Source: Spirochaetia bacterium
Lineage (GTDB): Bacteria; Spirochaetota; Spirochaetia; DSM-2461
Assembly: GCA_963668315.1 (NCBI GenBank)
Contig: OY764216.1
Location: 2,144,001 to 2,208,000 of the forward strand
Direction: 5' to 3'
DNA: 64,000 nucleotides
In this document: positions 1 to 64,000 of the stretch, in pieces
How positions within the stretch are numbered: the first letter of the stretch is position 1
Layout: each line of letters opens with the position of its first letter
Program-made: the position numbers and the translations under genes
The notes under the pieces: generated by a model
Database searches by the model: none
Told to the model about the DNA's origin: nothing
The model's input: the letters and a program-made list of their open reading frames with translations, nothing else

Positions 1-473
1 TTGAAAAGGCCATAAGCAGCGTGGACAAGGGCGAGGCCCTGGGCGAGAAGGTGCTGGAGATTCAGCTGAAATCGGGCGAGATGACCCAGAAAGTGGCGAC
101 CCTGCTGGATGACGTCAACCGTTCCAGCCAGGAGCAGATGAGGGGCATCAATCAGATCACCGCGGCCATAACCCAGACGAATCAGGGCGTTCAGCAGTCC
201 GCCGCCAGTACGGAGGAGACGGCCGCCGCCAGCGAGGAGCTGCTCAGCCAGGCCGGTGAACTGAACGGAATGGTCGATGAGCTGAACCTGCTAGTCAAGG
301 GGAAGTTGGAAGCGGTGCAACGGCGCGAGCCGCCCTCTGTCGAAACGAAGGAAGTGGCCAAGAGGATTATCAGTGAAAAACCGGTGATTCCCGAGAAGAT
401 AGAACCGCCGAAGAAGGCGGAGAAAAAAGCCAAGGACGTGATTCCCTTTGACGAGGATTTCGAAGAGTTTTAG
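1..473 (+). CDS. Methyl-accepting chemotaxis protein, C-terminal part (5' truncated by the window edge)
   Basis: Frame is open from the window start. Methylation-helix heptads (SQEQMRGINQI, QQSAASTEETAAASEEL), then a Pro/Lys/Glu linker and the C-terminal pentapeptide DFEEF. Confidence 0.93.
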   Translation, partial: EKAISSVDKGEALGEKVLEIQLKSGEMTQKVATLLDDVNRSSQEQMRGINQITAAITQTNQGVQQSAASTEETAAASEELLSQAGELNGMVDELNLLVKGKLEAVQRREPPSVETKEVAKRIISEKPVIPEKIEPPKKAEKKAKDVIPFDEDFEEF

Positions 474-487
474 AAAGGGGGCAGAAC

Positions 488-970
488 ATGACGGAACGAA
501 CAGGTTCGGCAAAGTATCTTGTTTTCTCCCTGGGAAACGAGTTTTACGGCATTCCCATAGAATCGGTCAGGGAGATTATCCGCTTCGATCGGCTTACTCC
601 GGTTCATGATTCCCACGACTATATCATGGGAGTTATCAATCTAAGGGGGAAAATCATACCCGTCCTTGATCTGAGAATGAAGTTGGGTATGGATTTCCTG
701 GATTATTCGGATAAAACCGTATTGATTATCATTGATGTGTCGGGAAAGAACGGCCCGTTTCAGACGGCCCTGTCGGTGGATGCGGTTCACGAGGTGGTTT
801 CTCCCGGGGATAAGGATCAGGAAAGTATTCCCGATATTGGCATGAAGCTGAAAAGGGATTTTCTGACGGGCATTATCAAGAGCAGCGACAGAATGACCAT
901 GGTGCTCAATATGAACCGTATCGTCACATCCGACGAAGTGGTTCATCTGCAGGGCGGTCCGGAAGAATGA
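488..970 (+). CDS. cheW: Chemotaxis coupling protein CheW
   Basis: YLVFSLGNEFYGI..VREII and GVINLRGKIIPVLDLR motifs; lies between the MCP and cheB. Confidence 0.95.
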   Translation: MTERTGSAKYLVFSLGNEFYGIPIESVREIIRFDRLTPVHDSHDYIMGVINLRGKIIPVLDLRMKLGMDFLDYSDKTVLIIIDVSGKNGPFQTALSVDAVHEVVSPGDKDQESIPDIGMKLKRDFLTGIIKSSDRMTMVLNMNRIVTSDEVVHLQGGPEE

Positions 971-2034
971 TTAAAGTTCTCATCGTGGATGATTCGGCCC
1001 TGGTCCGGCAGTTTTTGAGCAAGGGGCTGGAGGAATTCGATGATATTGAAGTGGTGGGGATGGCTCCCGATCCTTATGTGGCCCGGGAAATGGTGGTGGA
1101 AAAGAAGCCCGATGTGATGACTCTGGATATAGAGATGCCCCGTATGGACGGACTGACTTTCCTCAGCAAGCTCATGGCCTATTTCCCCCTTCCGGTGATT
1201 ATTGTCAGTTCCGTGACCACACGGGATAACCAGGCGGCTATCAAGGCTCTGGAAATGGGAGCCTTTGACGTGGTGAACAAACCGGGGGGTAGTATCTCGG
1301 TCAAGGAAGTGATCGGGGATATCGTCGGGAAAATCCGGCAGGCTTATAAAGTGAAAGCGACCTTCCTCACCCGTAGAAAGGCTATTTCCGCCCTGACGGT
1401 CACCCGGAAGGCAGATCCCCGGGAGAAGGAGTACCTTTCGGGGGTGAAAACCACCGGTGTTTATGTGGCCATAGGGAGTTCCACCGGCGGTACGGTGGCT
1501 CTGGAGTATATCCTGTCCCAGCTTCCGCCCTATCTCCCTCCGCTTCTAATCGTCCAGCACATGCCCCTGAATTATACCGCCCCCTTTGCCGAGCGGCTGA
1601 ACAGTATAAGCTCCCTTACGGTTAAGGAATCAAGGGAGGGGGAGGTTCTCCAGGCGGGCCATGCCTATATTGCCCGGGCCGGAGTGCATATGCGCTTTGC
1701 CCGGCGGGGGACTTCGGGTATGCTGGTGCATGAGGACAGCGAGAAGGTCTCCTATCAGAAACCCGCCGTGGATGTTCTGTTTCAGAGTATGGCGGAAGGG
1801 GCGGGCAAAAACGTTCTGGCCATAATACTCACGGGAATGGGAAGCGACGGGGCGAGGGGAATGCTGGACCTGAAGAAGGCCGGAGCCATGACCGTGGCCC
1901 AGGACGAAGCGACATCCGTCGTGTGGGGCATGCCGCGGGCCGCCGTCAAATGCGGGGCCGCCGACCGGGTGCTTTCCCTTGATAAGATTCCCCGGGAGAT
2001 CATTCAGTTCTCCCTGGGACACCGGGAACTCTAG
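967..2034 (+). CDS. cheB: Chemotaxis response regulator protein-glutamate methylesterase CheB
   Basis: Receiver domain (VDDS, LDIEMP, KP) plus methylesterase motifs GSSTGG, VQHMP, LTGMGSDGA, VVWGMP. ATGA overlap with cheW. Confidence 0.96.
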   Translation: MIKVLIVDDSALVRQFLSKGLEEFDDIEVVGMAPDPYVAREMVVEKKPDVMTLDIEMPRMDGLTFLSKLMAYFPLPVIIVSSVTTRDNQAAIKALEMGAFDVVNKPGGSISVKEVIGDIVGKIRQAYKVKATFLTRRKAISALTVTRKADPREKEYLSGVKTTGVYVAIGSSTGGTVALEYILSQLPPYLPPLLIVQHMPLNYTAPFAERLNSISSLTVKESREGEVLQAGHAYIARAGVHMRFARRGTSGMLVHEDSEKVSYQKPAVDVLFQSMAEGAGKNVLAIILTGMGSDGARGMLDLKKAGAMTVAQDEATSVVWGMPRAAVKCGAADRVLSLDKIPREIIQFSLGHREL

Positions 2035-2156
2035 AGAGCGGAGAGTCTCTCAAATCTTAAGTATAACATAATGAATAGTTTATTATATTTTACTGAAAAT
2101 AATGGGAATATTCTTACAAAGTTGTTATATTAAGAGGCGAAATCAGGAGGAATTTC

Positions 2157-2960
2157 ATGACAAAAAAGATTTTAATACTTACGATTGCCGTTGCGGCTGT
2201 GTTCTCTTTGAGCGCCCAGTCATCGGTTAAGGGAATTTCCGTCAATGGATTAACCGGTCTTATGACCACGCCTACCGCCCGTATCGGCTGGGAAAAATCC
2301 GATGTGGGACTGGATTTCGGTTATACCTATCTCGGTGCTGACGGAGACGTCACCCATGTGCCCCGCCTGACTCTGAGCCTTTTTGAAAAGCTCGAAGTGG
2401 CCGGCGCGTTTGCCATGGGCGAAAGAGGAACAGGTGTCGACGATAACGGCTTTATGCTGGCCGGTAAATTCCAGTTCTACCGTTCCGGCGGTTCGTCCCT
2501 GGCGGCGGGAATGGATTTTTCCAATTACGATTATGATAATAATTCCGGAGATCCGGAAAGACTTGTAAGACCCTTCATCGTGGCTACCTACAGCGGCGAC
2601 TTCTTCGAGGCTCCCGCCATAACCAGTATGGCCTTCGGATGGGATCTGGACGACGGAGACGACGACGGCCTGGATTTTGAGAACTTCAATTACTCCATGG
2701 GCTTTGAAATGTCCCTCTTTCCCAAGACTTTCAAGAATTATATCTTCTGGATGAGCGATTTCTCCAACTACAGCTTTGGACGTTACGGCGATAGAAGTAC
2801 GGCAGGTTTGTCCTTGGCCCGCGGTATTTTCAACTCCGGCATCAGAATCGATCCTATCAAAAACAGCCAGTATAAATTCGTTATCGATGTAGTCGGTACC
2901 GACCTTCTCGATACCAACCGGGGCTTCATGCTGGACGCCACTTTCGGTCTGGCCCTTTAG
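2157..2960 (+). CDS. Secreted, probable outer-membrane beta-barrel protein (YjbH-like N-terminus)
   Basis: Signal peptide; GLTGLMTTPTARI motif; alternating hydrophobic strands rich in G/F/Y/D/N; barrel-like C-terminus (LDATFGLAL); strong RBS AGGAGG. Confidence 0.6.
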   Translation: MTKKILILTIAVAAVFSLSAQSSVKGISVNGLTGLMTTPTARIGWEKSDVGLDFGYTYLGADGDVTHVPRLTLSLFEKLEVAGAFAMGERGTGVDDNGFMLAGKFQFYRSGGSSLAAGMDFSNYDYDNNSGDPERLVRPFIVATYSGDFFEAPAITSMAFGWDLDDGDDDGLDFENFNYSMGFEMSLFPKTFKNYIFWMSDFSNYSFGRYGDRSTAGLSLARGIFNSGIRIDPIKNSQYKFVIDVVGTDLLDTNRGFMLDATFGLAL

Positions 2961-2982
2961 TCTGTCTCCTCCCTGCCCGGAA

Positions 2983-3011
2983 TTGATTAAAGCCGAACAG
3001 AATGTTATCCT
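2983..3011 (+). promoter_or_regulatory. Putative sigma70 promoter of upp, embedded in an inverted repeat
   Basis: TTGATT(2983-2988)-N17-TATCCT(3006-3011) with extended TG. GCCGAACAG/CTGTTCGGC inverted repeat flanks the -10. Confidence 0.5.
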
Positions 3012-3064
3012 GTTCGGCAGGGACTTCCCGCGGGGAGTCCACTTCGTGTCAGGGAGGGACGATT

Positions 3065-4126
3065 GTGTCCAATGTGGTATTAAAAGCGGAAGATCTGAAC
3101 GGTTATCTAACCGAGGATGATCAGAAAAATCTGGACTCCATGAATGTGCTTTACAAGAAGGCAATGGAGTGTTACGCCCGTTTAAACAAGGGTGAGGGAA
3201 ATTCGGCTGCCGAAGAGGCGGAACGGAATAAAATCATTTCCCTTTACGAGGAAATGGGCAACCTCATGCAGGATATCACAAGCAAAGAGGGAGCCCTGAA
3301 GGTGTACTCCTTCGAGACTCCCCAGATCAAGCACGGGGAAGTCTCCCGTCTTATTGCCAAACTGAGGGATGTACGAACCGGTCACGATGAGTTCGTCTAC
3401 TATGTGCAGAGGGCTTTCGAGCTTCTTTTCAGTCTGGCCTGGCAGGGCGAGGGGTATAAAAAAAACCACCTCGTCGTTAAAACGCCCGTTACCATGCCCG
3501 TACAGAACTATGCGGTTCATAAAATCCCCAATGTGGATCATGAAATAGAGGATACCGTCATGTGCGTTATGCTCAGGGGAGCCCTTCTTCCCAGCATGAT
3601 CCTCTCCAAGGAGATACAGGAGTACTCTTCCACCGGCTATGTGACTCCCTTCGCTCTTTTCAAGATCAAGAGGGATGAAACGAAAATGAAAGAGGATATG
3701 GAGTATATCCTCGATCTGGAAAAATCCTATTTCAACCTGGAAGAGCTGGACGGAAAAAATCTTGTCTTCGCCGATCCCATGAACGCCACGGGAGGCAGTT
3801 TCGTTACCATTATCAAGTATCTGCTTGACCAGGGGGTTAAACCTAAATCCATCAAGGTCCTGAATGTTATCTCCGCCCTGAAAGGTTCTCTGCAGATTGT
3901 AAGAGCCGTGGAGGGTGTGACGGTTTATACTCTGTGGATGGATCCCATCCTCAATGAGGCGGCCTATATCCTCCCCGGACTGGGCGATGCGGGCGACCGG
4001 CTTAACGGCGTGGACCTTCCCGATAAACCAAGAAATATGATTCAGCTCATCGCCGATTACGGTTCCAATATGGCATCCCTCTACAGGGATCAGGTCAGGA
4101 AAATTGAAGAGACCATTCTCGGCTAG
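3065..4126 (+). CDS. upp: Uracil phosphoribosyltransferase, long form with N-terminal extension
   Basis: PRPP-binding loop [11 protein letters not shown] and C-terminal [15 protein letters not shown] start at 3065 follows AGGGAGG; the ORF-track start at 3002 is probably too early. Confidence 0.92.
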
Positions 4127-5018
4127 GCTTCTTTTCCTCTTCTTCGTGTTTGCCGCCCTCTTCTCTTGCGCCGGCACTCCCGAGGGGGAGCATCTGGCCG
4201 ACGATTATTACAATCTGGCCCGGGAATTTCACCGGCTGGGAATTTATGACCGGGCCGAGAAATATTACCTGATCTGTCTGGACCGGGAGCCCGAGGGGCG
4301 TGATGCCCTTTATAATCTGGCCCTTGTCTATCTGGAAACGGGGAATCCCGATAAAGCTCTGCCGTTTCTGGAAAAGCTCTTCTCCTTTGACGGGAACAAC
4401 CTGGTCATTATGGATGCTCTGGGAATCGCCTATTCTCTGAAGGAGGAGTGGGACGAATCCCTCTCCTGGTATGACCGGGTTCTGGCAATTTTCCCCTGGG
4501 ACAGCACGGCCTTATACAACAGCGCCCTTATCCTTTCCGATCAGGAAAGACCCGGGGAGGCTCTGGAAAGGCTCGACCGGCTCTGGACCAGGGATAAATC
4601 CTACCGGACAGCCATCGCCCTCTGGGAGAGGACGGAAGAGCGGACGGCGGAAATCAGGGGGGAGTATCTGGAGTCGGCCGTAACGGAGGATGAAGAGCAG
4701 AGGGTGGACCTGATGAAACGGAAGTTCACATTCTGCCTCGCCCAGAACAGAGAGGATGAAGCCCTGGCCCTGGCGGAAGAACTGAAAGAAAAAGATCCTG
4801 AGCAGGAAGGATGGTACTGGTTCAAGGAGGGGGAGCTCCTTCTCAGACAGTACCGGACGGAAGAGGGCCTTGCTTCTGTCAGGGAGGCTTTCCGCAAAGG
4901 CTTTCACCGTGAGAGTGATATCTCCGCTCTGGCGGAGCAGCTGGCTCCCAACTACCGGAATATTATTCTGGAGATGGAAGAACTCTATTTTCCAGAGAAC
5001 GAAGGCGATGTTAATTAA
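4104..5018 (+). CDS. Tetratricopeptide-repeat lipoprotein
   Basis: Lipobox-like LFSC after a hydrophobic stretch; TPR motifs ([27 protein letters not shown]). Confidence 0.8.
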
Positions 5019-5094
5019 TTGTTAACTTAAGCCGATGATATAAATGAGTCTTTCCTTCCGGGAAGACATGCCGTATTTTGAGAAAGGAAAAATC

Positions 5095-5532
5095 ATGAAT
5101 CGAAGCCGAACAATCAGTTATACACTAATGCAGCTGGCTCTGTCTCTGTATTTTATCGTCCTGGGCATTCAGGAAGTCAGCGGGTCGCAGCAGTCCGATC
5201 TGGTCAGGGGTGTCAGTTCTCTTTTCTCAGGCAATCCCACCATGGACAGCAATGTTCAGATGATCATCGGCATCATTGCCCTTGTCTCGGGAGCTCTGAT
5301 GCTTCTGGGGGTCTTCCAGCTCGTCAAGGGACGGGCTGTGGATATGTTCATTGCGGTAATCTTTCTCTTTTGGCTGGTCCGGATAGTGTATGTCCGGTTT
5401 ATTCTGGAAATGAACCTTGTTTCGGGAACCCTGTCTTTTTATCCCAACCTTGAAGAGTGGCTTCTTTCCCTGTCCCACGATATCCTGGTCCTCTGCTCCA
5501 CATTTATCATAATGCAGCTACACAGAGAATAA
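5095..5532 (+). CDS. Hypothetical integral membrane protein (about 4 TM helices)
   Basis: Four hydrophobic segments; ATG at 5095 follows AAGGA. Confidence 0.7.
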   Translation: MNRSRTISYTLMQLALSLYFIVLGIQEVSGSQQSDLVRGVSSLFSGNPTMDSNVQMIIGIIALVSGALMLLGVFQLVKGRAVDMFIAVIFLFWLVRIVYVRFILEMNLVSGTLSFYPNLEEWLLSLSHDILVLCSTFIIMQLHRE

Positions 5533-7083
5533 TCAGATCGTATTGGGAACGGGGGCTTCGTTTTTCCTGTAAAGATATTTGAAGGGATGAATATCCAGGG
5601 CGTTGGGATACCATCCTCCCAGGAACCGGAGATCAAGCATATGGATCGCCGGGAAGTGTGCCAGGGGCAGGATTTCTCCTGTTTCCAGAAGATATTTTTC
5701 GGCCTGGCTTAACTCTCCAAACCGGTTTTCCTCTCCCGTCTTGCCCGAGTCTTTCAGAAGATCATCAAATTCCCTGCTCTTGAAAGAGGCGTCGTTGAAA
5801 CTGCTCTGCGACTGCCACATTTGAAGAAACGTCATGGGATCGGCATAATCACCCGCCCAGGAAAGATGCCCCAGGGTATATCCCGGCTCCGCCAGGGAGT
5901 CGTAATAGTCGGCGGCGGGAATGGTCTCTATCCTCACCGTCGTATCCAGCGCCTCTTCCCAGTACTGCTTCATCCAGATGGGAACGGGATCGCCCCAGAG
6001 GCCGGCGGGAATCCTGACAACGATTTCGGGCAGCCCCTTGCCGCCGGGAAATCCGGCCTTATCCAGCAGCTTCATCGCCTCCTCTTCGTTCCGGACCATG
6101 GGGCCGGCCGGTACGGGATAGTCGCCGATGGGAGGGACCAGCGTATGGGCCGGAATGAGCTGCTGGCTGTATATTTTATCCCAGGGGAGCAGAAGGGCCA
6201 GAGCTTTCCGGACATTACCCCTGTTCCAGGGGGTATCTCTGTTATTGAAATAGTAATAGGTCGTTCCGAAGAGGGGGGACATGACCATACCGTTGGGATT
6301 GGTCAGCAGGTTCGTACTGTAGCCTGACATTATCCAGTCAAGCTCGAAACGGTTGAATTTGGCCATGACGGCCTGGGGATCCCGGTTCATGGTTACTTCA
6401 ATCGTCTCTATATCAATACTGTCCCTGTCCCAGTAGTAGGGGTTGGCTTCCAGAACGATACGGTCAGGTTCGCTTGATCGTATGCGGTAGGGACCGGTAA
6501 CGGGTATATTTCTTACCCTGGACCAGTCGTCAATATTCTGCATGACCGGATGGACCGGCACGAAACTGAAATGGCAGAGAATACTTAGAAGCTGGGGAGC
6601 GGGCTCATTCAGGGTAACCAGCAGCTCGTTATCCTTTACCGCCTTAATGCCGACTTCCTCCTCGCTTGCCCGGCCGCTGCGGTAATCTGCCGCTCCGGAA
6701 ATGACATCGAGGAGTGAGGAAAAATAGGAACCGCTTTCGGGTGAGAGGCATTTGAGCCAGCTGGACCGTATCTGCTGTGCCGTGACTTTATCGCCGTTGC
6801 TGTAGCGGGCGTCTTCTCTCAGGTAAAAAGTCCAGGACAGTTTATCATCGGAGAGCTTCCACCAGGCCGCCAGGCCGGGAAGGGGTTTCATGGTGGAGGG
6901 ATGGTAGGTAACCAGCCCCTCGTAGAGGCCTGTGAAAAGCTGGGCTTCCGTCGTATTGACCGCTTTATGGGGATCCAGCTGGATGGAACCGGAACCGAGA
7001 TAAAGGCTGAGCATGTCCTCTTCGGCCTGCAGGGCGTACAGAGAGGAGAAGAGCAGAAAAAGCGGCAGAAATCTTTTAAGCAA
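5533..7083 (-). CDS. oppA: Oligopeptide ABC transporter substrate-binding protein (OppA-like, family 5)
   Basis: LDPH, LYEGLV, PGLA..W..SDD..SWTFYLREDARYSNGDKVTA, TGPY and W.GDYADPMTFL motifs; signal peptide. Confidence 0.9.
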   Translation of the reverse strand: MLKRFLPLFLLFSSLYALQAEEDMLSLYLGSGSIQLDPHKAVNTTEAQLFTGLYEGLVTYHPSTMKPLPGLAAWWKLSDDKLSWTFYLREDARYSNGDKVTAQQIRSSWLKCLSPESGSYFSSLLDVISGAADYRSGRASEEEVGIKAVKDNELLVTLNEPAPQLLSILCHFSFVPVHPVMQNIDDWSRVRNIPVTGPYRIRSSEPDRIVLEANPYYWDRDSIDIETIEVTMNRDPQAVMAKFNRFELDWIMSGYSTNLLTNPNGMVMSPLFGTTYYYFNNRDTPWNRGNVRKALALLLPWDKIYSQQLIPAHTLVPPIGDYPVPAGPMVRNEEEAMKLLDKAGFPGGKGLPEIVVRIPAGLWGDPVPIWMKQYWEEALDTTVRIETIPAADYYDSLAEPGYTLGHLSWAGDYADPMTFLQMWQSQSSFNDASFKSREFDDLLKDSGKTGEENRFGELSQAEKYLLETGEILPLAHFPAIHMLDLRFLGGWYPNALDIHPFKYLYRKNEAPVPNTI

Positions 7084-7100
7084 AGGGTTACTCCTTGAAA

Positions 7101-7454
7101 TTATGAGACGCAGAGGAGGGAGAGAATCTTTTTATAGTCCTCGCTTCTGAGCGGCTTTATGAATACATCGTCGAAGCCGCAGGACTTCAGATGATCAATC
7201 ATGGAATCGTCGCTGGTGATGGCGATGAGAGGCGTGGTTATTCCCAGGGAACGGGCTTCCTTGACGAGAACATCACCGTTCATTCCCGGCATGTACTGAT
7301 CCAGAATAATGACGTCGAACTGGTGAAGCTTCATGGAATTCAGCGCTGTCCTCCCGTCTTCGGCGAGGAAACAGTCAATCCCGGCCTTCCTGCACTGGAT
7401 TTCCATAATTTTTCTATTGGTGAATTCATCTTCCGCATAGAGAATTTTACCCAT
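7101..7454 (-). CDS. Single-domain (CheY-like) response regulator
   Basis: ILYAEDE, ILDQYMPGMNG, IAITS and KP receiver motifs; ATG at 7454 preferred (purine-rich RBS, TATAAT upstream). Confidence 0.88.
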   Translation of the reverse strand: MGKILYAEDEFTNRKIMEIQCRKAGIDCFLAEDGRTALNSMKLHQFDVIILDQYMPGMNGDVLVKEARSLGITTPLIAITSDDSMIDHLKSCGFDDVFIKPLRSEDYKKILSLLCVS

Positions 7455-7685
7455 ACGTACCTTCCCGCTTCTCATCTATTATAATACATCTTATCGGGAT
7501 TCATGTTTTTTTTCCACAATAAATTGTTAAGAACGGTAAAAAAGGTTTTCCGTCTTTACGATTCCCCGTAAAAAGGGGAAATATCCTGTTTCCCGCCTAT
7601 GTTGCCCTTTACAGGAACGGAATAATGGCCGATTTTTGTAAGAGGGAAGGACCGCAAGGGGCCGGACCTTAAAGGGATAACAGGG

Positions 7686-9032
7686 ATGATCATGAAAAAA
7701 TACAAAGCAGCCTTACTCGTTCTCCTCTTCTGCGTCGGGGGGCTTTCCGCCGAAGAGGTGCAGTTTGCCTTTCGTCTGGAAGATGAATATACCATGACGG
7801 AGCGGGCCGATTACAGCAAGAGGGTCAACGGGGTCTACCAGGGGTATGTCAACCGGGAAATACGGGGTGCCTTCCGTTCCAGGGAGGAGGAGCCGGGCGT
7901 CTTTCATGTGGAGGGAACATGGTTCCGCGCGCGGGAGATCCGAAAGGACGGACTGCTCAATGCCCTTCCCCTTGAACGGGTGGAGAAGGCTGAATTCATT
8001 CAGGACAGTCTGGGAAACACCCGGGTTTCCGGGCCCTTTCCCATTCTCAGAAATTTTCCCCGCTTTCCCAACGAACCGGTCGGACCGGGCGACAGCTGGG
8101 AAGCCCCCCTGGAAATGGTCATTTTCGATCAGGCGGGAGATCTGACGGCGGAACTTTCCCTTTACTGCGGTTATACCTACCAGGGGACCGATGTCTACAA
8201 AGAGAGACCGGTTCATGTCATTCAGGCCCAGTATGCCGTAAGGAAACGGGGTTACGACAGGAATATCGGGCTGATTATCGACGATGTCCAGGGTTCTCAC
8301 CGAGTGACCTTGATGATTGATCAGGAGACTATGAGCCCCATCCTGGCCAGGGACAGTTTCCAGGAAAACTGGGTCTATAAGGGAGGCCGGCGGGAAGAGT
8401 ACAAGGGGTTCAATCTTGTTTTCTACGAAGGCATAACCGGTATGGACCGTCCCGGTCTCCTCGACTCTCTGGCCAGGGGGCTGGGAGACGGCGCCGTACT
8501 GGCCAAGACCGATCCGTCCCCCGCCGGGGAAGGCCGGGGGGAAGGTTCCGACGGGAGCGAAACGGATCCCGCCGGGGAGGACTCATCTTCCCGGGGACAG
8601 GGGCTCCCTCTACCCGATGCAGCTGAACTGGCCGAAAGGGATAAATCCCTCTTCGAGCAGGATGTAACCCTCTACGAGAGGGAAGAGGGCGTCGCTCTCT
8701 CTTTGAACAATCTTCATTTTCTCCCCGATCAGGCTGTGATCCTGGCACAGGATTATCCCCTGCTGGACAGGATCGCACAGATGCTCAAGTCCGTACCAGA
8801 CAGAACGCTTCTGGTCAAGGGCTATACAGCCGATGTGGGTTCCATGGAGTCCCAGATGGTCCTCTCCCAGGAGAGAGCCAGGGTCGTGGTGGATGAAATG
8901 GTGTCCCGAGGGCTGGAGGCGGACCGTTTTGTTTTTATAGGTCTGGGGGGAGCGGAGCCGCTGGGAGACAACGGCACCGAAGAGGGCAGGAAACTCAACC
9001 GGAGGGTCGAGATCGTCATTATGGAGGACTGA
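7686..9032 (+). CDS. OmpA-family peptidoglycan-binding domain protein
   Basis: Signal peptide, large N-terminal domain, acidic/Gly linker, C-terminal OmpA-like domain (GYTA..GS...LSQERA, NRRVEI). Confidence 0.88.
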   Translation: MIMKKYKAALLVLLFCVGGLSAEEVQFAFRLEDEYTMTERADYSKRVNGVYQGYVNREIRGAFRSREEEPGVFHVEGTWFRAREIRKDGLLNALPLERVEKAEFIQDSLGNTRVSGPFPILRNFPRFPNEPVGPGDSWEAPLEMVIFDQAGDLTAELSLYCGYTYQGTDVYKERPVHVIQAQYAVRKRGYDRNIGLIIDDVQGSHRVTLMIDQETMSPILARDSFQENWVYKGGRREEYKGFNLVFYEGITGMDRPGLLDSLARGLGDGAVLAKTDPSPAGEGRGEGSDGSETDPAGEDSSSRGQGLPLPDAAELAERDKSLFEQDVTLYEREEGVALSLNNLHFLPDQAVILAQDYPLLDRIAQMLKSVPDRTLLVKGYTADVGSMESQMVLSQERARVVVDEMVSRGLEADRFVFIGLGGAEPLGDNGTEEGRKLNRRVEIVIMED

Positions 9033-9034
9033 TC

Positions 9035-9068
9035 AGCCCGGGAAGCCGCCCCCCCCCCGGGCTTTCTC
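9035..9068. terminator. Hairpin between convergent genes, probable terminator
   Basis: AGCCCGGG(9035-9042)...CCCGGGCT(9056-9063) followed by TTCTC. Confidence 0.55.
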
Positions 9069-9935
9069 TCAGCTCAGTTCGATGGTGAACGCCGCCCGGA
9101 ATGTCTTGCCGGGAGCCAGAGGAAGCAGGCCTTCCTTTTCTCGCCAGTCACCCGAGTCGCCCTCGGTCGAATCCACTCCGTACCAGGGTTCCAGACAGAT
9201 AAAAGCCCCTTCGGGACCTCCCTTCTTCCAGATGCCGAAATAGGGGAATCCGGTAAAATCCATCGTAACCTTTCTTGAGCTCCCCGGCGTCATCAGGGTT
9301 ATGTGGTTTGATTGAACGTCATCCAGGATCAAAGCCCCCCGGTTGAAAAGTTCATGGGTCAGGGAGATGGTGTCCTCATCATTGAGCAGGTCTTCTCTTT
9401 CTCCGGTGAGAAGATCTTTTTTAAGGCGGCGGGAAAGGGTCTCTTTCTTCTCGAATACCAGACGGTACTCCTCAAAGGCCCGATCTGCCTCCAGGGGACA
9501 GCGGAATGCCGGGTGGGCCCCCAGAGAGAAAAGCATCTCGGCCTCTGAGCGGTTCGTTACGGCGTATTCCATGGTTAGGGTCGAGGAGGAGAGCCGGTAG
9601 GTCAGGTCCAGTTCGAAGTCATAGGGATAGCTTGCCTTTGTTTCCCCGTCGGAGAGGAGACGGAACGTGAGAAAATCCACTCCCCTGTCCGCCAGGGCAA
9701 AGTCCTTACGGCGGGCAACACCGTGGGAGGCAATTTCGTAGGATTTCCCGTCAAGGGTATATGAACCCCCGGGAACACCGCCTATGAGGGGGAACAGCAG
9801 GGGTGACTGGCCGGTCCAGGACTTCTCATCCCCCTGCCAGAGATACTCCCGGCCCTCGAGCTGAAAACTGGTCAGTTCCGCTCCCTTCTCCTTGACCTCT
9901 ATCTTCAGCCGGTCCTTTTCAAGCGTGTGATTCAT
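9069..9935 (-). CDS. Aldose 1-epimerase family protein (LacX-like)
   Basis: KGAELTS, EYLWQGD..W..QSPLLFP, HG.AR, FSLGAHPAF and FICLEPWYG motifs. Real start is MNHTLEK at 9935; the ORF-track extension overlaps kduD. Confidence 0.92.
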   Translation of the reverse strand: MNHTLEKDRLKIEVKEKGAELTSFQLEGREYLWQGDEKSWTGQSPLLFPLIGGVPGGSYTLDGKSYEIASHGVARRKDFALADRGVDFLTFRLLSDGETKASYPYDFELDLTYRLSSSTLTMEYAVTNRSEAEMLFSLGAHPAFRCPLEADRAFEEYRLVFEKKETLSRRLKKDLLTGEREDLLNDEDTISLTHELFNRGALILDDVQSNHITLMTPGSSRKVTMDFTGFPYFGIWKKGGPEGAFICLEPWYGVDSTEGDSGDWREKEGLLPLAPGKTFRAAFTIELS

Positions 9936-9937
9936 TA

Positions 9938-10705
9938 TTATCTCGCCAGCCATCCGCCATCCACGTTGATGACGGCACCGTGGATATAAGCCGCGGCGGG
10001 AGAACAGAGAAACAGAACCGTTCCCGCGATGTCGTCCGCATTGCCCCAGCGTCCGGCGGGAATTCTTTCCAGTATCTGGCGGCTGCGCGTATCGTCGTTT
10101 CTCAGCGCTTCGGTGTTGTCCGTATCGATGTAGCCGGGAGCCACGGCGTTCACGTTTACCCCTTTGGACGCCCATTCACAGGCCAGGGCTTTCGTCAGCT
10201 GGCCGATGGCGCCTTTGCTTGAGGAGTACCCGGGAACGTTGATTCCTCCCTGGAAAGTAAGAAGAGAGGCGGTATTGACGATCTTACCGTAGCCTCTTTC
10301 CACCATGTCCCGGCCGAATTCGCGGGAGAGCAGGAAGGGGGCATCGATATTGACCTTCATGACGCTGTCCCAGTACTCATCGGGGTGTTCCGCCGCCGGT
10401 TTACGCAGGATCGTGCCCGCATTGTTTATGAGAATATCCACGGGGGGATGGTTTTTCTTGATTGATTCGACCAGGGAATAAAGAGCTTTTCTGTCCCCCA
10501 GGTCGCAGGGGTAGGCCGTTGCCTTAACCCCCATGGAGGCGATGCTCGTGATAACCTCATCTTTTTCGGAAATGCTGGCGGATACGGCGATGATATCGGC
10601 TCCCGCACCGGCCAGGGCTTCCGCTATGGCCCGTCCGATTCCCCGTTTGGCTCCCGTAACCAGGGCCGTTTTTCCCTGTAAATCAAAGTCCAGCAGATTT
10701 TTCAT
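9938..10705 (-). CDS. kduD: 2-dehydro-3-deoxy-D-gluconate 5-dehydrogenase-like SDR
   Basis: TGAKRGIG, NNAG, YSSSK catalytic motif, NVNAVAPGYI.T.NT.ALR, RIPAGRWG, VDGGWLAR. Confidence 0.85.
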   Translation of the reverse strand: MKNLLDFDLQGKTALVTGAKRGIGRAIAEALAGAGADIIAVSASISEKDEVITSIASMGVKATAYPCDLGDRKALYSLVESIKKNHPPVDILINNAGTILRKPAAEHPDEYWDSVMKVNIDAPFLLSREFGRDMVERGYGKIVNTASLLTFQGGINVPGYSSSKGAIGQLTKALACEWASKGVNVNAVAPGYIDTDNTEALRNDDTRSRQILERIPAGRWGNADDIAGTVLFLCSPAAAYIHGAVINVDGGWLAR

Positions 10706-10800
10706 TTCACATTCCTTTTATTGGTTGTTTTATGCCATAGAATAGCATAAGTGCCGTCGGCCCGGCTATAGGATCTCGCCCTCCCCGGGGGGAGATATTT

Positions 10801-11481
10801 TTATTCGTAGAAATATTCCGGAAGGGTTCTGACTCTTTCCAGAGCTTCCCTGCGGCTGGTGACTTCCAGCTTAGAATAAATCGTGCTGATGTAGTTCCTG
10901 ATCGTCTGATCTCCCACATGGATTTTGTCGGCTATTTCTCCGTTGGTGAGCTCGCTGAGCATATAGCGCAGAATCTGCTTTTCCCGGGGACTCAGCTCGC
11001 CGTACCAGAGGGGCATCTCCCGGCGGCTGCTGCGAAAAGCATCCTTTTCGTTATCGTAGACATGGTTTATAAGACTGCCGGCCACTTTGGGAGAAATAAG
11101 AATGGAGCCGGCCGCCACGGCCTTAATGCTGGATACCAGCATGGGGGGATCGATATTTTTAAGCATGTAGCCTTCCGCCCCGGCGGTCATGGCCTCTTTG
11201 ACGTAATCGTCGTCTTCGAAGGTCGTGAGCATGATAATCTTCACATGGGGTGATCTTTTCTTTATGGCGCGGACGGCGGCCACACCGTCCATGACGGGCA
11301 TGCGGACGTCCATGAGGATAATCTGGGGATCCATCGCTTCGTAATTTTTCAAGGCGTCATCTCCGTTCTCCGCGATTCCCACTACCTTGATATCCTCATT
11401 CTGGTTCTCCAGTACGATTCTAAGGCTTTCGAGGAAAAGACGCTGATCGTCCACCAGCATCAACCGGATTATTCCGTCCAT
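10801..11481 (-). CDS. NarL/LuxR-family DNA-binding response regulator
   Basis: Receiver (VDDQ, LMDVRMP, LTTF) plus LuxR HTH (LSPREKQIL, TNGEIA, TIRNYISTIYSKL). Confidence 0.93.
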   Translation of the reverse strand: MDGIIRLMLVDDQRLFLESLRIVLENQNEDIKVVGIAENGDDALKNYEAMDPQIILMDVRMPVMDGVAAVRAIKKRSPHVKIIMLTTFEDDDYVKEAMTAGAEGYMLKNIDPPMLVSSIKAVAAGSILISPKVAGSLINHVYDNEKDAFRSSRREMPLWYGELSPREKQILRYMLSELTNGEIADKIHVGDQTIRNYISTIYSKLEVTSRREALERVRTLPEYFYE

Positions 11482-12716
11482 AGGGCCTCCCCGTAATTTT
11501 CGGGCATGCGGGCCCGAATCATGAAGCCGCTCTTCAAATTCACCGCTTCCAGTTCACCGCCGACTTCGGCCAGCCTTTCGGACATGCCCGAGAGCCCCAC
11601 TCCCTCTACTATTTTCTCTGCGCCGCGCCCGTTGTCCTCTATGACGGTGAGCCAGCTATCTTTCTCTTTCCAGAAATGGATATCTATCTGAGTGGCCATC
11701 CCGTGGCGGAAGGCATTTGTCATTCCCTCCTGGATAATTCTGTAGAGCGCTTTGGTCTGCCGCGTGTCCAGGCCGTCGGGGAAATAGGTATAATCCACTC
11801 TGACTTCCACCGAAGAGAGCTGCTCGAAGGTCTCCGTCAATTTCTGAATCAGCCTTATGGGGGCTTCCCTTTCTATATGGGAAGAATGGAGACTCCTGAG
11901 GGTCGTCCTCGCTTCGGCTATTCCCTTTTCTATCTGCACTTTCGACTCCTTGAGGATCTCCTCGAGGCGGGCGTCATTCCTGTTTTCCATGGAAAGGACG
12001 GCCTGTACGATCATGAGCTGATTGGTCATGGTGTATCCCACGATGTCGTGAATCTCCCGGGATATGCGCCGGCGCTCCTTGTTTATTCCCTCCGATTCCA
12101 TTTGGACGGCATGGCTCTGGTAGTCCAGATTCACTTCGGTGAGCCGGTTTAGCGCCCTGTCCAGGCGGGTGAGGTCTTTTCTGTTCTGCTCCAGCTTGAG
12201 CGTCCTCTGCTTGAGCAGAACGGCCATGATGAGGATGGTGAACAGAAAAAGCCCCATAAGGAGCAGGGAATAGCGTCCGGGTGAGGCGACGGTGACGTCC
12301 CATGATTGATTTTCCCCCTGGGAGGAGAGAATGATAATCGATAGGAGAAGGGAGAGGAATATGCCCTCTCTGAAATCCAGGTAGAAGACGGCCTCTATGA
12401 TGATAAGGCCGGTAAGGTACATTTCCGGTGCGTAATAGCTGCCCAGGGGATAACCGAGCAGCAGGGTGGTTAAGAAACGCAGGAGTATGAGAACCAGGCT
12501 GGCCCGGCTGTTTTCCAGGAAGAATCCGGCGATGGAGCAGAGAAGGGAGAAGAGCAGTAAAGCGGTAAACTGATGGGACCAGTGGGCGGGTAGGAATAAT
12601 CCCTCCTCAAGGCTCCGGTAGTCCCAGTACAGGGCGACATGTATGGCCAAAGCCAGGATCAGGAGGAAAAGGGAGTATCCCTTATGAAATAGGTATTTTC
12701 GGCCGGCGGAAGTCAT
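11469..12716 (-). CDS. Membrane-bound sensor histidine kinase (HisKA_3, NarX-like)
   Basis: Several N-terminal TM helices; ERRRISREIHD H-box; QEGMTNAFRHG; EDNGRG; GLSGM.ER. Start at 12716 chosen from the upstream TGGTATAAT. Confidence 0.92.
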   Translation of the reverse strand: MTSAGRKYLFHKGYSLFLLILALAIHVALYWDYRSLEEGLFLPAHWSHQFTALLLFSLLCSIAGFFLENSRASLVLILLRFLTTLLLGYPLGSYYAPEMYLTGLIIIEAVFYLDFREGIFLSLLLSIIILSSQGENQSWDVTVASPGRYSLLLMGLFLFTILIMAVLLKQRTLKLEQNRKDLTRLDRALNRLTEVNLDYQSHAVQMESEGINKERRRISREIHDIVGYTMTNQLMIVQAVLSMENRNDARLEEILKESKVQIEKGIAEARTTLRSLHSSHIEREAPIRLIQKLTETFEQLSSVEVRVDYTYFPDGLDTRQTKALYRIIQEGMTNAFRHGMATQIDIHFWKEKDSWLTVIEDNGRGAEKIVEGVGLSGMSERLAEVGGELEAVNLKSGFMIRARMPENYGEALWTE

Positions 12717-12781
12717 CGTAGGAGGATTATACCATAAAATCCTGCCGGAGCCGATCCTTATTGCCATGTCCTGCGGTTCTG

Positions 12782-13615
12782 TCAGCCCTTGATCGCTCCC
12801 GCGGTCAGTCCTTCGATGAATTGTTTGGACATCATCAGATAAAGGGCCATGACCGGGACCGCGGAGAGGGTGAGCACGGCGAGAATCCGGGACCAGTCTG
12901 TCTGGTATTGTCCGAAGAGCCGGGTCACACCGAGAATCAGCGTTTTATGCTCTTCCCGGTTAATAAACAGCAGGGGAAACCAGAGGTCGTTCCAGAAGGG
13001 AACGAGATTGAATATGGCCACCGTCCCCAGGGCCGGGCGCAGCAGAGGAACCAGAATCGATCGGTATATGCGGAACCGCCCCGCCCCGTCTATGGTGGCG
13101 GCCTCCGTCAGATCGTCGGGAATCTGGCGTATGAATTCGCTCAGAACGAATACGGCGATAGGCATTCCCATGGCAACATATACGGGGTAAAGGCTCCAGA
13201 ATGTATTGAGAAGTCCCAGCGTATTGATTATCTGCAGAAGATTAATACTCCCTATGCGGATGGGGAACATCATTCCGGCGATGATGAAGCCGTATATCCA
13301 TCGGGAGGCTTTGCTTTTCCAGTTGACCAGAGCATAGGCGGCCAGGGAACCGAAAAAGAGTATCAGCAGTATGGAGCCGATGGTGACCAGCAGGGAGTTG
13401 CGGAAATACAGGGGGAATTCGCTGTTTTTCAAAACCGTCAGATAACTCTGGAAATTCCACTTAGGGGGAAGCCAGAAGGGATTTTTGTAAATGTCCAGCT
13501 TCATTTTCAGAGAGTTGATAATCATGGTCCAAACGGGGAAGAGGACCATAAGCGTCCAGAATCCCAGGAAGATATGGGGCAGTATATTTTTCTCTTTTCC
13601 TCTCTCTTTCATCAT
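12782..13615 (-). CDS. Carbohydrate ABC transporter permease (MalG-like)
   Basis: EAA loop EAATIDGAG; NSLLVT, AAYAL and WNDLWFPL motifs. Confidence 0.93.
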   Translation of the reverse strand: MMKERGKEKNILPHIFLGFWTLMVLFPVWTMIINSLKMKLDIYKNPFWLPPKWNFQSYLTVLKNSEFPLYFRNSLLVTIGSILLILFFGSLAAYALVNWKSKASRWIYGFIIAGMMFPIRIGSINLLQIINTLGLLNTFWSLYPVYVAMGMPIAVFVLSEFIRQIPDDLTEAATIDGAGRFRIYRSILVPLLRPALGTVAIFNLVPFWNDLWFPLLFINREEHKTLILGVTRLFGQYQTDWSRILAVLTLSAVPVMALYLMMSKQFIEGLTAGAIKG

Positions 13616-14544
13616 TTTTCCTCCCGGTTGGCTATACTCATTATGAGAGCGACTCCCACGGCCAGCAGCAAAAAGGTCAGGGTGGCCACGGCCGCTCCCA
13701 TTCCCCTGTCCGGAATGCCCACGGGATGCTGGCCGGCTATGCCGATGCGGTAGAAGAAGGTTCCCATTATATCGGTGGCGAATTGGGGCGCCCCGTTAAC
13801 ATTCTCCATGGCGAAGACGACATCGAAGGCGTTGAAGTTGTTCACGAAGGTGAGAATGGCCACTATCCCTATGATGGGGCGGAGCAGGGGGAGCTTGATT
13901 TTCCAGAACATTTTCCAGGGGGATGCCCCGTCGATGGCCGCCGCTTCGAAGAGATCCTCGGATATGTTCTGAAGGCCGGCGAGGAACATCATCGTAGGCA
14001 TTCCCACCCATTGCCAGGAGGATACGAGGGAGATTGTTACAAGGGCCGTATTCGGTTCCCCCAGCCAGGCGAAGGGTTCCGCCATCAGGCCCAGCTTACC
14101 AAGGAGAAGGTTCAGAGCGCCCCACTGGGGATTGAGGATAAGCTTCCAGAGGTAACCGGTTACGAGAATGGAGAGCGTGGCGGGAAGGAAGATCACCGTC
14201 CGGTAGAAGTCGCTTCCCTTCAGGCCCTTGCTGGTCAGAAGATTGGCGAAGAGAAGACCCAGCACATTCTGTATGACCATGTGGATCCCGAAAAAGACCC
14301 AGGTATTTTTAAAGGCGCCCCAGTAGCGTTCGGAAATCTGGGGATCCTTGAATAGTCGGATATAGTTGTCAAAACCGATAAACCGGGTAAGCTCGAATCC
14401 CGAACCGGTGAAGAAGGAAAGCCTGAGCGAATTCAGGAGAGGATAAGCCATAAAAAAGGTGTAGACGAGCAGGGCGGGAAGAAGGTAGAACACCCACGTC
14501 CAGTTTCTCCCTTTTCTTTTTCTGTTTGTTTTCTCGGATAACAT
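13612..14544 (-). CDS. Carbohydrate ABC transporter permease (MalF-like)
   Basis: FIGFDNY, FLAGLQNI.EDLFEAAAIDGAS and IKLPLL motifs. Confidence 0.93.
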   Translation of the reverse strand: MLSEKTNRKRKGRNWTWVFYLLPALLVYTFFMAYPLLNSLRLSFFTGSGFELTRFIGFDNYIRLFKDPQISERYWGAFKNTWVFFGIHMVIQNVLGLLFANLLTSKGLKGSDFYRTVIFLPATLSILVTGYLWKLILNPQWGALNLLLGKLGLMAEPFAWLGEPNTALVTISLVSSWQWVGMPTMMFLAGLQNISEDLFEAAAIDGASPWKMFWKIKLPLLRPIIGIVAILTFVNNFNAFDVVFAMENVNGAPQFATDIMGTFFYRIGIAGQHPVGIPDRGMGAAVATLTFLLLAVGVALIMSIANREEK

Positions 14545-14560
14545 GATGAGTCCTCGGAAT

Positions 14561-14597
14561 AGCTCCGCCCCTTACGGGAGAGACGGAGCTTTTTTTT
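14561..14597. terminator. Intercistronic stem-loop between the binding-protein and permease genes
   Basis: AGCTCCG(14561-14567)/CGGAGCT(14584-14590). The T-tract is on the + strand, antisense to the operon, so on the mRNA it is more likely a stabilising hairpin. Confidence 0.55.
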
Positions 14598-14615
14598 AGG
14601 TGATCTATTGAATTT

Positions 14616-15890
14616 TTACTGAGCGGGCGGATACCATTGGGCCAATCCTTCGGCGAAGGCGTCGGCGGCCTGCCTGGGAGTCAGCTCGTCGGTAAGCACT
14701 TCGATAGAGCCGTTCATCATCAAGTCGTAACCGCTGGGCGTTCCGCCCAGGAGTTCGGGCCATGCCCAGCGGACATCGGTTCCCCGTCCCTTGTTCATCG
14801 CCAGGAAGCTGTTGGCATGGGCATCGGGGATATCGATGGCATTGGAGGACATGGGAAAAAACCCCGTAGGCAGATATTCGGCCAGAACCTTGGCTCCCTC
14901 TTCCGTACTGAGCCAGGCGAGGAAAGCCTTGGCTTCTTCGGGATGCTCCGTCGCCGTGTTCATGGTCATGCCCGCATCGGCGTGGAAGCAGACATAACCC
15001 TTGTCTCCCTTGTGGGGAACGGGGGGAGGGAAGACATCCCATGCGAAGTCTACGCCGTCATAGGTTCCGATGGACCAGGACCCGTCGAAATACATGGCCG
15101 CCTGCCCAGTGGCGAAAAGGGCGTTTGAGTCGTTATATCCCAGCGCTTTGTATCCGGAAGGCAAATAGGGCTGCAGGGAGTCCATGGCTTCGAAGAGGGC
15201 CACGACTTCGGGCCCGTTGAACTTCTTCTCTCCCCGCTCGTAGGCCAGACGACCTTCGTAACCGCCGATGAAATTAGGGGCGATGCTCATGAAAACCACT
15301 TCGGCGATGTCCCATTCGTCGGCCAGTCCATTGGCGAAGGGAATATAGCCGGCGGCCTGAATCTTCCCGGCGGCAGCGAGCAGTTCGTCCCAGGTCTCGG
15401 GAACGGAAACTCCTGCTTCGGCGAAGATATCCTTATTGTAGTATACCCCGTGGGAAACGGCTACGAAAGGCACGGCGAACGAGCGTCCGTCCGGCGTGGC
15501 CCAGGGGGATCTGGTCCCCTCGTCATAGGCCGTCTGCACGCCGGGCACATCGCTCACATCGGCGAAGTGACCGTCTTCGAAGAGCTGGAGGCCCGTGGCG
15601 TAAGAGCGGGCGTACATAAGGTCCGGGCCGGTTCCGCTCTCCAGCTGCAGACGCAGGGTCGCGTTATAATCCGGGGGATTCGTGGGCTGGAACTGAATTT
15701 CAATCCCCGGATGGGTTTCACTGAATGCGGACAGCACCCCGTTCATCTGTTCCACGTCGTCGGTTCTCCAGGAGCCCATCGTCAGGACTACCTTGTCTGA
15801 AGCGGATGTTCCCTCTTTTCCGCCGTTGGCAAAAAGCCCGGCCGATAAGAGTACCAATGTCATGAGAAAAAGCAGCAGTTTTTTCATCAT
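14616..15890 (-). CDS. Carbohydrate ABC transporter substrate-binding protein (family 1)
   Basis: GPDL, VYYNKDIF..AGV.VPETWDEL and F..GQAAMYFDGSW motifs; signal peptide ending LFA-NGGKE. Confidence 0.92.
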   Translation of the reverse strand: MMKKLLLFLMTLVLLSAGLFANGGKEGTSASDKVVLTMGSWRTDDVEQMNGVLSAFSETHPGIEIQFQPTNPPDYNATLRLQLESGTGPDLMYARSYATGLQLFEDGHFADVSDVPGVQTAYDEGTRSPWATPDGRSFAVPFVAVSHGVYYNKDIFAEAGVSVPETWDELLAAAGKIQAAGYIPFANGLADEWDIAEVVFMSIAPNFIGGYEGRLAYERGEKKFNGPEVVALFEAMDSLQPYLPSGYKALGYNDSNALFATGQAAMYFDGSWSIGTYDGVDFAWDVFPPPVPHKGDKGYVCFHADAGMTMNTATEHPEEAKAFLAWLSTEEGAKVLAEYLPTGFFPMSSNAIDIPDAHANSFLAMNKGRGTDVRWAWPELLGGTPSGYDLMMNGSIEVLTDELTPRQAADAFAEGLAQWYPPAQ

Positions 15891-16007
15891 CCTATCTCCT
15901 TCATTATTTTTCTGATAAAATAATATCCTTTTAAAAAAAGCGGGAATAGTTACATTTGTACTCAGTTGTGTACTTTTCCCGGTGTAATTGCCGGTTCAAG
16001 GGGATTC

Positions 16008-16036
16008 TTGACAGAAGGGTGAGGGGGTCTTAGAAT
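16008..16036 (+). promoter_or_regulatory. sigma70 promoter, probably giving a leaderless mRNA for the acyltransferase-rlmN operon
   Basis: TTGACA-N17-TAGAAT; ATG 6 nt after the -10; no SD. Confidence 0.75.
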
Positions 16037-16042
16037 CGGTTT

Positions 16043-16933
16043 ATGACATTAGCCTATTACAACAAACCCTTTTCCCCCGATGTGATCGCCGGTTTCTTCC
16101 GTGCGATCGTCCGCGTGCCCGGGGCTCTTTTAGCGGTTTTACTGACTTTTCTTGTCTTCATCCCGATTAATCTTGTTTTACCGCCCGAACCGCGCCGGAA
16201 GAACCGGGCGGCCTTCCAGAAGTTCCTCATGTCCCTTCTGCTGCGTATTCTGGGGGTGCGGGTGATTAGGAAAGGGACTCCTCCCGCTGAAAAATCCTTC
16301 TTCATCGCAAACCATCTGGGGGTGATCGACGTCTTTACGGTCATGGCCGAGACGGGGGCGAGACTGATCGCCAAGGATTCCCTGAGCCGTATCCCCCTTT
16401 TCGGGACGTTCATGAAGCTTTTCGGCGTGATATTCATCCGCAGGGACAGTCTGGAAGATATGCACCGGGTTGCCGAAGAGATGAAAAAAGCCTATGACGA
16501 AGGCGACCCTCTGGCCTTTTTTCCCGAAGGGACTACTTCCCGGGGCGAGGGAATACGGACTTTTCTAGGGGCTCTGTTCCTGCCTGCCGTTCTTTCCGGG
16601 GCTCCCGTTTATTACGCGACCATACGCTTCCATGTCCCCTCTCCCCGCTGGCCCCTCGCCAGTGTCTGCGCCTGTCAGGTGGGGGGAACCAACTTTATCC
16701 GCCACCTCGTTCTCCTGGCATTCCTGCCCCGCACCGAGGTTCACATCACCTACGGAGAAGAGCCCCTTGCCGGTCTGCGCAGGAAGGAGCTTGTCAGCGC
16801 GCTGGAAAGCAGGATGATCGGTCAGTTTCAGGTAATGGATCAGCTCTCCGATGATGAGCTCAAAGAGCTCTTTCCCCCTTCTGCCAGGGAGTCCCTCAAG
16901 CTAAAGTCCCGTCCCTTCCTGGAGAAAAGGTGA
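16043..16933 (+). CDS. 1-acyl-sn-glycerol-3-phosphate (lysophospholipid) acyltransferase family protein
   Basis: NHLGVID (HX4D), IFIRR and FFPEGTTS blocks. Confidence 0.88.
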   Translation: MTLAYYNKPFSPDVIAGFFRAIVRVPGALLAVLLTFLVFIPINLVLPPEPRRKNRAAFQKFLMSLLLRILGVRVIRKGTPPAEKSFFIANHLGVIDVFTVMAETGARLIAKDSLSRIPLFGTFMKLFGVIFIRRDSLEDMHRVAEEMKKAYDEGDPLAFFPEGTTSRGEGIRTFLGALFLPAVLSGAPVYYATIRFHVPSPRWPLASVCACQVGGTNFIRHLVLLAFLPRTEVHITYGEEPLAGLRRKELVSALESRMIGQFQVMDQLSDDELKELFPPSARESLKLKSRPFLEKR

Positions 16934-17997
16934 TGGATATTCTCAATTTTACCCGGGAGGGAATGATTCAGATGGTCGCCGACCGGTACGGCCGGGGGGA
17001 GTGGCACGGGGACGGACTATTTTCCCACCTCTACGAAAAGGGGACCCTGGCGGGATTGGAGGAACACAAGGCTTTCCGGGATAATCCGGCCCTGGCCGGG
17101 AAAATACGGAAGGATTGGTCCTTTGAACTGCCGCGGCCCGGAGGAGAAGCCGGAGAGGAGGGAACGGTGAAAGCGCTTCTGAACTATTCCGATCCTCCGG
17201 GAGGATCAAGTGAATCGGTCTTTATCCCCATGCACGGCCATAACACCCTGTGCCTTTCCTCCCAGGTGGGATGCGCCCGGGGGTGTTCCTTCTGCCGTAC
17301 CGCCCGGATGGGGCTTGTGAGAAACCTTGAGGCGGGGGAAATTACCGCCCAGTTTCTCCATCACCGCTTCAGGGAGAAGAGGGATATCAGGAATGTGGTT
17401 TTTATGGGAATGGGGGAACCCTTCGACAATTTCGATAATGTGATGAAAACCGTGGATATTCTGTCCGACCCGCATGGAGTCAACCTCTTCAAGCGGTTTA
17501 TCTCCCTCTCCACCTGCGGGCACGGCGATGGTCTGGCACGGCTCGCCCGGCTGATAGAAGAGAAGCCCGAAGAGGGATACGGTTCTCTCCGCATCGCCCT
17601 GAGCGTCAACGCTTCCCGGAATGATCTGAGAAGCCGCCTGATGCCGGTAAACAGAATCTGGCCTTTGGAAATCCTCAGGGAACGTCTGGCCGCCCTTCCC
17701 CAGAGCACGAAAAAAGACCGCCTCTATTTCGAATATGTCCTGATCCGCGGCGTCAATGATACCCGGAGGGATGCCGATGACCTGCTGGCTTTTCTGGACG
17801 GCCTGGGGGGGAAGGTGAATCTTATTCCCCTGCACGGAGGAGAAAACGTTCCCTCCGCCGAAGAACTGGACCGTTTCTGGCAGTGGATCATCCAGGGAGG
17901 GCGGGAGTGCCGGACCCGCAAGAGCAAAGGCAAGGATATCCTGGCGGCCTGCGGACAGCTGGCTGCCGGTCAGGCCGGATCGTCATCCCCGGAATAA
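16930..17997 (+). CDS. rlmN: 23S rRNA (adenine2503-C2)-methyltransferase RlmN family radical SAM enzyme
   Basis: CLSSQVGCARGCSFC, VVFMGMGEP, FEYVLI.GVND, KVNLIP, DILAACGQL. Start is GTG 16930 or ATG 16933. Confidence 0.88.
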   Translation: MMDILNFTREGMIQMVADRYGRGEWHGDGLFSHLYEKGTLAGLEEHKAFRDNPALAGKIRKDWSFELPRPGGEAGEEGTVKALLNYSDPPGGSSESVFIPMHGHNTLCLSSQVGCARGCSFCRTARMGLVRNLEAGEITAQFLHHRFREKRDIRNVVFMGMGEPFDNFDNVMKTVDILSDPHGVNLFKRFISLSTCGHGDGLARLARLIEEKPEEGYGSLRIALSVNASRNDLRSRLMPVNRIWPLEILRERLAALPQSTKKDRLYFEYVLIRGVNDTRRDADDLLAFLDGLGGKVNLIPLHGGENVPSAEELDRFWQWIIQGGRECRTRKSKGKDILAACGQLAAGQAGSSSPE

Positions 17998-19112
17998 CGG
18001 ACGAGAAGGGCTTTTCTCTGCTCATCATTATCGTGGTTATCCAGGGCCGCCCGGCGTATCTTCTCCTCGCTTTTCATAAAGGCATCCACGATGAGGGGAT
18101 CAAAAAGGGTGCCCCTGTTGTCACGGATGAATTCGACGGCCTTCCTATGGCTTCGGGAGAGGCGGTAATTTTTTGAGGTGATGAGGTTGTCGTAAACATC
18201 GGCCACGGCCATCAGCCTGGAGGGGAGGGGAATCTCATCGCCCCTTAATCCCTCGGGATAGCCCGAACCGTCCCATCTTTCATGGTGGGAATAGGCTATT
18301 TCCCGGGCGTAGTGCAGATAGGATGTGGTTCCCAGTTCTCTTTCGGCGGCCAGCAGGGCATCCCTTCCCAGGATGGTGTGTTTTTTCAGCAGTTCGAACT
18401 CTTCGTCGGTCAGGTCCTCTCTTTTCTGAAGGATACTGTCGGGAATACCCACTTTGCCTATATCGTGGAGCATGGCCGATTTGGCTATCATGTTGATGTA
18501 GCCCGGATTTCTCTCGGGATCCAGCTCGGAAAAGTGGCCGTCCACCACGAGCTGGATGGAGAGAATCTTGATATAGTCGGCTATCCTGGTAATATGGAGG
18601 CCCCCGTCGTTATCCCGTTTTTCTGCCAGTGTGGCCATGCATTCAATGGTAACGTCCTGCACCAGATTGGTTTCCAGGGTTCTGGCCTGTACCTGCTTTT
18701 CCAGCTCTCTCGTCTGGTTCTGCAGCTCTTTCCGGGCTTCCTGGAGCTCGAGCTGCTGCTTTATCCTGATTCTGGTGAGTCCCGGATTGAGCGGTTTGAC
18801 TATATAGTCATCCGCACCCAGTTTCAGTCCCATGGTCTCATTCCGTGAATCCCCCAGGGAGGTAATGAATATGACGGGGACTTTCTGCGTTCGGGGTGAC
18901 TGGCGGATTCTTTCGCAGAGGGTGAAGCCGTCGATATGGGGCATCTGCACATCCAGGAGAAACAGATTGGGAATGGGATCCTCCTCGATCCTTTCGAGCC
19001 CGATGCGGCTGTCCGTGAAGCCTTCTATCTCGTAACCCTCGCCCAGAAATTCGGAAATCAGGTCAGTTGAAGCCTTTGAGTCGTCTATAATGACAATCCG
19101 GGGTTTTTCCAT
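17970..19112 (-). CDS. Response regulator with HD-GYP cyclic di-GMP phosphodiesterase domain (RpfG-like)
   Basis: Receiver domain plus MLHDIGKVGIPD, HHERWDGSGYP and AVADVYD. Confidence 0.93.
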   Translation of the reverse strand: MEKPRIVIIDDSKASTDLISEFLGEGYEIEGFTDSRIGLERIEEDPIPNLFLLDVQMPHIDGFTLCERIRQSPRTQKVPVIFITSLGDSRNETMGLKLGADDYIVKPLNPGLTRIRIKQQLELQEARKELQNQTRELEKQVQARTLETNLVQDVTIECMATLAEKRDNDGGLHITRIADYIKILSIQLVVDGHFSELDPERNPGYINMIAKSAMLHDIGKVGIPDSILQKREDLTDEEFELLKKHTILGRDALLAAERELGTTSYLHYAREIAYSHHERWDGSGYPEGLRGDEIPLPSRLMAVADVYDNLITSKNYRLSRSHRKAVEFIRDNRGTLFDPLIVDAFMKSEEKIRRAALDNHDNDEQRKALLVRYSGDDDPA

Positions 19113-19119
19113 GGTCTTA

Positions 19120-19953
19120 TTACAGGTACTTTTCTAAAAGGACACCTTCCCTCCTAGGTAAATTATACAAGGAGGTTTTTTTAATAACAAGCCGAATTTT
19201 CCTTTCGGCTCTTTTCACTGATTTTCTGAAGGAAAGTCCATTCAGAAGATATCCCGTCAAAAGGGAGGTGAAGATATCGCCCGTTCCGGGAAAACTCTGC
19301 TGTACCTTTCTGACCGATGAGATAAAGAAAGAGGAGTCCCGCCTGTCCCAGCCTGCCAGGGCGATGCGTTTTTTTCCGGCTTCCTTCAGGGGGACGCTTG
19401 TGATGACGATAAGATCCGGCCCCATGCGGGAAAGCCTTTCAAGCCAGTCGGCCAGCTCATCCCTGCTCAGGAAAGGACGGTAGGGTTCACCGAGCAGAAG
19501 GGCGGCTTCGGTAAAATTCGGTGTGATGAGATGGGCCCGGGAGCAGAGATCTTTCATGGATTCCACCATCGCCTGAGAGTAGGGACCGTAGAACTCCCCG
19601 TCGTCGCCCATGACCGGATCCACGACCACCAGCTGACCCGGCCGGGAAAAGCGGTCTATGAAACGTCTGACAAGCCCGGCCTGTTCGGGGGAGCCGAGAA
19701 AGCCTGAATAGATGCTCTCGAAGGTCACATCCTCTTCGGCCCACCGGTCCATAATCCTTTCCATGCTCTCCGAGAGATCCAGGAAGTAATAATCGGAATA
19801 CCCGTCTGTCTGAGAGGAGAGGAGAGCCGTGGGCAGAGGGCAGACCTGCACGCCGAGGCGGGAGAGAACGGGCATTACGGCCGTCAGGGAGCAGCGCCCC
19901 AGACCGGACAGGTCATGGATGGCCGCCAGCCGGGGTACGGGAGAACGGGTCAT
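19120..19953 (-). CDS. pdxK: Pyridoxal/pyridoxamine kinase
   Basis: HDLSG.GRCSL, SGFLGS, VVVDPVMGDDG, ITPNFTEA, PGTGDIF. Confidence 0.9.
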   Translation of the reverse strand: MTRSPVPRLAAIHDLSGLGRCSLTAVMPVLSRLGVQVCPLPTALLSSQTDGYSDYYFLDLSESMERIMDRWAEEDVTFESIYSGFLGSPEQAGLVRRFIDRFSRPGQLVVVDPVMGDDGEFYGPYSQAMVESMKDLCSRAHLITPNFTEAALLLGEPYRPFLSRDELADWLERLSRMGPDLIVITSVPLKEAGKKRIALAGWDRRDSSFFISSVRKVQQSFPGTGDIFTSLLTGYLLNGLSFRKSVKRAERKIRLVIKKTSLYNLPRREGVLLEKYL

Positions 19954-21590
19954 TCGGCTATCTCTTCCAGAACTCTGAGGATCTCGGGGAGAAGCTGTTT
20001 CTTTCTTGAGAGAATTCCGGGGAGGTTATAGAGATTCTCCCCCTGCTTTTCGTAAAGGAGATTCTCCTCGCCCCCGGGAAAATCACTCGAGAGAAGGAGA
20101 CTGTTGCCGTTGGTCACGTTGGTGATGAGGAGCATGAGCCAGTCAAGTTTCTTCTCCGCCGCTCCTTCATTCAGGGCGGGGAGCAGTTCGGATTTTACCG
20201 TATCCACTTCGCTGAGATTCAGGACTTCGAGCTGGCCTATTCCTATATGGAACCCCTTTTCGGTATACTCCTTGTAATCGGCGAATATGAGTTCCTTCGG
20301 CTTCTGGTTCTTCAGGGTGAGGCCCTGGGCGAACATCTGCTCCCCGTACACCCGGTAGTCCACGCCGGCGATTTCGCTCAGCTTCTCCACGGCGGCCCTG
20401 TCCCAGTCGGTGGTCGTGGGTGATTTGAGTATTACCGTATCGGAGAGGATGCCCGATAGAAGGAGGGTGGCCGTGATCCTGTCCGGTTCGATGTCATGGG
20501 AATTGAAAAGGTCGCTGACCATTGTGCAGGTGCTTCCCACGGGACGGGCGTTCACGTAGATGGGCTCCCGCGTTTTGATGGTCCCCAGACGGTGGTGGTC
20601 GTGAATCTCCAGAATCCGGGCCTGGTCGGCTCCGTTCACCGACTGGGTGATCTCGTTATGGTCCACCAGGATCAGACTGCGCCGGGGTCTTTCTATGAAG
20701 CAGCGCCTGGTCACGACACCTTCGAAGGTATCCCCTTCGAAGACGGGAAGACCTCTCAGGCTGGACTTGAGAAGTTCATCCCGGGCCTGGTCGAAATCGG
20801 TGGTGCTGTCAAGACGGGGCGGGTCGCGGTTGATGATGTTCTTCAGGGGGGCTGAGAGACGGAGGAGGCGTATCGTCTCGGCCGTATCGGTCTGGGAAAT
20901 ATAGATTGTCCCTTCGTACGCCGTCAGATCGACCGGTATGGTCGCGTCTTCGGACATTCCTGTGATGATGATGGCGGGAAACTGATTCTCCACGGCATGG
21001 TGGAGCAGTTCTTCCCGGAGACCCATAACCAGCAGGGGTTTCTCCGTGCCCAGCTCCCTGATCCGTTCCATGCTGACTTCCAGGGGCATGACGCCGGTCA
21101 TCAGGGGAGCGGTGAATTCCCTCTCCTTTCCCCGACGGTAGAAGTAGCCGGGAAGGACGCGGGGAAAATTGTCCATGAGAAAATTGTATACCGGTCTGCC
21201 TTCCCGGTTTCCCGAAAGGAGAAACTGGGTTATTTCGTGAATGGTCAGAATGCCGGCGAAGTCGTTCCCGTTTTTAAACACGGGAATGAGGCTTATGGTC
21301 TTTTCGTCCAGTTCCCTGATAGCCATGAGGATGGGATCGTTCTCTTCCAGGGAAAGGACGTTTCTCTTGGCAACGTCATGAACCTGGGGGCCGATGTCCT
21401 TCATCAGCTGAGGCGGTTCGGCTCCCAGATTATCAAAAACAGCTTTCGTCTGTTTGTTGACGCTTCCGCAGCGGATGGGAATATAACTGCGGGAAGGGTC
21501 AAGCCGGTTTTTCAGGACTCCATAGCACCAGGCGGCGCAGATGGAGTCCATGTCGGGATTCTTATGTCCCGTTATATAGATCTTCTCCAT
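19950..21590 (-). CDS. ppaC: Manganese-dependent inorganic pyrophosphatase with CBS-DRTGG-CBS regulatory insert
   Basis: GHKNPDMDS, LVDHNE, DHHR, ILSDT and SRKKQ family II PPase motifs separated by a long insert. Confidence 0.92.
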   Translation of the reverse strand: MEKIYITGHKNPDMDSICAAWCYGVLKNRLDPSRSYIPIRCGSVNKQTKAVFDNLGAEPPQLMKDIGPQVHDVAKRNVLSLEENDPILMAIRELDEKTISLIPVFKNGNDFAGILTIHEITQFLLSGNREGRPVYNFLMDNFPRVLPGYFYRRGKEREFTAPLMTGVMPLEVSMERIRELGTEKPLLVMGLREELLHHAVENQFPAIIITGMSEDATIPVDLTAYEGTIYISQTDTAETIRLLRLSAPLKNIINRDPPRLDSTTDFDQARDELLKSSLRGLPVFEGDTFEGVVTRRCFIERPRRSLILVDHNEITQSVNGADQARILEIHDHHRLGTIKTREPIYVNARPVGSTCTMVSDLFNSHDIEPDRITATLLLSGILSDTVILKSPTTTDWDRAAVEKLSEIAGVDYRVYGEQMFAQGLTLKNQKPKELIFADYKEYTEKGFHIGIGQLEVLNLSEVDTVKSELLPALNEGAAEKKLDWLMLLITNVTNGNSLLLSSDFPGGEENLLYEKQGENLYNLPGILSRKKQLLPEILRVLEEIAE

Positions 21591-21597
21591 CGGAAAA

Positions 21598-22224
21598 TCA
21601 GCTTAATACCTTCTTGACGCCGGCAAAAACGTCATCCGGGGCCTGCCCGGCGTCTACGTCCTTGATCAGTCCCTTTTCGGTATAATAGCTGATAAGGGGC
21701 TCGGTGGAATCGGCATAGACCTTGAGTCTGTTCTTGATGGATTCGATTTTGTCGTCATCCCGGGTATAGAGCTCGCCGCCGCACTTGTCGCACTTTCCCT
21801 CAACCTTCGGGGGAATGAACTCCACGTGATAACCGGCCCCGCACTCCTTGCACAGGCGGCGTCCGGAGAGACGTCTGACCACTTCCTCTTCGGCGACAGT
21901 AAAGTTGATGACCACATCCACCTGGCTGAAACCGGCCAGAGCATCGGCCTGTCCCGTGGTGCGGGGAAATCCGTCGAGGATATAGCCGTTAGCCGTATCG
22001 CCCTGTGCCAGTCTCTCTTCGACAAGAGCCACGGTCAGTTCGTCGGGAACAAGATCGCCCCGGTCGATAATGGCCTTTACCTTAACGCCCAGTTCGGTCT
22101 GATTCTTGATGGCCGCCCGGAAAAGGTCTCCCGTGGAAATATGGGGAATCCCCAGATCCTCTTTGATTCTAACAGCCATCGTTCCTTTTCCGGCTCCCGG
22201 AGGGCCCAAAAGTATCATTTTCAT
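21598..22224 (-). CDS. adk: Adenylate kinase (zinc-lid type)
   Basis: GPPGAGKGT, HISTGD, LDGFPRT, lid CKEC...CDKC, RDDD. Confidence 0.97.
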   Translation of the reverse strand: MKMILLGPPGAGKGTMAVRIKEDLGIPHISTGDLFRAAIKNQTELGVKVKAIIDRGDLVPDELTVALVEERLAQGDTANGYILDGFPRTTGQADALAGFSQVDVVINFTVAEEEVVRRLSGRRLCKECGAGYHVEFIPPKVEGKCDKCGGELYTRDDDKIESIKNRLKVYADSTEPLISYYTEKGLIKDVDAGQAPDDVFAGVKKVLS

Positions 22225-22448
22225 AATGTCACCTCTATCGTTTTATCTCCCCGCTCCACCTTGCAACACTCCTCGGAACACCAGTCGCCCCATTCCCACT
22301 TCGGACCTTTCTTAAAGTACTTCCGGCAGACGGGACAGCGGGTGAATTCGGCCATGCACTCTTCGGAGCAGAAATGCTCTCCCAAAGCGTCCCGGCCGGG
22401 AAAATGTCTTCCGCAGGTATAGCATCGGATATATTTCACGTCATTCAC
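22221..22448 (-). CDS. Small protein with two tandem CxxC...CSEEC zinc-binding repeats (TRASH/treble-clef-like)
   Basis: RCYTCGRHF...FCSEEC and RCPVCRKYF...WCSEEC; ATGA overlap with adk; promoter directly upstream. Confidence 0.8.
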   Translation of the reverse strand: MNDVKYIRCYTCGRHFPGRDALGEHFCSEECMAEFTRCPVCRKYFKKGPKWEWGDWCSEECCKVERGDKTIEVTL

Positions 22449-22454
22449 CCGTTC

Positions 22455-22483
22455 ATATTAAGGAAAAAGGGGATTCCGGTCAA
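22455..22483 (-). promoter_or_regulatory. sigma70 promoter for the Zn-protein-adk-ppaC-pdxK-HD-GYP operon
   Basis: TTGACC-N17-TAATAT on the minus strand; GTG start 6 nt downstream. Confidence 0.65.
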
Positions 22484-22493
22484 TCAGAACGTG

Positions 22494-24515
22494 CTAATCT
22501 CTCAGTTTTGAGACCAGGCCGGAAATCAGAATGAGAAACCCCGCTCCGATGAAGGAGAGGGACAGGATGATCCGCCGGAGAAAAAGGGGATAACGGCTGA
22601 AAGGAGCGGTTATCAGTCCCCTGTAGCTTTTTCCCTGCCGGGAGGAGTACTGGGAGTAGTCGATCTCCGATTCCAGATAGTATTTTCCGTTCAGGGTTTC
22701 GATTCCCCCTCTGCCCCGGATTATCGTTTCCCTCACATTCTCCTCCAGAGGCAGCTGAATCTGGATTTCCCTGTACGGCCCCTGCGGCTCATCCGCGTCC
22801 AGGGGACCGTGGAAGTAGAAACCTACGAGGACCGGGTAGGGGGGGATCCCGCCGGTATCATCGAGCTCCCTGCCTCCGTATAGGCAGATATTTTCGGCTT
22901 CCCGGATCAGCTCGGTTTTATACCTCACGATCAGCCAGGAGATGAAGGTGTTCAGGTATTTTCCCCCATGGATGGAATCGCGGGTGAAACTGTCCGGTTC
23001 CACCGCTCCGATGGGAGTGTCCTTCCGGGAAAGAAACGTGATGAGAGCCTCTGGATCGGTGCAGACCATGGGGGGGAGATCCATTCGGTATAGTTTTCTG
23101 TTGTCCGTAGTCCTCAGTATACCCTCTTCCAGTATTCCTATGCTCTCCCCGGGGGCTATTGTCTTTTTGGCATCCTCATCTATCAGGAAAAGGGGGGACC
23201 CGTCCCGGAAGCAGACCGTCCTGCTGAGTATTCCGGTCAGTTCCTGCCAGGACTCAAAAAGCGCCCTGAGTCTCTCCTCATCCCTTTCGGAAAACAGATC
23301 ATAAAGTTGCCCTGAATCGGCCAGGGGCAGGTAATCCGAAGAATAGGGTGTCAGGCGATGGACGGTAAGGTCGTGAAACTCCACTGTCTCGCCCCCTCGC
23401 AGGGGAAGAGTCTCTCCGGCATTTTCTATGAGAAGGGGGCCTTCCTGAATGTTGCGCGGGAGGGCGGTGAGGACGTCCCCGTTCTTGTCCCCCATGACGG
23501 AGAAGAAGTGAATGATGCCCAGGAGAAGAAGAAGGGAGCCGCAGAGGAGCCAGGGGAGGGGCCGCTTAATCAGTTTTGCGCCCAGTCTTTCATCCAGAGA
23601 CCAGGGACCTAAACTGACAAGACGTCCGGCTCTTTTTCCTCCCTTGAGATAAAGTTCCATCCGTCCCGAATAGCCGGAACCGGAGAACAGGGGGAGAGTC
23701 CTGCGGGGAATCCGGAAAAGATCTTCCGTCCCCTTAAGGCGGCAGAAGGGTGAAAGTTTTCCCCTCTTTTCTATCCGTTCCAGTGTTCCGGTGACGGTGC
23801 ATATCTCTTTTCTCCCTTTCGGGTACCGGGGAGGAAGAACCAGGGGCAGAAGGGATAGAGCCCCCAGGAACAGTCCCGCTGCCAGAAAGAGAACAGAGCC
23901 GCGGAGTCCCTCCTCGGAGGCGGTATAGACGGCTATGGTCAGGGAGAGAAGCGCGGGGAGGGCGAGCAGCAATATTTCCTGGAAAAGAGGGCGAAGAAGG
24001 GCGCGGCTTTCCCGTTTTGCCCCATCCCGGAAAGAGCAGGAGGCGTAGGGCGGCAGGATATTGTCCCTCCTCTCCCTGCCGAAGCGGTCGGAGATGGTGT
24101 AGCTGTTGATCTTCAGGGGATAGGCTTTCATTCTTCTGTCCCCGGGGAGAATGGCATATTCGCAGAGGGCATAGCGGTCCTCCTTATGGAATAATTTCTC
24201 CATTTCCCCCTTGCGGAACTGAATCTGTATGCCCCCGATCCAGAACTCATTGTAGGTGCCGTACCTGTTCTTCATGGTAATCCACTCAAAAACCCCCTCT
24301 GTCCTGTAGACCTCGGCATCCGCCGGAAGGGGAATTCCGAAATAACGCCTTGCTCCGGCTGTTTCTTCCGGGGTGATGACTCTCTGGGGAATCAATTGGG
24401 AGCGGATGATTTTCTCCCGTTTTTTAAGAAAGCGTCTGGTCCGGTAGTAACGGAAGCAGATCACCGTAGTATAAAGAAGCATGAATCCATAGAGAATCAG
24501 TGTGATAATCAGCAT
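22494..24515 (-). CDS. Five-TM inner-membrane protein, IgaA/UmoB-like (paralogue 2)
   Basis: TM1-cyto-TM2-TM3-cyto-TM4-large loop-TM5 layout; motif similarity to IgaA recalled from memory; clear paralogue of the neighbouring gene. The CDS itself is well supported; the family call is tentative. Confidence 0.6.
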   Translation of the reverse strand: MLIITLILYGFMLLYTTVICFRYYRTRRFLKKREKIIRSQLIPQRVITPEETAGARRYFGIPLPADAEVYRTEGVFEWITMKNRYGTYNEFWIGGIQIQFRKGEMEKLFHKEDRYALCEYAILPGDRRMKAYPLKINSYTISDRFGRERRDNILPPYASCSFRDGAKRESRALLRPLFQEILLLALPALLSLTIAVYTASEEGLRGSVLFLAAGLFLGALSLLPLVLPPRYPKGRKEICTVTGTLERIEKRGKLSPFCRLKGTEDLFRIPRRTLPLFSGSGYSGRMELYLKGGKRAGRLVSLGPWSLDERLGAKLIKRPLPWLLCGSLLLLLGIIHFFSVMGDKNGDVLTALPRNIQEGPLLIENAGETLPLRGGETVEFHDLTVHRLTPYSSDYLPLADSGQLYDLFSERDEERLRALFESWQELTGILSRTVCFRDGSPLFLIDEDAKKTIAPGESIGILEEGILRTTDNRKLYRMDLPPMVCTDPEALITFLSRKDTPIGAVEPDSFTRDSIHGGKYLNTFISWLIVRYKTELIREAENICLYGGRELDDTGGIPPYPVLVGFYFHGPLDADEPQGPYREIQIQLPLEENVRETIIRGRGGIETLNGKYYLESEIDYSQYSSRQGKSYRGLITAPFSRYPLFLRRIILSLSFIGAGFLILISGLVSKLRD

Positions 24516-24522
24516 CTCTGCC

Positions 24523-26547
24523 TCAGTCCCTCAGCCGGGAGACAAGGCCGGACGCCAGTATCAGAAGCCCGGCGCACAGAAATCCCGCGGACAGGATAAT
24601 CCGCCTTAAAAAGAGGAGATAATAGGCATAGGGGGACATCCCTATCCTTCTGTAGCTGTCCTCTTCATACCAGTAGGGCTGGGAGTAATCGTAGGGGGAA
24701 TCCAGATAATAGACGCCGTTCAAGGTGAAAAGACCCCTTTCTCCGTAAAGCAGATTCTGCCTTATGATCTCTTCCATGGGGGTGGTAAGGAGATCTTTTC
24801 CCTGAAAATTCTGTTTTTCCCTCTCCGGAACGGTGTTAAGGTAAACGGACAGGTCGGAATAGCAGAAAAGAGGATAGGGGGAGGTTATCTCTGAAGAGTC
24901 GGTGCTGTCTTCCCGGAAATCCTTCCATAGAGAACCCGCCCTGTCCGCCAGTTCGGACTTGTAGCGCAGGACGATATTTATTATGTAGGGATTCAGCCCT
25001 TCCCCGCTGCGCACGGCTCTCTGAAGATAATGATCGTAGGGTATTCTTTCTATCAGGCCGCCCGGACTGGGGGTGTTGAGAAAATTCATGAAGCTTTCAT
25101 GGCGAATGCAAATCATGGGGGGAAGATCCACTGTGAACCTCTCATCATCATCGGTTGATTCAATGAGATCATCCTTATAGGGGCCTATGTCTGCGGGAGA
25201 GACCAGGGGCTGATTTCCGTTGAAAAGGAGGGCCCCGTTCCTGTACCTGACCGTTCTGTTAAGGTTGTCGACCATGTACTGCCAGATTTCAAGAAGTTCA
25301 TCAATTCTCTGCTTCTGTCCCTTCGTCAGGGTGTCGTAGAGAGAGTCGGGATCTTTCACGGGAAGATAATCATTGGAATAGGGGCTGTCGGGAATAAGGA
25401 GCATATTACGGAATTCCACCGTCTCGCCCCCCTTCAGGTTAAGGGTGTCCTCCGCCTTCTCAATAACAAGGGGGCCTTCGGAGATATTGCGGGGGAGGGA
25501 GGTCAGGACATTACGGTTTTTCCCCCCCGATGAGACCAGAAAGTGGACGCTTCCCGAAAGAAGCAGAAGAGTGCCGAGAATCAGCCAGGGGAGGGGGCGC
25601 TTAATCAGTTTTTTCCCGAGGTTCTCATCAAGAGACCAGGTCCCCAGACTGACCAGGCGGCCGGTTCTCTTTCCCCTGCCTCCCTTGAGGTAGAGTTCTC
25701 CCCGACCTGAAAAGCCGGTCGGAGGGAGCTGATCCAAAGCTCTGCGGGGCAGACGGAACCAGTCCTCTGTTCCCTTTAGTCTGCAGAAGCGTGTGAGGCG
25801 GCCCTTTTTTTCAATTCTCTCCCAGGTTCCGTAAACAGAACAAATCTCCCTTTTCTCCTCCCGCCGCCGGGGAGGAAGGAACAGGGGCAGAAGGGAGATC
25901 ATTCCCATGATGATGCCCGCGGCCAGGAAGACCGGAGCTTCCGTATACTCCTTATAAATTCCGTAGAGAGCCCCGGTCAGACTCAGAAGGGAGAAGGGGC
26001 AGAGGTAAATCCCGTTCCGCAGCAGGGTGGGCAGAAGTGCCCGGACTTCCCGCGGTGACCCGTCCCGGAAAGTGCATCCCCTGTAGGGGGGCGCCGGAGG
26101 GAAGCCCTTTTCCCGGCCGAAACGGTCGGATATCACTTTGTCGTTTATTCTCAGGGGATAGGCCCTGTGTCTTCTGTCTCCCGGGAGCAGGGCGAACTCG
26201 CAGAGGGCGTCGTCCGCACTGAAGAGATCCTCCATCTCAGCCTTTCTGTACTGTATCTGTATGCCCCCGATCCAGAATTCCTTATATGTGCCGTTCCGGT
26301 TTGTAACGGAAATCCACTCAACAGGACCTTCCAGCCGATATACGCCGCCATCGGGGGGGAGGGGTATCCCGAACATGCGTCTGACACCGGCCGTCTCTTC
26401 CGGGCTAATTTTCCTCAGGGGTGACAGATGCTCCCGGAGGAGGCTTTCCCTTTTCCTGAAGCGGGACTTTGCGCGGTAATAGCTGACACTGAGGCTTATG
26501 GTAAAGATGAGCGTGAATATGTAAAGGATGATTGTAAATATGTACAC
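24523..26547 (-). CDS. Five-TM inner-membrane protein, IgaA/UmoB-like (paralogue 1)
   Basis: Same topology; RKISPEETAGV, YPLRIND, LFLPP...REICSVYGT, ELYL...SLDE and LKGGETVEF blocks. Family call is tentative. Confidence 0.6.
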   Translation of the reverse strand: MYIFTIILYIFTLIFTISLSVSYYRAKSRFRKRESLLREHLSPLRKISPEETAGVRRMFGIPLPPDGGVYRLEGPVEWISVTNRNGTYKEFWIGGIQIQYRKAEMEDLFSADDALCEFALLPGDRRHRAYPLRINDKVISDRFGREKGFPPAPPYRGCTFRDGSPREVRALLPTLLRNGIYLCPFSLLSLTGALYGIYKEYTEAPVFLAAGIIMGMISLLPLFLPPRRREEKREICSVYGTWERIEKKGRLTRFCRLKGTEDWFRLPRRALDQLPPTGFSGRGELYLKGGRGKRTGRLVSLGTWSLDENLGKKLIKRPLPWLILGTLLLLSGSVHFLVSSGGKNRNVLTSLPRNISEGPLVIEKAEDTLNLKGGETVEFRNMLLIPDSPYSNDYLPVKDPDSLYDTLTKGQKQRIDELLEIWQYMVDNLNRTVRYRNGALLFNGNQPLVSPADIGPYKDDLIESTDDDERFTVDLPPMICIRHESFMNFLNTPSPGGLIERIPYDHYLQRAVRSGEGLNPYIINIVLRYKSELADRAGSLWKDFREDSTDSSEITSPYPLFCYSDLSVYLNTVPEREKQNFQGKDLLTTPMEEIIRQNLLYGERGLFTLNGVYYLDSPYDYSQPYWYEEDSYRRIGMSPYAYYLLFLRRIILSAGFLCAGLLILASGLVSRLRD

Positions 26548-26652
26548 TTTGGAAATATACCTCGGTTTATCGGGAAATCCCGTTGAATTTTACCTCCCGA
26601 ATGAATAATGGGGCGGTCTGCAGTATAATGAAAATAACTGAGGTTGAAAATC

Positions 26653-27477
26653 ATGATTGAGAAAATCAAGGGCATGGATATTTATTACGAAGTATGCGGG
26701 GAAGGGAGGCCCATTCTTTTTCTGCACGGGTTTCCCGTAGACCATGTGTGTATGAAAGGGTGCATGGAACCGCTTTTCTCCCGGAGGGAAGGGTATAAGA
26801 GGATCTATCTAGATCTTCCCGGAATGGGAAAATCCGGTTCTTCCGGCGAGATAAGGAACGCCGATGATATGATTGACGTTGTTCACCGCCTGCTGAATTT
26901 TCTGGTTCCCGGACAGTCCTGCCTTGTGGGCGGTTACTCCTATGGGGGATATCTGGCCAGAGGACTGGTGTATAAATATTCAAGCGAGATCGATGGGATG
27001 CTCTTGATCTGTCCCGTGGCTGTTCCCGATAAAAGACTCAGAACCCTGCCTGAACCCGTTGTACTGGAGAGGGATGCCTCCTTCACCGGAACCCTGAGCC
27101 CCTCCGAAGCCCGGGAGTTTGACGGCATGGCCGTTATTCAGAATGAGAGAATCTACCGCCGCTGCGGGGAGGAAATTACCCTGGCCCTGCAAAGGGCCGA
27201 CAGGGAATTTGTCAGCCGGTACCTGCGGGAGGGCTACTCCTTCACCTTTCCCGTGGATGGGGCCGGCACGCAGGAGGGCCGATCCTATGACAAGCCTGTT
27301 CTTTTCCTCATGGGACGTCAGGACTCGGTTGTCGGATATAAGGATACCTGGCCTCTGCTGGATAACTATCCCCGGGCTTCCTTTGTCCTCCTGGACCGGG
27401 CGGGACATAATCTGCAGATCGAACAGGAGGAAATGCTGGCAATTCATGTAAATGACTGGCTAAATCGTATTAAATGA
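26653..27477 (+). CDS. Alpha/beta fold hydrolase
   Basis: LFLHGF, DLPGMGKS, nucleophile elbow GYSYGG, GRQD, AGHN. Confidence 0.9.
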   Translation: MIEKIKGMDIYYEVCGEGRPILFLHGFPVDHVCMKGCMEPLFSRREGYKRIYLDLPGMGKSGSSGEIRNADDMIDVVHRLLNFLVPGQSCLVGGYSYGGYLARGLVYKYSSEIDGMLLICPVAVPDKRLRTLPEPVVLERDASFTGTLSPSEAREFDGMAVIQNERIYRRCGEEITLALQRADREFVSRYLREGYSFTFPVDGAGTQEGRSYDKPVLFLMGRQDSVVGYKDTWPLLDNYPRASFVLLDRAGHNLQIEQEEMLAIHVNDWLNRIK

Positions 27478-27575
27478 TATTATAATATACGTAAGGCGAA
27501 GATTAAAACGGAACGATAAACCGAAAACGGATTATCAACAGAGATTATTTCTGACAATAACAGGATGAAAAGAGT

Positions 27576-28688
27576 ATGACTGTAGGAACCGTAAAGGAAA
27601 TCAAGAAGCACGAGTATCGGATCGGACTGACTCCCCAGTGTGTTAAAAGCTATGTACAGCACGGGCACAGGGTCGTTGTGGAAAAAGGCGCCGGCGAGGG
27701 CGCCGGGTTCTCCGACGGGGAATATGCCGCCGCCGGGGCGGATATGTATGGCGATGCCGGGGCGGTTTTCGCCGATGCCGATATGATCGTCAAGGTAAAG
27801 GAACCGCAGAAAGAGGAGTATGAGATGCTCCGGGAGGATCAGATTCTCTACACCTATCTGCATCTAGCGGCCGATAAGCCCCAGACCGACGGTCTTCTGA
27901 AAAGCGGCGCCAAATGCATCGCCTACGAAACCATGGAGAAGGATGACGGCACTCTTCCCTGTCTGAAGCCGATGAGCGAGATCGCCGGAAGACTGAGCAT
28001 TCAGGAAGGGGCGAAATATCTGGAAAAGCCCTTCGGCGGGCGAGGGGTGCTTCTCGGCGGCGTGCCCGGTGTCGCCCGGGGGAAAGTCGCCATTCTCGGG
28101 GGCGGCGTTGTTGGCGCCAATGCGGCCCAGATCGCCATGGGAATGGGGGCGGAAGTGACCATTCTGGATATTAACGCCGCCCGTCTCGAGTATCTGGACC
28201 ACCTTTATATGGGCCGTCTGAGTACGCTCTATTCCACGCCGGCCAATATTGAAAGGGCGGTCCGGGAGAGCGATCTGATTATCGGAGCGGTGCTTATTCC
28301 CGGCGCCCGGGCCCCCCGCCTGCTGACGCGGGAGCATCTTAAGCTGATGAAGAAAGGCTCCGTCATCGTGGATGTGGCCATTGACCAGGGAGGCTGCCTG
28401 GAAACATCCCGGCCCACCACCCATGACGACCCCGTTTTTACTGTGGACGGTGTGGTTCATTACTGCGTGGCCAACATGCCCGGGGCCGTATCCCGTACGT
28501 CCACCCTGGCCCTGACCAGTACGACTCTGGTTCCGGGACTCCTCCTTGCCGACAAGGGGGTGGAACAGGCCTGCAGGGAAAGCATACTTATACGAAAGGG
28601 GTTGAATATATATAAAGGACATTGTACATTTCCTGATGTGGCCCGGGTATTCGGGCTTCCCTATAAACCCGTTGAAGAGGTAATTTAA
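27576..28688 (+). CDS. ald: Alanine dehydrogenase
   Basis: KEIK..EYR, KVKEP, TYLHLA, PMSEIAG, GGGVVG, DVAIDQGG, HYCVANMPG. Confidence 0.96.
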   Translation: MTVGTVKEIKKHEYRIGLTPQCVKSYVQHGHRVVVEKGAGEGAGFSDGEYAAAGADMYGDAGAVFADADMIVKVKEPQKEEYEMLREDQILYTYLHLAADKPQTDGLLKSGAKCIAYETMEKDDGTLPCLKPMSEIAGRLSIQEGAKYLEKPFGGRGVLLGGVPGVARGKVAILGGGVVGANAAQIAMGMGAEVTILDINAARLEYLDHLYMGRLSTLYSTPANIERAVRESDLIIGAVLIPGARAPRLLTREHLKLMKKGSVIVDVAIDQGGCLETSRPTTHDDPVFTVDGVVHYCVANMPGAVSRTSTLALTSTTLVPGLLLADKGVEQACRESILIRKGLNIYKGHCTFPDVARVFGLPYKPVEEVI

Positions 28689-29126
28689 GTGTACACGCCG
28701 GACGATCTGGATTGGAAAATCATTGACATCCTCCGTAAAGAGGATCAATCCAATAATGCTGTGGCAAGACAGCTGGGTATATCCGAAGGAACCGTCCGGC
28801 AGCGGCTCAAACGTCTCAAAGAGGCGGACATCCTGACGGTAAGGGCTCAGATCAATCCGGAAGTACTGGCCGGTCAGCAGCTGGCCCTGGTGGGAATCTC
28901 CATTCAGGAGAGCTGCTACCTGAAGGAGAGGGTAAAGGAGATCTCCGCTTTGCCCGATGTCCTCTCCGCCTCCATCATCAGCGGTCGCTACGATATTATT
29001 GCCGAAGTCCTTACCGATTCCAATCACGGTCTTGTAGAATTCCTCACGAATCAGCTATCCGGAATCAAGGGGATAGGTTCCACAGAAACCTTTGTTATTC
29101 TGAAGAGTTACAACAAATACGTATAG
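28689..29126 (+). CDS. Lrp/AsnC-family transcriptional regulator (AldR-like by context)
   Basis: DDLDWKII..L, A..LGISEGTVRQRLKRL HTH, ISGRYD; GTG start immediately after the ald stop. Confidence 0.92.
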   Translation: MYTPDDLDWKIIDILRKEDQSNNAVARQLGISEGTVRQRLKRLKEADILTVRAQINPEVLAGQQLALVGISIQESCYLKERVKEISALPDVLSASIISGRYDIIAEVLTDSNHGLVEFLTNQLSGIKGIGSTETFVILKSYNKYV

Positions 29127-29151
29127 AGACGGACGGAACGTTCACTTTCTG

Positions 29152-29180
29152 TTGATTACTTTCATCACAATCCCTATAAT
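29152..29180 (+). promoter_or_regulatory. sigma70 promoter, probably leaderless, for the Nif3-lspA operon
   Basis: TTGATT-N17-TATAAT; ATG 6 nt downstream; no SD. Confidence 0.75.
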
Positions 29181-29186
29181 AACTCC

Positions 29187-29948
29187 ATGACTATCGGTGA
29201 ATTTGACAGCTGGGTCCGGTCTTTTCTGAATATTGACGAAATGGCAGGCAAGGACTATTCCCTCAACGGCCTCCAGGTGGGAGACGCCTCCCGGGAAATT
29301 CATAAAATCGCCTTCGCCGTGGATGGTGTCAAGGCGGTATTCGACCAGGCGGCCCGGGAAAAGGCCGATCTGATATTTGTGCATCACGGACTTTTCTGGG
29401 GACGGGAGCAGGCCGTGACGGGTGTGCATTACCATCGCCTGGCTTCCCTTATCAAGAACGACATCGCTCTCTACGCCGCCCATCTGCCCCTCGATATGGA
29501 CGGGGACGTGGGAAACAACATCGGCCTGGCCCGAAGGCTCGGACTGACCGATGTGGAACCCTTCGGAGACTTCCGGGGAAAGAAAATCGGCTTTACGGGA
29601 AATCTGCCCGTACCCGCCCGTCCGGAGGACCTGGTGATGCGCCTTTTCGGCGGCTGGGAACCGGAGATCCGCCTGATGGATTTCGGGCCCGATATGGTGC
29701 GCCGCGTCGCCCTGATTTCCGGCGGAGCCCCCGACGACGTCTCCCAGGCTATTGAGATCGGTGCCGACCTCTATATCACGGGAGAGTCGAAACACTCCAT
29801 CTACCACCTGTGCCGTGAGGCGGGAATAAACGTTATCTTCGGGGGGCATTACCGCACCGAGACGGACGGCGTCCTGAGTGTCAAAAAGAAGGTGGAAGAG
29901 GAACTGAAGCTGGATACGGTTTACATCGACATACCTACCGGTTACTGA
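29187..29948 (+). CDS. Nif3-like dinuclear metal centre protein (YbgI family)
   Basis: DYSLNGLQV, VHHGLFW, HLPLD..GNN, YITGE, GHY.TE. Confidence 0.93.
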   Translation: MTIGEFDSWVRSFLNIDEMAGKDYSLNGLQVGDASREIHKIAFAVDGVKAVFDQAAREKADLIFVHHGLFWGREQAVTGVHYHRLASLIKNDIALYAAHLPLDMDGDVGNNIGLARRLGLTDVEPFGDFRGKKIGFTGNLPVPARPEDLVMRLFGGWEPEIRLMDFGPDMVRRVALISGGAPDDVSQAIEIGADLYITGESKHSIYHLCREAGINVIFGGHYRTETDGVLSVKKKVEEELKLDTVYIDIPTGY

Positions 29949-29968
29949 TTACGATTAAGGAGACATCA

Positions 29969-30508
29969 TTGCTGGAAAAAAAGCAACTTAAGCCATTTAT
30001 ACTGACGGCCGTTATCATCGTTCTTGATCAGCTGACGAAGCTGATTGTTGTCAAAAACATACCGGCCTATGACTGGAACAGTTTCATTACCGTGCTGGGA
30101 AACGATTTCTTCCGCATCATCCATGTGAGAAACCTGGGAGTGGCCTTCAGCATGGGAGACGGCCTTTCCGAGGTTTTCCGCTTTATCCTTCTCATGATTC
30201 TGCCCCTTGCGGTTCTTGTGTGGGTAGGTCGGATCATTTATCTTCGTGAAAAGGAAGGCCTTTCCGTTTATCAGAGCTGGCTTCTGGCAGGAATCGTCGG
30301 CGGGGGTCTGGGAAATCTCATCGACCGTTTTTTCCGTCCCGAAGGAGTCGTCGATTTTCTGGATTTCAAGTTCTACGGTCTTTTCGGCCTGGAGAGATGG
30401 CCCACTTTTAACGTGGCCGATTCCGCCGTTGTCGTAACGGTTCTGCTTCTTCTCATATCGTTTGTTGTGCAGACATTAAAAAAAGAAAGGAAAAATGAAA
30501 ATGAATAA
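29969..30508 (+). CDS. lspA: Lipoprotein signal peptidase II
   Basis: DQLTK, NLGVAFS, GGLGNLIDR, VVDFL, WPTFNVAD; TTG start after AAGGAG. Confidence 0.96.
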   Translation: MLEKKQLKPFILTAVIIVLDQLTKLIVVKNIPAYDWNSFITVLGNDFFRIIHVRNLGVAFSMGDGLSEVFRFILLMILPLAVLVWVGRIIYLREKEGLSVYQSWLLAGIVGGGLGNLIDRFFRPEGVVDFLDFKFYGLFGLERWPTFNVADSAVVVTVLLLLISFVVQTLKKERKNENE

Positions 30509-30776
30509 GACCCTCAATACCGTTCTGTTTATGATCATCGCCACTCTGGTCAATCTGATTATGATAGCCGTGATATTCTTCGTTCTGGTTATGATCCTCT
30601 CCCTCCTCCTCAACGAAAACTCCAGTTCCGAATTGATCACCATCGCCTACGGACTTTCGATTATTCTGGCCATAGGGGGGGGATTTTTCTTCTATAATAA
30701 ACTGATCCGCTGGGTCAATGAAAAATGGCATCTGGAAAACTACATTATTTCCAGTATGCGCCGTCCGAAAAAATAG
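30495..30776 (+). CDS. Small two-TM membrane protein overlapping lspA
   Basis: Two hydrophobic helices and a basic C-terminus; RBS AAGGA lies inside the lspA 3' end. Confidence 0.75.
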   Translation: MKMNKTLNTVLFMIIATLVNLIMIAVIFFVLVMILSLLLNENSSSELITIAYGLSIILAIGGGFFFYNKLIRWVNEKWHLENYIISSMRRPKK

Positions 30777-30811
30777 AACAGCCTCCCCGGACGCAGGGGA
30801 AGGAGTAAGAC

Positions 30812-32185
30812 ATGACGGGCAGAGAACGAATCCTCAATGTCCTGAATCAGAAGGAGACCGACCGAATCCCCTGGCTCCCCTTTGCCGGAGTTCATGCCGG
30901 TTATCTGGCCGGCTACACGGCCGAAGAGGTCTCCCGAGACGGGGATAAATGCCTCAGGGCCCTCAGGGAGGTAAACCGCCTCTACCGTCCGGACGGGCAG
31001 CCTGTCATGTTCGATCTGCAGATCGAAGCGGAAATCCTGGGATGTGATCTGTCCTGGTCGAAAGACTCACCTCCCGTGGTCATCTCCCATCCCCTGGAGG
31101 GAACCTGCGAAATCCCCCGTAAAATTCCCGGCGCCAATGAAGGGAGACTTTCCGTAGAATTGGACGTCATGAGGCGTATGAAGAAGGAGGTCGGTGATTT
31201 TACCGCCCTATACGGCCTTCTTACCGGTCCCTTTACGCTGGCCCTTCATCTGAGGGGCATGGATCTGTTCATGGATATGACCATGAATCCCGATTATGTA
31301 GCGAAACTTATCGATTACTGCACCGATGTGGCTGCTGCCGTCTCCGGATATTTTGTAGACGCCGGGATGGATGTCGTCGCGGTCGTTGATCCCCTGGTTT
31401 CCCAGATATCCCCCTCTCACTTCGGAGAATATCTGGAAGAGCCCTTTCGCAGACTGTTCAGCCTTATCGGAGAAAAAGGCGCAAAATCCTCCTTTTTTGT
31501 CTGCGGTGACGCCTTTGATAATCTGGAGCCCATGTGCCGAACCGGCTGCGACTCGGTTTCGGTGGACGAGAGCATCAGCCTGGCGGAAGCTAAGAAAATC
31601 TGTGATGCCCGGGGTGTCGTCCTCGGCGGGAATATCCCCCTGACCACGGTGATGCTCAACGGTACAGAACAGGATAATAGCAGATATGTCGTCGATCTCA
31701 TTGATTCACTGGATAATCACAGGAATCTGATTATCGCCACCGGATGCGACATGCCCTATGCCACGCCAAGGGAAAACGTTCTGGCCGCGGAACAGGCTGT
31801 ACACAATACGGACGCCGTCAGGGAAACACTCGGGAGTGGAAAGGCCGGCTTGGCGGAACCGGACGTGGAACTGCCCGATTACAAGAACCTGAAAAGACCT
31901 CTGGTTGAAGTCTTTCTCCTCGATCCCCTCTCCTGCGCTTCCTGCTCCTATATGCTGCGAGCCGCCCGTGAGGTCAAGGAGGAGTTCGGGGACCGGATTG
32001 ATCTGGCGGAATATGAGAAATCCCGTCCCGGGGATGCGGCCCGGTTTAAAAAGATGGGAGTGAAACAGATCCCCGCGATCTATATTAATGGAAAGCCGGA
32101 ATATTCCTCCCGCATTCCGGCCCGGGAGGAGCTCCGCGGCGTGATCGGGGAACTGCTGCAGAAGGGAACAGCCTTCCTTCATTGA
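30812..32185 (+). CDS. Uroporphyrinogen decarboxylase/MtaA-family protein fused to a C-terminal thioredoxin-like domain
   Basis: MT.RER...DRIP, EAEILGC, GPFTLA, VCG, GGNI and TGCDMP barrel motifs; C-terminal CASC ... GVKQIPAIYING thioredoxin-fold pattern. Confidence 0.85.
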   Translation: MTGRERILNVLNQKETDRIPWLPFAGVHAGYLAGYTAEEVSRDGDKCLRALREVNRLYRPDGQPVMFDLQIEAEILGCDLSWSKDSPPVVISHPLEGTCEIPRKIPGANEGRLSVELDVMRRMKKEVGDFTALYGLLTGPFTLALHLRGMDLFMDMTMNPDYVAKLIDYCTDVAAAVSGYFVDAGMDVVAVVDPLVSQISPSHFGEYLEEPFRRLFSLIGEKGAKSSFFVCGDAFDNLEPMCRTGCDSVSVDESISLAEAKKICDARGVVLGGNIPLTTVMLNGTEQDNSRYVVDLIDSLDNHRNLIIATGCDMPYATPRENVLAAEQAVHNTDAVRETLGSGKAGLAEPDVELPDYKNLKRPLVEVFLLDPLSCASCSYMLRAAREVKEEFGDRIDLAEYEKSRPGDAARFKKMGVKQIPAIYINGKPEYSSRIPAREELRGVIGELLQKGTAFLH

Positions 32186-32236
32186 CCGCGCCGACTTGCT
32201 GGGAAATTGGCTTCCCTTTCCACAGGGGGCGTTAAG

Positions 32237-32620
32237 TCACTCCGAAACGGTCAGTCTGATATGGAGCTGTGTTGTATAGTCGCTTCTCTCTCTGGACAGT
32301 TCGCAGGGGTATTCATAGCTTCCGAGGAACCCGGATCTGATAGCGCCTCCCTTATCCAGGACGATTCTGTAGCGGCAGGCGGGATTGTAATCTCTGATTG
32401 TTAACGAAAGGCGTCCTCTCTTATCGGTTTTTCCCGCAAAGGAATAGGCTGTCTGAAGTATTCCGGTGTTTTCCCGCGAATAATATACATGCAGGCAGGG
32501 CATCGGCATGCCGGTGCTGGATTCAGAGACGAACAGGCTGATTTTTCTGTCCCCGCCGGTGATTTTACAGAATCTTGAGAATTTTCGGCTAAGGGTTCTT
32601 TTACCATGGAAAACAGCCAT
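32237..32620 (-). CDS. Hypothetical protein, possibly a small beta-sandwich fold
   Basis: Fills the intergenic gap; TACAAT -10 box 6 nt before ATG 32620; V..S.TG.P...V.Y...GKTD..G pattern. Confidence 0.55.
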   Translation of the reverse strand: MAVFHGKRTLSRKFSRFCKITGGDRKISLFVSESSTGMPMPCLHVYYSRENTGILQTAYSFAGKTDKRGRLSLTIRDYNPACRYRIVLDKGGAIRSGFLGSYEYPCELSRERSDYTTQLHIRLTVSE

Positions 32621-32654
32621 GGGCATATTGTAACGGATATATAGACATCGGTAC

Positions 32655-32672
32655 ATACTACTTAAGTAGTAT
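32655..32672. promoter_or_regulatory. Perfect 18-bp palindrome, probable transcription-factor site
   Basis: ATACTACTTAAGTAGTAT, next to the -35 position of the promoter for the gene starting at 32620. Confidence 0.6.
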
Positions 32673-32728
32673 AAATATGAGGCGGTCCCACCCGGCACCG
32701 CTTCATAATAATCGATCTGCCTAATCCT

Positions 32729-35173
32729 CTATCTGACAATCAGTTCGCAGCTGACCGTTTCAAATCCCCCGGAAACGGCGTCGATAACGATCCTTCCCCG
32801 GCTTGTCGGGCGGATCACGGCGAGCAGTTCCCCGTAATAGGCAGAATAGGAATCCTCAAAGAAGCTGTCCCCGCTCATGGGATCGGCGCTCCCCAGCCCC
32901 TGAAGGACCCCTTCGCCCCGGACATTTACGGTAATGCGGTCGAATCTGTTTCTGTCTATCCGTCCCTTTTCATCGGTGAATCTTATAAAGGCATAGGCCA
33001 GGCTTCTATCATTCATCGGAATTTCCCTTTTATCCAGCTCAATGGCCAGAGTCAGGTTCTCCGAAGCCGTTTCAAGGAGACAGCGGCCTGTCTCCTTACC
33101 GGATATAATCGCGGACGCCTCGAGTCTTCCCGGCTGATACACCGTATCGAAAACCGTGCAATAGGCCAGTTCCTTCTCTGAGCTTTTCAGGGGAACCGTC
33201 TGTTTTCCCAGGGATTTTCCGTCGAGAAACAGCTCAATTTCATCGGCTTTTCCATACACTTCGACTTTTATCTTCTTTCCTTCATAGCCTTGCCAGCTCC
33301 AGGAATGGATAGAATCGCTCCAGCTCCAGGCTGTGTTGAAAACTTTCTTGCCGTAATGCTCCGGTTTCTGTACCGAAATATAGGGCTCACTTCGATTTCC
33401 CACGACAATTTCCCGATAGTAACTCTGGGGACGGCGGCGTCCGGTTATATCAAAATCACCGCAGTAGGCGATGAAATAGGGGAATGCCGCCGAAATGCCC
33501 CCTGTTTCAAGGGCTCTGTCATAGACATTACGCCCTATGCCCGCTTCGCCCAGATAATCCCAGGACGTCCAGCTGAAATCGCCTATCACGGGGGAGTGGT
33601 TCATTACCAGGTCCCAGTTCTTCGCCAGGTCCTTGGGAAAAGTCTCCGATCCCACGGATATCCAGTTATCGAACTGTTCCGCATCCTTAAGATACCGGTC
33701 CTCCGCATAATTATAGCCGGCGATATCCAGAACTTCCATGGTCTCCCTCGTGCTGTTGACGATGAATTCCTCGCATTGAATCTCTTTCATTCGGGAGCCC
33801 AGTTCCGAGATGATTCCGTTCATGCCGTCCACACCGCTGCCGCTGCTCTTTTCCGCCAGTCTGTGGAAGACTTCCTCCATATTGGACACCATGCCGTTCA
33901 CACCGGCCGTTATAAACCTTGAGCCGTCCCTTCGCCGTATCTCCCGGGCCAGCTCCCTGGCCAGAACTCCTCCCGAAGGCTTCCCCATTTCGGGGATCTC
34001 ATTCCCTATGGAGTACATAACGACGGAAGGGTGGTTGTAATCCTTGTCGATCAAGGATTCTATGTCTTTCAGGTAATCATCCCCAAATCCCGAGCTGTAG
34101 TCTTCCGTGGATTTCGGGACATTCCACATATCGCCCAATTCGTCCATCACCACCAGGCCTATCCTATCGCAGGCATCAAGAAGGGCGGGACTGGCGGGGT
34201 GATGGGCCATTCTGACCGCGTTATATCCGGCGCTTTTCAGGAGTTCCGCCCGCCGTTCTTCCGCCCGTCCGATGGTGGCGGAGCCCAGTACCCCGTTATC
34301 GTGGTGAATGCACCCTCCGTAGAGTTTGACCGTCTTTCCATTGATCTGCAGTCCCCTTAAGGGATCAAGAGCCAGGGTCCGAATGCCGAAAGGCGTCTCC
34401 TGTCTGTCTATTTCCCTGTCCCCTTCGCTAAGAGTCGTTATGCATGTATAAAGGATGGGGGAATCGATGGACCAGAGAAGGGGATTTTCTATATATAACC
34501 TTGATGAGAGTTTTTCCTCCCGGGTTTTCCCGTAAAAGGTTACTATCCGCCTTTCTTTCGCGACTGTCGCCCCCTTCATGTCCAGAATCTTCATTTCGGA
34601 CAGAAGGGTACGGTTACGGTACTCCCGGTTCTCAATCGTCAATTCCGCCGAAAGGGAGGCCATCTTCTCATCGGCCGAGAGGGTGGTAATCCTCATCCCG
34701 CTGGGGGCTATATGCACCTTATCTCCCACCAGCATATACACGTCACGGTAGATGCCGGCACCGGAATACCAGCGGGAATCCTCGCCGGTCCGGCAGGTCA
34801 CCTTTATCTCATTCTCTTCACCGGCTTTCAGAAGGGCGTCCCCGTCTATGATAAATTCCCGGTAGCCGTTCCGGCACTGTCCGGCATGTTCCCCATTAAT
34901 CCAGACAACGGCGTTCATATAAACCCCTTCGAAAAGAAAGCGTACAACCCGGTTCTCATACTCCCGGGGCAGGGTGAATACTTTCCTATACACAAAGGAG
35001 CCGTTCCTGTAAAAACCCTTGGCGCTGCCGCTTTCGGCATCGGCTTCCCTTTCCGTGCCAATCACCCCGTCGTGGGGGAGGGTGACTTTTCGGGGCGCGG
35101 CTCCCGTCTCTCCGAAAAGCCCGTTCTTCGCCGGGTAAAACTCCCAGTTTTCATTGAAGCTGATTTTTTCCAT
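32729..35173 (-). CDS. Glycoside hydrolase family 2 (beta-galactosidase-like)
   Basis: FEGVYM, SRWYSGAGIYR, FGIR, GGCIHHDNG.LG, NHPSVVMYSIGNE (acid/base), GSET (nucleophile), WDYLGE. Confidence 0.93.
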   Translation of the reverse strand: MEKISFNENWEFYPAKNGLFGETGAAPRKVTLPHDGVIGTEREADAESGSAKGFYRNGSFVYRKVFTLPREYENRVVRFLFEGVYMNAVVWINGEHAGQCRNGYREFIIDGDALLKAGEENEIKVTCRTGEDSRWYSGAGIYRDVYMLVGDKVHIAPSGMRITTLSADEKMASLSAELTIENREYRNRTLLSEMKILDMKGATVAKERRIVTFYGKTREEKLSSRLYIENPLLWSIDSPILYTCITTLSEGDREIDRQETPFGIRTLALDPLRGLQINGKTVKLYGGCIHHDNGVLGSATIGRAEERRAELLKSAGYNAVRMAHHPASPALLDACDRIGLVVMDELGDMWNVPKSTEDYSSGFGDDYLKDIESLIDKDYNHPSVVMYSIGNEIPEMGKPSGGVLARELAREIRRRDGSRFITAGVNGMVSNMEEVFHRLAEKSSGSGVDGMNGIISELGSRMKEIQCEEFIVNSTRETMEVLDIAGYNYAEDRYLKDAEQFDNWISVGSETFPKDLAKNWDLVMNHSPVIGDFSWTSWDYLGEAGIGRNVYDRALETGGISAAFPYFIAYCGDFDITGRRRPQSYYREIVVGNRSEPYISVQKPEHYGKKVFNTAWSWSDSIHSWSWQGYEGKKIKVEVYGKADEIELFLDGKSLGKQTVPLKSSEKELAYCTVFDTVYQPGRLEASAIISGKETGRCLLETASENLTLAIELDKREIPMNDRSLAYAFIRFTDEKGRIDRNRFDRITVNVRGEGVLQGLGSADPMSGDSFFEDSYSAYYGELLAVIRPTSRGRIVIDAVSGGFETVSCELIVR

Positions 35174-35273
35174 AAATATTCTCCTGGAAAAAAGAATAGG
35201 GGGAAAACCTTGACGGGACAATGTCGCAGAGCACTTTTTTTGAAATAGCTGTATCCTGGTGCACTATGCACCA

Positions 35274-36320
35274 TCAGATTTTATGGAGGGCACGGTATTC
35301 CCGGGGAGTGGCCCCATAGTGCTCCTTGAAAATCTTATAGAAATACTGTCTGTTGGAATACCCGGTTTTTTCGACGATATGGCTCACCGGAAGGTCGGTG
35401 TTCACAAGTAATTCCCTGCTCTCCTCAAGGCGAATCCTGTGCAGATATTCCGTATAGGTGAGCCCGGTATTTTCCTTGATCACCCTATTGTAGAAATTCC
35501 TGCCGTAGGAAAAGCGCTCTTCCAAGAGCGGCACGGAGAGTTTCTCCAGATTTCCCTTCATAAACTGATCGAGGATATAAAAGAAATGCTCATGCCGGGG
35601 GATTTCTCCTTTTTTTATTCTGATGTAATCATACTTTTTGCAGATTATCCGGAACAGTCTCATGGTCAGTATTTTTATCATCATCACGTAGCCCGCCCCT
35701 CTCTGCTGATCTTCCTGGATTATTTTGAAAAGCAGTTCGTCCGCATCATCTCCTGCTCCGAAGGGGCGGAATGTAATATATTCCCGGGTGCTCTTCTGTT
35801 CCAGAAGGGAGGCATTGACGAAGGAGTCCAGATCGGTCGGTTCCTCCTGGAGGGAGAGAATCTGGCGGGAGAAGAAATCGTCGCTGAAACAGAGCCAGAG
35901 GACAATCGTACCCGGCTCCCAGCGGCATTCGTAATGCAGGCTGTTATGGTCGACGATACTGAAGTCCCCTTTGCAAAGGCGCTCCCTGTTATCTCCTATG
36001 ACCTGATCCAGGGAACCTTCGACTATATAGGTCATCTCCAGATAGTTGTGCCTGTGGATGGGGAGCTGATCTATGCCTTCCAGGGGATGTCCGATCGTTT
36101 CCCCGTCCAGATAAAGAAGAATCCGGCCCTGTCCGGTTATCTTCATTATCTTGATGACAAAGGAGTCCTTGAGGGTATAGACGAGGCTGTCCCCGCCGGG
36201 AAGGCTGTAGTTTCTCGCCAGCTCTTCCAAATCTTCATTAATCTCCTCCGGGGCGGGGGATTTTCTGCGGCAACTATTCTGCAGGATCTTTTCAATAGCG
36301 GCGCCCAGCGCGTCCCCCAT
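35274..36320 (-). CDS. AraC-family transcriptional regulator
   Basis: Cupin sensor HRHNYLEMTYI; C-terminal GYSN..YFYKIFK..YG.TP.EYR. Confidence 0.92.
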   Translation of the reverse strand: MGDALGAAIEKILQNSCRRKSPAPEEINEDLEELARNYSLPGGDSLVYTLKDSFVIKIMKITGQGRILLYLDGETIGHPLEGIDQLPIHRHNYLEMTYIVEGSLDQVIGDNRERLCKGDFSIVDHNSLHYECRWEPGTIVLWLCFSDDFFSRQILSLQEEPTDLDSFVNASLLEQKSTREYITFRPFGAGDDADELLFKIIQEDQQRGAGYVMMIKILTMRLFRIICKKYDYIRIKKGEIPRHEHFFYILDQFMKGNLEKLSVPLLEERFSYGRNFYNRVIKENTGLTYTEYLHRIRLEESRELLVNTDLPVSHIVEKTGYSNRQYFYKIFKEHYGATPREYRALHKI

Positions 36321-37105
36321 TATCCCTTCCTCCTTTCGGAAATTGTGATCTCTGTATGGTGGTACATCATGAAAGGGGTAAGGCCGACGGCTTCCGCCAA
36401 TTCTCGGCTGGGTGTGTTTTTTTCATTCATCTGATATCGGATAAAACGGTTTTCTCCCGAGAGGAGGGCTATGGCATGATTCACGATCTCCTTCCCCAGC
36501 CCTTGCCGCCGTAAAGCAGGGGCCACCGATAGGGCGCCTATCTCCCAGATCTCCCCGTAATTGCGGTATATGACACAGCAGGCCGCCGGCTCCTCATCCC
36601 TTTTGATAAAAAGGAATTGCCCCGCCCCTTTCAGAAGGGCATCGATATCATCCCGCTTGTAATGGACGGCATGCAAAAGCTCATCGAATCCGTCGGGACA
36701 GCGGGGCCGGACGGATAGGGAGGAAGAAAGCTTGCCCGTGCAGCCGGGCGGGGCCGTATAGGAACGGAAGGAAGCTTTGCTGAGGGGAGAGAAAAATTCG
36801 GGAATCATAGATTCCAGCGGGGAGGAGCTCTTGAGGATATGCTTTCCCGGGGAGAGTTCCTCCATATAGGGGAGGAGCCTTTCGGCCGTCGCTCCGCTCA
36901 GTAGATGAATAGCCCGGGCGTAACCGTAATCCGCCGCGTCGTAAAGGATCATCCTAGGGGAAAACGTGATGGCAAGAAAAGAGCCTTCCTGCCGGTATTC
37001 CGCTCTGTCCTTCAGCTGCAGCGCGAATTTGAGGGAGGGCAGGTCAGTATAAAGCCGGCTCTCCAGTGATAGAACCGCCGTGGAAAAGTCAATCTTTCTT
37101 AACAT
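36320..37105 (-). CDS. GNAT-family N-acetyltransferase
   Basis: EIGALSV.PALRRQGLGK (motif A) and N.PS..LAE..G. Confidence 0.82.
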   Translation of the reverse strand: MLRKIDFSTAVLSLESRLYTDLPSLKFALQLKDRAEYRQEGSFLAITFSPRMILYDAADYGYARAIHLLSGATAERLLPYMEELSPGKHILKSSSPLESMIPEFFSPLSKASFRSYTAPPGCTGKLSSSLSVRPRCPDGFDELLHAVHYKRDDIDALLKGAGQFLFIKRDEEPAACCVIYRNYGEIWEIGALSVAPALRRQGLGKEIVNHAIALLSGENRFIRYQMNEKNTPSRELAEAVGLTPFMMYHHTEITISERRKG

Positions 37106-37185
37106 CTGTTACATTTTATCATGAAAAGTTGTATTTTTTTATAAATAAGGATATGATTTTTTTACAAAGTAAAACAGGAGTTAAT

Positions 37186-37707
37186 ATGAAACGTAAATTT
37201 GTTTTTGCCGCCCTCTTGCTGGCGGTCGTTCTGGCGGGATGCGCCACATTTCCCACCCCTTCATCGGGAGAGGACTCCCTGGCCGTATTTTCCCTTTCCA
37301 ATGATATTCTCGAGGGAAAATCCACTTTCGGGTATTACTATCTGGTCCTGAATGACCAGATGACGGGAGAGGAAGTAAGAAAGCTCAGACTCAAGGCGAC
37401 GCAAGACTATGTCGTTGTGAGCAATCTGAATCCGGGACGCTATTACGTATCCTCCTTTTATTTCCAGTCCGAACACGGTCAGCCCGGCTCGAAGAAAGCC
37501 TATGATAACGACTTTTGTCCCTTCACTCTCAGACCTGAAACCCTGACCATCGTCTCCAAGACCTTCGGCACCAGACTCGCCAAGAAAGAGGGCGGAGATC
37601 TCTTTATGCAGTTTATGGCTCCCAAGGACTGCAATTACGAGGAAACCCTCGCCAAGCTGGAAAATGATCACCCCGAGGAGATCTCCTCCTGGAAAATACT
37701 CTACTAG
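37186..37707 (+). CDS. Hypothetical lipoprotein
   Basis: RBS AGGAG, MKRK, hydrophobic stretch and canonical lipobox LAGC. Confidence 0.82.
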   Translation: MKRKFVFAALLLAVVLAGCATFPTPSSGEDSLAVFSLSNDILEGKSTFGYYYLVLNDQMTGEEVRKLRLKATQDYVVVSNLNPGRYYVSSFYFQSEHGQPGSKKAYDNDFCPFTLRPETLTIVSKTFGTRLAKKEGGDLFMQFMAPKDCNYEETLAKLENDHPEEISSWKILY

Positions 37708-37708
37708 C

Positions 37709-37738
37709 AAAAAAACGGGACCGTCAAAAGACGGTCCC
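37709..37738 (-). terminator. Rho-independent terminator of the EF-G paralogue gene
   Basis: GGGACCGTC-AAAA-GACGGTCCC with A7 on the + side, which is a U-tract on the minus transcript. Confidence 0.8.
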
Positions 37739-37794
37739 AGACGTGCCATCCCCAAGGGGGGAGCGGGGATAGCGACTCTCTCCTTAATACTCTC

Positions 37795-39852
37795 CTACGA
37801 AGCTTGCTGCCTCTTGGCGATGATTTCCTGCGCGACCTGTCCGGAAACCGGATTGTAATGGCTGAACTCCATTTCAAACGCCCCCGTACCGGATGTAATG
37901 GATTTCAGATCAATGGCGTAGCGCAGCAGTTCGCCCTGGGGCACAACGGCTTTTATCTGTGTTATCCCGCTGCCGAGAGTGGCCTGGTCGGTAACGGCGC
38001 CTCTCTTGGTCGACAAGTCGGACATCACGTCTCCCATATACTTGTCATCCACGATAACCGTCAGGTTTACCATGGGTTCGAGCAGGGAGGGCTTGGCTTT
38101 CTCAAAGGCTTCCTTGAGGGCGTGCTTGGCGGCCAGTTTGAAGGCCATCTCCGATGAATCCACAGGATGCTCCTTGCCGTCCACAACGGAAACGCCGATA
38201 TCCACCATGGGGTAGCCGGCCAGAAAACCTTCCGACATGGCTTCCCTCAGCCCCTTTTCTATACCCGGCATATAACCCTTGGAAATGGAGCCTCCCTTTA
38301 TGATGTTCTCCATCATAAAATCCTCTCCCCGCTCCAGGGGCTTCACATTAATGACCACCTTGCCGTACTGGCCGTGGCCGCCGGACTGTTTCTTGTGGGT
38401 GTATTCCACGCCCTCCACCGGTTTTCCTATGGTCTCACGGTAGGCAACGCCGGGCACCCGGGTCTCCACTTCGATCTTGTTCTCCTTCCTGATTTTACTG
38501 AGAACCGTCTCGATATGAAGCTCGCCCATGCCGGAGATAACCGTTTCCCGGGTCTCTTCGTTGTACGTCACCGAAAAGGTCAGATCCTGTTCCGATACCC
38601 GGTGGAGCTGATCGGCCAGCTTATCCTCGTCCTTCTGGTTCACCGCGTTAATCGCCAGCGAATGGATGGGGTGGGGCAGGGCCAGAGCCTTGAAATGAAT
38701 CACATTGTCCGGCATGCACAGGGTTTCGTTGGTCTTTATATCCTCCATCTTGGTGATGACGCAGATATCGCCGGCCACCACCTCGGAGGTTTCCTTCACA
38801 TCCTTCCCCTCGCTGAAATACACCTTGCCTATTTTAATCTTCTTCTCTTCCTGGGGATCGTAGACCTCCATGCCCGGGTTCAGCTTCCCCGTAATCACCT
38901 TCACGTAGGACATCTTACCGGCGAATTTGTCGATGGACGTTTTGAACACGACGCCCGAGAAGGAGCCCTCGGAACTGATCATCACCGATTTCTCCCCGGT
39001 GGCGCAGGGCTCTTCCACCCGTCCCGGAGCGGGCGATTCCTGGGCCATGAAATCCATGAGGGGAACGATTCCGGAGTTTTCCTGAACGCTGCCGCAGAAG
39101 ACGGGAATGAACTTGTTGTCGAAAAGTCCCTCCCTGAGCCCCTTGACGGCCTCTTCCAAAGACAGGGTTCCCTCTTCAAAGAACTTCTCCGTCAAATCGT
39201 CATCGCCCACGGCGGCCTGCTCTATCATATTCTCATGATACTCCTGGGCCTGGGCCTTGTACTCCTCGGGAATCTCCGTGGCCGCTTCACTCTTACCGGC
39301 GGAACCCTTGGGATAGGCTTTCATATCCAGAAGATTGATCAGCCCTTTATAATCCTCGCCCTGTCCCATGGGGATGGTCAGCGCGATAGGTTTCAATTTG
39401 AACTCGGAAAGATCGGCGAGAACCTGGAAAAAATCGGCCCTCTCCTTTTCCATTTTATTGACGAACACGACCCGGGGCATGTCCCGCGCATTAAGGCGGC
39501 GCCACAGTTTTACCGTTTCAATCTGAACTCGTGAACGGGCGCCGATCAGAACAACGGCCGATTCAGCCGCTCTGAAAGAGGAAACGACTTCACCCACGAA
39601 GTCGGAGGCGCCGGGGGTATCAAAGAGGTTGATTTTGGTACCCTTCCAGTCAAAATGGGAAAGACTGGAGTGGATGGACATCTGCTTCTCGATCTCTTCT
39701 TCTGTGAAATCGCTGACGGTTTTGCCCGACTCCACAGTTTCGGCACGGGGAATCACGCCGGCGTTGAAAAGAATCTCTTCAACCAGTGACGTCTTCCCCG
39801 TACCTCCGTGGCCGCAAACTGCAATGTTTCTGATGCTATTGGTATCAGCCAT
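37795..39852 (-). CDS. fusA2: Elongation factor G paralogue (EF-G II / FusA2 type)
   Basis: Full EF-G layout (GMGELH, YRETI, KQSGGHGQYG, HPVDSSEMAF, LLEP) with divergent G motifs GHGGTGKT, DTPGA and NKME; outside the str operon. Start is ATG 39852 or 39855 after GGAGG. Confidence 0.9.
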   Translation of the reverse strand: MADTNSIRNIAVCGHGGTGKTSLVEEILFNAGVIPRAETVESGKTVSDFTEEEIEKQMSIHSSLSHFDWKGTKINLFDTPGASDFVGEVVSSFRAAESAVVLIGARSRVQIETVKLWRRLNARDMPRVVFVNKMEKERADFFQVLADLSEFKLKPIALTIPMGQGEDYKGLINLLDMKAYPKGSAGKSEAATEIPEEYKAQAQEYHENMIEQAAVGDDDLTEKFFEEGTLSLEEAVKGLREGLFDNKFIPVFCGSVQENSGIVPLMDFMAQESPAPGRVEEPCATGEKSVMISSEGSFSGVVFKTSIDKFAGKMSYVKVITGKLNPGMEVYDPQEEKKIKIGKVYFSEGKDVKETSEVVAGDICVITKMEDIKTNETLCMPDNVIHFKALALPHPIHSLAINAVNQKDEDKLADQLHRVSEQDLTFSVTYNEETRETVISGMGELHIETVLSKIRKENKIEVETRVPGVAYRETIGKPVEGVEYTHKKQSGGHGQYGKVVINVKPLERGEDFMMENIIKGGSISKGYMPGIEKGLREAMSEGFLAGYPMVDIGVSVVDGKEHPVDSSEMAFKLAAKHALKEAFEKAKPSLLEPMVNLTVIVDDKYMGDVMSDLSTKRGAVTDQATLGSGITQIKAVVPQGELLRYAIDLKSITSGTGAFEMEFSHYNPVSGQVAQEIIAKRQQAS

Positions 39853-39887
39853 CATCAAACCTCCCTAAAAATGAATGGTATAAATTC

Positions 39888-39916
39888 ATCATAAGCCCGA
39901 TTTTTTCTCAGGTCAA
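39888..39916 (-). promoter_or_regulatory. sigma70 promoter of the EF-G paralogue
   Basis: TTGACC-N17-TATGAT on the minus strand. Confidence 0.7.
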
Positions 39917-40093
39917 ATTAAATTTTACCCCCCTCCTGACCGTATCCTGACAACGTTACTTTCTCTCCGGGCGGCTTCCAGCGGAGCTGGAACCGGGCTG
40001 TTCCGGGGCTCCGGCCCCCGCAGGCGGGGTCTCGCTCCGCGCCCCCTCCGATCCCTGCCGCGGTAGGGGAAAATAAAATATTCCCTCTTTTTC

Positions 40094-40152
40094 TTGACGT
40101 ATGATTCTTCCCGGGTTAATATGGACACGTGACCATGTGGACAGGTGTCCAT
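40094..40152 (+). promoter_or_regulatory. LacI-gene promoter with two abutting LacI-type operators
   Basis: TTGACG-N17-TAATAT(40117-40122); ATGGACACGTGACCAT(40121-40136) and GTGGACAGGTGTCCAT(40137-40152). Confidence 0.8.
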
Positions 40153-40167
40153 AGGAGAGGAAAACCT

Positions 40168-41151
40168 TTGGTAACAAGGAAAGACGTAGCCGAGAAGGCG
40201 GGGGTTTCCCCCGCCGTGGTATCCCGTGTCCTGAACGACTCGGGCTATGTGGCCGAAGAGAAAAGAAAGCGGGTTCTCAAGGTGGTGAAGAGTCTGGGAT
40301 ACAGCCCCAACCCCGTGGCCGTCTCTCTGAAAACCAACCGGACCAAGCAGATCCTCTATTACGTTAAAGACCTGAGCAATAACTATTTCCGCGAAATGTA
40401 CAAGGGCATGGCGGAGTACGCCGCCTCGAAGAACTACATCTTCGTGCTGGCCGGATATCTCGAGCCGGAAGGCATAGGCCGGCTGATGGTGGACGGGATT
40501 CTTTTCCCCACCGAGGATCAGGTGAGAAAGAGCATTATCGAATCCTTGACCGTTCCCTATGTGGCCGCCGGCTACGGCGTCCCCGAGCCCTCCGAAACAA
40601 AGACCGTCTACACCGATACGAGGATGGCTATCGATATCGCCTGTGCACATCTCAGAAGTCTGGGGCACCGGCGCATCGCCTATGCCTGTCCCAGCATCGC
40701 CACCTTCAATGAGACGAGGCTAAAGCGGTTTCTGGACATCACCGGTTACGAACCCGGATCGCCCTATATTCTCGGTGCGCCCTATGCCATGGACAATCTT
40801 CATGACGTCAACCATTTCGAGCTGGGAATTGTGGGGGCCCGGCAGTTCCTGGAGAAGAAGCTGGATGCCACGGCCATCATCTGCTTTAACGACGACATCG
40901 CCATCGGGCTGATGAGCCACCTGCAGAAAAACGGCGTGCGCATTCCCGATGATGTCTCCGTGGTAGGCATAGACGGCCTCATGGAGGGGAAGTACACGTC
41001 GCCCCCCCTGACATCGGTCTGCCTCGAGATGAACCGCCACGGCAAGGAGTGCGCCCGGGTCCTGATCAGCATGATCGAGGGCCATGAAAATGTCACTCCC
41101 CGGACGATTGCCCCGAAGCTGATTATACGGGAGAGCTCAAGGGCCGTGTGA
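40168..41151 (+). CDS. LacI-family transcriptional regulator
   Basis: TRKDVAEKAGVS.AVVSRVLN, LGY.PN..A.SL, ND..A.G, IP.DVSVVG.D, P.LTSV; TTG start after AGGAGAGG. Confidence 0.95.
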   Translation: MVTRKDVAEKAGVSPAVVSRVLNDSGYVAEEKRKRVLKVVKSLGYSPNPVAVSLKTNRTKQILYYVKDLSNNYFREMYKGMAEYAASKNYIFVLAGYLEPEGIGRLMVDGILFPTEDQVRKSIIESLTVPYVAAGYGVPEPSETKTVYTDTRMAIDIACAHLRSLGHRRIAYACPSIATFNETRLKRFLDITGYEPGSPYILGAPYAMDNLHDVNHFELGIVGARQFLEKKLDATAIICFNDDIAIGLMSHLQKNGVRIPDDVSVVGIDGLMEGKYTSPPLTSVCLEMNRHGKECARVLISMIEGHENVTPRTIAPKLIIRESSRAV

Positions 41152-41165
41152 TTTTTTGTGAACAT

Positions 41166-41183
41166 TGTGGACACGTGTCCACA
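41166..41183. promoter_or_regulatory. LacI-type operator upstream of the sugar ABC/GH42 operon
   Basis: Perfect palindrome TGTGGACACGTGTCCACA with central CG; matches the two sites upstream of the LacI gene. Confidence 0.85.
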
Positions 41184-41216
41184 TGGAATAATCAAACCAA
41201 TAGGTAAGGAGTTGTT

Positions 41217-42563
41217 ATGTTAAGGAAGTTTATTTCATTCTCCCTGGTTGTCTCCCTGGTGTCGGTACTGCTGATGACGGGATGTTCCAAGTCGGGCGGC
41301 GGCAAGGATACCGCTTTCGATCCCAATGAGGAAGTCACCATCGTCGTGGGCGGTTGGCCCGCAGGGGACGATGCGTTCAAGGCAATCATTCCCGGATTCA
41401 ACGAGAAATACCCCAACGTAAAGGTGGAGTTGAATTTTCAGCAGACCACCGACCACCACCAGCAGTTGTCCACGGCCCTGGCCGCCGGTACGGGGGCTCC
41501 CGATGTGGCCATGCTGGAGCAGGCCTGGGTCGGCCGGTACAAGGACGGCGGCGGTTTCGAGAACCTTCTGGACGAACCTTATAACGCGGGTGATCTGAAG
41601 GATGATTTCGTACAGTATAAATGGGACCTGGCCACTTCCGTGGACGGAGAGAAGACCATAGGACTGGTCTGGGACATCGGTCCGGCAACTCTGTTTTACA
41701 GAAGAGATGTCTTCAAGGAAGTGGGCCTTCCCTCCGAGCCTGAGGAAGTGGAAAAGTACCTTTCCACCTGGGACGGCGTGCTGGATGCGGCGGAAAAAGT
41801 GTATATTCCCAATGAGCGCTGGCTTCTGCCCAGCGCCTTCTACCTCTATACCTGGAACTATATGAACCGGGACTTCTATAACGACAAGCTGGAACTGACT
41901 CTGGATAAACCGGGCACCACAGAAGCCCTGGAGGCGGCCATCACCATGAGGAAAAACGGCTGGGACGCCCAGCTGCCCTCCATGTGGGAGAATGAAGCCA
42001 CCGCCGGACTGGGCGGGGGCAACCTGTGCATGGTCGTGGCCGGCTGCTGGTACGGCGGATTTCTCAAGTCCTGGATCGATCCCGAAGGGGCGGGCGACTG
42101 GGGCGTCAGCCGCATCCCCGGCGGTATCGCCGATTCCAACTGGGGCGGTTCCTACCTGGCCATCCCCTCCCAGAGCAAGCACAAAGGGGCCGCCTGGGAA
42201 TTCGTAAAATACGCCCTGGCCACCAAGGAAGGGCAGAACGGCATGTTCGAAGCGGTGGATTACTTCCCCGGATACATTCCCGCCTGGGACGATCCCATGT
42301 ACGATGAGCCCGACCCCTATTTCGGCGGTCAGAAAACAAGGCAGCTCTGGGTCGACATCTCCAAGAGCATCCAGCCTACGTTCACCACCCTGATGGACTC
42401 CACCACGGAGGAAACCCTCAACAATACGGTCAATACGGGAATCAACGAAGGATGGCCCGCCGCCCGGATTATTGAGGAAGCGAAGAAACAGATCGAAATC
42501 ACCACCCGCGAGGATAGAGATAAATTCATCGATATCCTGAAAGACGCCGGTAAGTGGGACTGA
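41217..42563 (+). CDS. Sugar ABC transporter substrate-binding lipoprotein (lactose/cellobiose-type)
   Basis: Lipobox LMTGC; GAPDV, WDIGP..LFYR.D.F...GLP and NWGGS.LAIP motifs. Confidence 0.92.
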   Translation: MLRKFISFSLVVSLVSVLLMTGCSKSGGGKDTAFDPNEEVTIVVGGWPAGDDAFKAIIPGFNEKYPNVKVELNFQQTTDHHQQLSTALAAGTGAPDVAMLEQAWVGRYKDGGGFENLLDEPYNAGDLKDDFVQYKWDLATSVDGEKTIGLVWDIGPATLFYRRDVFKEVGLPSEPEEVEKYLSTWDGVLDAAEKVYIPNERWLLPSAFYLYTWNYMNRDFYNDKLELTLDKPGTTEALEAAITMRKNGWDAQLPSMWENEATAGLGGGNLCMVVAGCWYGGFLKSWIDPEGAGDWGVSRIPGGIADSNWGGSYLAIPSQSKHKGAAWEFVKYALATKEGQNGMFEAVDYFPGYIPAWDDPMYDEPDPYFGGQKTRQLWVDISKSIQPTFTTLMDSTTEETLNNTVNTGINEGWPAARIIEEAKKQIEITTREDRDKFIDILKDAGKWD

Positions 42564-42575
42564 TTCTCCTTTATC

Positions 42576-42601
42576 CCCGGGAGTCCGCTCCCGGGTATTT
42601 T
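42576..42601 (+). terminator. Intercistronic hairpin or partial terminator after the binding-protein gene
   Basis: CCCGGGAG-TCCG-CTCCCGGG followed by TATTTT. Confidence 0.65.
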
Positions 42602-42627
42602 CCTCAATAATTAAAAGGAGTCGAATT

Positions 42628-43557
42628 ATGAACCCCATTAAGAACAGGAGGGAAGAGCCGCTCTGGAAAGAGATAAAAAGAAACCGGGTCGCCTATGCCT
42701 ACATCGCCCCTTTCTACATTCTCTTTGCCGTATTCGGCCTGTTCCCCATCGTTTCCGGATTTCTCATCAGCTTTTTCCGCTGGGACGGGCTGAGTCCCAT
42801 GAAATTCGTCATGTTTAAAAATTACGTGCGCATGTTCCAGGATCCCCTTTTCTGGAAATCCCTGGGCAATACCTTCTATATAGGGCTTATCGCCCATATC
42901 TTCATACTGCTGGGCGGCCTGATCCTGGCCTACATCCTCAATACGAAACTCATCAAGTATCCCAATATCTTCAAGACGATATATTTTCTTCCCATGGTGA
43001 CCAGCGCCGTGGCCACGGGAATCGTCTTCAAGGCCATGTTCGGGTACAACGCGGGAATCATCAATCTTTTTATCAATACCCTGGGCTTTGACAAGATCGA
43101 CTGGTGGGGCGGAACGGGCGCCTTTATCAAGCCGGCTATCATCATCATGTTCGCCTGGAAGTGGGTCGGCTGGAACATGGTCATCTACCTGGCGGGCATG
43201 CAGGGGATCAGCACCGATATATACGAGGCGGCCACCATAGACGGAGCCAGCCACTTCCACGTATTCCTGAGGATCACCATCCCCCTCCTGCGGCCCATCA
43301 TCCTCTTTACCCTGATCCAGTCCACCATCGGAACACTCAATCTCTTTACGGAGCCCTTCATCCTGCTGGGAGGAGGCAGCCTGCTCGGCGGGACGGGCAA
43401 CCAGGGCATGACGGTCATGATGTATCTCCTGAACAAGGCGCCCTACGGCAACAATCACTACGGCTACGCCTCGGCGACAGCCTATGTCATGTGTTCCATC
43501 ATCATCATCGTATCGCTTATCAATATGAAAATCACCGAAAGGAGGGAACGCAAATGA
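42628..43557 (+). CDS. Sugar ABC transporter permease
   Basis: YLAGMQGI..DIYEAATIDGA EAA loop; ITIPLLRP. Confidence 0.93.
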   Translation: MNPIKNRREEPLWKEIKRNRVAYAYIAPFYILFAVFGLFPIVSGFLISFFRWDGLSPMKFVMFKNYVRMFQDPLFWKSLGNTFYIGLIAHIFILLGGLILAYILNTKLIKYPNIFKTIYFLPMVTSAVATGIVFKAMFGYNAGIINLFINTLGFDKIDWWGGTGAFIKPAIIIMFAWKWVGWNMVIYLAGMQGISTDIYEAATIDGASHFHVFLRITIPLLRPIILFTLIQSTIGTLNLFTEPFILLGGGSLLGGTGNQGMTVMMYLLNKAPYGNNHYGYASATAYVMCSIIIIVSLINMKITERRERK

Positions 43558-44384
43558 AACGGACCCTGGGAAAACTTCTTCTCTATCTCTGCCTTCTCGC
43601 GGTCGCCGCTCTTATGCTGCTGCCCTTTTACTGGATGATCGTCCTTTCCACCCACACCACCCATGAAATCATACAGTATCCGCCCCCCCTCTGGTTCGGC
43701 GGCAATCTCCTGCCCAATCTCCACTCCATGGTTGAGTCGGTGGCCGTATTGCGAAGCTTCATGAACAGCGTCGCGGTTTCCGGTTCTTTCACCATTCTTG
43801 TCCTTCTGCTCTGCTCCATGGGAGGCTACGCCTTCGCCATGTACAATTTTCCCGGAAGGGACAAACTGTTCGGCGTTCTCATCGTGACCATGATGATTCC
43901 CTGGACGGCGGGCATCATCCCCTGGTTTTTCATGATGTCCCGATTCGGGTGGATCAACAATTTCCTGGCCTTGATCATACCCAACAGCGCCAACGCCTTC
44001 GGGATCTTCTGGATGCGCCAGTACTGCCAGAACAACGTCCCCGCGTCCCTCATCGACGCGGCCAAAATAGACGGGCTCAGCGAGTGGTTCATCTTCTTCA
44101 AGATCATCGCTCCCATCCTTGTGCCCGGCCTGGCGGCGCTTGGCATCATGACCTTCGTCAACTCCTGGAATGATTTCATGCAGCCCATGCTTATCCTTCG
44201 GGACGAAAAGATGCATACCCTGCCCATCATGCTCAAGTACATGCTGGGAGATCCCCAGAGGGGAACCGATATGGGCGCCCTCATCTCGGCCAGCACCCTG
44301 GCTATTCTGCCCATTCTCGTCGCCTTTCTGGCGGCATCAAGATTTTTCATGTCCGGTCTGACCGCCGGAGCAGTAAAGGAGTAA
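43554..44384 (+). CDS. Sugar ABC transporter permease
   Basis: Starts MKRTLGK with ATGA overlap (ORF-track start 43104 is an over-extension); LIDAAKIDG, WNDF. Confidence 0.93.
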   Translation: MKRTLGKLLLYLCLLAVAALMLLPFYWMIVLSTHTTHEIIQYPPPLWFGGNLLPNLHSMVESVAVLRSFMNSVAVSGSFTILVLLLCSMGGYAFAMYNFPGRDKLFGVLIVTMMIPWTAGIIPWFFMMSRFGWINNFLALIIPNSANAFGIFWMRQYCQNNVPASLIDAAKIDGLSEWFIFFKIIAPILVPGLAALGIMTFVNSWNDFMQPMLILRDEKMHTLPIMLKYMLGDPQRGTDMGALISASTLAILPILVAFLAASRFFMSGLTAGAVKE

Positions 44385-44387
44385 ATT

Positions 44388-46373
44388 ATGCTGGATATTC
44401 AATTCGGTGCCGACTATTATCCGGAACACTGGCCGGAGGAACGGTGGGAAACGGACGCCCGCCTGATGCAGGAGATGGGCCTGGGAGTCGTACGCATGGC
44501 GGAGTTCGCCTGGACCCGGATAGAACCGCGGGAAGGGGAGTTTCACTTCGAATGGCTGGAGAAGGCCGTCAACCTGCTGGGGAAATACGGCGTGAAAACC
44601 ATCCTCGGCACGCCTACGCCCACACCTCCCGCCTGGATCGTCGAGAATCACCCCGAAATCCTCGCCGTTAATTCCCGGGGCGTTCAAGTCGGATTCGGCG
44701 GGCGGCACCACGACTGCCAGTCGAACCGGACCTACCGGGCCCATGGGGTCCGCATGATCGAAGCCCTGACGAAACACTTCAGCGGCAACCCCCATGTGGT
44801 GGGCTGGCAGACCGATAACGAGCTGGGCAACAGCCATGACGATCTCTGCCACTGCCCCTCCTGCCGGACCGCCTTCCAGGACTGGCTGCGCGACAAGTAT
44901 ACCACCGTGGAGGAGCTGAACCGCCGCTGGGGCACGGTTTTCTGGAGCCAGGAATATGACAGTTTCAGGCAGATTCCTACTCCCGGCTACAACGTGACCG
45001 CCCACAGTCCCTCCCTCCTTTTGGACTGGAAACGGTTCCACTCCGATCTGATATGCGATTTCCAGAAGTTTCAGATCGATATTATCAGAAAGAACTGCCC
45101 CGGCCAGATCATCACCCATAATTTTATGGGCTTTTTCGACCTGATCGATTACTACGACCTGGCCGAACCTTTGGATTTTATCAGCCACGACCAGTATCCC
45201 ACGGGCTTCTTCGATAATCCCCAGCCGGGGAAGACACCCTCCGTCCTGGCCGCGACCCTGGACCTGATGAGAGGGCTCAAGAACCAGACCTTCTGGATTA
45301 TGGAGCAGCAGTCCGGACCGACGGGATGGACCATACTGGGCCGTACGCCCGAGCCGGGTCAGCTCTCTCTCTGGGCGGCCCAGTCCATAGCCCGGGGCGC
45401 CGACTGCGTCGTCTTCTTCCGGTGGCGCACCTGCACGGTGGGCACGGAGCAGTACTGGCACGGCATCCTCCCGCACAGCGGGAATCCGGGGCGGCGTTAC
45501 GCCGAGCTGAAGGAAACGATCGGACGCCTTACCCCGGTGATGAAGGAGTTCCGCGGAGCCCTGAGCGGCGCCGAGGGGGCCGTCCTCTTCGATTATGACC
45601 AGAACTGGGCCATGGAAATCCAGCCCCACCATCCCGACTTGGACTATATCAGGCAGATCCAGGTTTATTACGACGCCTTCCATAAGAGGAATGTCCCCCT
45701 GGATTTTATCAGCAGGGAAAGGGATTTCTCGGGCTACAAGCTGATTATCGCCCCTCTGATGTATCTTATGACTCCCGAACTGGAAGAGAAGTTTGAATCC
45801 TATGTCCGCGGGGGAGGGAGGCTGGTCCTGACCATGCGGACCGGTGTCAAGAACGATGATAATGTCTGTATGGACGAAAGGGAGCTGCCCGGCAAGGCGG
45901 GAGACCTCCTGGGGATCGAGGTCTCCGAATACGATTGCCTGAGGGACATTACCAGAAAGGTTTCCTGGGGGGATGATTCCTCTCTGAAGGCTTTGAAGTG
46001 GTGTGATCTTATCACCGTCAAAGAGGCTGACACTCTGGCTGAAGTGGCCGACGGATGGTACGGGGGAACGCCGGTTGTGACGGAAAATGGCGTAGGACAG
46101 GGAAAGGCTCTCTATGTGGGAACCGAACCGGACGAAGCCCTGGCCGACCGGCTGGCCGGCTATCTTATGGAAGAAGCCGGTCTTGAACCGCTGGCGAGCG
46201 GTCGAGACGGCTGGGAGCTTATCCGCCGAAGGGCTGAAGACAGGGATTATCTCTTTGTTCTGAATCATCAGGGGGAGACGAGAGAGTTTGCCGTACCCTC
46301 CGGCTGGCAGGCCGTAGTGCATGAAAATCCCGTTCCTCCCTACGGATTCAGTCTGTTTTCCAGGGATTTCTAG
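44388..46373 (+). CDS. Beta-galactosidase, glycoside hydrolase family 42
   Basis: GADYYPEHW, EFAW..IEP.EG, WQTDNE (acid/base), Zn motif CHCPSC, FWIMEQQ (nucleophile), FFRWR. Confidence 0.95.
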   Translation: MLDIQFGADYYPEHWPEERWETDARLMQEMGLGVVRMAEFAWTRIEPREGEFHFEWLEKAVNLLGKYGVKTILGTPTPTPPAWIVENHPEILAVNSRGVQVGFGGRHHDCQSNRTYRAHGVRMIEALTKHFSGNPHVVGWQTDNELGNSHDDLCHCPSCRTAFQDWLRDKYTTVEELNRRWGTVFWSQEYDSFRQIPTPGYNVTAHSPSLLLDWKRFHSDLICDFQKFQIDIIRKNCPGQIITHNFMGFFDLIDYYDLAEPLDFISHDQYPTGFFDNPQPGKTPSVLAATLDLMRGLKNQTFWIMEQQSGPTGWTILGRTPEPGQLSLWAAQSIARGADCVVFFRWRTCTVGTEQYWHGILPHSGNPGRRYAELKETIGRLTPVMKEFRGALSGAEGAVLFDYDQNWAMEIQPHHPDLDYIRQIQVYYDAFHKRNVPLDFISRERDFSGYKLIIAPLMYLMTPELEEKFESYVRGGGRLVLTMRTGVKNDDNVCMDERELPGKAGDLLGIEVSEYDCLRDITRKVSWGDDSSLKALKWCDLITVKEADTLAEVADGWYGGTPVVTENGVGQGKALYVGTEPDEALADRLAGYLMEEAGLEPLASGRDGWELIRRRAEDRDYLFVLNHQGETREFAVPSGWQAVVHENPVPPYGFSLFSRDF

Positions 46374-46394
46374 GGTTTTTAAGGCTCTTCTCAA

Positions 46395-46423
46395 CATTAC
46401 ACTATTGAAATGATAGTGTAATG
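46395..46423. repeat. Perfect 11-bp inverted repeat (terminator or operator)
   Basis: CATTACACTAT-N7-ATAGTGTAATG followed by a T-rich stretch. Confidence 0.55.
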
Positions 46424-46539
46424 ACTGGTTTTTCTTTGATGAATGTTGTATATTGGAAGTGTGTAGGAAAAATGCATTATATGAAGATAATGTGAAGTTC
46501 TGGGACATTTAAAAAATGCAATGTAAAAAGGAACAGACG

Positions 46540-46806
46540 TTGAAAGAGCGAAACATTCTGGCTTCGGGGGCAGGTACCTGCCCCCACTGTTCACAGTGTC
46601 ATAATTTTTTCAGTAACGTCAGAAAGATTAATCAGGAAATGAAGGGAGCCCTTCAGAAGCTCTACTGCCTCTCCCGATATAACAGATGTGCGCGTTACTT
46701 CATCATCGAGCGGATAGACAATTCCACCGTGCCCGATGACCTCTATCCCAACCAGGAAATCAGAGCCCATTCTCTTGTGCAAGAGGAGCAAAAGCGTTAT
46801 TCTTGA
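46540..46806 (+). CDS. Small Cys-rich hypothetical protein
   Basis: CPHCSQC..FF...YC.....RCARY...VPDDLYPN; TTG at 46540 after AAGGA (alternative ATG 46516); 3 nt from the next gene. Confidence 0.72.
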   Translation: MKERNILASGAGTCPHCSQCHNFFSNVRKINQEMKGALQKLYCLSRYNRCARYFIIERIDNSTVPDDLYPNQEIRAHSLVQEEQKRYS

Positions 46807-46809
46807 TCC

Positions 46810-48021
46810 ATGGAATTACTATCTCCCGCGGGCAGTATAGAAAAGCTGAAATATGCCTGGCTGTACGGTGCCGATGCGGCTTATATCGGACTACAGGGCT
46901 TTTCCCTCAGGGCCAAGGCGGACAATTTCGCCAATGAAGCGGACCATGCAGAGGAAGAAGCGGAATATATCAAATCGATAAAGGGACAGAATAAACTTTA
47001 CTGCGCTCTGAATATCTATTTTCATAATAAAGATCTCGCCCGTCTGGAAAGAAATCTCGCCGCCTTCGAAGCCTATCCTTTCGACGCGTTTATCATAAGC
47101 GACATAGGCCTGCTTCCCCTCCTCAAGAGACGATTTCCCCATACGGAACTCCATCTTAGTACTCAGGCAAACGCCACGAACGGAGAGGCGGTCAAAATGT
47201 ACGGGGACATGGGATTTTCCCGGGTTGTTCTGGGAAGGGAAGTCTCCCTGGCCGAGATCGAATCGATCAAGAAAGCCGCGCCCCATATCGAACTGGAGGC
47301 TTTTGTTCACGGCGCCATGTGCCTGGCCTATTCGGGCCGCTGCTTCCTAAGCGCCTGGATGACCGGCCGCTCGGGTAATGACGGAACCTGCGCCCACTCC
47401 TGCCGCTGGGACTACCGCGTCCTGGAAGAGGAGAAGCGCCCCGGCCAGTACTATCCCGTCATAGAGAACGAAGGCTTCACCACCATTCTCTCCTCCAAGG
47501 ATATCTGCATGATAGATCATCTTAAGGAGATGAAGGAGACAGGGGTCGACTCCCTGAAGATAGAGGGACGGATGAAGTCCATCTATTACACCGCCGTGGT
47601 TACCCGGGCCTACCGGAAAGCTTTGGACAGGCTGGCGGGAAAGAATGTCCCCGACTACGAGGGATACCGGGAGGAACTGAACAAGGTCAGCCACCGGGAA
47701 TTTTCCACCGGCTTCTATTTCAGTAAGCATGACGTGGAAAAATCCACCGAGATCTCCTACCAGAGGCAGTACACCTTCATGGGCTCCCTGGGAAAGGAGA
47801 TCGCCCCCGGTCAGTTTGAACTGGATATCAAAAATAAGATCCTCCGCTCCGACGAACTGGAGTTCATCGGTCCCGACGAGCTCTACCTCTCCGACAGGAA
47901 CTGGAAAATCCTGGAGCCCTCCGGAGAAGAGCCGGAAGAGGCGGATCATGGAAAATCCTATACCATCATCCCCGGGATAAAAGCTCAGGAAGGGTACATC
48001 ATCAGAAAGAAAAAGGACTGA
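46810..48021 (+). CDS. trhP: U32-family protein, TrhP/YegQ-like tRNA 5-hydroxyuridine modification enzyme
   Basis: MELLSPAG, GADA.Y.G, HLSTQAN, E.FVHGAMC.AYSGRC, C.HSCR, SLKIEGRMKS. Confidence 0.8.
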   Translation: MELLSPAGSIEKLKYAWLYGADAAYIGLQGFSLRAKADNFANEADHAEEEAEYIKSIKGQNKLYCALNIYFHNKDLARLERNLAAFEAYPFDAFIISDIGLLPLLKRRFPHTELHLSTQANATNGEAVKMYGDMGFSRVVLGREVSLAEIESIKKAAPHIELEAFVHGAMCLAYSGRCFLSAWMTGRSGNDGTCAHSCRWDYRVLEEEKRPGQYYPVIENEGFTTILSSKDICMIDHLKEMKETGVDSLKIEGRMKSIYYTAVVTRAYRKALDRLAGKNVPDYEGYREELNKVSHREFSTGFYFSKHDVEKSTEISYQRQYTFMGSLGKEIAPGQFELDIKNKILRSDELEFIGPDELYLSDRNWKILEPSGEEPEEADHGKSYTIIPGIKAQEGYIIRKKKD

Positions 48022-48026
48022 TTTTC

Positions 48027-49205
48027 ATGGACTTCAGCATCATATTTGTCATCATTCTCCTGGGAGGATGGATTTTCGGCCGCATCTTCGGCAAAATCGG
48101 TCTGCCATCCATTTTCGGAATGGTCGTTTTCGGGATCATCTGTTCCCTGACCCTGACGGATAAAGCACCGGACTTGCTGTGGGATATGGCGCCCTATCTC
48201 AAATCCTTCGCTCTTATAGTCATACTTTTGCGAGCCGGTCTGGGACTGAACAAGGACGCCCTCAAAAAAAACGGTCGTGTCGCCGTATTGCTGGCTTTCC
48301 TTCCCTGCCTCGTGGAGGGAGCGGCCCTTACCCTGGCCATAAGGTTCGTATTCGGCTTTGATCTTTTCACCGCCGGTCTGACCGGCTATATGTTGGCCGC
48401 CGTTTCCCCCGCCGTTATTGTGCCGTCCATGCTCGATTTGAAGGAGAAGGGGATAGGCCGGGAGAAGGACGTCCCCACCATCATTCTGGCCGGCGCTTCG
48501 GTGGACGATGTGATCGCCATAACCCTGTTTACCGTTTTTCTGGATCTGGCCCTTTCCGGGCAGGCCGATATACTGCGTTCCGTCCTCTCCGTTCCCCTCT
48601 CCCTCGTTCTGGGCATAGCCGCGGGAGGGGTGGCGGGATTTCTGCTGCTCCGTTTTTTCCGTCGCTTTCACGAGAGCATCAGAGCCACGGAGAAAACCCT
48701 GGTCCTGATTATGGCGGGCACCCTTCTGGTCGATCTGGGGGACAGCGCCCATTTCGCCGCACTGATAGGCCTTATGACCATAGGTTTCATTCTTCTTGAA
48801 CGATCCGAAGTCATCGCCCATGAACTGGCGGGGAAACTCTCTAAAATCTGGGTCTTCGCCGAGATCGTTCTATTTGTTCTGATCGGATTCTCCCTGGATG
48901 TACACGTCGCTCTGGCAGGAGGACTCAAGGCTCTGGCCGTTCTGGCTATCGGGCTCTTTTTCCGTTCCCTCGCCGTTCTGGCCTCCACTTCCTTTTCGAC
49001 GCTTTCCTGGCGGGAGCGTCTTTTCTGCGTAATCGCCTACCTTCCCAAAGCTACCGTGCAGGCGGCCCTGGGAGGAGTAGCCCTGAGCCGGGGAATTCCC
49101 GAAGGGGACACCATTCTGGCCCTGGCCGTCCTGGCAATCATTGTCACCACACCCATAGGGCTGATCGGTATACGGGTATTCGGCAAACCTCTTCTGGACA
49201 GCTGA
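48027..49205 (+). CDS. Cation:proton antiporter (Na+/H+ exchanger family)
   Basis: Many TM helices; ILLRAGL, AAVSPAVIVP, SVDDV, YLPKATVQAALG. Confidence 0.9.
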   Translation: MDFSIIFVIILLGGWIFGRIFGKIGLPSIFGMVVFGIICSLTLTDKAPDLLWDMAPYLKSFALIVILLRAGLGLNKDALKKNGRVAVLLAFLPCLVEGAALTLAIRFVFGFDLFTAGLTGYMLAAVSPAVIVPSMLDLKEKGIGREKDVPTIILAGASVDDVIAITLFTVFLDLALSGQADILRSVLSVPLSLVLGIAAGGVAGFLLLRFFRRFHESIRATEKTLVLIMAGTLLVDLGDSAHFAALIGLMTIGFILLERSEVIAHELAGKLSKIWVFAEIVLFVLIGFSLDVHVALAGGLKALAVLAIGLFFRSLAVLASTSFSTLSWRERLFCVIAYLPKATVQAALGGVALSRGIPEGDTILALAVLAIIVTTPIGLIGIRVFGKPLLDS

Positions 49206-49208
49206 TAA

Positions 49209-49237
49209 GGGAAAGGGAAAGCGGAAAGCGGAAAGCG
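49209..49237. repeat. Short purine-rich tandem repeat at the left edge of the AT-rich island
   Basis: GGGAAA GGGAAA GCGGAAA GCGGAAA GCG. Confidence 0.5.
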
Positions 49238-49390
49238 TTATATTGAAAACGGTATAATACCCCTTTTCACAGTGAGATAGCTTAAGGCATAAATGAAGTG
49301 TTGTGATATAAAACGTATTTGTTATTGGTGGCTTACTCCGGGAGTCGCAAAGGAATACGTCTTTTCCGAGAATGGGGAATACAGATAAGA

Positions 49391-49663
49391 ATGAAAATAG
49401 ATAAGAATGAGATCCTGGAGAAGATATGTTATACCGATCTCGTTTATGATCGGATAAATAAAAAATTAAACATATCACTCTCAAAAATTGAGAGTGAAAG
49501 ATTTATTCTGAGAATACTGCAAGAGACTCAAGATGATAATTATAAGATGATAGGAAAGAATTTTTATGTTAATAATTTCACTGAAAATATCAGGATAACC
49601 ATTAATAGAAATACTTTCAGAATCATTACAGCAGATATAATCGATAAAAATAAAATAAAATGA
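49391..49663 (+). CDS. DUF3781-like small protein
   Basis: ICYTDLVY.RINKKL...GKNFYV...ITIN..TFRIITA pattern; ATG at 49391; AT-rich codon usage. Confidence 0.72.
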   Translation: MKIDKNEILEKICYTDLVYDRINKKLNISLSKIESERFILRILQETQDDNYKMIGKNFYVNNFTENIRITINRNTFRIITADIIDKNKIK

Positions 49664-49800
49664 TGTTCAGGAAGGTCAAGGAAATCCTCGTGATTTATTC
49701 TTTTCAGGAAATGATGTCTATGAAAAACTTTCTATCAATGAGAACATTCCAAGTAGGTTATGGTGAGCAATTTGAAATATTATGAGGAACTATAAGGAAA

Positions 49801-50367
49801 TTGTTCAAATATTATATAATCATTTTTTTAGTATCATTTTCAGAACTTGTTTCCTCTCAGGAAGATAATAACAGGGATATATCGGCCGTTAAGCTAAATG
49901 ATTTTTCAATTGAATATTTAAAGAACGAGAATCCAGATAATATCGTTGAATTATGTATAAATACAGAGACATTATCCTCCCTTGAAAAAGATATCTATTA
50001 TCAAGAATTGGATAATTACATCATTGCCCATGCAGACATAGATAACGATAGATTTGAGTTAATTAAAATGTCATTAATTGATATTCTTTATTTAATGAAA
50101 GCGTGTGAAGAGTATGGCACCTTTTTCCAGCATATGGAACATCGATTAGGAGCATATTCAATATGGCTTACATATACAAAAAAAACAAACGGACAGGATT
50201 TAACTTTAAAAAGAATAATTGATAATATTATTAATGATATTTCTGATAATAAAGATATTGAAATTGCAAAAGAACAATATAAGCAATGTATTGATGATTT
50301 TGCACGAATAGACGATCAAACCATAACTGCCAATATAATATGGTTTTATGAAAATTATATGAAATGA
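49801..50367 (+). CDS. Hypothetical exported acidic protein (AT-rich)
   Basis: 188 open codons in AT-rich DNA; TTG after AAGGA; N-terminal hydrophobic signal-like segment. Confidence 0.7.
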   Translation: MFKYYIIIFLVSFSELVSSQEDNNRDISAVKLNDFSIEYLKNENPDNIVELCINTETLSSLEKDIYYQELDNYIIAHADIDNDRFELIKMSLIDILYLMKACEEYGTFFQHMEHRLGAYSIWLTYTKKTNGQDLTLKRIIDNIINDISDNKDIEIAKEQYKQCIDDFARIDDQTITANIIWFYENYMK

Positions 50368-50464
50368 AAAATGCAGTAGAAGAACAGGCTTCCAGGAAAT
50401 GGTCCATGCCACTTCGGAACTGGAAGCCTGATATGAATAGAGTAGCCATCCATATGAGGGCCTG

Positions 50465-51765
50465 GATAAAGCAACCCTTTTGTCTGTAAAATTAGAAAAA
50501 GTTAATCAGTCTCCATATTCAAATATCTTTTACCTGTAAACCACTGCTCATCTATTTCCATTAACAGAGCCGCGATCAGACGATCAACGGACTTCCTATT
50601 TGGAAATATCATGGCTACCCTTGTTCGCCTCTTTATTTCTTTCATCTGCCGCTCTGCCAAATTTGAAGTTCTTAGCCGTCGCCAATGAGCCTTTGGCATT
50701 GAGAAGACGGTAAGGGACTCGGGGATATTCTCATCCATCCAGCTACTCAGATCGGGCGCCGTTTCCTCATATTTTTTAACAGCCATTGAAAGAAAGCGTT
50801 TCGCTTCTTCTCCATTGGGTGCGTTAAAAATAGTTCTGATGTCTTCTGCTACCTCCTTCTCCATGCTCTTCTTGGGAACGTGATGAGAAGCATTCTGCTG
50901 GAGATGAAACTGACAGCGATGCCAGGGAACCGTAGGAAAAACAGCCTCTATTGCAGATTTTAGACCACTATGGGCATCTGAAGTTATCATTCTGACTCCA
51001 TGTAAACCTCGGTCAACCAATCCAGCGAGGAACTTTCTCCAATGAACATCAGCCTCGCTGAGTTCTGTTGAAATCCCAAGAACCCTTCTCATTCCCTTAT
51101 TATCAACTCCATAAGCAATTAGAACGGCTGCCGAAACGACAGCTCTATCCACACGAGCTTTTTCATAGGTCGCATCCACAATGAGATAGCGAAAAGCTCC
51201 CAGAGGGCGATTCCGCCACTTAGAAATCTCTTCATCCAGCAGTGCGGTTGCTTCAGAAACCTGGGATTGGGAAACTTCGAAGCCGCAGAGCTGTTCTACA
51301 ATTTTGGTTACTCTGCGAGTTGATACCCCCTGGATATACATCTGAGCTATTGCCATTTTCAACGCCCTTTCGCTGCGGCACCCTTTTTCAATGCTGCCAG
51401 GATAGAATTCCATCCCACGGACCTGCGGAATCTCGATAGGGATCTCACCTACACGAGTTCGAATCTTCCTGCTTTTGTACCCGTTTCTATGGCCAATGCG
51501 ATCGTCATTCCGTTCATAATGACTGGCTTGGATTGCCTTCTCTTGCTCTAACCGCATAGATAAATTCATTATTGAACTTATGACCTTTGTTAATCCTTCT
51601 CGATTATCTGCCTGGAGCTCTTCAATCATTTGATCGAAAACGGTATAGTAATCCTCGTTAGTCATGATGCCTTCTTTTGTTTTTGGTCGAACTAATCGAA
51701 GACTGATTGGCTAACTTTTTCAAGCCCCCTTTATTTCTAATTTACAGACACTATTGTACACTATC
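50465..51765 (-). mobile_element. Complete IS256-family insertion sequence (1301 bp)
   Basis: Imperfect TIRs GATAAAGCAACCCTTTTGTCTGTAAAATTAGAAA and (reverse complement) GATAGTGTACAATAGTGTCTGTAAATTAGAAA; perfect 8-bp TSD AGGGCCTG at 50457-50464 and 51766-51773. Confidence 0.95.
50502..51665 (-). CDS. IS256-family (Mutator-type) DDE transposase
   Basis: RNGY, MY.QGVSTR, LIVDA, ITSDAH.GL, RCQFH, RTSN..ER; uninterrupted frame. Confidence 0.96.
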   Translation of the reverse strand: MTNEDYYTVFDQMIEELQADNREGLTKVISSIMNLSMRLEQEKAIQASHYERNDDRIGHRNGYKSRKIRTRVGEIPIEIPQVRGMEFYPGSIEKGCRSERALKMAIAQMYIQGVSTRRVTKIVEQLCGFEVSQSQVSEATALLDEEISKWRNRPLGAFRYLIVDATYEKARVDRAVVSAAVLIAYGVDNKGMRRVLGISTELSEADVHWRKFLAGLVDRGLHGVRMITSDAHSGLKSAIEAVFPTVPWHRCQFHLQQNASHHVPKKSMEKEVAEDIRTIFNAPNGEEAKRFLSMAVKKYEETAPDLSSWMDENIPESLTVFSMPKAHWRRLRTSNLAERQMKEIKRRTRVAMIFPNRKSVDRLIAALLMEIDEQWFTGKRYLNMETD

Positions 51766-51786
51766 AGGGCCTGCCTTCATCCTTCT

Positions 51787-52833
51787 TTACGCAGGCGTGA
51801 TTGTGCCGTCCACATCCCAGAGCGCCTCCCAGCTCTGACCATCCTTCCAGAGAAAAACATCACCCTTGATAAGGCGGCAGTTCCTGTCTATTCCGGCGAT
51901 ATCGGCCATCTCCTTATCGGTCAGTTTTTCTCCCAGAACGCATTTGAGATTGCTCAGATAATTTCTTTTTTTCACAGAGAAGGGAATGGGTATCTGTCCC
52001 CGCTGATAGGCCCATTTCAGACAGACCACGGCAGGATGGACACCCAGTCTCTCGGCGCAGGCTTTGATCACCGGATCTTCCGTATCTACCGTATCGCTCT
52101 CCGTCCTGTCCCTCTCCGGTCTGTCGGGTGACCCGATGGGGGAATATCCCACGGGCTGAATGCCTTTGGACTGGATATAGCTGAAAAGTTCGGGCTGCTG
52201 GAAATGGGGATGGAGCTCCATTTCAATGACCGCCGGTTTGATCCGGCAGTCCCTGAGGACAAGTTCCATTTTGGGGATGGTCATATTGGATACGCCGATA
52301 TTCCTGACCAGACCCATATCCATGAGTTTTTCCATGGCCTGCCAGGTTTTCATATAGTTTTCATGTATGTAAGGTTTGGCGTCGGGGCTCCGGGAGGATA
52401 CATCGCATCCCGGGGGATGGTAGTTGGGGAAGGGCCAGTGGACCAGATAGAGATCCAGGTAACTCAGCTGAAGATCTTCCAGAGATTTCCGGCAGGAGGC
52501 GATCACATCATCGGGAGCATGCATATCGTTCCAGACTTTGCTGGTGATGAAGAGCTCTTCCCTTTTTACCTTTCCCGAGGCAAGGGCTTTGGCAAATGCC
52601 TTGCCTATCTGCTTTTCATTACCGTATACCGAGGCGCAGTCAAAATGGCGATAGCCCAGCTCCATGGCATTGAAAACGGCATCGGCTACTTCTTCGGCTG
52701 TGACATGGTCGGATCCGAAGGTTCCCATTCCAATAACAGGCATTTTCGATCCTGAGTAGAGAGTTTTATAGGGAAAGACAGAAGGGTCGACTCCTTCCGG
52801 ATCCACGATGAAGTCTCTGGTTTCAAAATCCAT
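51787..52833 (-). CDS. Aldo/keto reductase
   Basis: MP.IGMGTF, GYRHFDCASVYGNE, REELFITSKVW, LDLYLVHWP, IGVSN, GYSPIG. Confidence 0.94.
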   Translation of the reverse strand: MDFETRDFIVDPEGVDPSVFPYKTLYSGSKMPVIGMGTFGSDHVTAEEVADAVFNAMELGYRHFDCASVYGNEKQIGKAFAKALASGKVKREELFITSKVWNDMHAPDDVIASCRKSLEDLQLSYLDLYLVHWPFPNYHPPGCDVSSRSPDAKPYIHENYMKTWQAMEKLMDMGLVRNIGVSNMTIPKMELVLRDCRIKPAVIEMELHPHFQQPELFSYIQSKGIQPVGYSPIGSPDRPERDRTESDTVDTEDPVIKACAERLGVHPAVVCLKWAYQRGQIPIPFSVKKRNYLSNLKCVLGEKLTDKEMADIAGIDRNCRLIKGDVFLWKDGQSWEALWDVDGTITPA

Positions 52834-53041
52834 TGATTAATCTCCTTTCCGCTGGGCGGAATCTTCTATAAGTGCTATAGTGTACTAGAACAGTATAGAG
52901 TAAAAAATCCCGTTTGACAAGGGAAAAAAGCATTCGGACAAGTATGGGGGAATTTTCTGTTGCGAAATCCCCCTTCCCGTACATAATTAAAGCAGGGACA
53001 TACATCACAAAAGGGTTCCATCCCACAGTCAGAAGGAAATT

Positions 53042-53680
53042 ATGAAAAACGACGGATCATTGGAAGATTTAAAAAAGACTAACGCCATTCTTTCCGGGAT
53101 AATAGAAAGTCCCAGGAATGTGATCATTTTTGCCCTTGATACGGGATACCGCTATATTGCCTACAACAGTAATCATAGAAAAACTATGAAGGCTATCTGG
53201 GGTGCGGAGATTGAAAAGGGAGAAAATATACTCGATTATATAAGCTCCGAAGAGGACAGACAGAAAGCCCGCATGAATTTTGACAAGATCCTTATGGGAA
53301 AGTCTTTTACCCTGGAAGAACAGTACGGGGACACGGCCCATGAGAGGAGGTATTACGAAGATATCTACAATCCGATTATCGACGATAAGGGCGATATTAT
53401 CGGATTAACCGTTTTTCTGACCGATATTACAGAGCGGAAGACGATGGAGCACGAGCGCAACAAGCTGATAACTGAACTGCAGAACGCCCTGGATAACGTC
53501 AAGATGCTCACGGGACTTCTCCCCGTGTGTTCCCATTGCAAGAAAATCCGTACCGAAAACGAAGACTGGCAGCCTATCGAGCACTATATCAGGGAGCATT
53601 CAGAAGCCCAGTTCTCCCATAGCCTCTGCCCGGAATGCGTAAGTAAGCTCTATCCCGATTTAATCGATGACAGTAAATAA
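53042..53680 (+). CDS. PAS-domain protein with a C-terminal Cys/His putative zinc-binding domain
   Basis: PAS/PAC ending in DITERK, coiled coil, then LLPVCSHCKKIR...W..IE.YI..HS...FSHSLCPEC. Confidence 0.85.
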   Translation: MKNDGSLEDLKKTNAILSGIIESPRNVIIFALDTGYRYIAYNSNHRKTMKAIWGAEIEKGENILDYISSEEDRQKARMNFDKILMGKSFTLEEQYGDTAHERRYYEDIYNPIIDDKGDIIGLTVFLTDITERKTMEHERNKLITELQNALDNVKMLTGLLPVCSHCKKIRTENEDWQPIEHYIREHSEAQFSHSLCPECVSKLYPDLIDDSK

Positions 53681-53722
53681 CAGGGATGAACAAATAACCT
53701 TCCTGTGCTATGATGGGCGGCG

Positions 53723-54502
53723 ATGTCCCGGGAAGAAAAAGAGCAGATTATCATACTAAAAACCTATGCCGTCGGAGAGAATCACCGGGGGGTCAGGCTT
53801 CTGACTCCGGGAAACGGCGTTCTCTCGGCATTGGTATACGGGGGCAACGGAAAGAACAGCGGCCGCAAGGGCGCGGTGATTCCCTTCTGCTACGGCTGGG
53901 GGGATCTGGTTCATGACAGAAGCCGGGGGAGATATCAGCTGAAGGAATTTTCCGTTGAAGCTCCCTTTGAGGCGGTGCGGGAAGATTTGAGAAAGACCTA
54001 TATCGCCAGTCTCTGGTCAGAAGTGATCATGGGCTCCTACGGCGGGGGGCATCAGGGCCCCGAGCTGTTCCTCCTTCTCCTGGAAGCCCTCCACTCCCTG
54101 GCCGAGGCGGGAGACAGGGACCGGGCCCGTAATGAAGGGTATATATATAACCGGGATTCCCGCATTCTGGTGCGGTTCCTCTGGTCCTATCTTGCGTTGA
54201 GCGGTGAACGGCCGGATATACGCCGATGCGCCCATTGCGGAGCGGGGACAGAGAAAGGGCTGTACCGTGATTCCCGGGGGCGTATCTTCTGTGCCTCCTG
54301 CGCCCATCCCGGTTCGGGTAAGCTTCCTCCCGGAATTGTTCCCTATCTTGACAGGGCGGACAGTTCAGGATGGGACGAATTCCTGAAAATCGGCATAGCC
54401 GGACAGACTATGGAACAGTTAAAAAGATGGCTTTTCGCGGTCATTCAGGATCATATGGAGTATCCCCTGAAAACCCTGAAAACGGGTGCTTTTCTTTTAT
54501 AA
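53723..54502 (+). CDS. recO: DNA repair protein RecO
   Basis: N-terminal OB fold (GE.HR...LLT...G.L.A..YG), helical core, Zn finger CAHC...CASC. Confidence 0.85.
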   Translation: MSREEKEQIIILKTYAVGENHRGVRLLTPGNGVLSALVYGGNGKNSGRKGAVIPFCYGWGDLVHDRSRGRYQLKEFSVEAPFEAVREDLRKTYIASLWSEVIMGSYGGGHQGPELFLLLLEALHSLAEAGDRDRARNEGYIYNRDSRILVRFLWSYLALSGERPDIRRCAHCGAGTEKGLYRDSRGRIFCASCAHPGSGKLPPGIVPYLDRADSSGWDEFLKIGIAGQTMEQLKRWLFAVIQDHMEYPLKTLKTGAFLL

Positions 54503-54539
54503 AACTTGTGTATCCCGGGAAAGAGTGATAATCTTGCCT

Positions 54540-56201
54540 ATGGCTTCCTCATTTATACAAAAAAATAATCTCGGTTCATCTCTGCTGGCTCTTCAGCAGG
54601 TTTCTAAGCAATACTACAGGGATGAGTCCCGGCTGGCCGCCCTTTTTCTGGAGCAGGTTGCTGTGCTTTGCGATGCCGAATGTCTTATCCTCCGAAGGGA
54701 AACCGATTCGGGGCCGGTTATCACAGGAAGTCTCTGCCGCAATGAATCGGACCACTCCCCCGAGACGATTATGCAGCAGATCGAACCCTGTTTTTCTGAG
54801 AGTCATAAAACCTATACCGACGATGAAAGGCAGTCTTTTCTTTTCAGGGGAGAGCTTCCCATCCATTTCGCTCATGAGAGGCTTACCCTTTCCCGGGCTC
54901 TGTTCATTTACTCCTCTTCCTTCTGTCCTGTCCGGTATGAACTGATTCTGCTGAACGGTCATATCGATGGTAATGCCGGGGAACTGACCGGCGACCTGAA
55001 AGGGCTGGTCAATATAATGAGCATGACAAAGGAAAAAGCCGCCATGGAAGAGAATATCCGGCGAAAGGAGAAGGGCATTTCAAAGGCGGTGGATTCTAAG
55101 ACCCAGTTTCTGGGAAGCCTGAGTCACGAGATAAGGTCTCCCCTCAACGGTATCATCTGTATGGCCAGTCTGCTCGGAGAAACCGATCTGACCGAAGATC
55201 AGCAGGAGCTCTTGAGTATCATACAGTTCTCTGCCGACAACATAACCAGGATTATTCAGGATCTCGTGGATCTGACCCTTTTGAACTCGGGGCGGGTCAT
55301 ATTGAAGAACGAGAACTTTTCCCTCCTCACGCTCTGCGGCAATCTCATCAAGAATATGAAGGAAGAAGCATCTTCCAAGGGACTGGACCTGGATATGGCG
55401 GTCGAGGACGGCATCGATTCCTTTCACGGTGATTCGGTTCGCATCGGCCAGATCCTCTCCAACCTTATTCAGAACGCCATCAAATATACCGAGAAGGGAG
55501 AAATCTTTCTCGATGTACACCGCCGTCCCGGTGCCGTGGAATTCGTCGTCAGCGATACGGGTGTGGGAATCCCCAGGGACAAGCAGGATCTTATCTTTGA
55601 AGAGTTTACCCAGCTGGGCAATTCCGTCCATAAGGATAAGGTCAGGGGCGTCGGCCTGGGACTGGCCATTGTCAAAGATCTGGTCGAGATCATGGGGGGG
55701 ACCGTGACGGTGAAGAGCCGTGAGGGAAAGGGTTCGAGCTTTTGCGTTCTACTTTCCGATTTTGATGTCCAGCCCGGGAAGGAGAAGGATTTTCCCCGCG
55801 AAGAGGGAACTCTCTTTTTACCGGAGAATTCCCGTTTTCTCATCGTCGATGATGACGAAATCAACAGGCTCTACCTGAGAATGGTTCTTGAGGGGATCGG
55901 AGCCCATACCGATGAAGCGGAAAACGGTCGGATTGCTGTTGAAAAAGTAGCCGGGAAAAAGTACGATATGGTACTTATGGATATCAGCATGCCCGTCATG
56001 AACGGTCTTGATGCGACAAAGGAGATTCGGAAGATCCGCAAAGACCTTCCCGTTCTGGCCATTACGGCCAACGCCTTTGACGAAGATATCCAGAGAATAC
56101 TGGAATCCGGTCTGGACGATATCGTCCTTAAGCCGGTGGATGAAGAACAGCTTATGAATAAAATTTCCAATTGGATGGGAAGGAGTCGGGGCAATGGATG
56201 A
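54540..56201 (+). CDS. Cytoplasmic hybrid sensor histidine kinase/response regulator
   Basis: SHEIRSPLNGI, NLIQNAIKYT, DTGVGI, GVGLGL, C-terminal receiver (VDDD, MDISMP, TA, KP); no TM segment. Confidence 0.93.
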   Translation: MASSFIQKNNLGSSLLALQQVSKQYYRDESRLAALFLEQVAVLCDAECLILRRETDSGPVITGSLCRNESDHSPETIMQQIEPCFSESHKTYTDDERQSFLFRGELPIHFAHERLTLSRALFIYSSSFCPVRYELILLNGHIDGNAGELTGDLKGLVNIMSMTKEKAAMEENIRRKEKGISKAVDSKTQFLGSLSHEIRSPLNGIICMASLLGETDLTEDQQELLSIIQFSADNITRIIQDLVDLTLLNSGRVILKNENFSLLTLCGNLIKNMKEEASSKGLDLDMAVEDGIDSFHGDSVRIGQILSNLIQNAIKYTEKGEIFLDVHRRPGAVEFVVSDTGVGIPRDKQDLIFEEFTQLGNSVHKDKVRGVGLGLAIVKDLVEIMGGTVTVKSREGKGSSFCVLLSDFDVQPGKEKDFPREEGTLFLPENSRFLIVDDDEINRLYLRMVLEGIGAHTDEAENGRIAVEKVAGKKYDMVLMDISMPVMNGLDATKEIRKIRKDLPVLAITANAFDEDIQRILESGLDDIVLKPVDEEQLMNKISNWMGRSRGNG

Positions 56202-57633
56202 ACCTGTGAGCATTCCCGAAGACATAGAGAACCTGCATTTTTATTTTATCGGTATCAAGGGGACCGGCATGGCCGCCCTGGCCGAGTTATACTCGGGCCG
56301 GGGGGCGCGTATCACCGGCTCCGATGTGGAAGAGACTTTCTACACAGACCGGATCCTTTCCCGGCTGCCCGTAAAAGTGCTTAAGGGATTTTCCGCCGGC
56401 CATATCGATGAGGCGGGCAAAATCGACTTTGCCGTCCGTTCCAGCGCCTACGGTGATGACCATCCCGAGGTGAAAGCGGTGAAGGCAAAGGGCATCCCCC
56501 TCTTCAATTATACCGAAGCTCTGGGAGAATTGTCCCGCCATTACGCTTCCACGGGAATCGCCGGCGTCCATGGGAAAACCACCACCACCGGCATGATCGG
56601 CACACTGCTAAAAGAGCTTTCCCTGCCTGCTTCCGTCCTTGTGGGAAGCGGTGTCTCCTCTTTCGACGGGAGCGCTTCCTGGCGGGGGGGGGACAGATAT
56701 TTCGTGGCCGAAACCTGCGAGTACCAGAGACACTTCCTGGATTTTCATCCCGGAAGAATCGTGTTGACGAGCGTGGAGCCGGACCACCTGGATTACTTCA
56801 AGGGGTATATGGATATTCTGTCCGCCTTCATGGAGTATATCGATCTCCTACCCGAAGGGGGAGAGCTCATCTACTGCGCCGATGATCCGGGCGCCATGGA
56901 AGCGGCCCAGAGAAGTTCCCTGGACAGGCCCGACCTGAAACTGATCCCCTACGGGGAGACCGCCGAAGGTCCCTACCGTCTGACCCATTCCCGTCTGGAA
57001 GAGGGGAGGAATATTTTCCGGCTGGCCCGGTGGGAGAGGGATTTTATCCTTCCCCTTCCCGGCAAGCATCTTCAGCTTAATGCCGCGGCCGCCCTGGCTG
57101 TTACCGCTTCTGTACTCGCCGAAGAGGGGAGGGAGGTGGATGATGGCTGTCTCGATGTTCTGGCCGAAGGAATCTCACGGTTCCGGGGAAGCAAGAGACG
57201 GTGCGAGCTGGTCGGGGAAAAGGACGGCGTTCTTGTCATCGATGATTACGGCCATCACCCCACGGCGGTTGATCTGACCCTGAAGGGACTGAGGGAATTT
57301 TATCCGAACCGGCGGCTTGTTGTGGATTTCATGTCCCACACCTATTCCCGAACCGCCGCTCTGCTGGAACGGTTCGCCTCCTCCTTTTCCGCGGCGGACT
57401 GCGTCATCCTCCATAAGATATACGGGTCGGCCCGGGAAAAGTACGACGGAAGCGTCACGGGGGAAACCCTTTTCGAAGAGACGAAAAAACGGCACGGGGA
57501 GGTGTATTATTTCACTGAAATCGACGATGCCCTGCCGTTTCTGCGTGACTATTTACGTCCGGGCGACCTTTTTGTTACAATGGGGGCCGGGGATAACTGG
57601 CAGTTAGGCCTGAAAATATTAGAAAATACTTAA
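56194..57633 (+). CDS. murC: UDP-N-acetylmuramate--L-alanine ligase
   Basis: GIKGTGM..LA, GSD, AGVHGKTTTT, E.CEY, DHLDY, DDYGHHPT, HTYSRT, MGAG. Confidence 0.95.
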   Translation: MDEPVSIPEDIENLHFYFIGIKGTGMAALAELYSGRGARITGSDVEETFYTDRILSRLPVKVLKGFSAGHIDEAGKIDFAVRSSAYGDDHPEVKAVKAKGIPLFNYTEALGELSRHYASTGIAGVHGKTTTTGMIGTLLKELSLPASVLVGSGVSSFDGSASWRGGDRYFVAETCEYQRHFLDFHPGRIVLTSVEPDHLDYFKGYMDILSAFMEYIDLLPEGGELIYCADDPGAMEAAQRSSLDRPDLKLIPYGETAEGPYRLTHSRLEEGRNIFRLARWERDFILPLPGKHLQLNAAAALAVTASVLAEEGREVDDGCLDVLAEGISRFRGSKRRCELVGEKDGVLVIDDYGHHPTAVDLTLKGLREFYPNRRLVVDFMSHTYSRTAALLERFASSFSAADCVILHKIYGSAREKYDGSVTGETLFEETKKRHGEVYYFTEIDDALPFLRDYLRPGDLFVTMGAGDNWQLGLKILENT

Positions 57634-57642
57634 GGAAACACC

Positions 57643-58509
57643 ATGAAAAGTATGACCGGTTTCGGGTATGCGGAAATTCAGGATGAATCGATTCATCTCA
57701 CCGCCGATCTGAAATCCTACAACAACCGCTATCTGGATCTTATTATTAATATACCCCCTCCTCTGAATCCCCTGGAACCGGCCATAAGGGAAAGGCTTTC
57801 CCGATCGGTCAAAAGGGGGCGGGTCGAACTGTACCTGCGCATGAGGGAGCTGGAGGAGAATCTGAGCATCATCCTGGATCGGGATGCGGCCAGGGCCTAT
57901 GCCGGGAAACTCCGTGAATTGGGATCTGAGCTGAATCTCAAGGATGAACTGGGCTACAGCCATATCCTGGGGTTGGAAGGTGTCTTGAAGGTAGACAAAA
58001 AAAGGGACCTGGATTTTCTGGGGGATATGGTCAACCGGATTATCGATCAGGCCCTGGCCGAACTTCTGGAACGGAGGGCCGGGGAAGGGGAAAGCACCGA
58101 AGCGGATATTATGGAGCAGATCGGCCATGTGGAAGACGCGCTGGCTAAAATCCGCGAGCTGGCCCCCGGCGTGGAGGAAAAGGTGACCGCCCTTCTCCAT
58201 GACAAGTTCCGGGAGGTGCTGGGGGATGACCTGGAAGAGTCGCGTGTCCTTCAGGAAACGGCTTCCTATCTGGTCAGGTACGATATCAATGAAGAGATCA
58301 GCCGCCTGACCGCTCATCTGAACTCCTTCCACTCCATCGCCCGGAATGAGGAGATGGTGGGGAAAAAACTGGATTTTCTCTGTCAGGAGATGAACCGGGA
58401 GATCAATACCATCGGTTCCAAGACCCCCCAGGTGGAAGTAAGCCGCCTCGTGGTGGAGATGAAGGACTGCATGGAGAAAATCAGGGAGCAGTTGAGAAAT
58501 GTCGAGTAA
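57643..58509 (+). CDS. yicC: YicC/YloC-family endoribonuclease
   Basis: MKSMTGFG, S.N.RYLD, RGRV, DI.EEI.RL, GKKLDFL.QEMNRE.NTIGSK, IREQ..NVE. Confidence 0.95.
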   Translation: MKSMTGFGYAEIQDESIHLTADLKSYNNRYLDLIINIPPPLNPLEPAIRERLSRSVKRGRVELYLRMRELEENLSIILDRDAARAYAGKLRELGSELNLKDELGYSHILGLEGVLKVDKKRDLDFLGDMVNRIIDQALAELLERRAGEGESTEADIMEQIGHVEDALAKIRELAPGVEEKVTALLHDKFREVLGDDLEESRVLQETASYLVRYDINEEISRLTAHLNSFHSIARNEEMVGKKLDFLCQEMNREINTIGSKTPQVEVSRLVVEMKDCMEKIREQLRNVE

Positions 58510-59044
58510 AGGCGATGGGAAAACCCGAATAGCTATCTCGGGAAAGAGCGGATGCGGCAATACCACCGTTACCAGCATGCTGTCCGAAGCGCTCGGTTAC
58601 CGTATGGTGAACTACACCTTTCATACCCTGGCAGATGAGAAGGGAATCGATTTCGATGAATTCTGCCGAATGGCCCAGGATGATCCCCAGTATGACTACC
58701 TTGTGGACAGAAAGCAGGTCGAACTGGCCATGGAGGAAAATTCCGTCCTCGGTTCCCGTCTGGCCATCTGGATGCTGGAAGAGGCGGACCTCAAAGTTTT
58801 TCTTACCGCTTCCCCCGAAGTCAGGGCAGGGCGTATTCTGAAGAGGGAAGGGGGCGATGTCAGGGTGCAGATGGAAAAGACAGCCCTCAGGGATAAGCGG
58901 GACCACGAAAGATATCTGAAACTCTATGATTTGGATAACGACGATTATGCCTTTGCCGACCTTATTATCAATACGGACCGCATGAATCCCGAACAGATAA
59001 GGGATATTATCCTGGCTGCCCTGAAAGCCCGAGCGTCTACATAA
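58499..59044 (+). CDS. cmk: Cytidylate kinase, short archaeal-like type
   Basis: IAISGKSGCG.TT, D..Q, SRLA.W, L.A..EVRA.RI..RE, RD..D..RY..LY. Confidence 0.85.
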   Translation: MSSKGDGKTRIAISGKSGCGNTTVTSMLSEALGYRMVNYTFHTLADEKGIDFDEFCRMAQDDPQYDYLVDRKQVELAMEENSVLGSRLAIWMLEEADLKVFLTASPEVRAGRILKREGGDVRVQMEKTALRDKRDHERYLKLYDLDNDDYAFADLIINTDRMNPEQIRDIILAALKARAST

Positions 59045-60488
59045 AGGGGGATGCCAGGCGGCAGAGGGAATTTCTCAGCCGCTTCAGCAGCCCCAGATTC
59101 TTGAAATACTCCAGATTCACCTCCCGGCAGTCCTTCATATCCAGGTAGAACTGTTCTTTCAGCTCTCCCGTAATCTTGTCGGAATAGATCATGGCGTTGA
59201 TCTCGTAATGGAGGTGGAAGCTGCGGATATCCATGTTGCAGGTTCCCACCGAACAGAGGTGGTGGTCCACAATGAATACTTTGCTGTGAAGGAAGCCCTT
59301 CTCGTAGGAGAAAACTCTCACCCCGGCGCGGATGATCTTCTCCAGATAGGTGTGGGCGGCCCACCAGGCCACCCGCTTGTCCGGGACGCCGGTGATCATG
59401 AAATAGACTTTGGTTCCGCTCAGGGCCGCCGTCTGCAGGGCATCCAGCATGGAGTTGTCCGGGACGAAATAGGGGCTCTGTATGAAAACTTCGCTGTTGG
59501 CATTGGATATAAGGGACAGATAGGCCAGCTTGAGGCTGAACCATTCCGAATCGGGACCACTGACGGCTATCTGAAGGGGGTACTGCTGCTTTGTCTCGTC
59601 ATGCTCGGGGGGAGCGGGGTAGGTCACGTTTTCATTGATGCAGTTGGCCCAGTCCGCCATGAATACACTGTCTAGAAGGGTCAGGCAGCTGCCGGTCAGC
59701 CGGATCTGCGTATCCCGCCAGGAGGCGAAATGGCGGCCCCCGTCTATATATTCCTGACCGATATTCATACCGCCGAGATAGCCTATCTTTCCGTCGATGG
59801 TGACTATTTTCTTATGGTTGTTATAGTTGATTTTATGGCGGGATCCGGGATCGCGCAGGTCGAGAAAGTACCGGTAGGAAATGCCGGCCTTTTTCAGTTC
59901 TCTCCGATAGCGGTGGGAAATGCGCAGAAGGGAACCGAAACCGTCGAAAATCAGTCGGATCTCCAGGCCCTGTGAGGCTTTCTCAATCAGTATATCCTTG
60001 ATCTTTTCCCCCAGGCTGTCCGATCGCCAGATGAAGAAATCCATATGGATCTGCTTTTCGGCGTGGCGGATATCGTCGAGGAGGGAGGCGAAAAAATCTT
60101 CTCCCCTGTAGAAGAGGCGGTAGCTGTCCGCATAAGTGAGGGAAGAGTGACACCCCTTTTGTATGAGCTTGATGAGTTTCTCCACGTCATTGGCGGTGTC
60201 GGGATTCTGAAATCTCATTTTCTTCATGAACTGTTTGTTGATATCCTCGTAGGCGATTCTGTAGGTGTTGAGCGCTTCTTCGGGACTGTACTTGAGGAGT
60301 TTATGCCTCTGCCAGTCTATTCCGAGAAGGATGAAGATACCCAGTCCCAGAAGGGGAACGGTGAATATCAGTATGATCCAGAGGATTGAGGTGGTGGAAT
60401 CCCTGTTGGAGAGAATGATGGCGAATGTTACGATAACCGTCACGATCAGGTTAGCCGTATAAATTATCTGAACCAGTGAGAACATCAT
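59037..60488 (-). CDS. cls: Cardiolipin synthase
   Basis: Two N-terminal TM helices and two HKD motifs (NHKKIVTIDG, LHSKVFIVD); GGMNIG.EY, WRDT, SPYFVP. Confidence 0.94.
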   Translation of the reverse strand: MMFSLVQIIYTANLIVTVIVTFAIILSNRDSTTSILWIILIFTVPLLGLGIFILLGIDWQRHKLLKYSPEEALNTYRIAYEDINKQFMKKMRFQNPDTANDVEKLIKLIQKGCHSSLTYADSYRLFYRGEDFFASLLDDIRHAEKQIHMDFFIWRSDSLGEKIKDILIEKASQGLEIRLIFDGFGSLLRISHRYRRELKKAGISYRYFLDLRDPGSRHKINYNNHKKIVTIDGKIGYLGGMNIGQEYIDGGRHFASWRDTQIRLTGSCLTLLDSVFMADWANCINENVTYPAPPEHDETKQQYPLQIAVSGPDSEWFSLKLAYLSLISNANSEVFIQSPYFVPDNSMLDALQTAALSGTKVYFMITGVPDKRVAWWAAHTYLEKIIRAGVRVFSYEKGFLHSKVFIVDHHLCSVGTCNMDIRSFHLHYEINAMIYSDKITGELKEQFYLDMKDCREVNLEYFKNLGLLKRLRNSLCRLASPFM

Positions 60489-60530
60489 CTAATAATTGTA
60501 CCAAAATTGGGGAAAGATCAAGGGGAAAGT

Positions 60531-60557
60531 AAAAAAAGGGACCCTTAAGGTCCCTTT
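60531..60557 (-). terminator. Rho-independent terminator of tRNA-Phe
   Basis: AAAGGGACC-CTTAA-GGTCCCTTT with an A-tract on the + side. Confidence 0.85.
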
Positions 60558-60559
60558 GC

Positions 60560-60632
60560 TGCCACCGATGAGATTTGAACTCATGACACAGGGATTTTCA
60601 GTCCCCTGCTCTACCGACTGAGCTACAGCGGC
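60560..60632 (-). tRNA. tRNA-Phe (GAA), CCA not encoded
   Basis: Reverse complement GCCGCTGTAGCTCAGTCGGTAGAGCAGGGGACTGAAAATCCCTGTGTCATGAGTTCAAATCTCATCGGTGGCA folds as a cloverleaf with anticodon loop CTGAAAA. Confidence 0.97.
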
Positions 60633-60646
60633 ATTAACGAAAAGGG

Positions 60647-60675
60647 ATTATAGGGGAAAGCTTTTTTTTTGTCAA
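60647..60675 (-). promoter_or_regulatory. Consensus sigma70 promoter of tRNA-Phe
   Basis: Perfect TTGACA-N17-TATAAT on the minus strand. Confidence 0.9.
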
Positions 60676-60967
60676 CAGACCCTGTTCTCCCGCTCCGGGA
60701 TGGATATTACGTTTTTCATGATAAGGGGGAGGGAATCGGCGAATCCTCTTTCAGATCGGTATTTATTATACGATATGGTATAAAATACTTATGAGTAATA
60801 TTGACAATATTGTACAATTTCTCCAACCTAGGGAGGTGTCTTCCCGGCTCGTGAATCGGGGGGCGCAAAAAAAACAGTAATAATATTGATATCGGCCTCA
60901 AAGGGGATTTCGTGGGAAATCCGTATATAAGAGAGGCCGGGTTATCATTAAATTCAGGAGTTTTATT

Positions 60968-62440
60968 TTGTCTGAAAAACAGCAATGGGGCAGCCGTCTG
61001 GGATTTATTCTGGCTGCTGTAGGTTCCGCAATCGGTCTGGGAAACATCTGGCGGTTTCCCTATATGGTTTATGAGAACGGGGGAGGAGCTTTCCTTATAC
61101 CCTATTTCATCGCATTGCTTACGGCCGGTATTCCCATCATGATTCTTGAGTTCAGCCTGGGCCACAAGAGCCGTTCCGGCGCTCCCCTGACGTTTTCCGC
61201 CCTCAATAAGAGATGGGAATGGCTGGGCTGGTTCCAGACGGGAGTGAGCATAGTCATCGCCATTTACTATGTGGTCGTGGTGGGATGGTCCATCAGCTAT
61301 GTCGTCTTCGCCTTCACCCAGTCCTGGGGCGACTCGTCGGCGGATTTCTTCCTCAACGGTTATCTTCATATAAGCAGCGGCCCCTTTGTCCTGGGCGGAT
61401 TCAACAAAGGTATCTGCCTGACCATCCTCGCGGCCTGGGTCTTTAATTTTCTGGCCAGCTATGCCGGTGTTCACAAGGGCTTGGAGAGGGCGAATAAGAT
61501 ATTCATGCCCGTTCTCATCATCATGCTCCTTATTGTCATGGTCCGCTCGCTGACTCTGCCGGGAGCCTCACAAGGGCTGCAGCTTCTCTTCAAACCGGAT
61601 TTCAAGGCGGTTATGAAGCCTTCCGTCTGGATTGCCGCCTACGGTCAGATCTTCTACAGCCTGAGCATCGCCTTCGCCATCATGATTACCTATTCCAGTT
61701 ATCTACCGAAAAAGTCGGATATTGTGAACAATGCTTTCATTACCTCCCTGCTGAACTGCGGTTTCAGCATACTCTCGGGAATCACCATTTTCAGTATTGT
61801 CGGCTTTATGCAGCATCAGGCGGGCTCCCTGCCAGAAAAGCTCTCCGGGGTCATGCTCGCCTTTGTCACTCTTCCCTCCGCCATCAGTCAGCTGCCCGCT
61901 CTCAATGGGCTTATCGGCGTCCTCCTCTTTCTGACCCTCTCCTTTGCCGGTCTTTCCTCTTTCATCTCGATTAATGAGGTCATTGTCCGTTCCATAGCGG
62001 ATAAAATCGGCGTGGAAAGGCACAAGGTCACCATCTGGTTCTCCCTTCTGGGCGGTGCGGCCAGTCTGGTCTATGCCACGGGAGCCGGTCTTCACATCCT
62101 TGATGTGGTCGACCACTATATAAACAATTACGGGATCATCACAGCCGGTATCATTGAACTGATTCTGCTAGGCTGGTTCTATAATCTTGATGAAATACGA
62201 GAGCATGCCAATCTGACCAGCGATTTCCCCATCGGAAAGTGGTGGAATGTTATGATCCGCTTCGTCACGCCCCTGATTCTCGGAGTGAATTTCTTCCTTA
62301 ATCTGCGCGGCGATATATTAGGGAATTATTCCGGTTATCCCGGAGCCGTTCAAGTCGTTTTCGGATGGCTGATGATTGCCGTTGTGGTTCTGGGAGCACT
62401 GATCCCCACCCGAATGGCCTGGAAAAAGATCAAGGAGTAG
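60968..62440 (+). CDS. Sodium-dependent NSS-family amino acid transporter (MetP-like large subunit)
   Basis: W.SRLGFILAAVGSAIGLGNIWRFPY, GGGAFLIPY, QIFYSLS; TTG start after AGGAG. Confidence 0.93.
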   Translation: MSEKQQWGSRLGFILAAVGSAIGLGNIWRFPYMVYENGGGAFLIPYFIALLTAGIPIMILEFSLGHKSRSGAPLTFSALNKRWEWLGWFQTGVSIVIAIYYVVVVGWSISYVVFAFTQSWGDSSADFFLNGYLHISSGPFVLGGFNKGICLTILAAWVFNFLASYAGVHKGLERANKIFMPVLIIMLLIVMVRSLTLPGASQGLQLLFKPDFKAVMKPSVWIAAYGQIFYSLSIAFAIMITYSSYLPKKSDIVNNAFITSLLNCGFSILSGITIFSIVGFMQHQAGSLPEKLSGVMLAFVTLPSAISQLPALNGLIGVLLFLTLSFAGLSSFISINEVIVRSIADKIGVERHKVTIWFSLLGGAASLVYATGAGLHILDVVDHYINNYGIITAGIIELILLGWFYNLDEIREHANLTSDFPIGKWWNVMIRFVTPLILGVNFFLNLRGDILGNYSGYPGAVQVVFGWLMIAVVVLGALIPTRMAWKKIKE

Positions 62441-62448
62441 GGAATATT

Positions 62449-62547
62449 ATGACTATTGACGCCATTATTATGATGATTTTCGGACTCACCCTGACCTGGG
62501 GCGGGGCGGCAGTCTGCCTCTATATCGCTCTTAAGAAGAAGTCCTGA
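62449..62547 (+). CDS. MetS-family NSS transporter small subunit (32 aa)
   Basis: MTIDAIIMMIFGLTLTWGGAAVCLYIALKKKS: single TM with AI.MM...WGG, directly after an NSS gene. Confidence 0.82.
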   Translation: MTIDAIIMMIFGLTLTWGGAAVCLYIALKKKS

Positions 62548-62551
62548 TCCT

Positions 62552-63937
62552 ATGGGTACGAATGGTAAAGAGAGAGAGCAGCTGAGCACGAGACTGGGGT
62601 TCCTCCTTATCTCCGCCGGCTGCGCCATCGGCCTGGGAAATGTCTGGCGTTTCCCCTTTGTGACGGGACAATACGGCGGTGCCGCCTTCGTTTTGATTTA
62701 TCTCGTATTCCTCGTTATTTTCGGCATGCCCGTTCTCACCATGGAACTGGCCATAGGCCGGGGAGGAAAACGCAATATCGCCGGAGCCCTGAAGGCTCTG
62801 GAACCGGAAGGAAGCCGCTGGCATCTTTACGGGCACCTGGCAATCCTGGGAAATCTCATTCTCATGATGTTCTATACGACGGTGGCCGGCTGGATGCTGT
62901 CCTACTTCTACCATACCCTTGCCGGTGATCTGGCCGGTCTCGACCCGGCCCGGGTGGAGTCTTTTTTTCATGCCCAGCTGGCCTCGCCGCTGAGCCAGGT
63001 CGGATGGATGATACCCACGGTGCTCCTGGGCTTTCTGGTCTGCTCGCTGGGGCTGGAGAAGGGCGTGGAGAAAACAACCACCTGGATGATGTCCTCCCTT
63101 TTTATCATACTTCTCATACTGGTGGGTAAATCGATTTCCCTTCCCGGAGCCTCCGAGGGGATAGCCTTTTTTCTCAAGCCCGATTTCGGGAAGCTGATGG
63201 CCACGGGAGTCTGGAAGACCGTTTATGCCGCCATGGGGCAGGCTTTTTTTACCCTTAGCGTGGGAATAGGAAGCATGGCCATATTCGGAAGCTATATAGG
63301 ACGGGAACGCTCCCTGACGGGCGAATCGCTCCATATTATCGGCCTGGATACCCTGGTCGCCGTATTTTCCGGACTGATTATTTTCCCCGCCTGTTCCGCT
63401 TTCGGGATCAATGTCGGCTCCGGTCCCGGACTGATTTTCGTCGCCCTTCCCAATGTCTTCAACTCCATGGCGGGCGGACGGATCTGGGGCGGCTTGTTTT
63501 TTCTTTTCCTGAGCTTTGCGGCCATGTCCACGATTATCGCCGTATTTGAAAATATCATGGCCTACACCATGGAACATTGGGGCTGGAGCCGTAAGAAGGC
63601 CGCCCTTCTGAACGGGATCGGGATTATCGTCCTTTCCCTTCCCTGTTCCCTGGGTTTCAACCTTCTGGGCGCCGTTCAGCCTATGGGGGAAGGGTCGGTA
63701 ATCCTGGATCTGGAGGATTTTATCGTAGGTAATAATCTTCTGCCCCTCGGATCACTGGTCTTCGTTCTCTTCTGCAGTTTCAAAGCCGGCTGGGGATGGG
63801 ATAGTTTTCTCTGGGAAGCCAACCAGGGCCGGGGAATGGGATTTCCCGCCTGGAGCAGATTCTATGTCCGCTACATTCTTCCCCTGATCGTCATTGCCGT
63901 CTTCATCGGGGGGTATATGGATAAATTCGGCCATTAG
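62552..63937 (+). CDS. Second sodium-dependent NSS-family transporter
   Basis: RLGFLLISAGCAIGLGNVWRFP, GGAAFVLIY, QAFFTLSVG, GPGLIF. Confidence 0.93.
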   Translation: MGTNGKEREQLSTRLGFLLISAGCAIGLGNVWRFPFVTGQYGGAAFVLIYLVFLVIFGMPVLTMELAIGRGGKRNIAGALKALEPEGSRWHLYGHLAILGNLILMMFYTTVAGWMLSYFYHTLAGDLAGLDPARVESFFHAQLASPLSQVGWMIPTVLLGFLVCSLGLEKGVEKTTTWMMSSLFIILLILVGKSISLPGASEGIAFFLKPDFGKLMATGVWKTVYAAMGQAFFTLSVGIGSMAIFGSYIGRERSLTGESLHIIGLDTLVAVFSGLIIFPACSAFGINVGSGPGLIFVALPNVFNSMAGGRIWGGLFFLFLSFAAMSTIIAVFENIMAYTMEHWGWSRKKAALLNGIGIIVLSLPCSLGFNLLGAVQPMGEGSVILDLEDFIVGNNLLPLGSLVFVLFCSFKAGWGWDSFLWEANQGRGMGFPAWSRFYVRYILPLIVIAVFIGGYMDKFGH

Positions 63938-64000
63938 TGGTTTTGATAATGTTCTCATTCTTTGACATTCCTTCTTTCTAAACAGCCTTTTTATTTATCG

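Follow-up and report, generated by a model that had tools for sequence, protein, structure and literature searches.

The two adjacent ORFs described here, found in a 64,000-nucleotide stretch of a Spirochaetia genome (the window), raise the question of whether proteins of the IgaA type exist outside the Enterobacterales and, if so, what they might regulate. IgaA/YrfF/UmoB/GumB (PF07095) represses the enterobacterial RcsF-IgaA-RcsCDB system and is an essential protein of both E. coli and Salmonella; the literature cited here presents it as unique and Rcs-dedicated. To our knowledge, IgaA has been studied as an envelope-stress brake only in gut-type bacteria.

The coordinates bear out the two co-oriented ORFs of 674 and 673 aa, 7 nt apart, that an initial annotation had reported (Table 1). 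The encoded proteins, A and B, are 49% identical over their full length. A single Logan contig spans the whole stretch with zero differences and is possibly the window's own source. Hydropathy analysis (19-residue window, cut-off 1.6) identified five segments in B (2-20, 181-199, 208-226, 323-341, and 649-667) and four in A, in which TM2 falls below the cut-off yet appears as a helix (175-198) in the structure model; E. coli IgaA likewise yields only four segments at this cut-off. The Lys/Arg flanks are consistent with an N-out TM1, two cytoplasmic loops, and a large outer loop. The five-TM plan proposed initially, with two cytoplasmic regions and one large periplasmic domain, thus holds by hydropathy, charge, and model helices.

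Table 1. Features of the locus, in window positions; protein parts in residues. SBB, small beta-barrel.
Feature	Position	Strand	Remarks
adk, adenylate kinase	21598..22224	-	left housekeeping flank, synteny anchor
Promoter-like site	22455..22483	-	TTGACC-17-TAATAT, of the downstream Cys-rich ORF/adk unit; conserved in congener G003
IgaA-like protein B	22494..24515	-	tandem paralogue of A; ATG start
IgaA-like protein A	24523..26547	-	GTG start
A, N-terminal part			TM1; SBB-1 (about 37-141); connector with R161/E167; TM2-TM3 hairpin
A, remainder			SBB-2 (about 231-318; G240, E284); TM4; periplasmic domain (341-648); TM5; tail of about 5 residues
Promoter-like site	26622..26650	-	TTTTCA-17-TATACT, upstream of A, back to back with the hydrolase gene
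Alpha/beta hydrolase	26644..27477	+	right flank

Relatives and predicted folds together support the identification of both proteins as remote homologues of IgaA/UmoB. The family profile aligns with E. coli IgaA at a probability of 98% (hhalign; E 2e-13, 320 columns, residues 43-384 onto 41-401) and scores 53.7 bits on that protein, as compared with at most 3.8 bits for 173 scored local shuffles; taken by itself, the window's lineage reaches only 9.1 bits (5.8 for shuffles). A profile of 67 four-cysteine members, which were found with the query family and aligned beside it, a caveat on their bit scores, gives 45.9 bits for A and 41.4 for B (shuffles at most 7.1 and 10.0, respectively). The ESM Atlas returned a score of 0.96, with IgaA accounting for 23 of 30 matches. 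Identity to E. coli IgaA amounts to 11/99 residues in SBB-1 and 17/72 in SBB-2. The sequence blocks initially matched to Salmonella IgaA are all in register in the profile alignment, for which the reference is E. coli IgaA (window/E. coli: RKISPEE/RKLTPEE, YPLRIN/LVISLN, REICSVYGT/REIHCLRGT, ELYL/DIYL, and GGETVEF/VGDTLRI).

The homology first proposed therefore stands through relatives, profile, and folds, but not through a direct match to PF07095 or by direct BLAST. Neither A (queried without its first codon) nor B gave a PF07095 row at E up to 1; against the Pfam cut-off of 25 bits, a third, separately derived IgaA-like copy, encoded elsewhere in the genome from the tandem pair, scores 17 bits, and a relative (L016) 25.7 bits. 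BLASTP to E. coli IgaA gave a best E of 0.18, and no direct match was identified in NCBIfam or, by sequence and by profile, in the PDB. Word-based homologue searches recovered only 2 proteins, and an Atlas search excluding PF07095 clusters returned no usable match.

Structural comparison with IgaA by Foldseek, proposed at the outset as a check, places the solved cytoplasmic and periplasmic domains of IgaA at the top. For the full model, the cytoplasmic domain 4UZM ranks first (E 0.016); this match covers the predicted SBB-1 (residues 37-141) and in VIA has Z 7.4 and rmsd 3.3 over 95 residues. SBB-2 appears to be a hybrid barrel, as strand 159-162 of the model aligns together with 231-303 in several OB-fold matches. 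CorA and other helical matches topping the VIA ranking of the full model were set aside as generic helix bundles. For the periplasmic-domain model (pLDDT 85), Foldseek ranks 1-4 are IgaA periplasmic chains (9BIZ/9BIY/9BJ0; E 0.025-0.87), and 9BIY ranks first of 48,161 in VIA, matching end to end (Z 6.6, rmsd 7.3, 217 residues); the periplasmic fold comparison scores in the middle range (TM about 0.3, Z below 8). The modelled periplasmic domain fits the IgaA type (SBB-3 plus a helical crest), with the path predicted to be kept and the crest remodelled.

Conservation across 122 proteins is highest in the barrel cores. E194 is present in all 122, R188 in 117, G262 in 116, and Asp or Glu at 309 in 108; the equivalents are R161/E167/G240/E284 in A and R163/E169/G243/E287 in B, with D309 as Glu. 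Mutations of R188 and G262 damage IgaA function, and R188-E194-D309 form a modelled triad; because these residues are modelled as structural, serving barrel folding (PMC10248123), their retention speaks to fold rather than to signalling. Of the periplasmic cysteines C404, C425, C498, and C504, A and B hold Cys only in the C498 column. After E. coli position 676, 5 residues are found here as compared with 36 in E. coli, and an equivalent of R686 (R673) is present. The crest (472-540), where RcsF and RcsD bind in IgaA, gives no reliable alignment to the window proteins; the unreliably aligned contact columns (L472, I476, M481, L483, R506, N513, and N536-R540) contain Ile at M481 and otherwise gaps or different residues. 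As far as can be judged from sequence and models, then, the window proteins share with IgaA the five-TM plan, SBB-1, the hybrid SBB-2, the R188/E194/acidic 309 set, G262, the R686 equivalent, the periplasmic path, and a gene apart from any kinase, whereas the Rcs-binding crest, the four cysteines, and most of the C-terminal tail do not appear to be kept; their genome further differs in holding three copies and no RcsF or RcsD.

The initial annotation was correct in its reading of the host as a spirochaete and in finding no Rcs gene in the window, and the absence of RcsF, RcsD, and the RcsC-specific domain extends to the whole genome (one contig, 97% complete). At the level of the window this absence is uninformative, because E. 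coli igaA is itself distant from rcsDBC and rcsF. RcsF had no BLAST match in the genome, and the best PF16358 match (E 0.2), a 109-aa ORF without a signal peptide that we take to be YbjQ-like, was rejected. RcsD 1-461 and RcsC 1-340 had no match at E up to 1 beyond generic kinase and receiver domains, and no ABL family exceeded its cut-off in the genome; a weak RcsD-ABL match was rejected as a kinase without TM segments. Among the family genomes, RcsF and RcsD-ABL were each found in 0/38. Candidate kinases in the genome comprise 73 kinase-core ORFs, 22 of them with a large membrane-flanked loop. As neither RcsF nor RcsD was found, the proteins likely regulate a different signalling protein.

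We therefore consider it plausible, at slightly less than even confidence, that A and B are envelope sensors whose target, a non-Rcs membrane signalling protein and probably a histidine kinase, is encoded elsewhere and kept in check by their binding. If they work as IgaA does, each copy would have its own envelope cue or lipoprotein to read through the crest; the cytoplasmic barrels and membrane helices would relay it to a partner common to the copies, which would stay repressed until then. RcsF and RcsD bind IgaA at the crest, and much of the repression comes from the first cytoplasmic domain (bioRxiv 10.64898/2026.05.08.723598; PMC5978795). The homology, domain order, core residues, missing Rcs partners, three copies, and split in conservation between barrels and crest are shown in favor of such a sensor; against it stand a patchy presence, unlike that of an essential repressor, and the lack of any neighbor, across 53 loci, that points to a partner. 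The IgaA-fold sensor initially proposed is thus upheld in its fold, by profile and Foldseek, while its sensor function is something we continue to infer. CpxP/NlpE, YycH/YycI, and LiaF, accessory regulators of two-component systems, resemble the window proteins in proposed logic, that of an envelope protein holding a kinase off until stress; most regulators of these types are encoded beside their kinase, whereas the window genes are not.

The conservation split is evident between A and B, which match at 71/105 residues in SBB-1, 61/86 in SBB-2, and 57/189 in the crest; that is, the cytoplasmic barrels are 68-71% identical (dN 0.23-0.27) and the crest 30% (dN 0.71). Overall dN is 0.45 as compared with a dS of about 1.3, which shows long purifying selection between the two; as dN/dS is below 0.4 in all parts, positive selection is not shown. 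It is common for outer domains to diverge more quickly than inner ones while their ligand stays unchanged. The conserved barrel cores would also suit a non-signalling envelope scaffold with a polymer or protein complex as the ligand of its three OB-like barrels, namely wall material on the outer side and protein or nucleic acid on the inner; repression of Rcs would then be a later enterobacterial addition. We regard this as unlikely, though with an appreciable chance of being correct: all three barrels are OB-related, general OB proteins occupy the lower fold ranks, and no kinase neighbor recurs. Spirochaetes and Cellulophaga have stand-alone TM+SBB-1 proteins of 160-200 aa with no periplasmic domain, which shows that use of the module need not involve sensing; a family form in G011 lacks SBB-1. 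However, the ligand is only putative, the five-TM plan spanning both membrane sides is kept whole in most full-length members and suits transmembrane coupling, and the presence of several divergent copies in one genome suits varied inputs.

Members of the family are patchily distributed, in 10/37 other family genomes and 16/401 genomes of the class. PF07095 gave no match above cut-off in 301 phylum genomes (one match at E 0.006 was taken as chance); a match in G558 (E 7e-4) was treated as spurious, and one in G389 (E 2e-4) aligns with the short form. A metagenome scan for the window lineage returned 27 pattern matches, none of them a relative. A single clade of spirochaete copies is rejected (p-AU 5e-7): the window lineage has a Vibrio protein beside it, groups with the gammaproteobacterial part of the tree (100/98) and separately from the main lineage of spirochaetes, and is absent from 3/3 congeners with the query used. 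This placement and absence would fit horizontally gained leftovers with no working partner in their host, a reading we consider very improbable given that both frames are intact, that the substitution rates above indicate constraint, and that an 89% identical intact homologue and full-length relatives exist in two other family genomes. The GC content of the pair, 54-55% as compared with 51% genome-wide, likewise counts against it.

The pair occupies a slot between adk and the hydrolase gene that is empty in one congener: in G003, the hydrolase homologue and the adk upstream region are immediate back-to-back neighbors, and no IgaA-like genes separate them. Likeness of G003 to the window ends just upstream of the left promoter-like site, which marks the left edge of the IgaA-like cassette. 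The site upstream of A is a candidate only, since a scan for similar sites found 3 against 2.7 expected. The variable slot, the patchy distribution, the mixed phylogeny, and the multiple copies per locus also seen in L098, L100, and L104 are compatible with an accessory resistance or exclusion protein, of which each copy would stop a particular toxin, antimicrobial peptide, or phage at the inner membrane by trapping or blocking it; such a role would account for the patchy presence, for exchange among marine lineages, and for the rapid change of the outer crest. It is nonetheless improbable in our estimation: PADLOC matched 0/6 proteins, no plasmid matched L016, no viral contig matched the Alcanivorax-type alignment, and flanking genes in the loci inspected are mostly metabolic or transport. 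Over 53 loci (17 from spirochaetes and 36 others), no neighbor recurred between lineages; clustering, with families judged from sequence starts rather than Pfam, recovered only lineage-local synteny or generic families. Such an absence fits IgaA itself, whose gene is distant from rcs and whose action is in trans.

That IgaA-like proteins extend beyond the Enterobacterales, as the initial annotation proposed, is upheld by homology but is not unseen, as databases already name such proteins in Alcanivorax, Alkalilimnicola, Arhodomonas, Psychromonas, and Eleftheria. "IgaA/UmoB family intracellular growth attenuator" proteins of non-enteric Pseudomonadota, including Alloalcanivorax, belong to the same family and are matched by the spirochaete profile; 33/68 scanned hits pass PF07095. 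Like the window family, they have no conserved neighbors and sometimes several copies; most keep the four cysteines and pass Pfam, whereas the window proteins do neither. These database-named homologues carry names only, no functional study of them was found, and, short of subscription papers and bioRxiv supplements, nothing was found on non-enteric or spirochaete IgaA homologues.

These data tentatively suggest, in a reading we hold at distinctly less than even confidence, that IgaA, rather than having arisen with Rcs, belongs as a single branch to a widespread family of envelope sensors with five TM segments and three barrels. This family, for the most part unannotated, is present in spirochaetes and non-enteric Pseudomonadota and as TM+barrel fragments in Bacteroidota. 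Its conserved barrels would plug into non-Rcs partners while periplasmic inputs were swapped, and the Enterobacterales would have co-opted one copy. If so, the three spirochaete copies would expose the ancestral function and partner of IgaA. These homologues bear on what the cytoplasmic barrels of IgaA bind and on where IgaA came from: their barrels are kept where RcsF and RcsD are missing, so they must work with something else, and they offer a direct route to the ancestral activity and to separating fold from Rcs-contact residues. They further suggest that free-living spirochaetes and marine bacteria have an envelope-sensing route not yet described and overlooked by current annotation.

The two IgaA-like ORFs of the window (A and B) lie 7 nt apart and share 49% identity over their length; the ORF coordinates bear out the co-oriented tandem of the initial annotation. 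Its five-TM plan is supported by hydropathy for B, with five segments; hydropathy yields four in A, and TM2 of A, absent from these segments, is supplied by the structure model, in which it forms a helix. The basic flanks of the segments are those expected of a protein with two loops in the cytoplasm and a single large one outside.

The proposed likeness to IgaA (PF07095), inner-membrane repressor of the enterobacterial RcsF-IgaA-RcsCDB phosphorelay, fails in direct tests but holds in profile comparison. Neither A nor B matched PF07095 in a direct Pfam search, and BLASTP of the window proteins against E. coli IgaA gave a best E of only 0.18. However, E. coli IgaA matched a 15-sequence family profile with a probability of 98% (E 2e-13; residues 43-384 on 41-401), and this profile scores 53.7 bits on E. 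coli IgaA, as compared with at most 3.8 for local shuffles (173 of 200 scored). A profile from the window lineage alone counts against the match, reaching just 9.1 bits versus 5.8 for shuffles. A third copy in the same genome matches PF07095 at E 0.0017, and one relative (L016) exceeds the PF07095 cut-off at 25.7 bits. The ESM Atlas yields IgaA clusters at 0.96 (23/30 hits), a score weakened by a recognition value (1752) under the level of known families. Only three columns of the 15-sequence alignment are invariant, R161, E167, and G240, corresponding to IgaA R188, E194, and G262; the position of IgaA D309 is E284 here. In IgaA, R188H and G262R impair function, and E194, R188, and D309 form a modelled triad (PMC10248123). 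A and B are almost certainly remote homologs of IgaA.

Structural comparison identified two IgaA domains as leading matches. The top Foldseek match of the full model (pLDDT 64) is 4UZM, the IgaA cytoplasmic domain (E 0.016; in VIA, Z 7.4, rmsd 3.3, model residues 37-141 on 36-154). For the periplasmic domain, modelled alone from a 70-row alignment (pLDDT 85, pTM 0.80), IgaA periplasmic chains occupy Foldseek ranks 1-4 (E 0.025-0.87, TM about 0.3), and one ranks first of 48,161 in VIA, where the match runs end to end over 217 residues (Z 6.6, rmsd 7.3). Each score alone is not strong; the evidence is that two separate IgaA domains each come out on top, and in the right order. The IgaA periplasmic PDB entries date from 2024, later than the AlphaFold2 training set.

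When A was searched against 61 related genomes, 7 others proved to contain relatives, and the third copy was also recovered. The family profile was positive in 10/37 other family genomes and 16/401 class genomes (two of the 16 weak; only two candidates scored per genome). Among 1.84 billion representatives, 226 proteins were recovered at E up to 0.001; 33 of 68 scanned hits exceeded the PF07095 cut-off, only 2 of them above 800 bits. Among the 30 hits looked up for names, members in Alcanivorax, Alloalcanivorax, Alkalilimnicola, Arhodomonas, and Psychromonas are already IgaA/UmoB in databases, and those in Vibrio, Pseudoalteromonas, Litoribrevibacter, and Oceanospirillaceae are without named function. 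Eleftheria also has one member. In N-terminal-half trees (midpoint root only), enterobacterial IgaA is one long branch amid non-enteric members. The window pair groups with G012, one G030 copy, and a Vibrio protein (support 100/100) on the gammaproteobacterial side. This lineage is separate from the main spirochaete lineage, which includes the third copy, nearer to PF07095. Monophyly of the 14 spirochaete rows is rejected (p-AU 5e-7); long branches are a caveat, and two rows carry the gammaproteobacterial label from Pfam scores only.

Stand-alone proteins of 160-200 aa, with a TM segment and the first cytoplasmic small beta-barrel (SBB-1), also occur in spirochaetes and Cellulophaga (192 aa); no Pfam family was found in the 4 scanned, and they may represent a new small family using the first IgaA barrel alone. 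Conversely, a 530-aa member in G011 is without SBB-1, but its connector, SBB-2, and periplasmic domain are present.

Coordinates of IgaA-like genes and other features (window positions unless a locus or genome is named)
Feature	Position	Strand	Remarks
IgaA-like ORF A	24523-26547	-	GTG start, 674 aa
IgaA-like ORF B	22494-24515	-	ATG start, 673 aa
Cys-rich ORF, 72 aa, unlisted	22221-22439	-	stop overlaps adk start; several CxxC/CSEEC motifs
NarL/LuxR-type response regulator + membrane kinase	10801-12767	-	downstream of sugar ABC operon
Third IgaA-like copy	G000:C1 about 1706726-1708819 = L013:7727-9820	-	adjoined by unrelated genes
Stand-alone TM+SBB-1 proteins	L019:6289-6843, L061:6386-6952, L062:5388-5870		P0056 + about a dozen more 150-200 aa hits
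G011 member	L059:5937-7526
G001 slot gene	L066:1-1113		upstream of adk
Possible island	48000-54000

That no rcs genes lie nearby, as first remarked, is not evidence by itself, because E. coli igaA is also far from them. In the window's own genome (one contig, 97% complete), nothing exceeded the cut-off for RcsF, RcsD-ABL, or RcsC-ABL, and BLAST of RcsD 1-461, RcsC 1-340, and mature RcsF gave none at E up to 1, matches being limited to generic kinase, receiver, and NarL-type domains. Neither RcsF nor RcsD-ABL turned up in any of the family genomes (0/38); the E. coli positive control was detected.

The slot between adk and an alpha/beta hydrolase gene, occupied by A and B, is variable: in one congener (G003) the adk upstream region stands back to back with the hydrolase and the cassette is missing, and in another (G001) a different gene takes its place. 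The G001 gene product has a signal peptide, closed by a lipobox-like Cys, together with a linker rich in Ser and Asp. Across 53 loci, neighbors recur only among close kin or as generic families, so no partner emerges from gene order; additional multi-copy loci are L098, L100, and L104. The NarL/LuxR-type regulator (25% to RcsB, generic) and the membrane kinase lie about 10 kb from A/B, with no sign of a link. In three close relatives (L016, L053, L054), the IgaA-like gene is divergent from or just after 2-3 similar small paralogous genes, which we take to be AIM24-like; this synteny is local only. The 72-aa Cys-rich ORF is zinc-finger-like, its DNA conserved in G003 with the frame apparently kept. 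GC falls to 42-49% in the possible island, versus about 53% elsewhere in the window.

As compared with enterobacterial IgaA, in a set of 122 proteins of at least 590 aa (shorter hits left out), A and B keep the barrel-core residues and an equivalent of R686. However, they hold only one of the four periplasmic cysteine positions, their tail past TM5 is about 5 residues versus 36 in E. coli IgaA, and the divergent periplasmic crest (IgaA 472-540) does not align with them. In IgaA this crest binds RcsF and RcsD and is where input enters (bioRxiv 10.64898/2026.05.08.723598). Our literature search, confined to non-subscription papers, brought up no work on IgaA beyond Enterobacterales. Such occurrence is less surprising because databases already name homologs in non-enteric Pseudomonadota; new here are members in spirochaetes, variants of the Cys-less and tail-less kind, and the demonstrated lack of RcsF and RcsD.

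Between A and B, identity is 68-71% in the barrels, with dN 0.23-0.27, and 30% in the crest, where dN is 0.71. The dS is above 1 and purifying selection acts throughout; it is very improbable that the genes are idle leftovers. Much of IgaA repression is carried by the first cytoplasmic domain (PMC5978795). The simplest extension, which we consider plausible at somewhat less than an even chance, is that the copies are envelope sensors acting in trans, with differing inputs and a common non-Rcs target. A barrel scaffold without signalling role appears unlikely, and resistance or exclusion proteins more so. The candidate pool comprises 73 kinase-core ORFs in the genome, 22 of them membrane kinases with large loops. 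As such sensors, the separate copies would take different envelope inputs through their crests, and would reach in trans a non-Rcs target common to them all.
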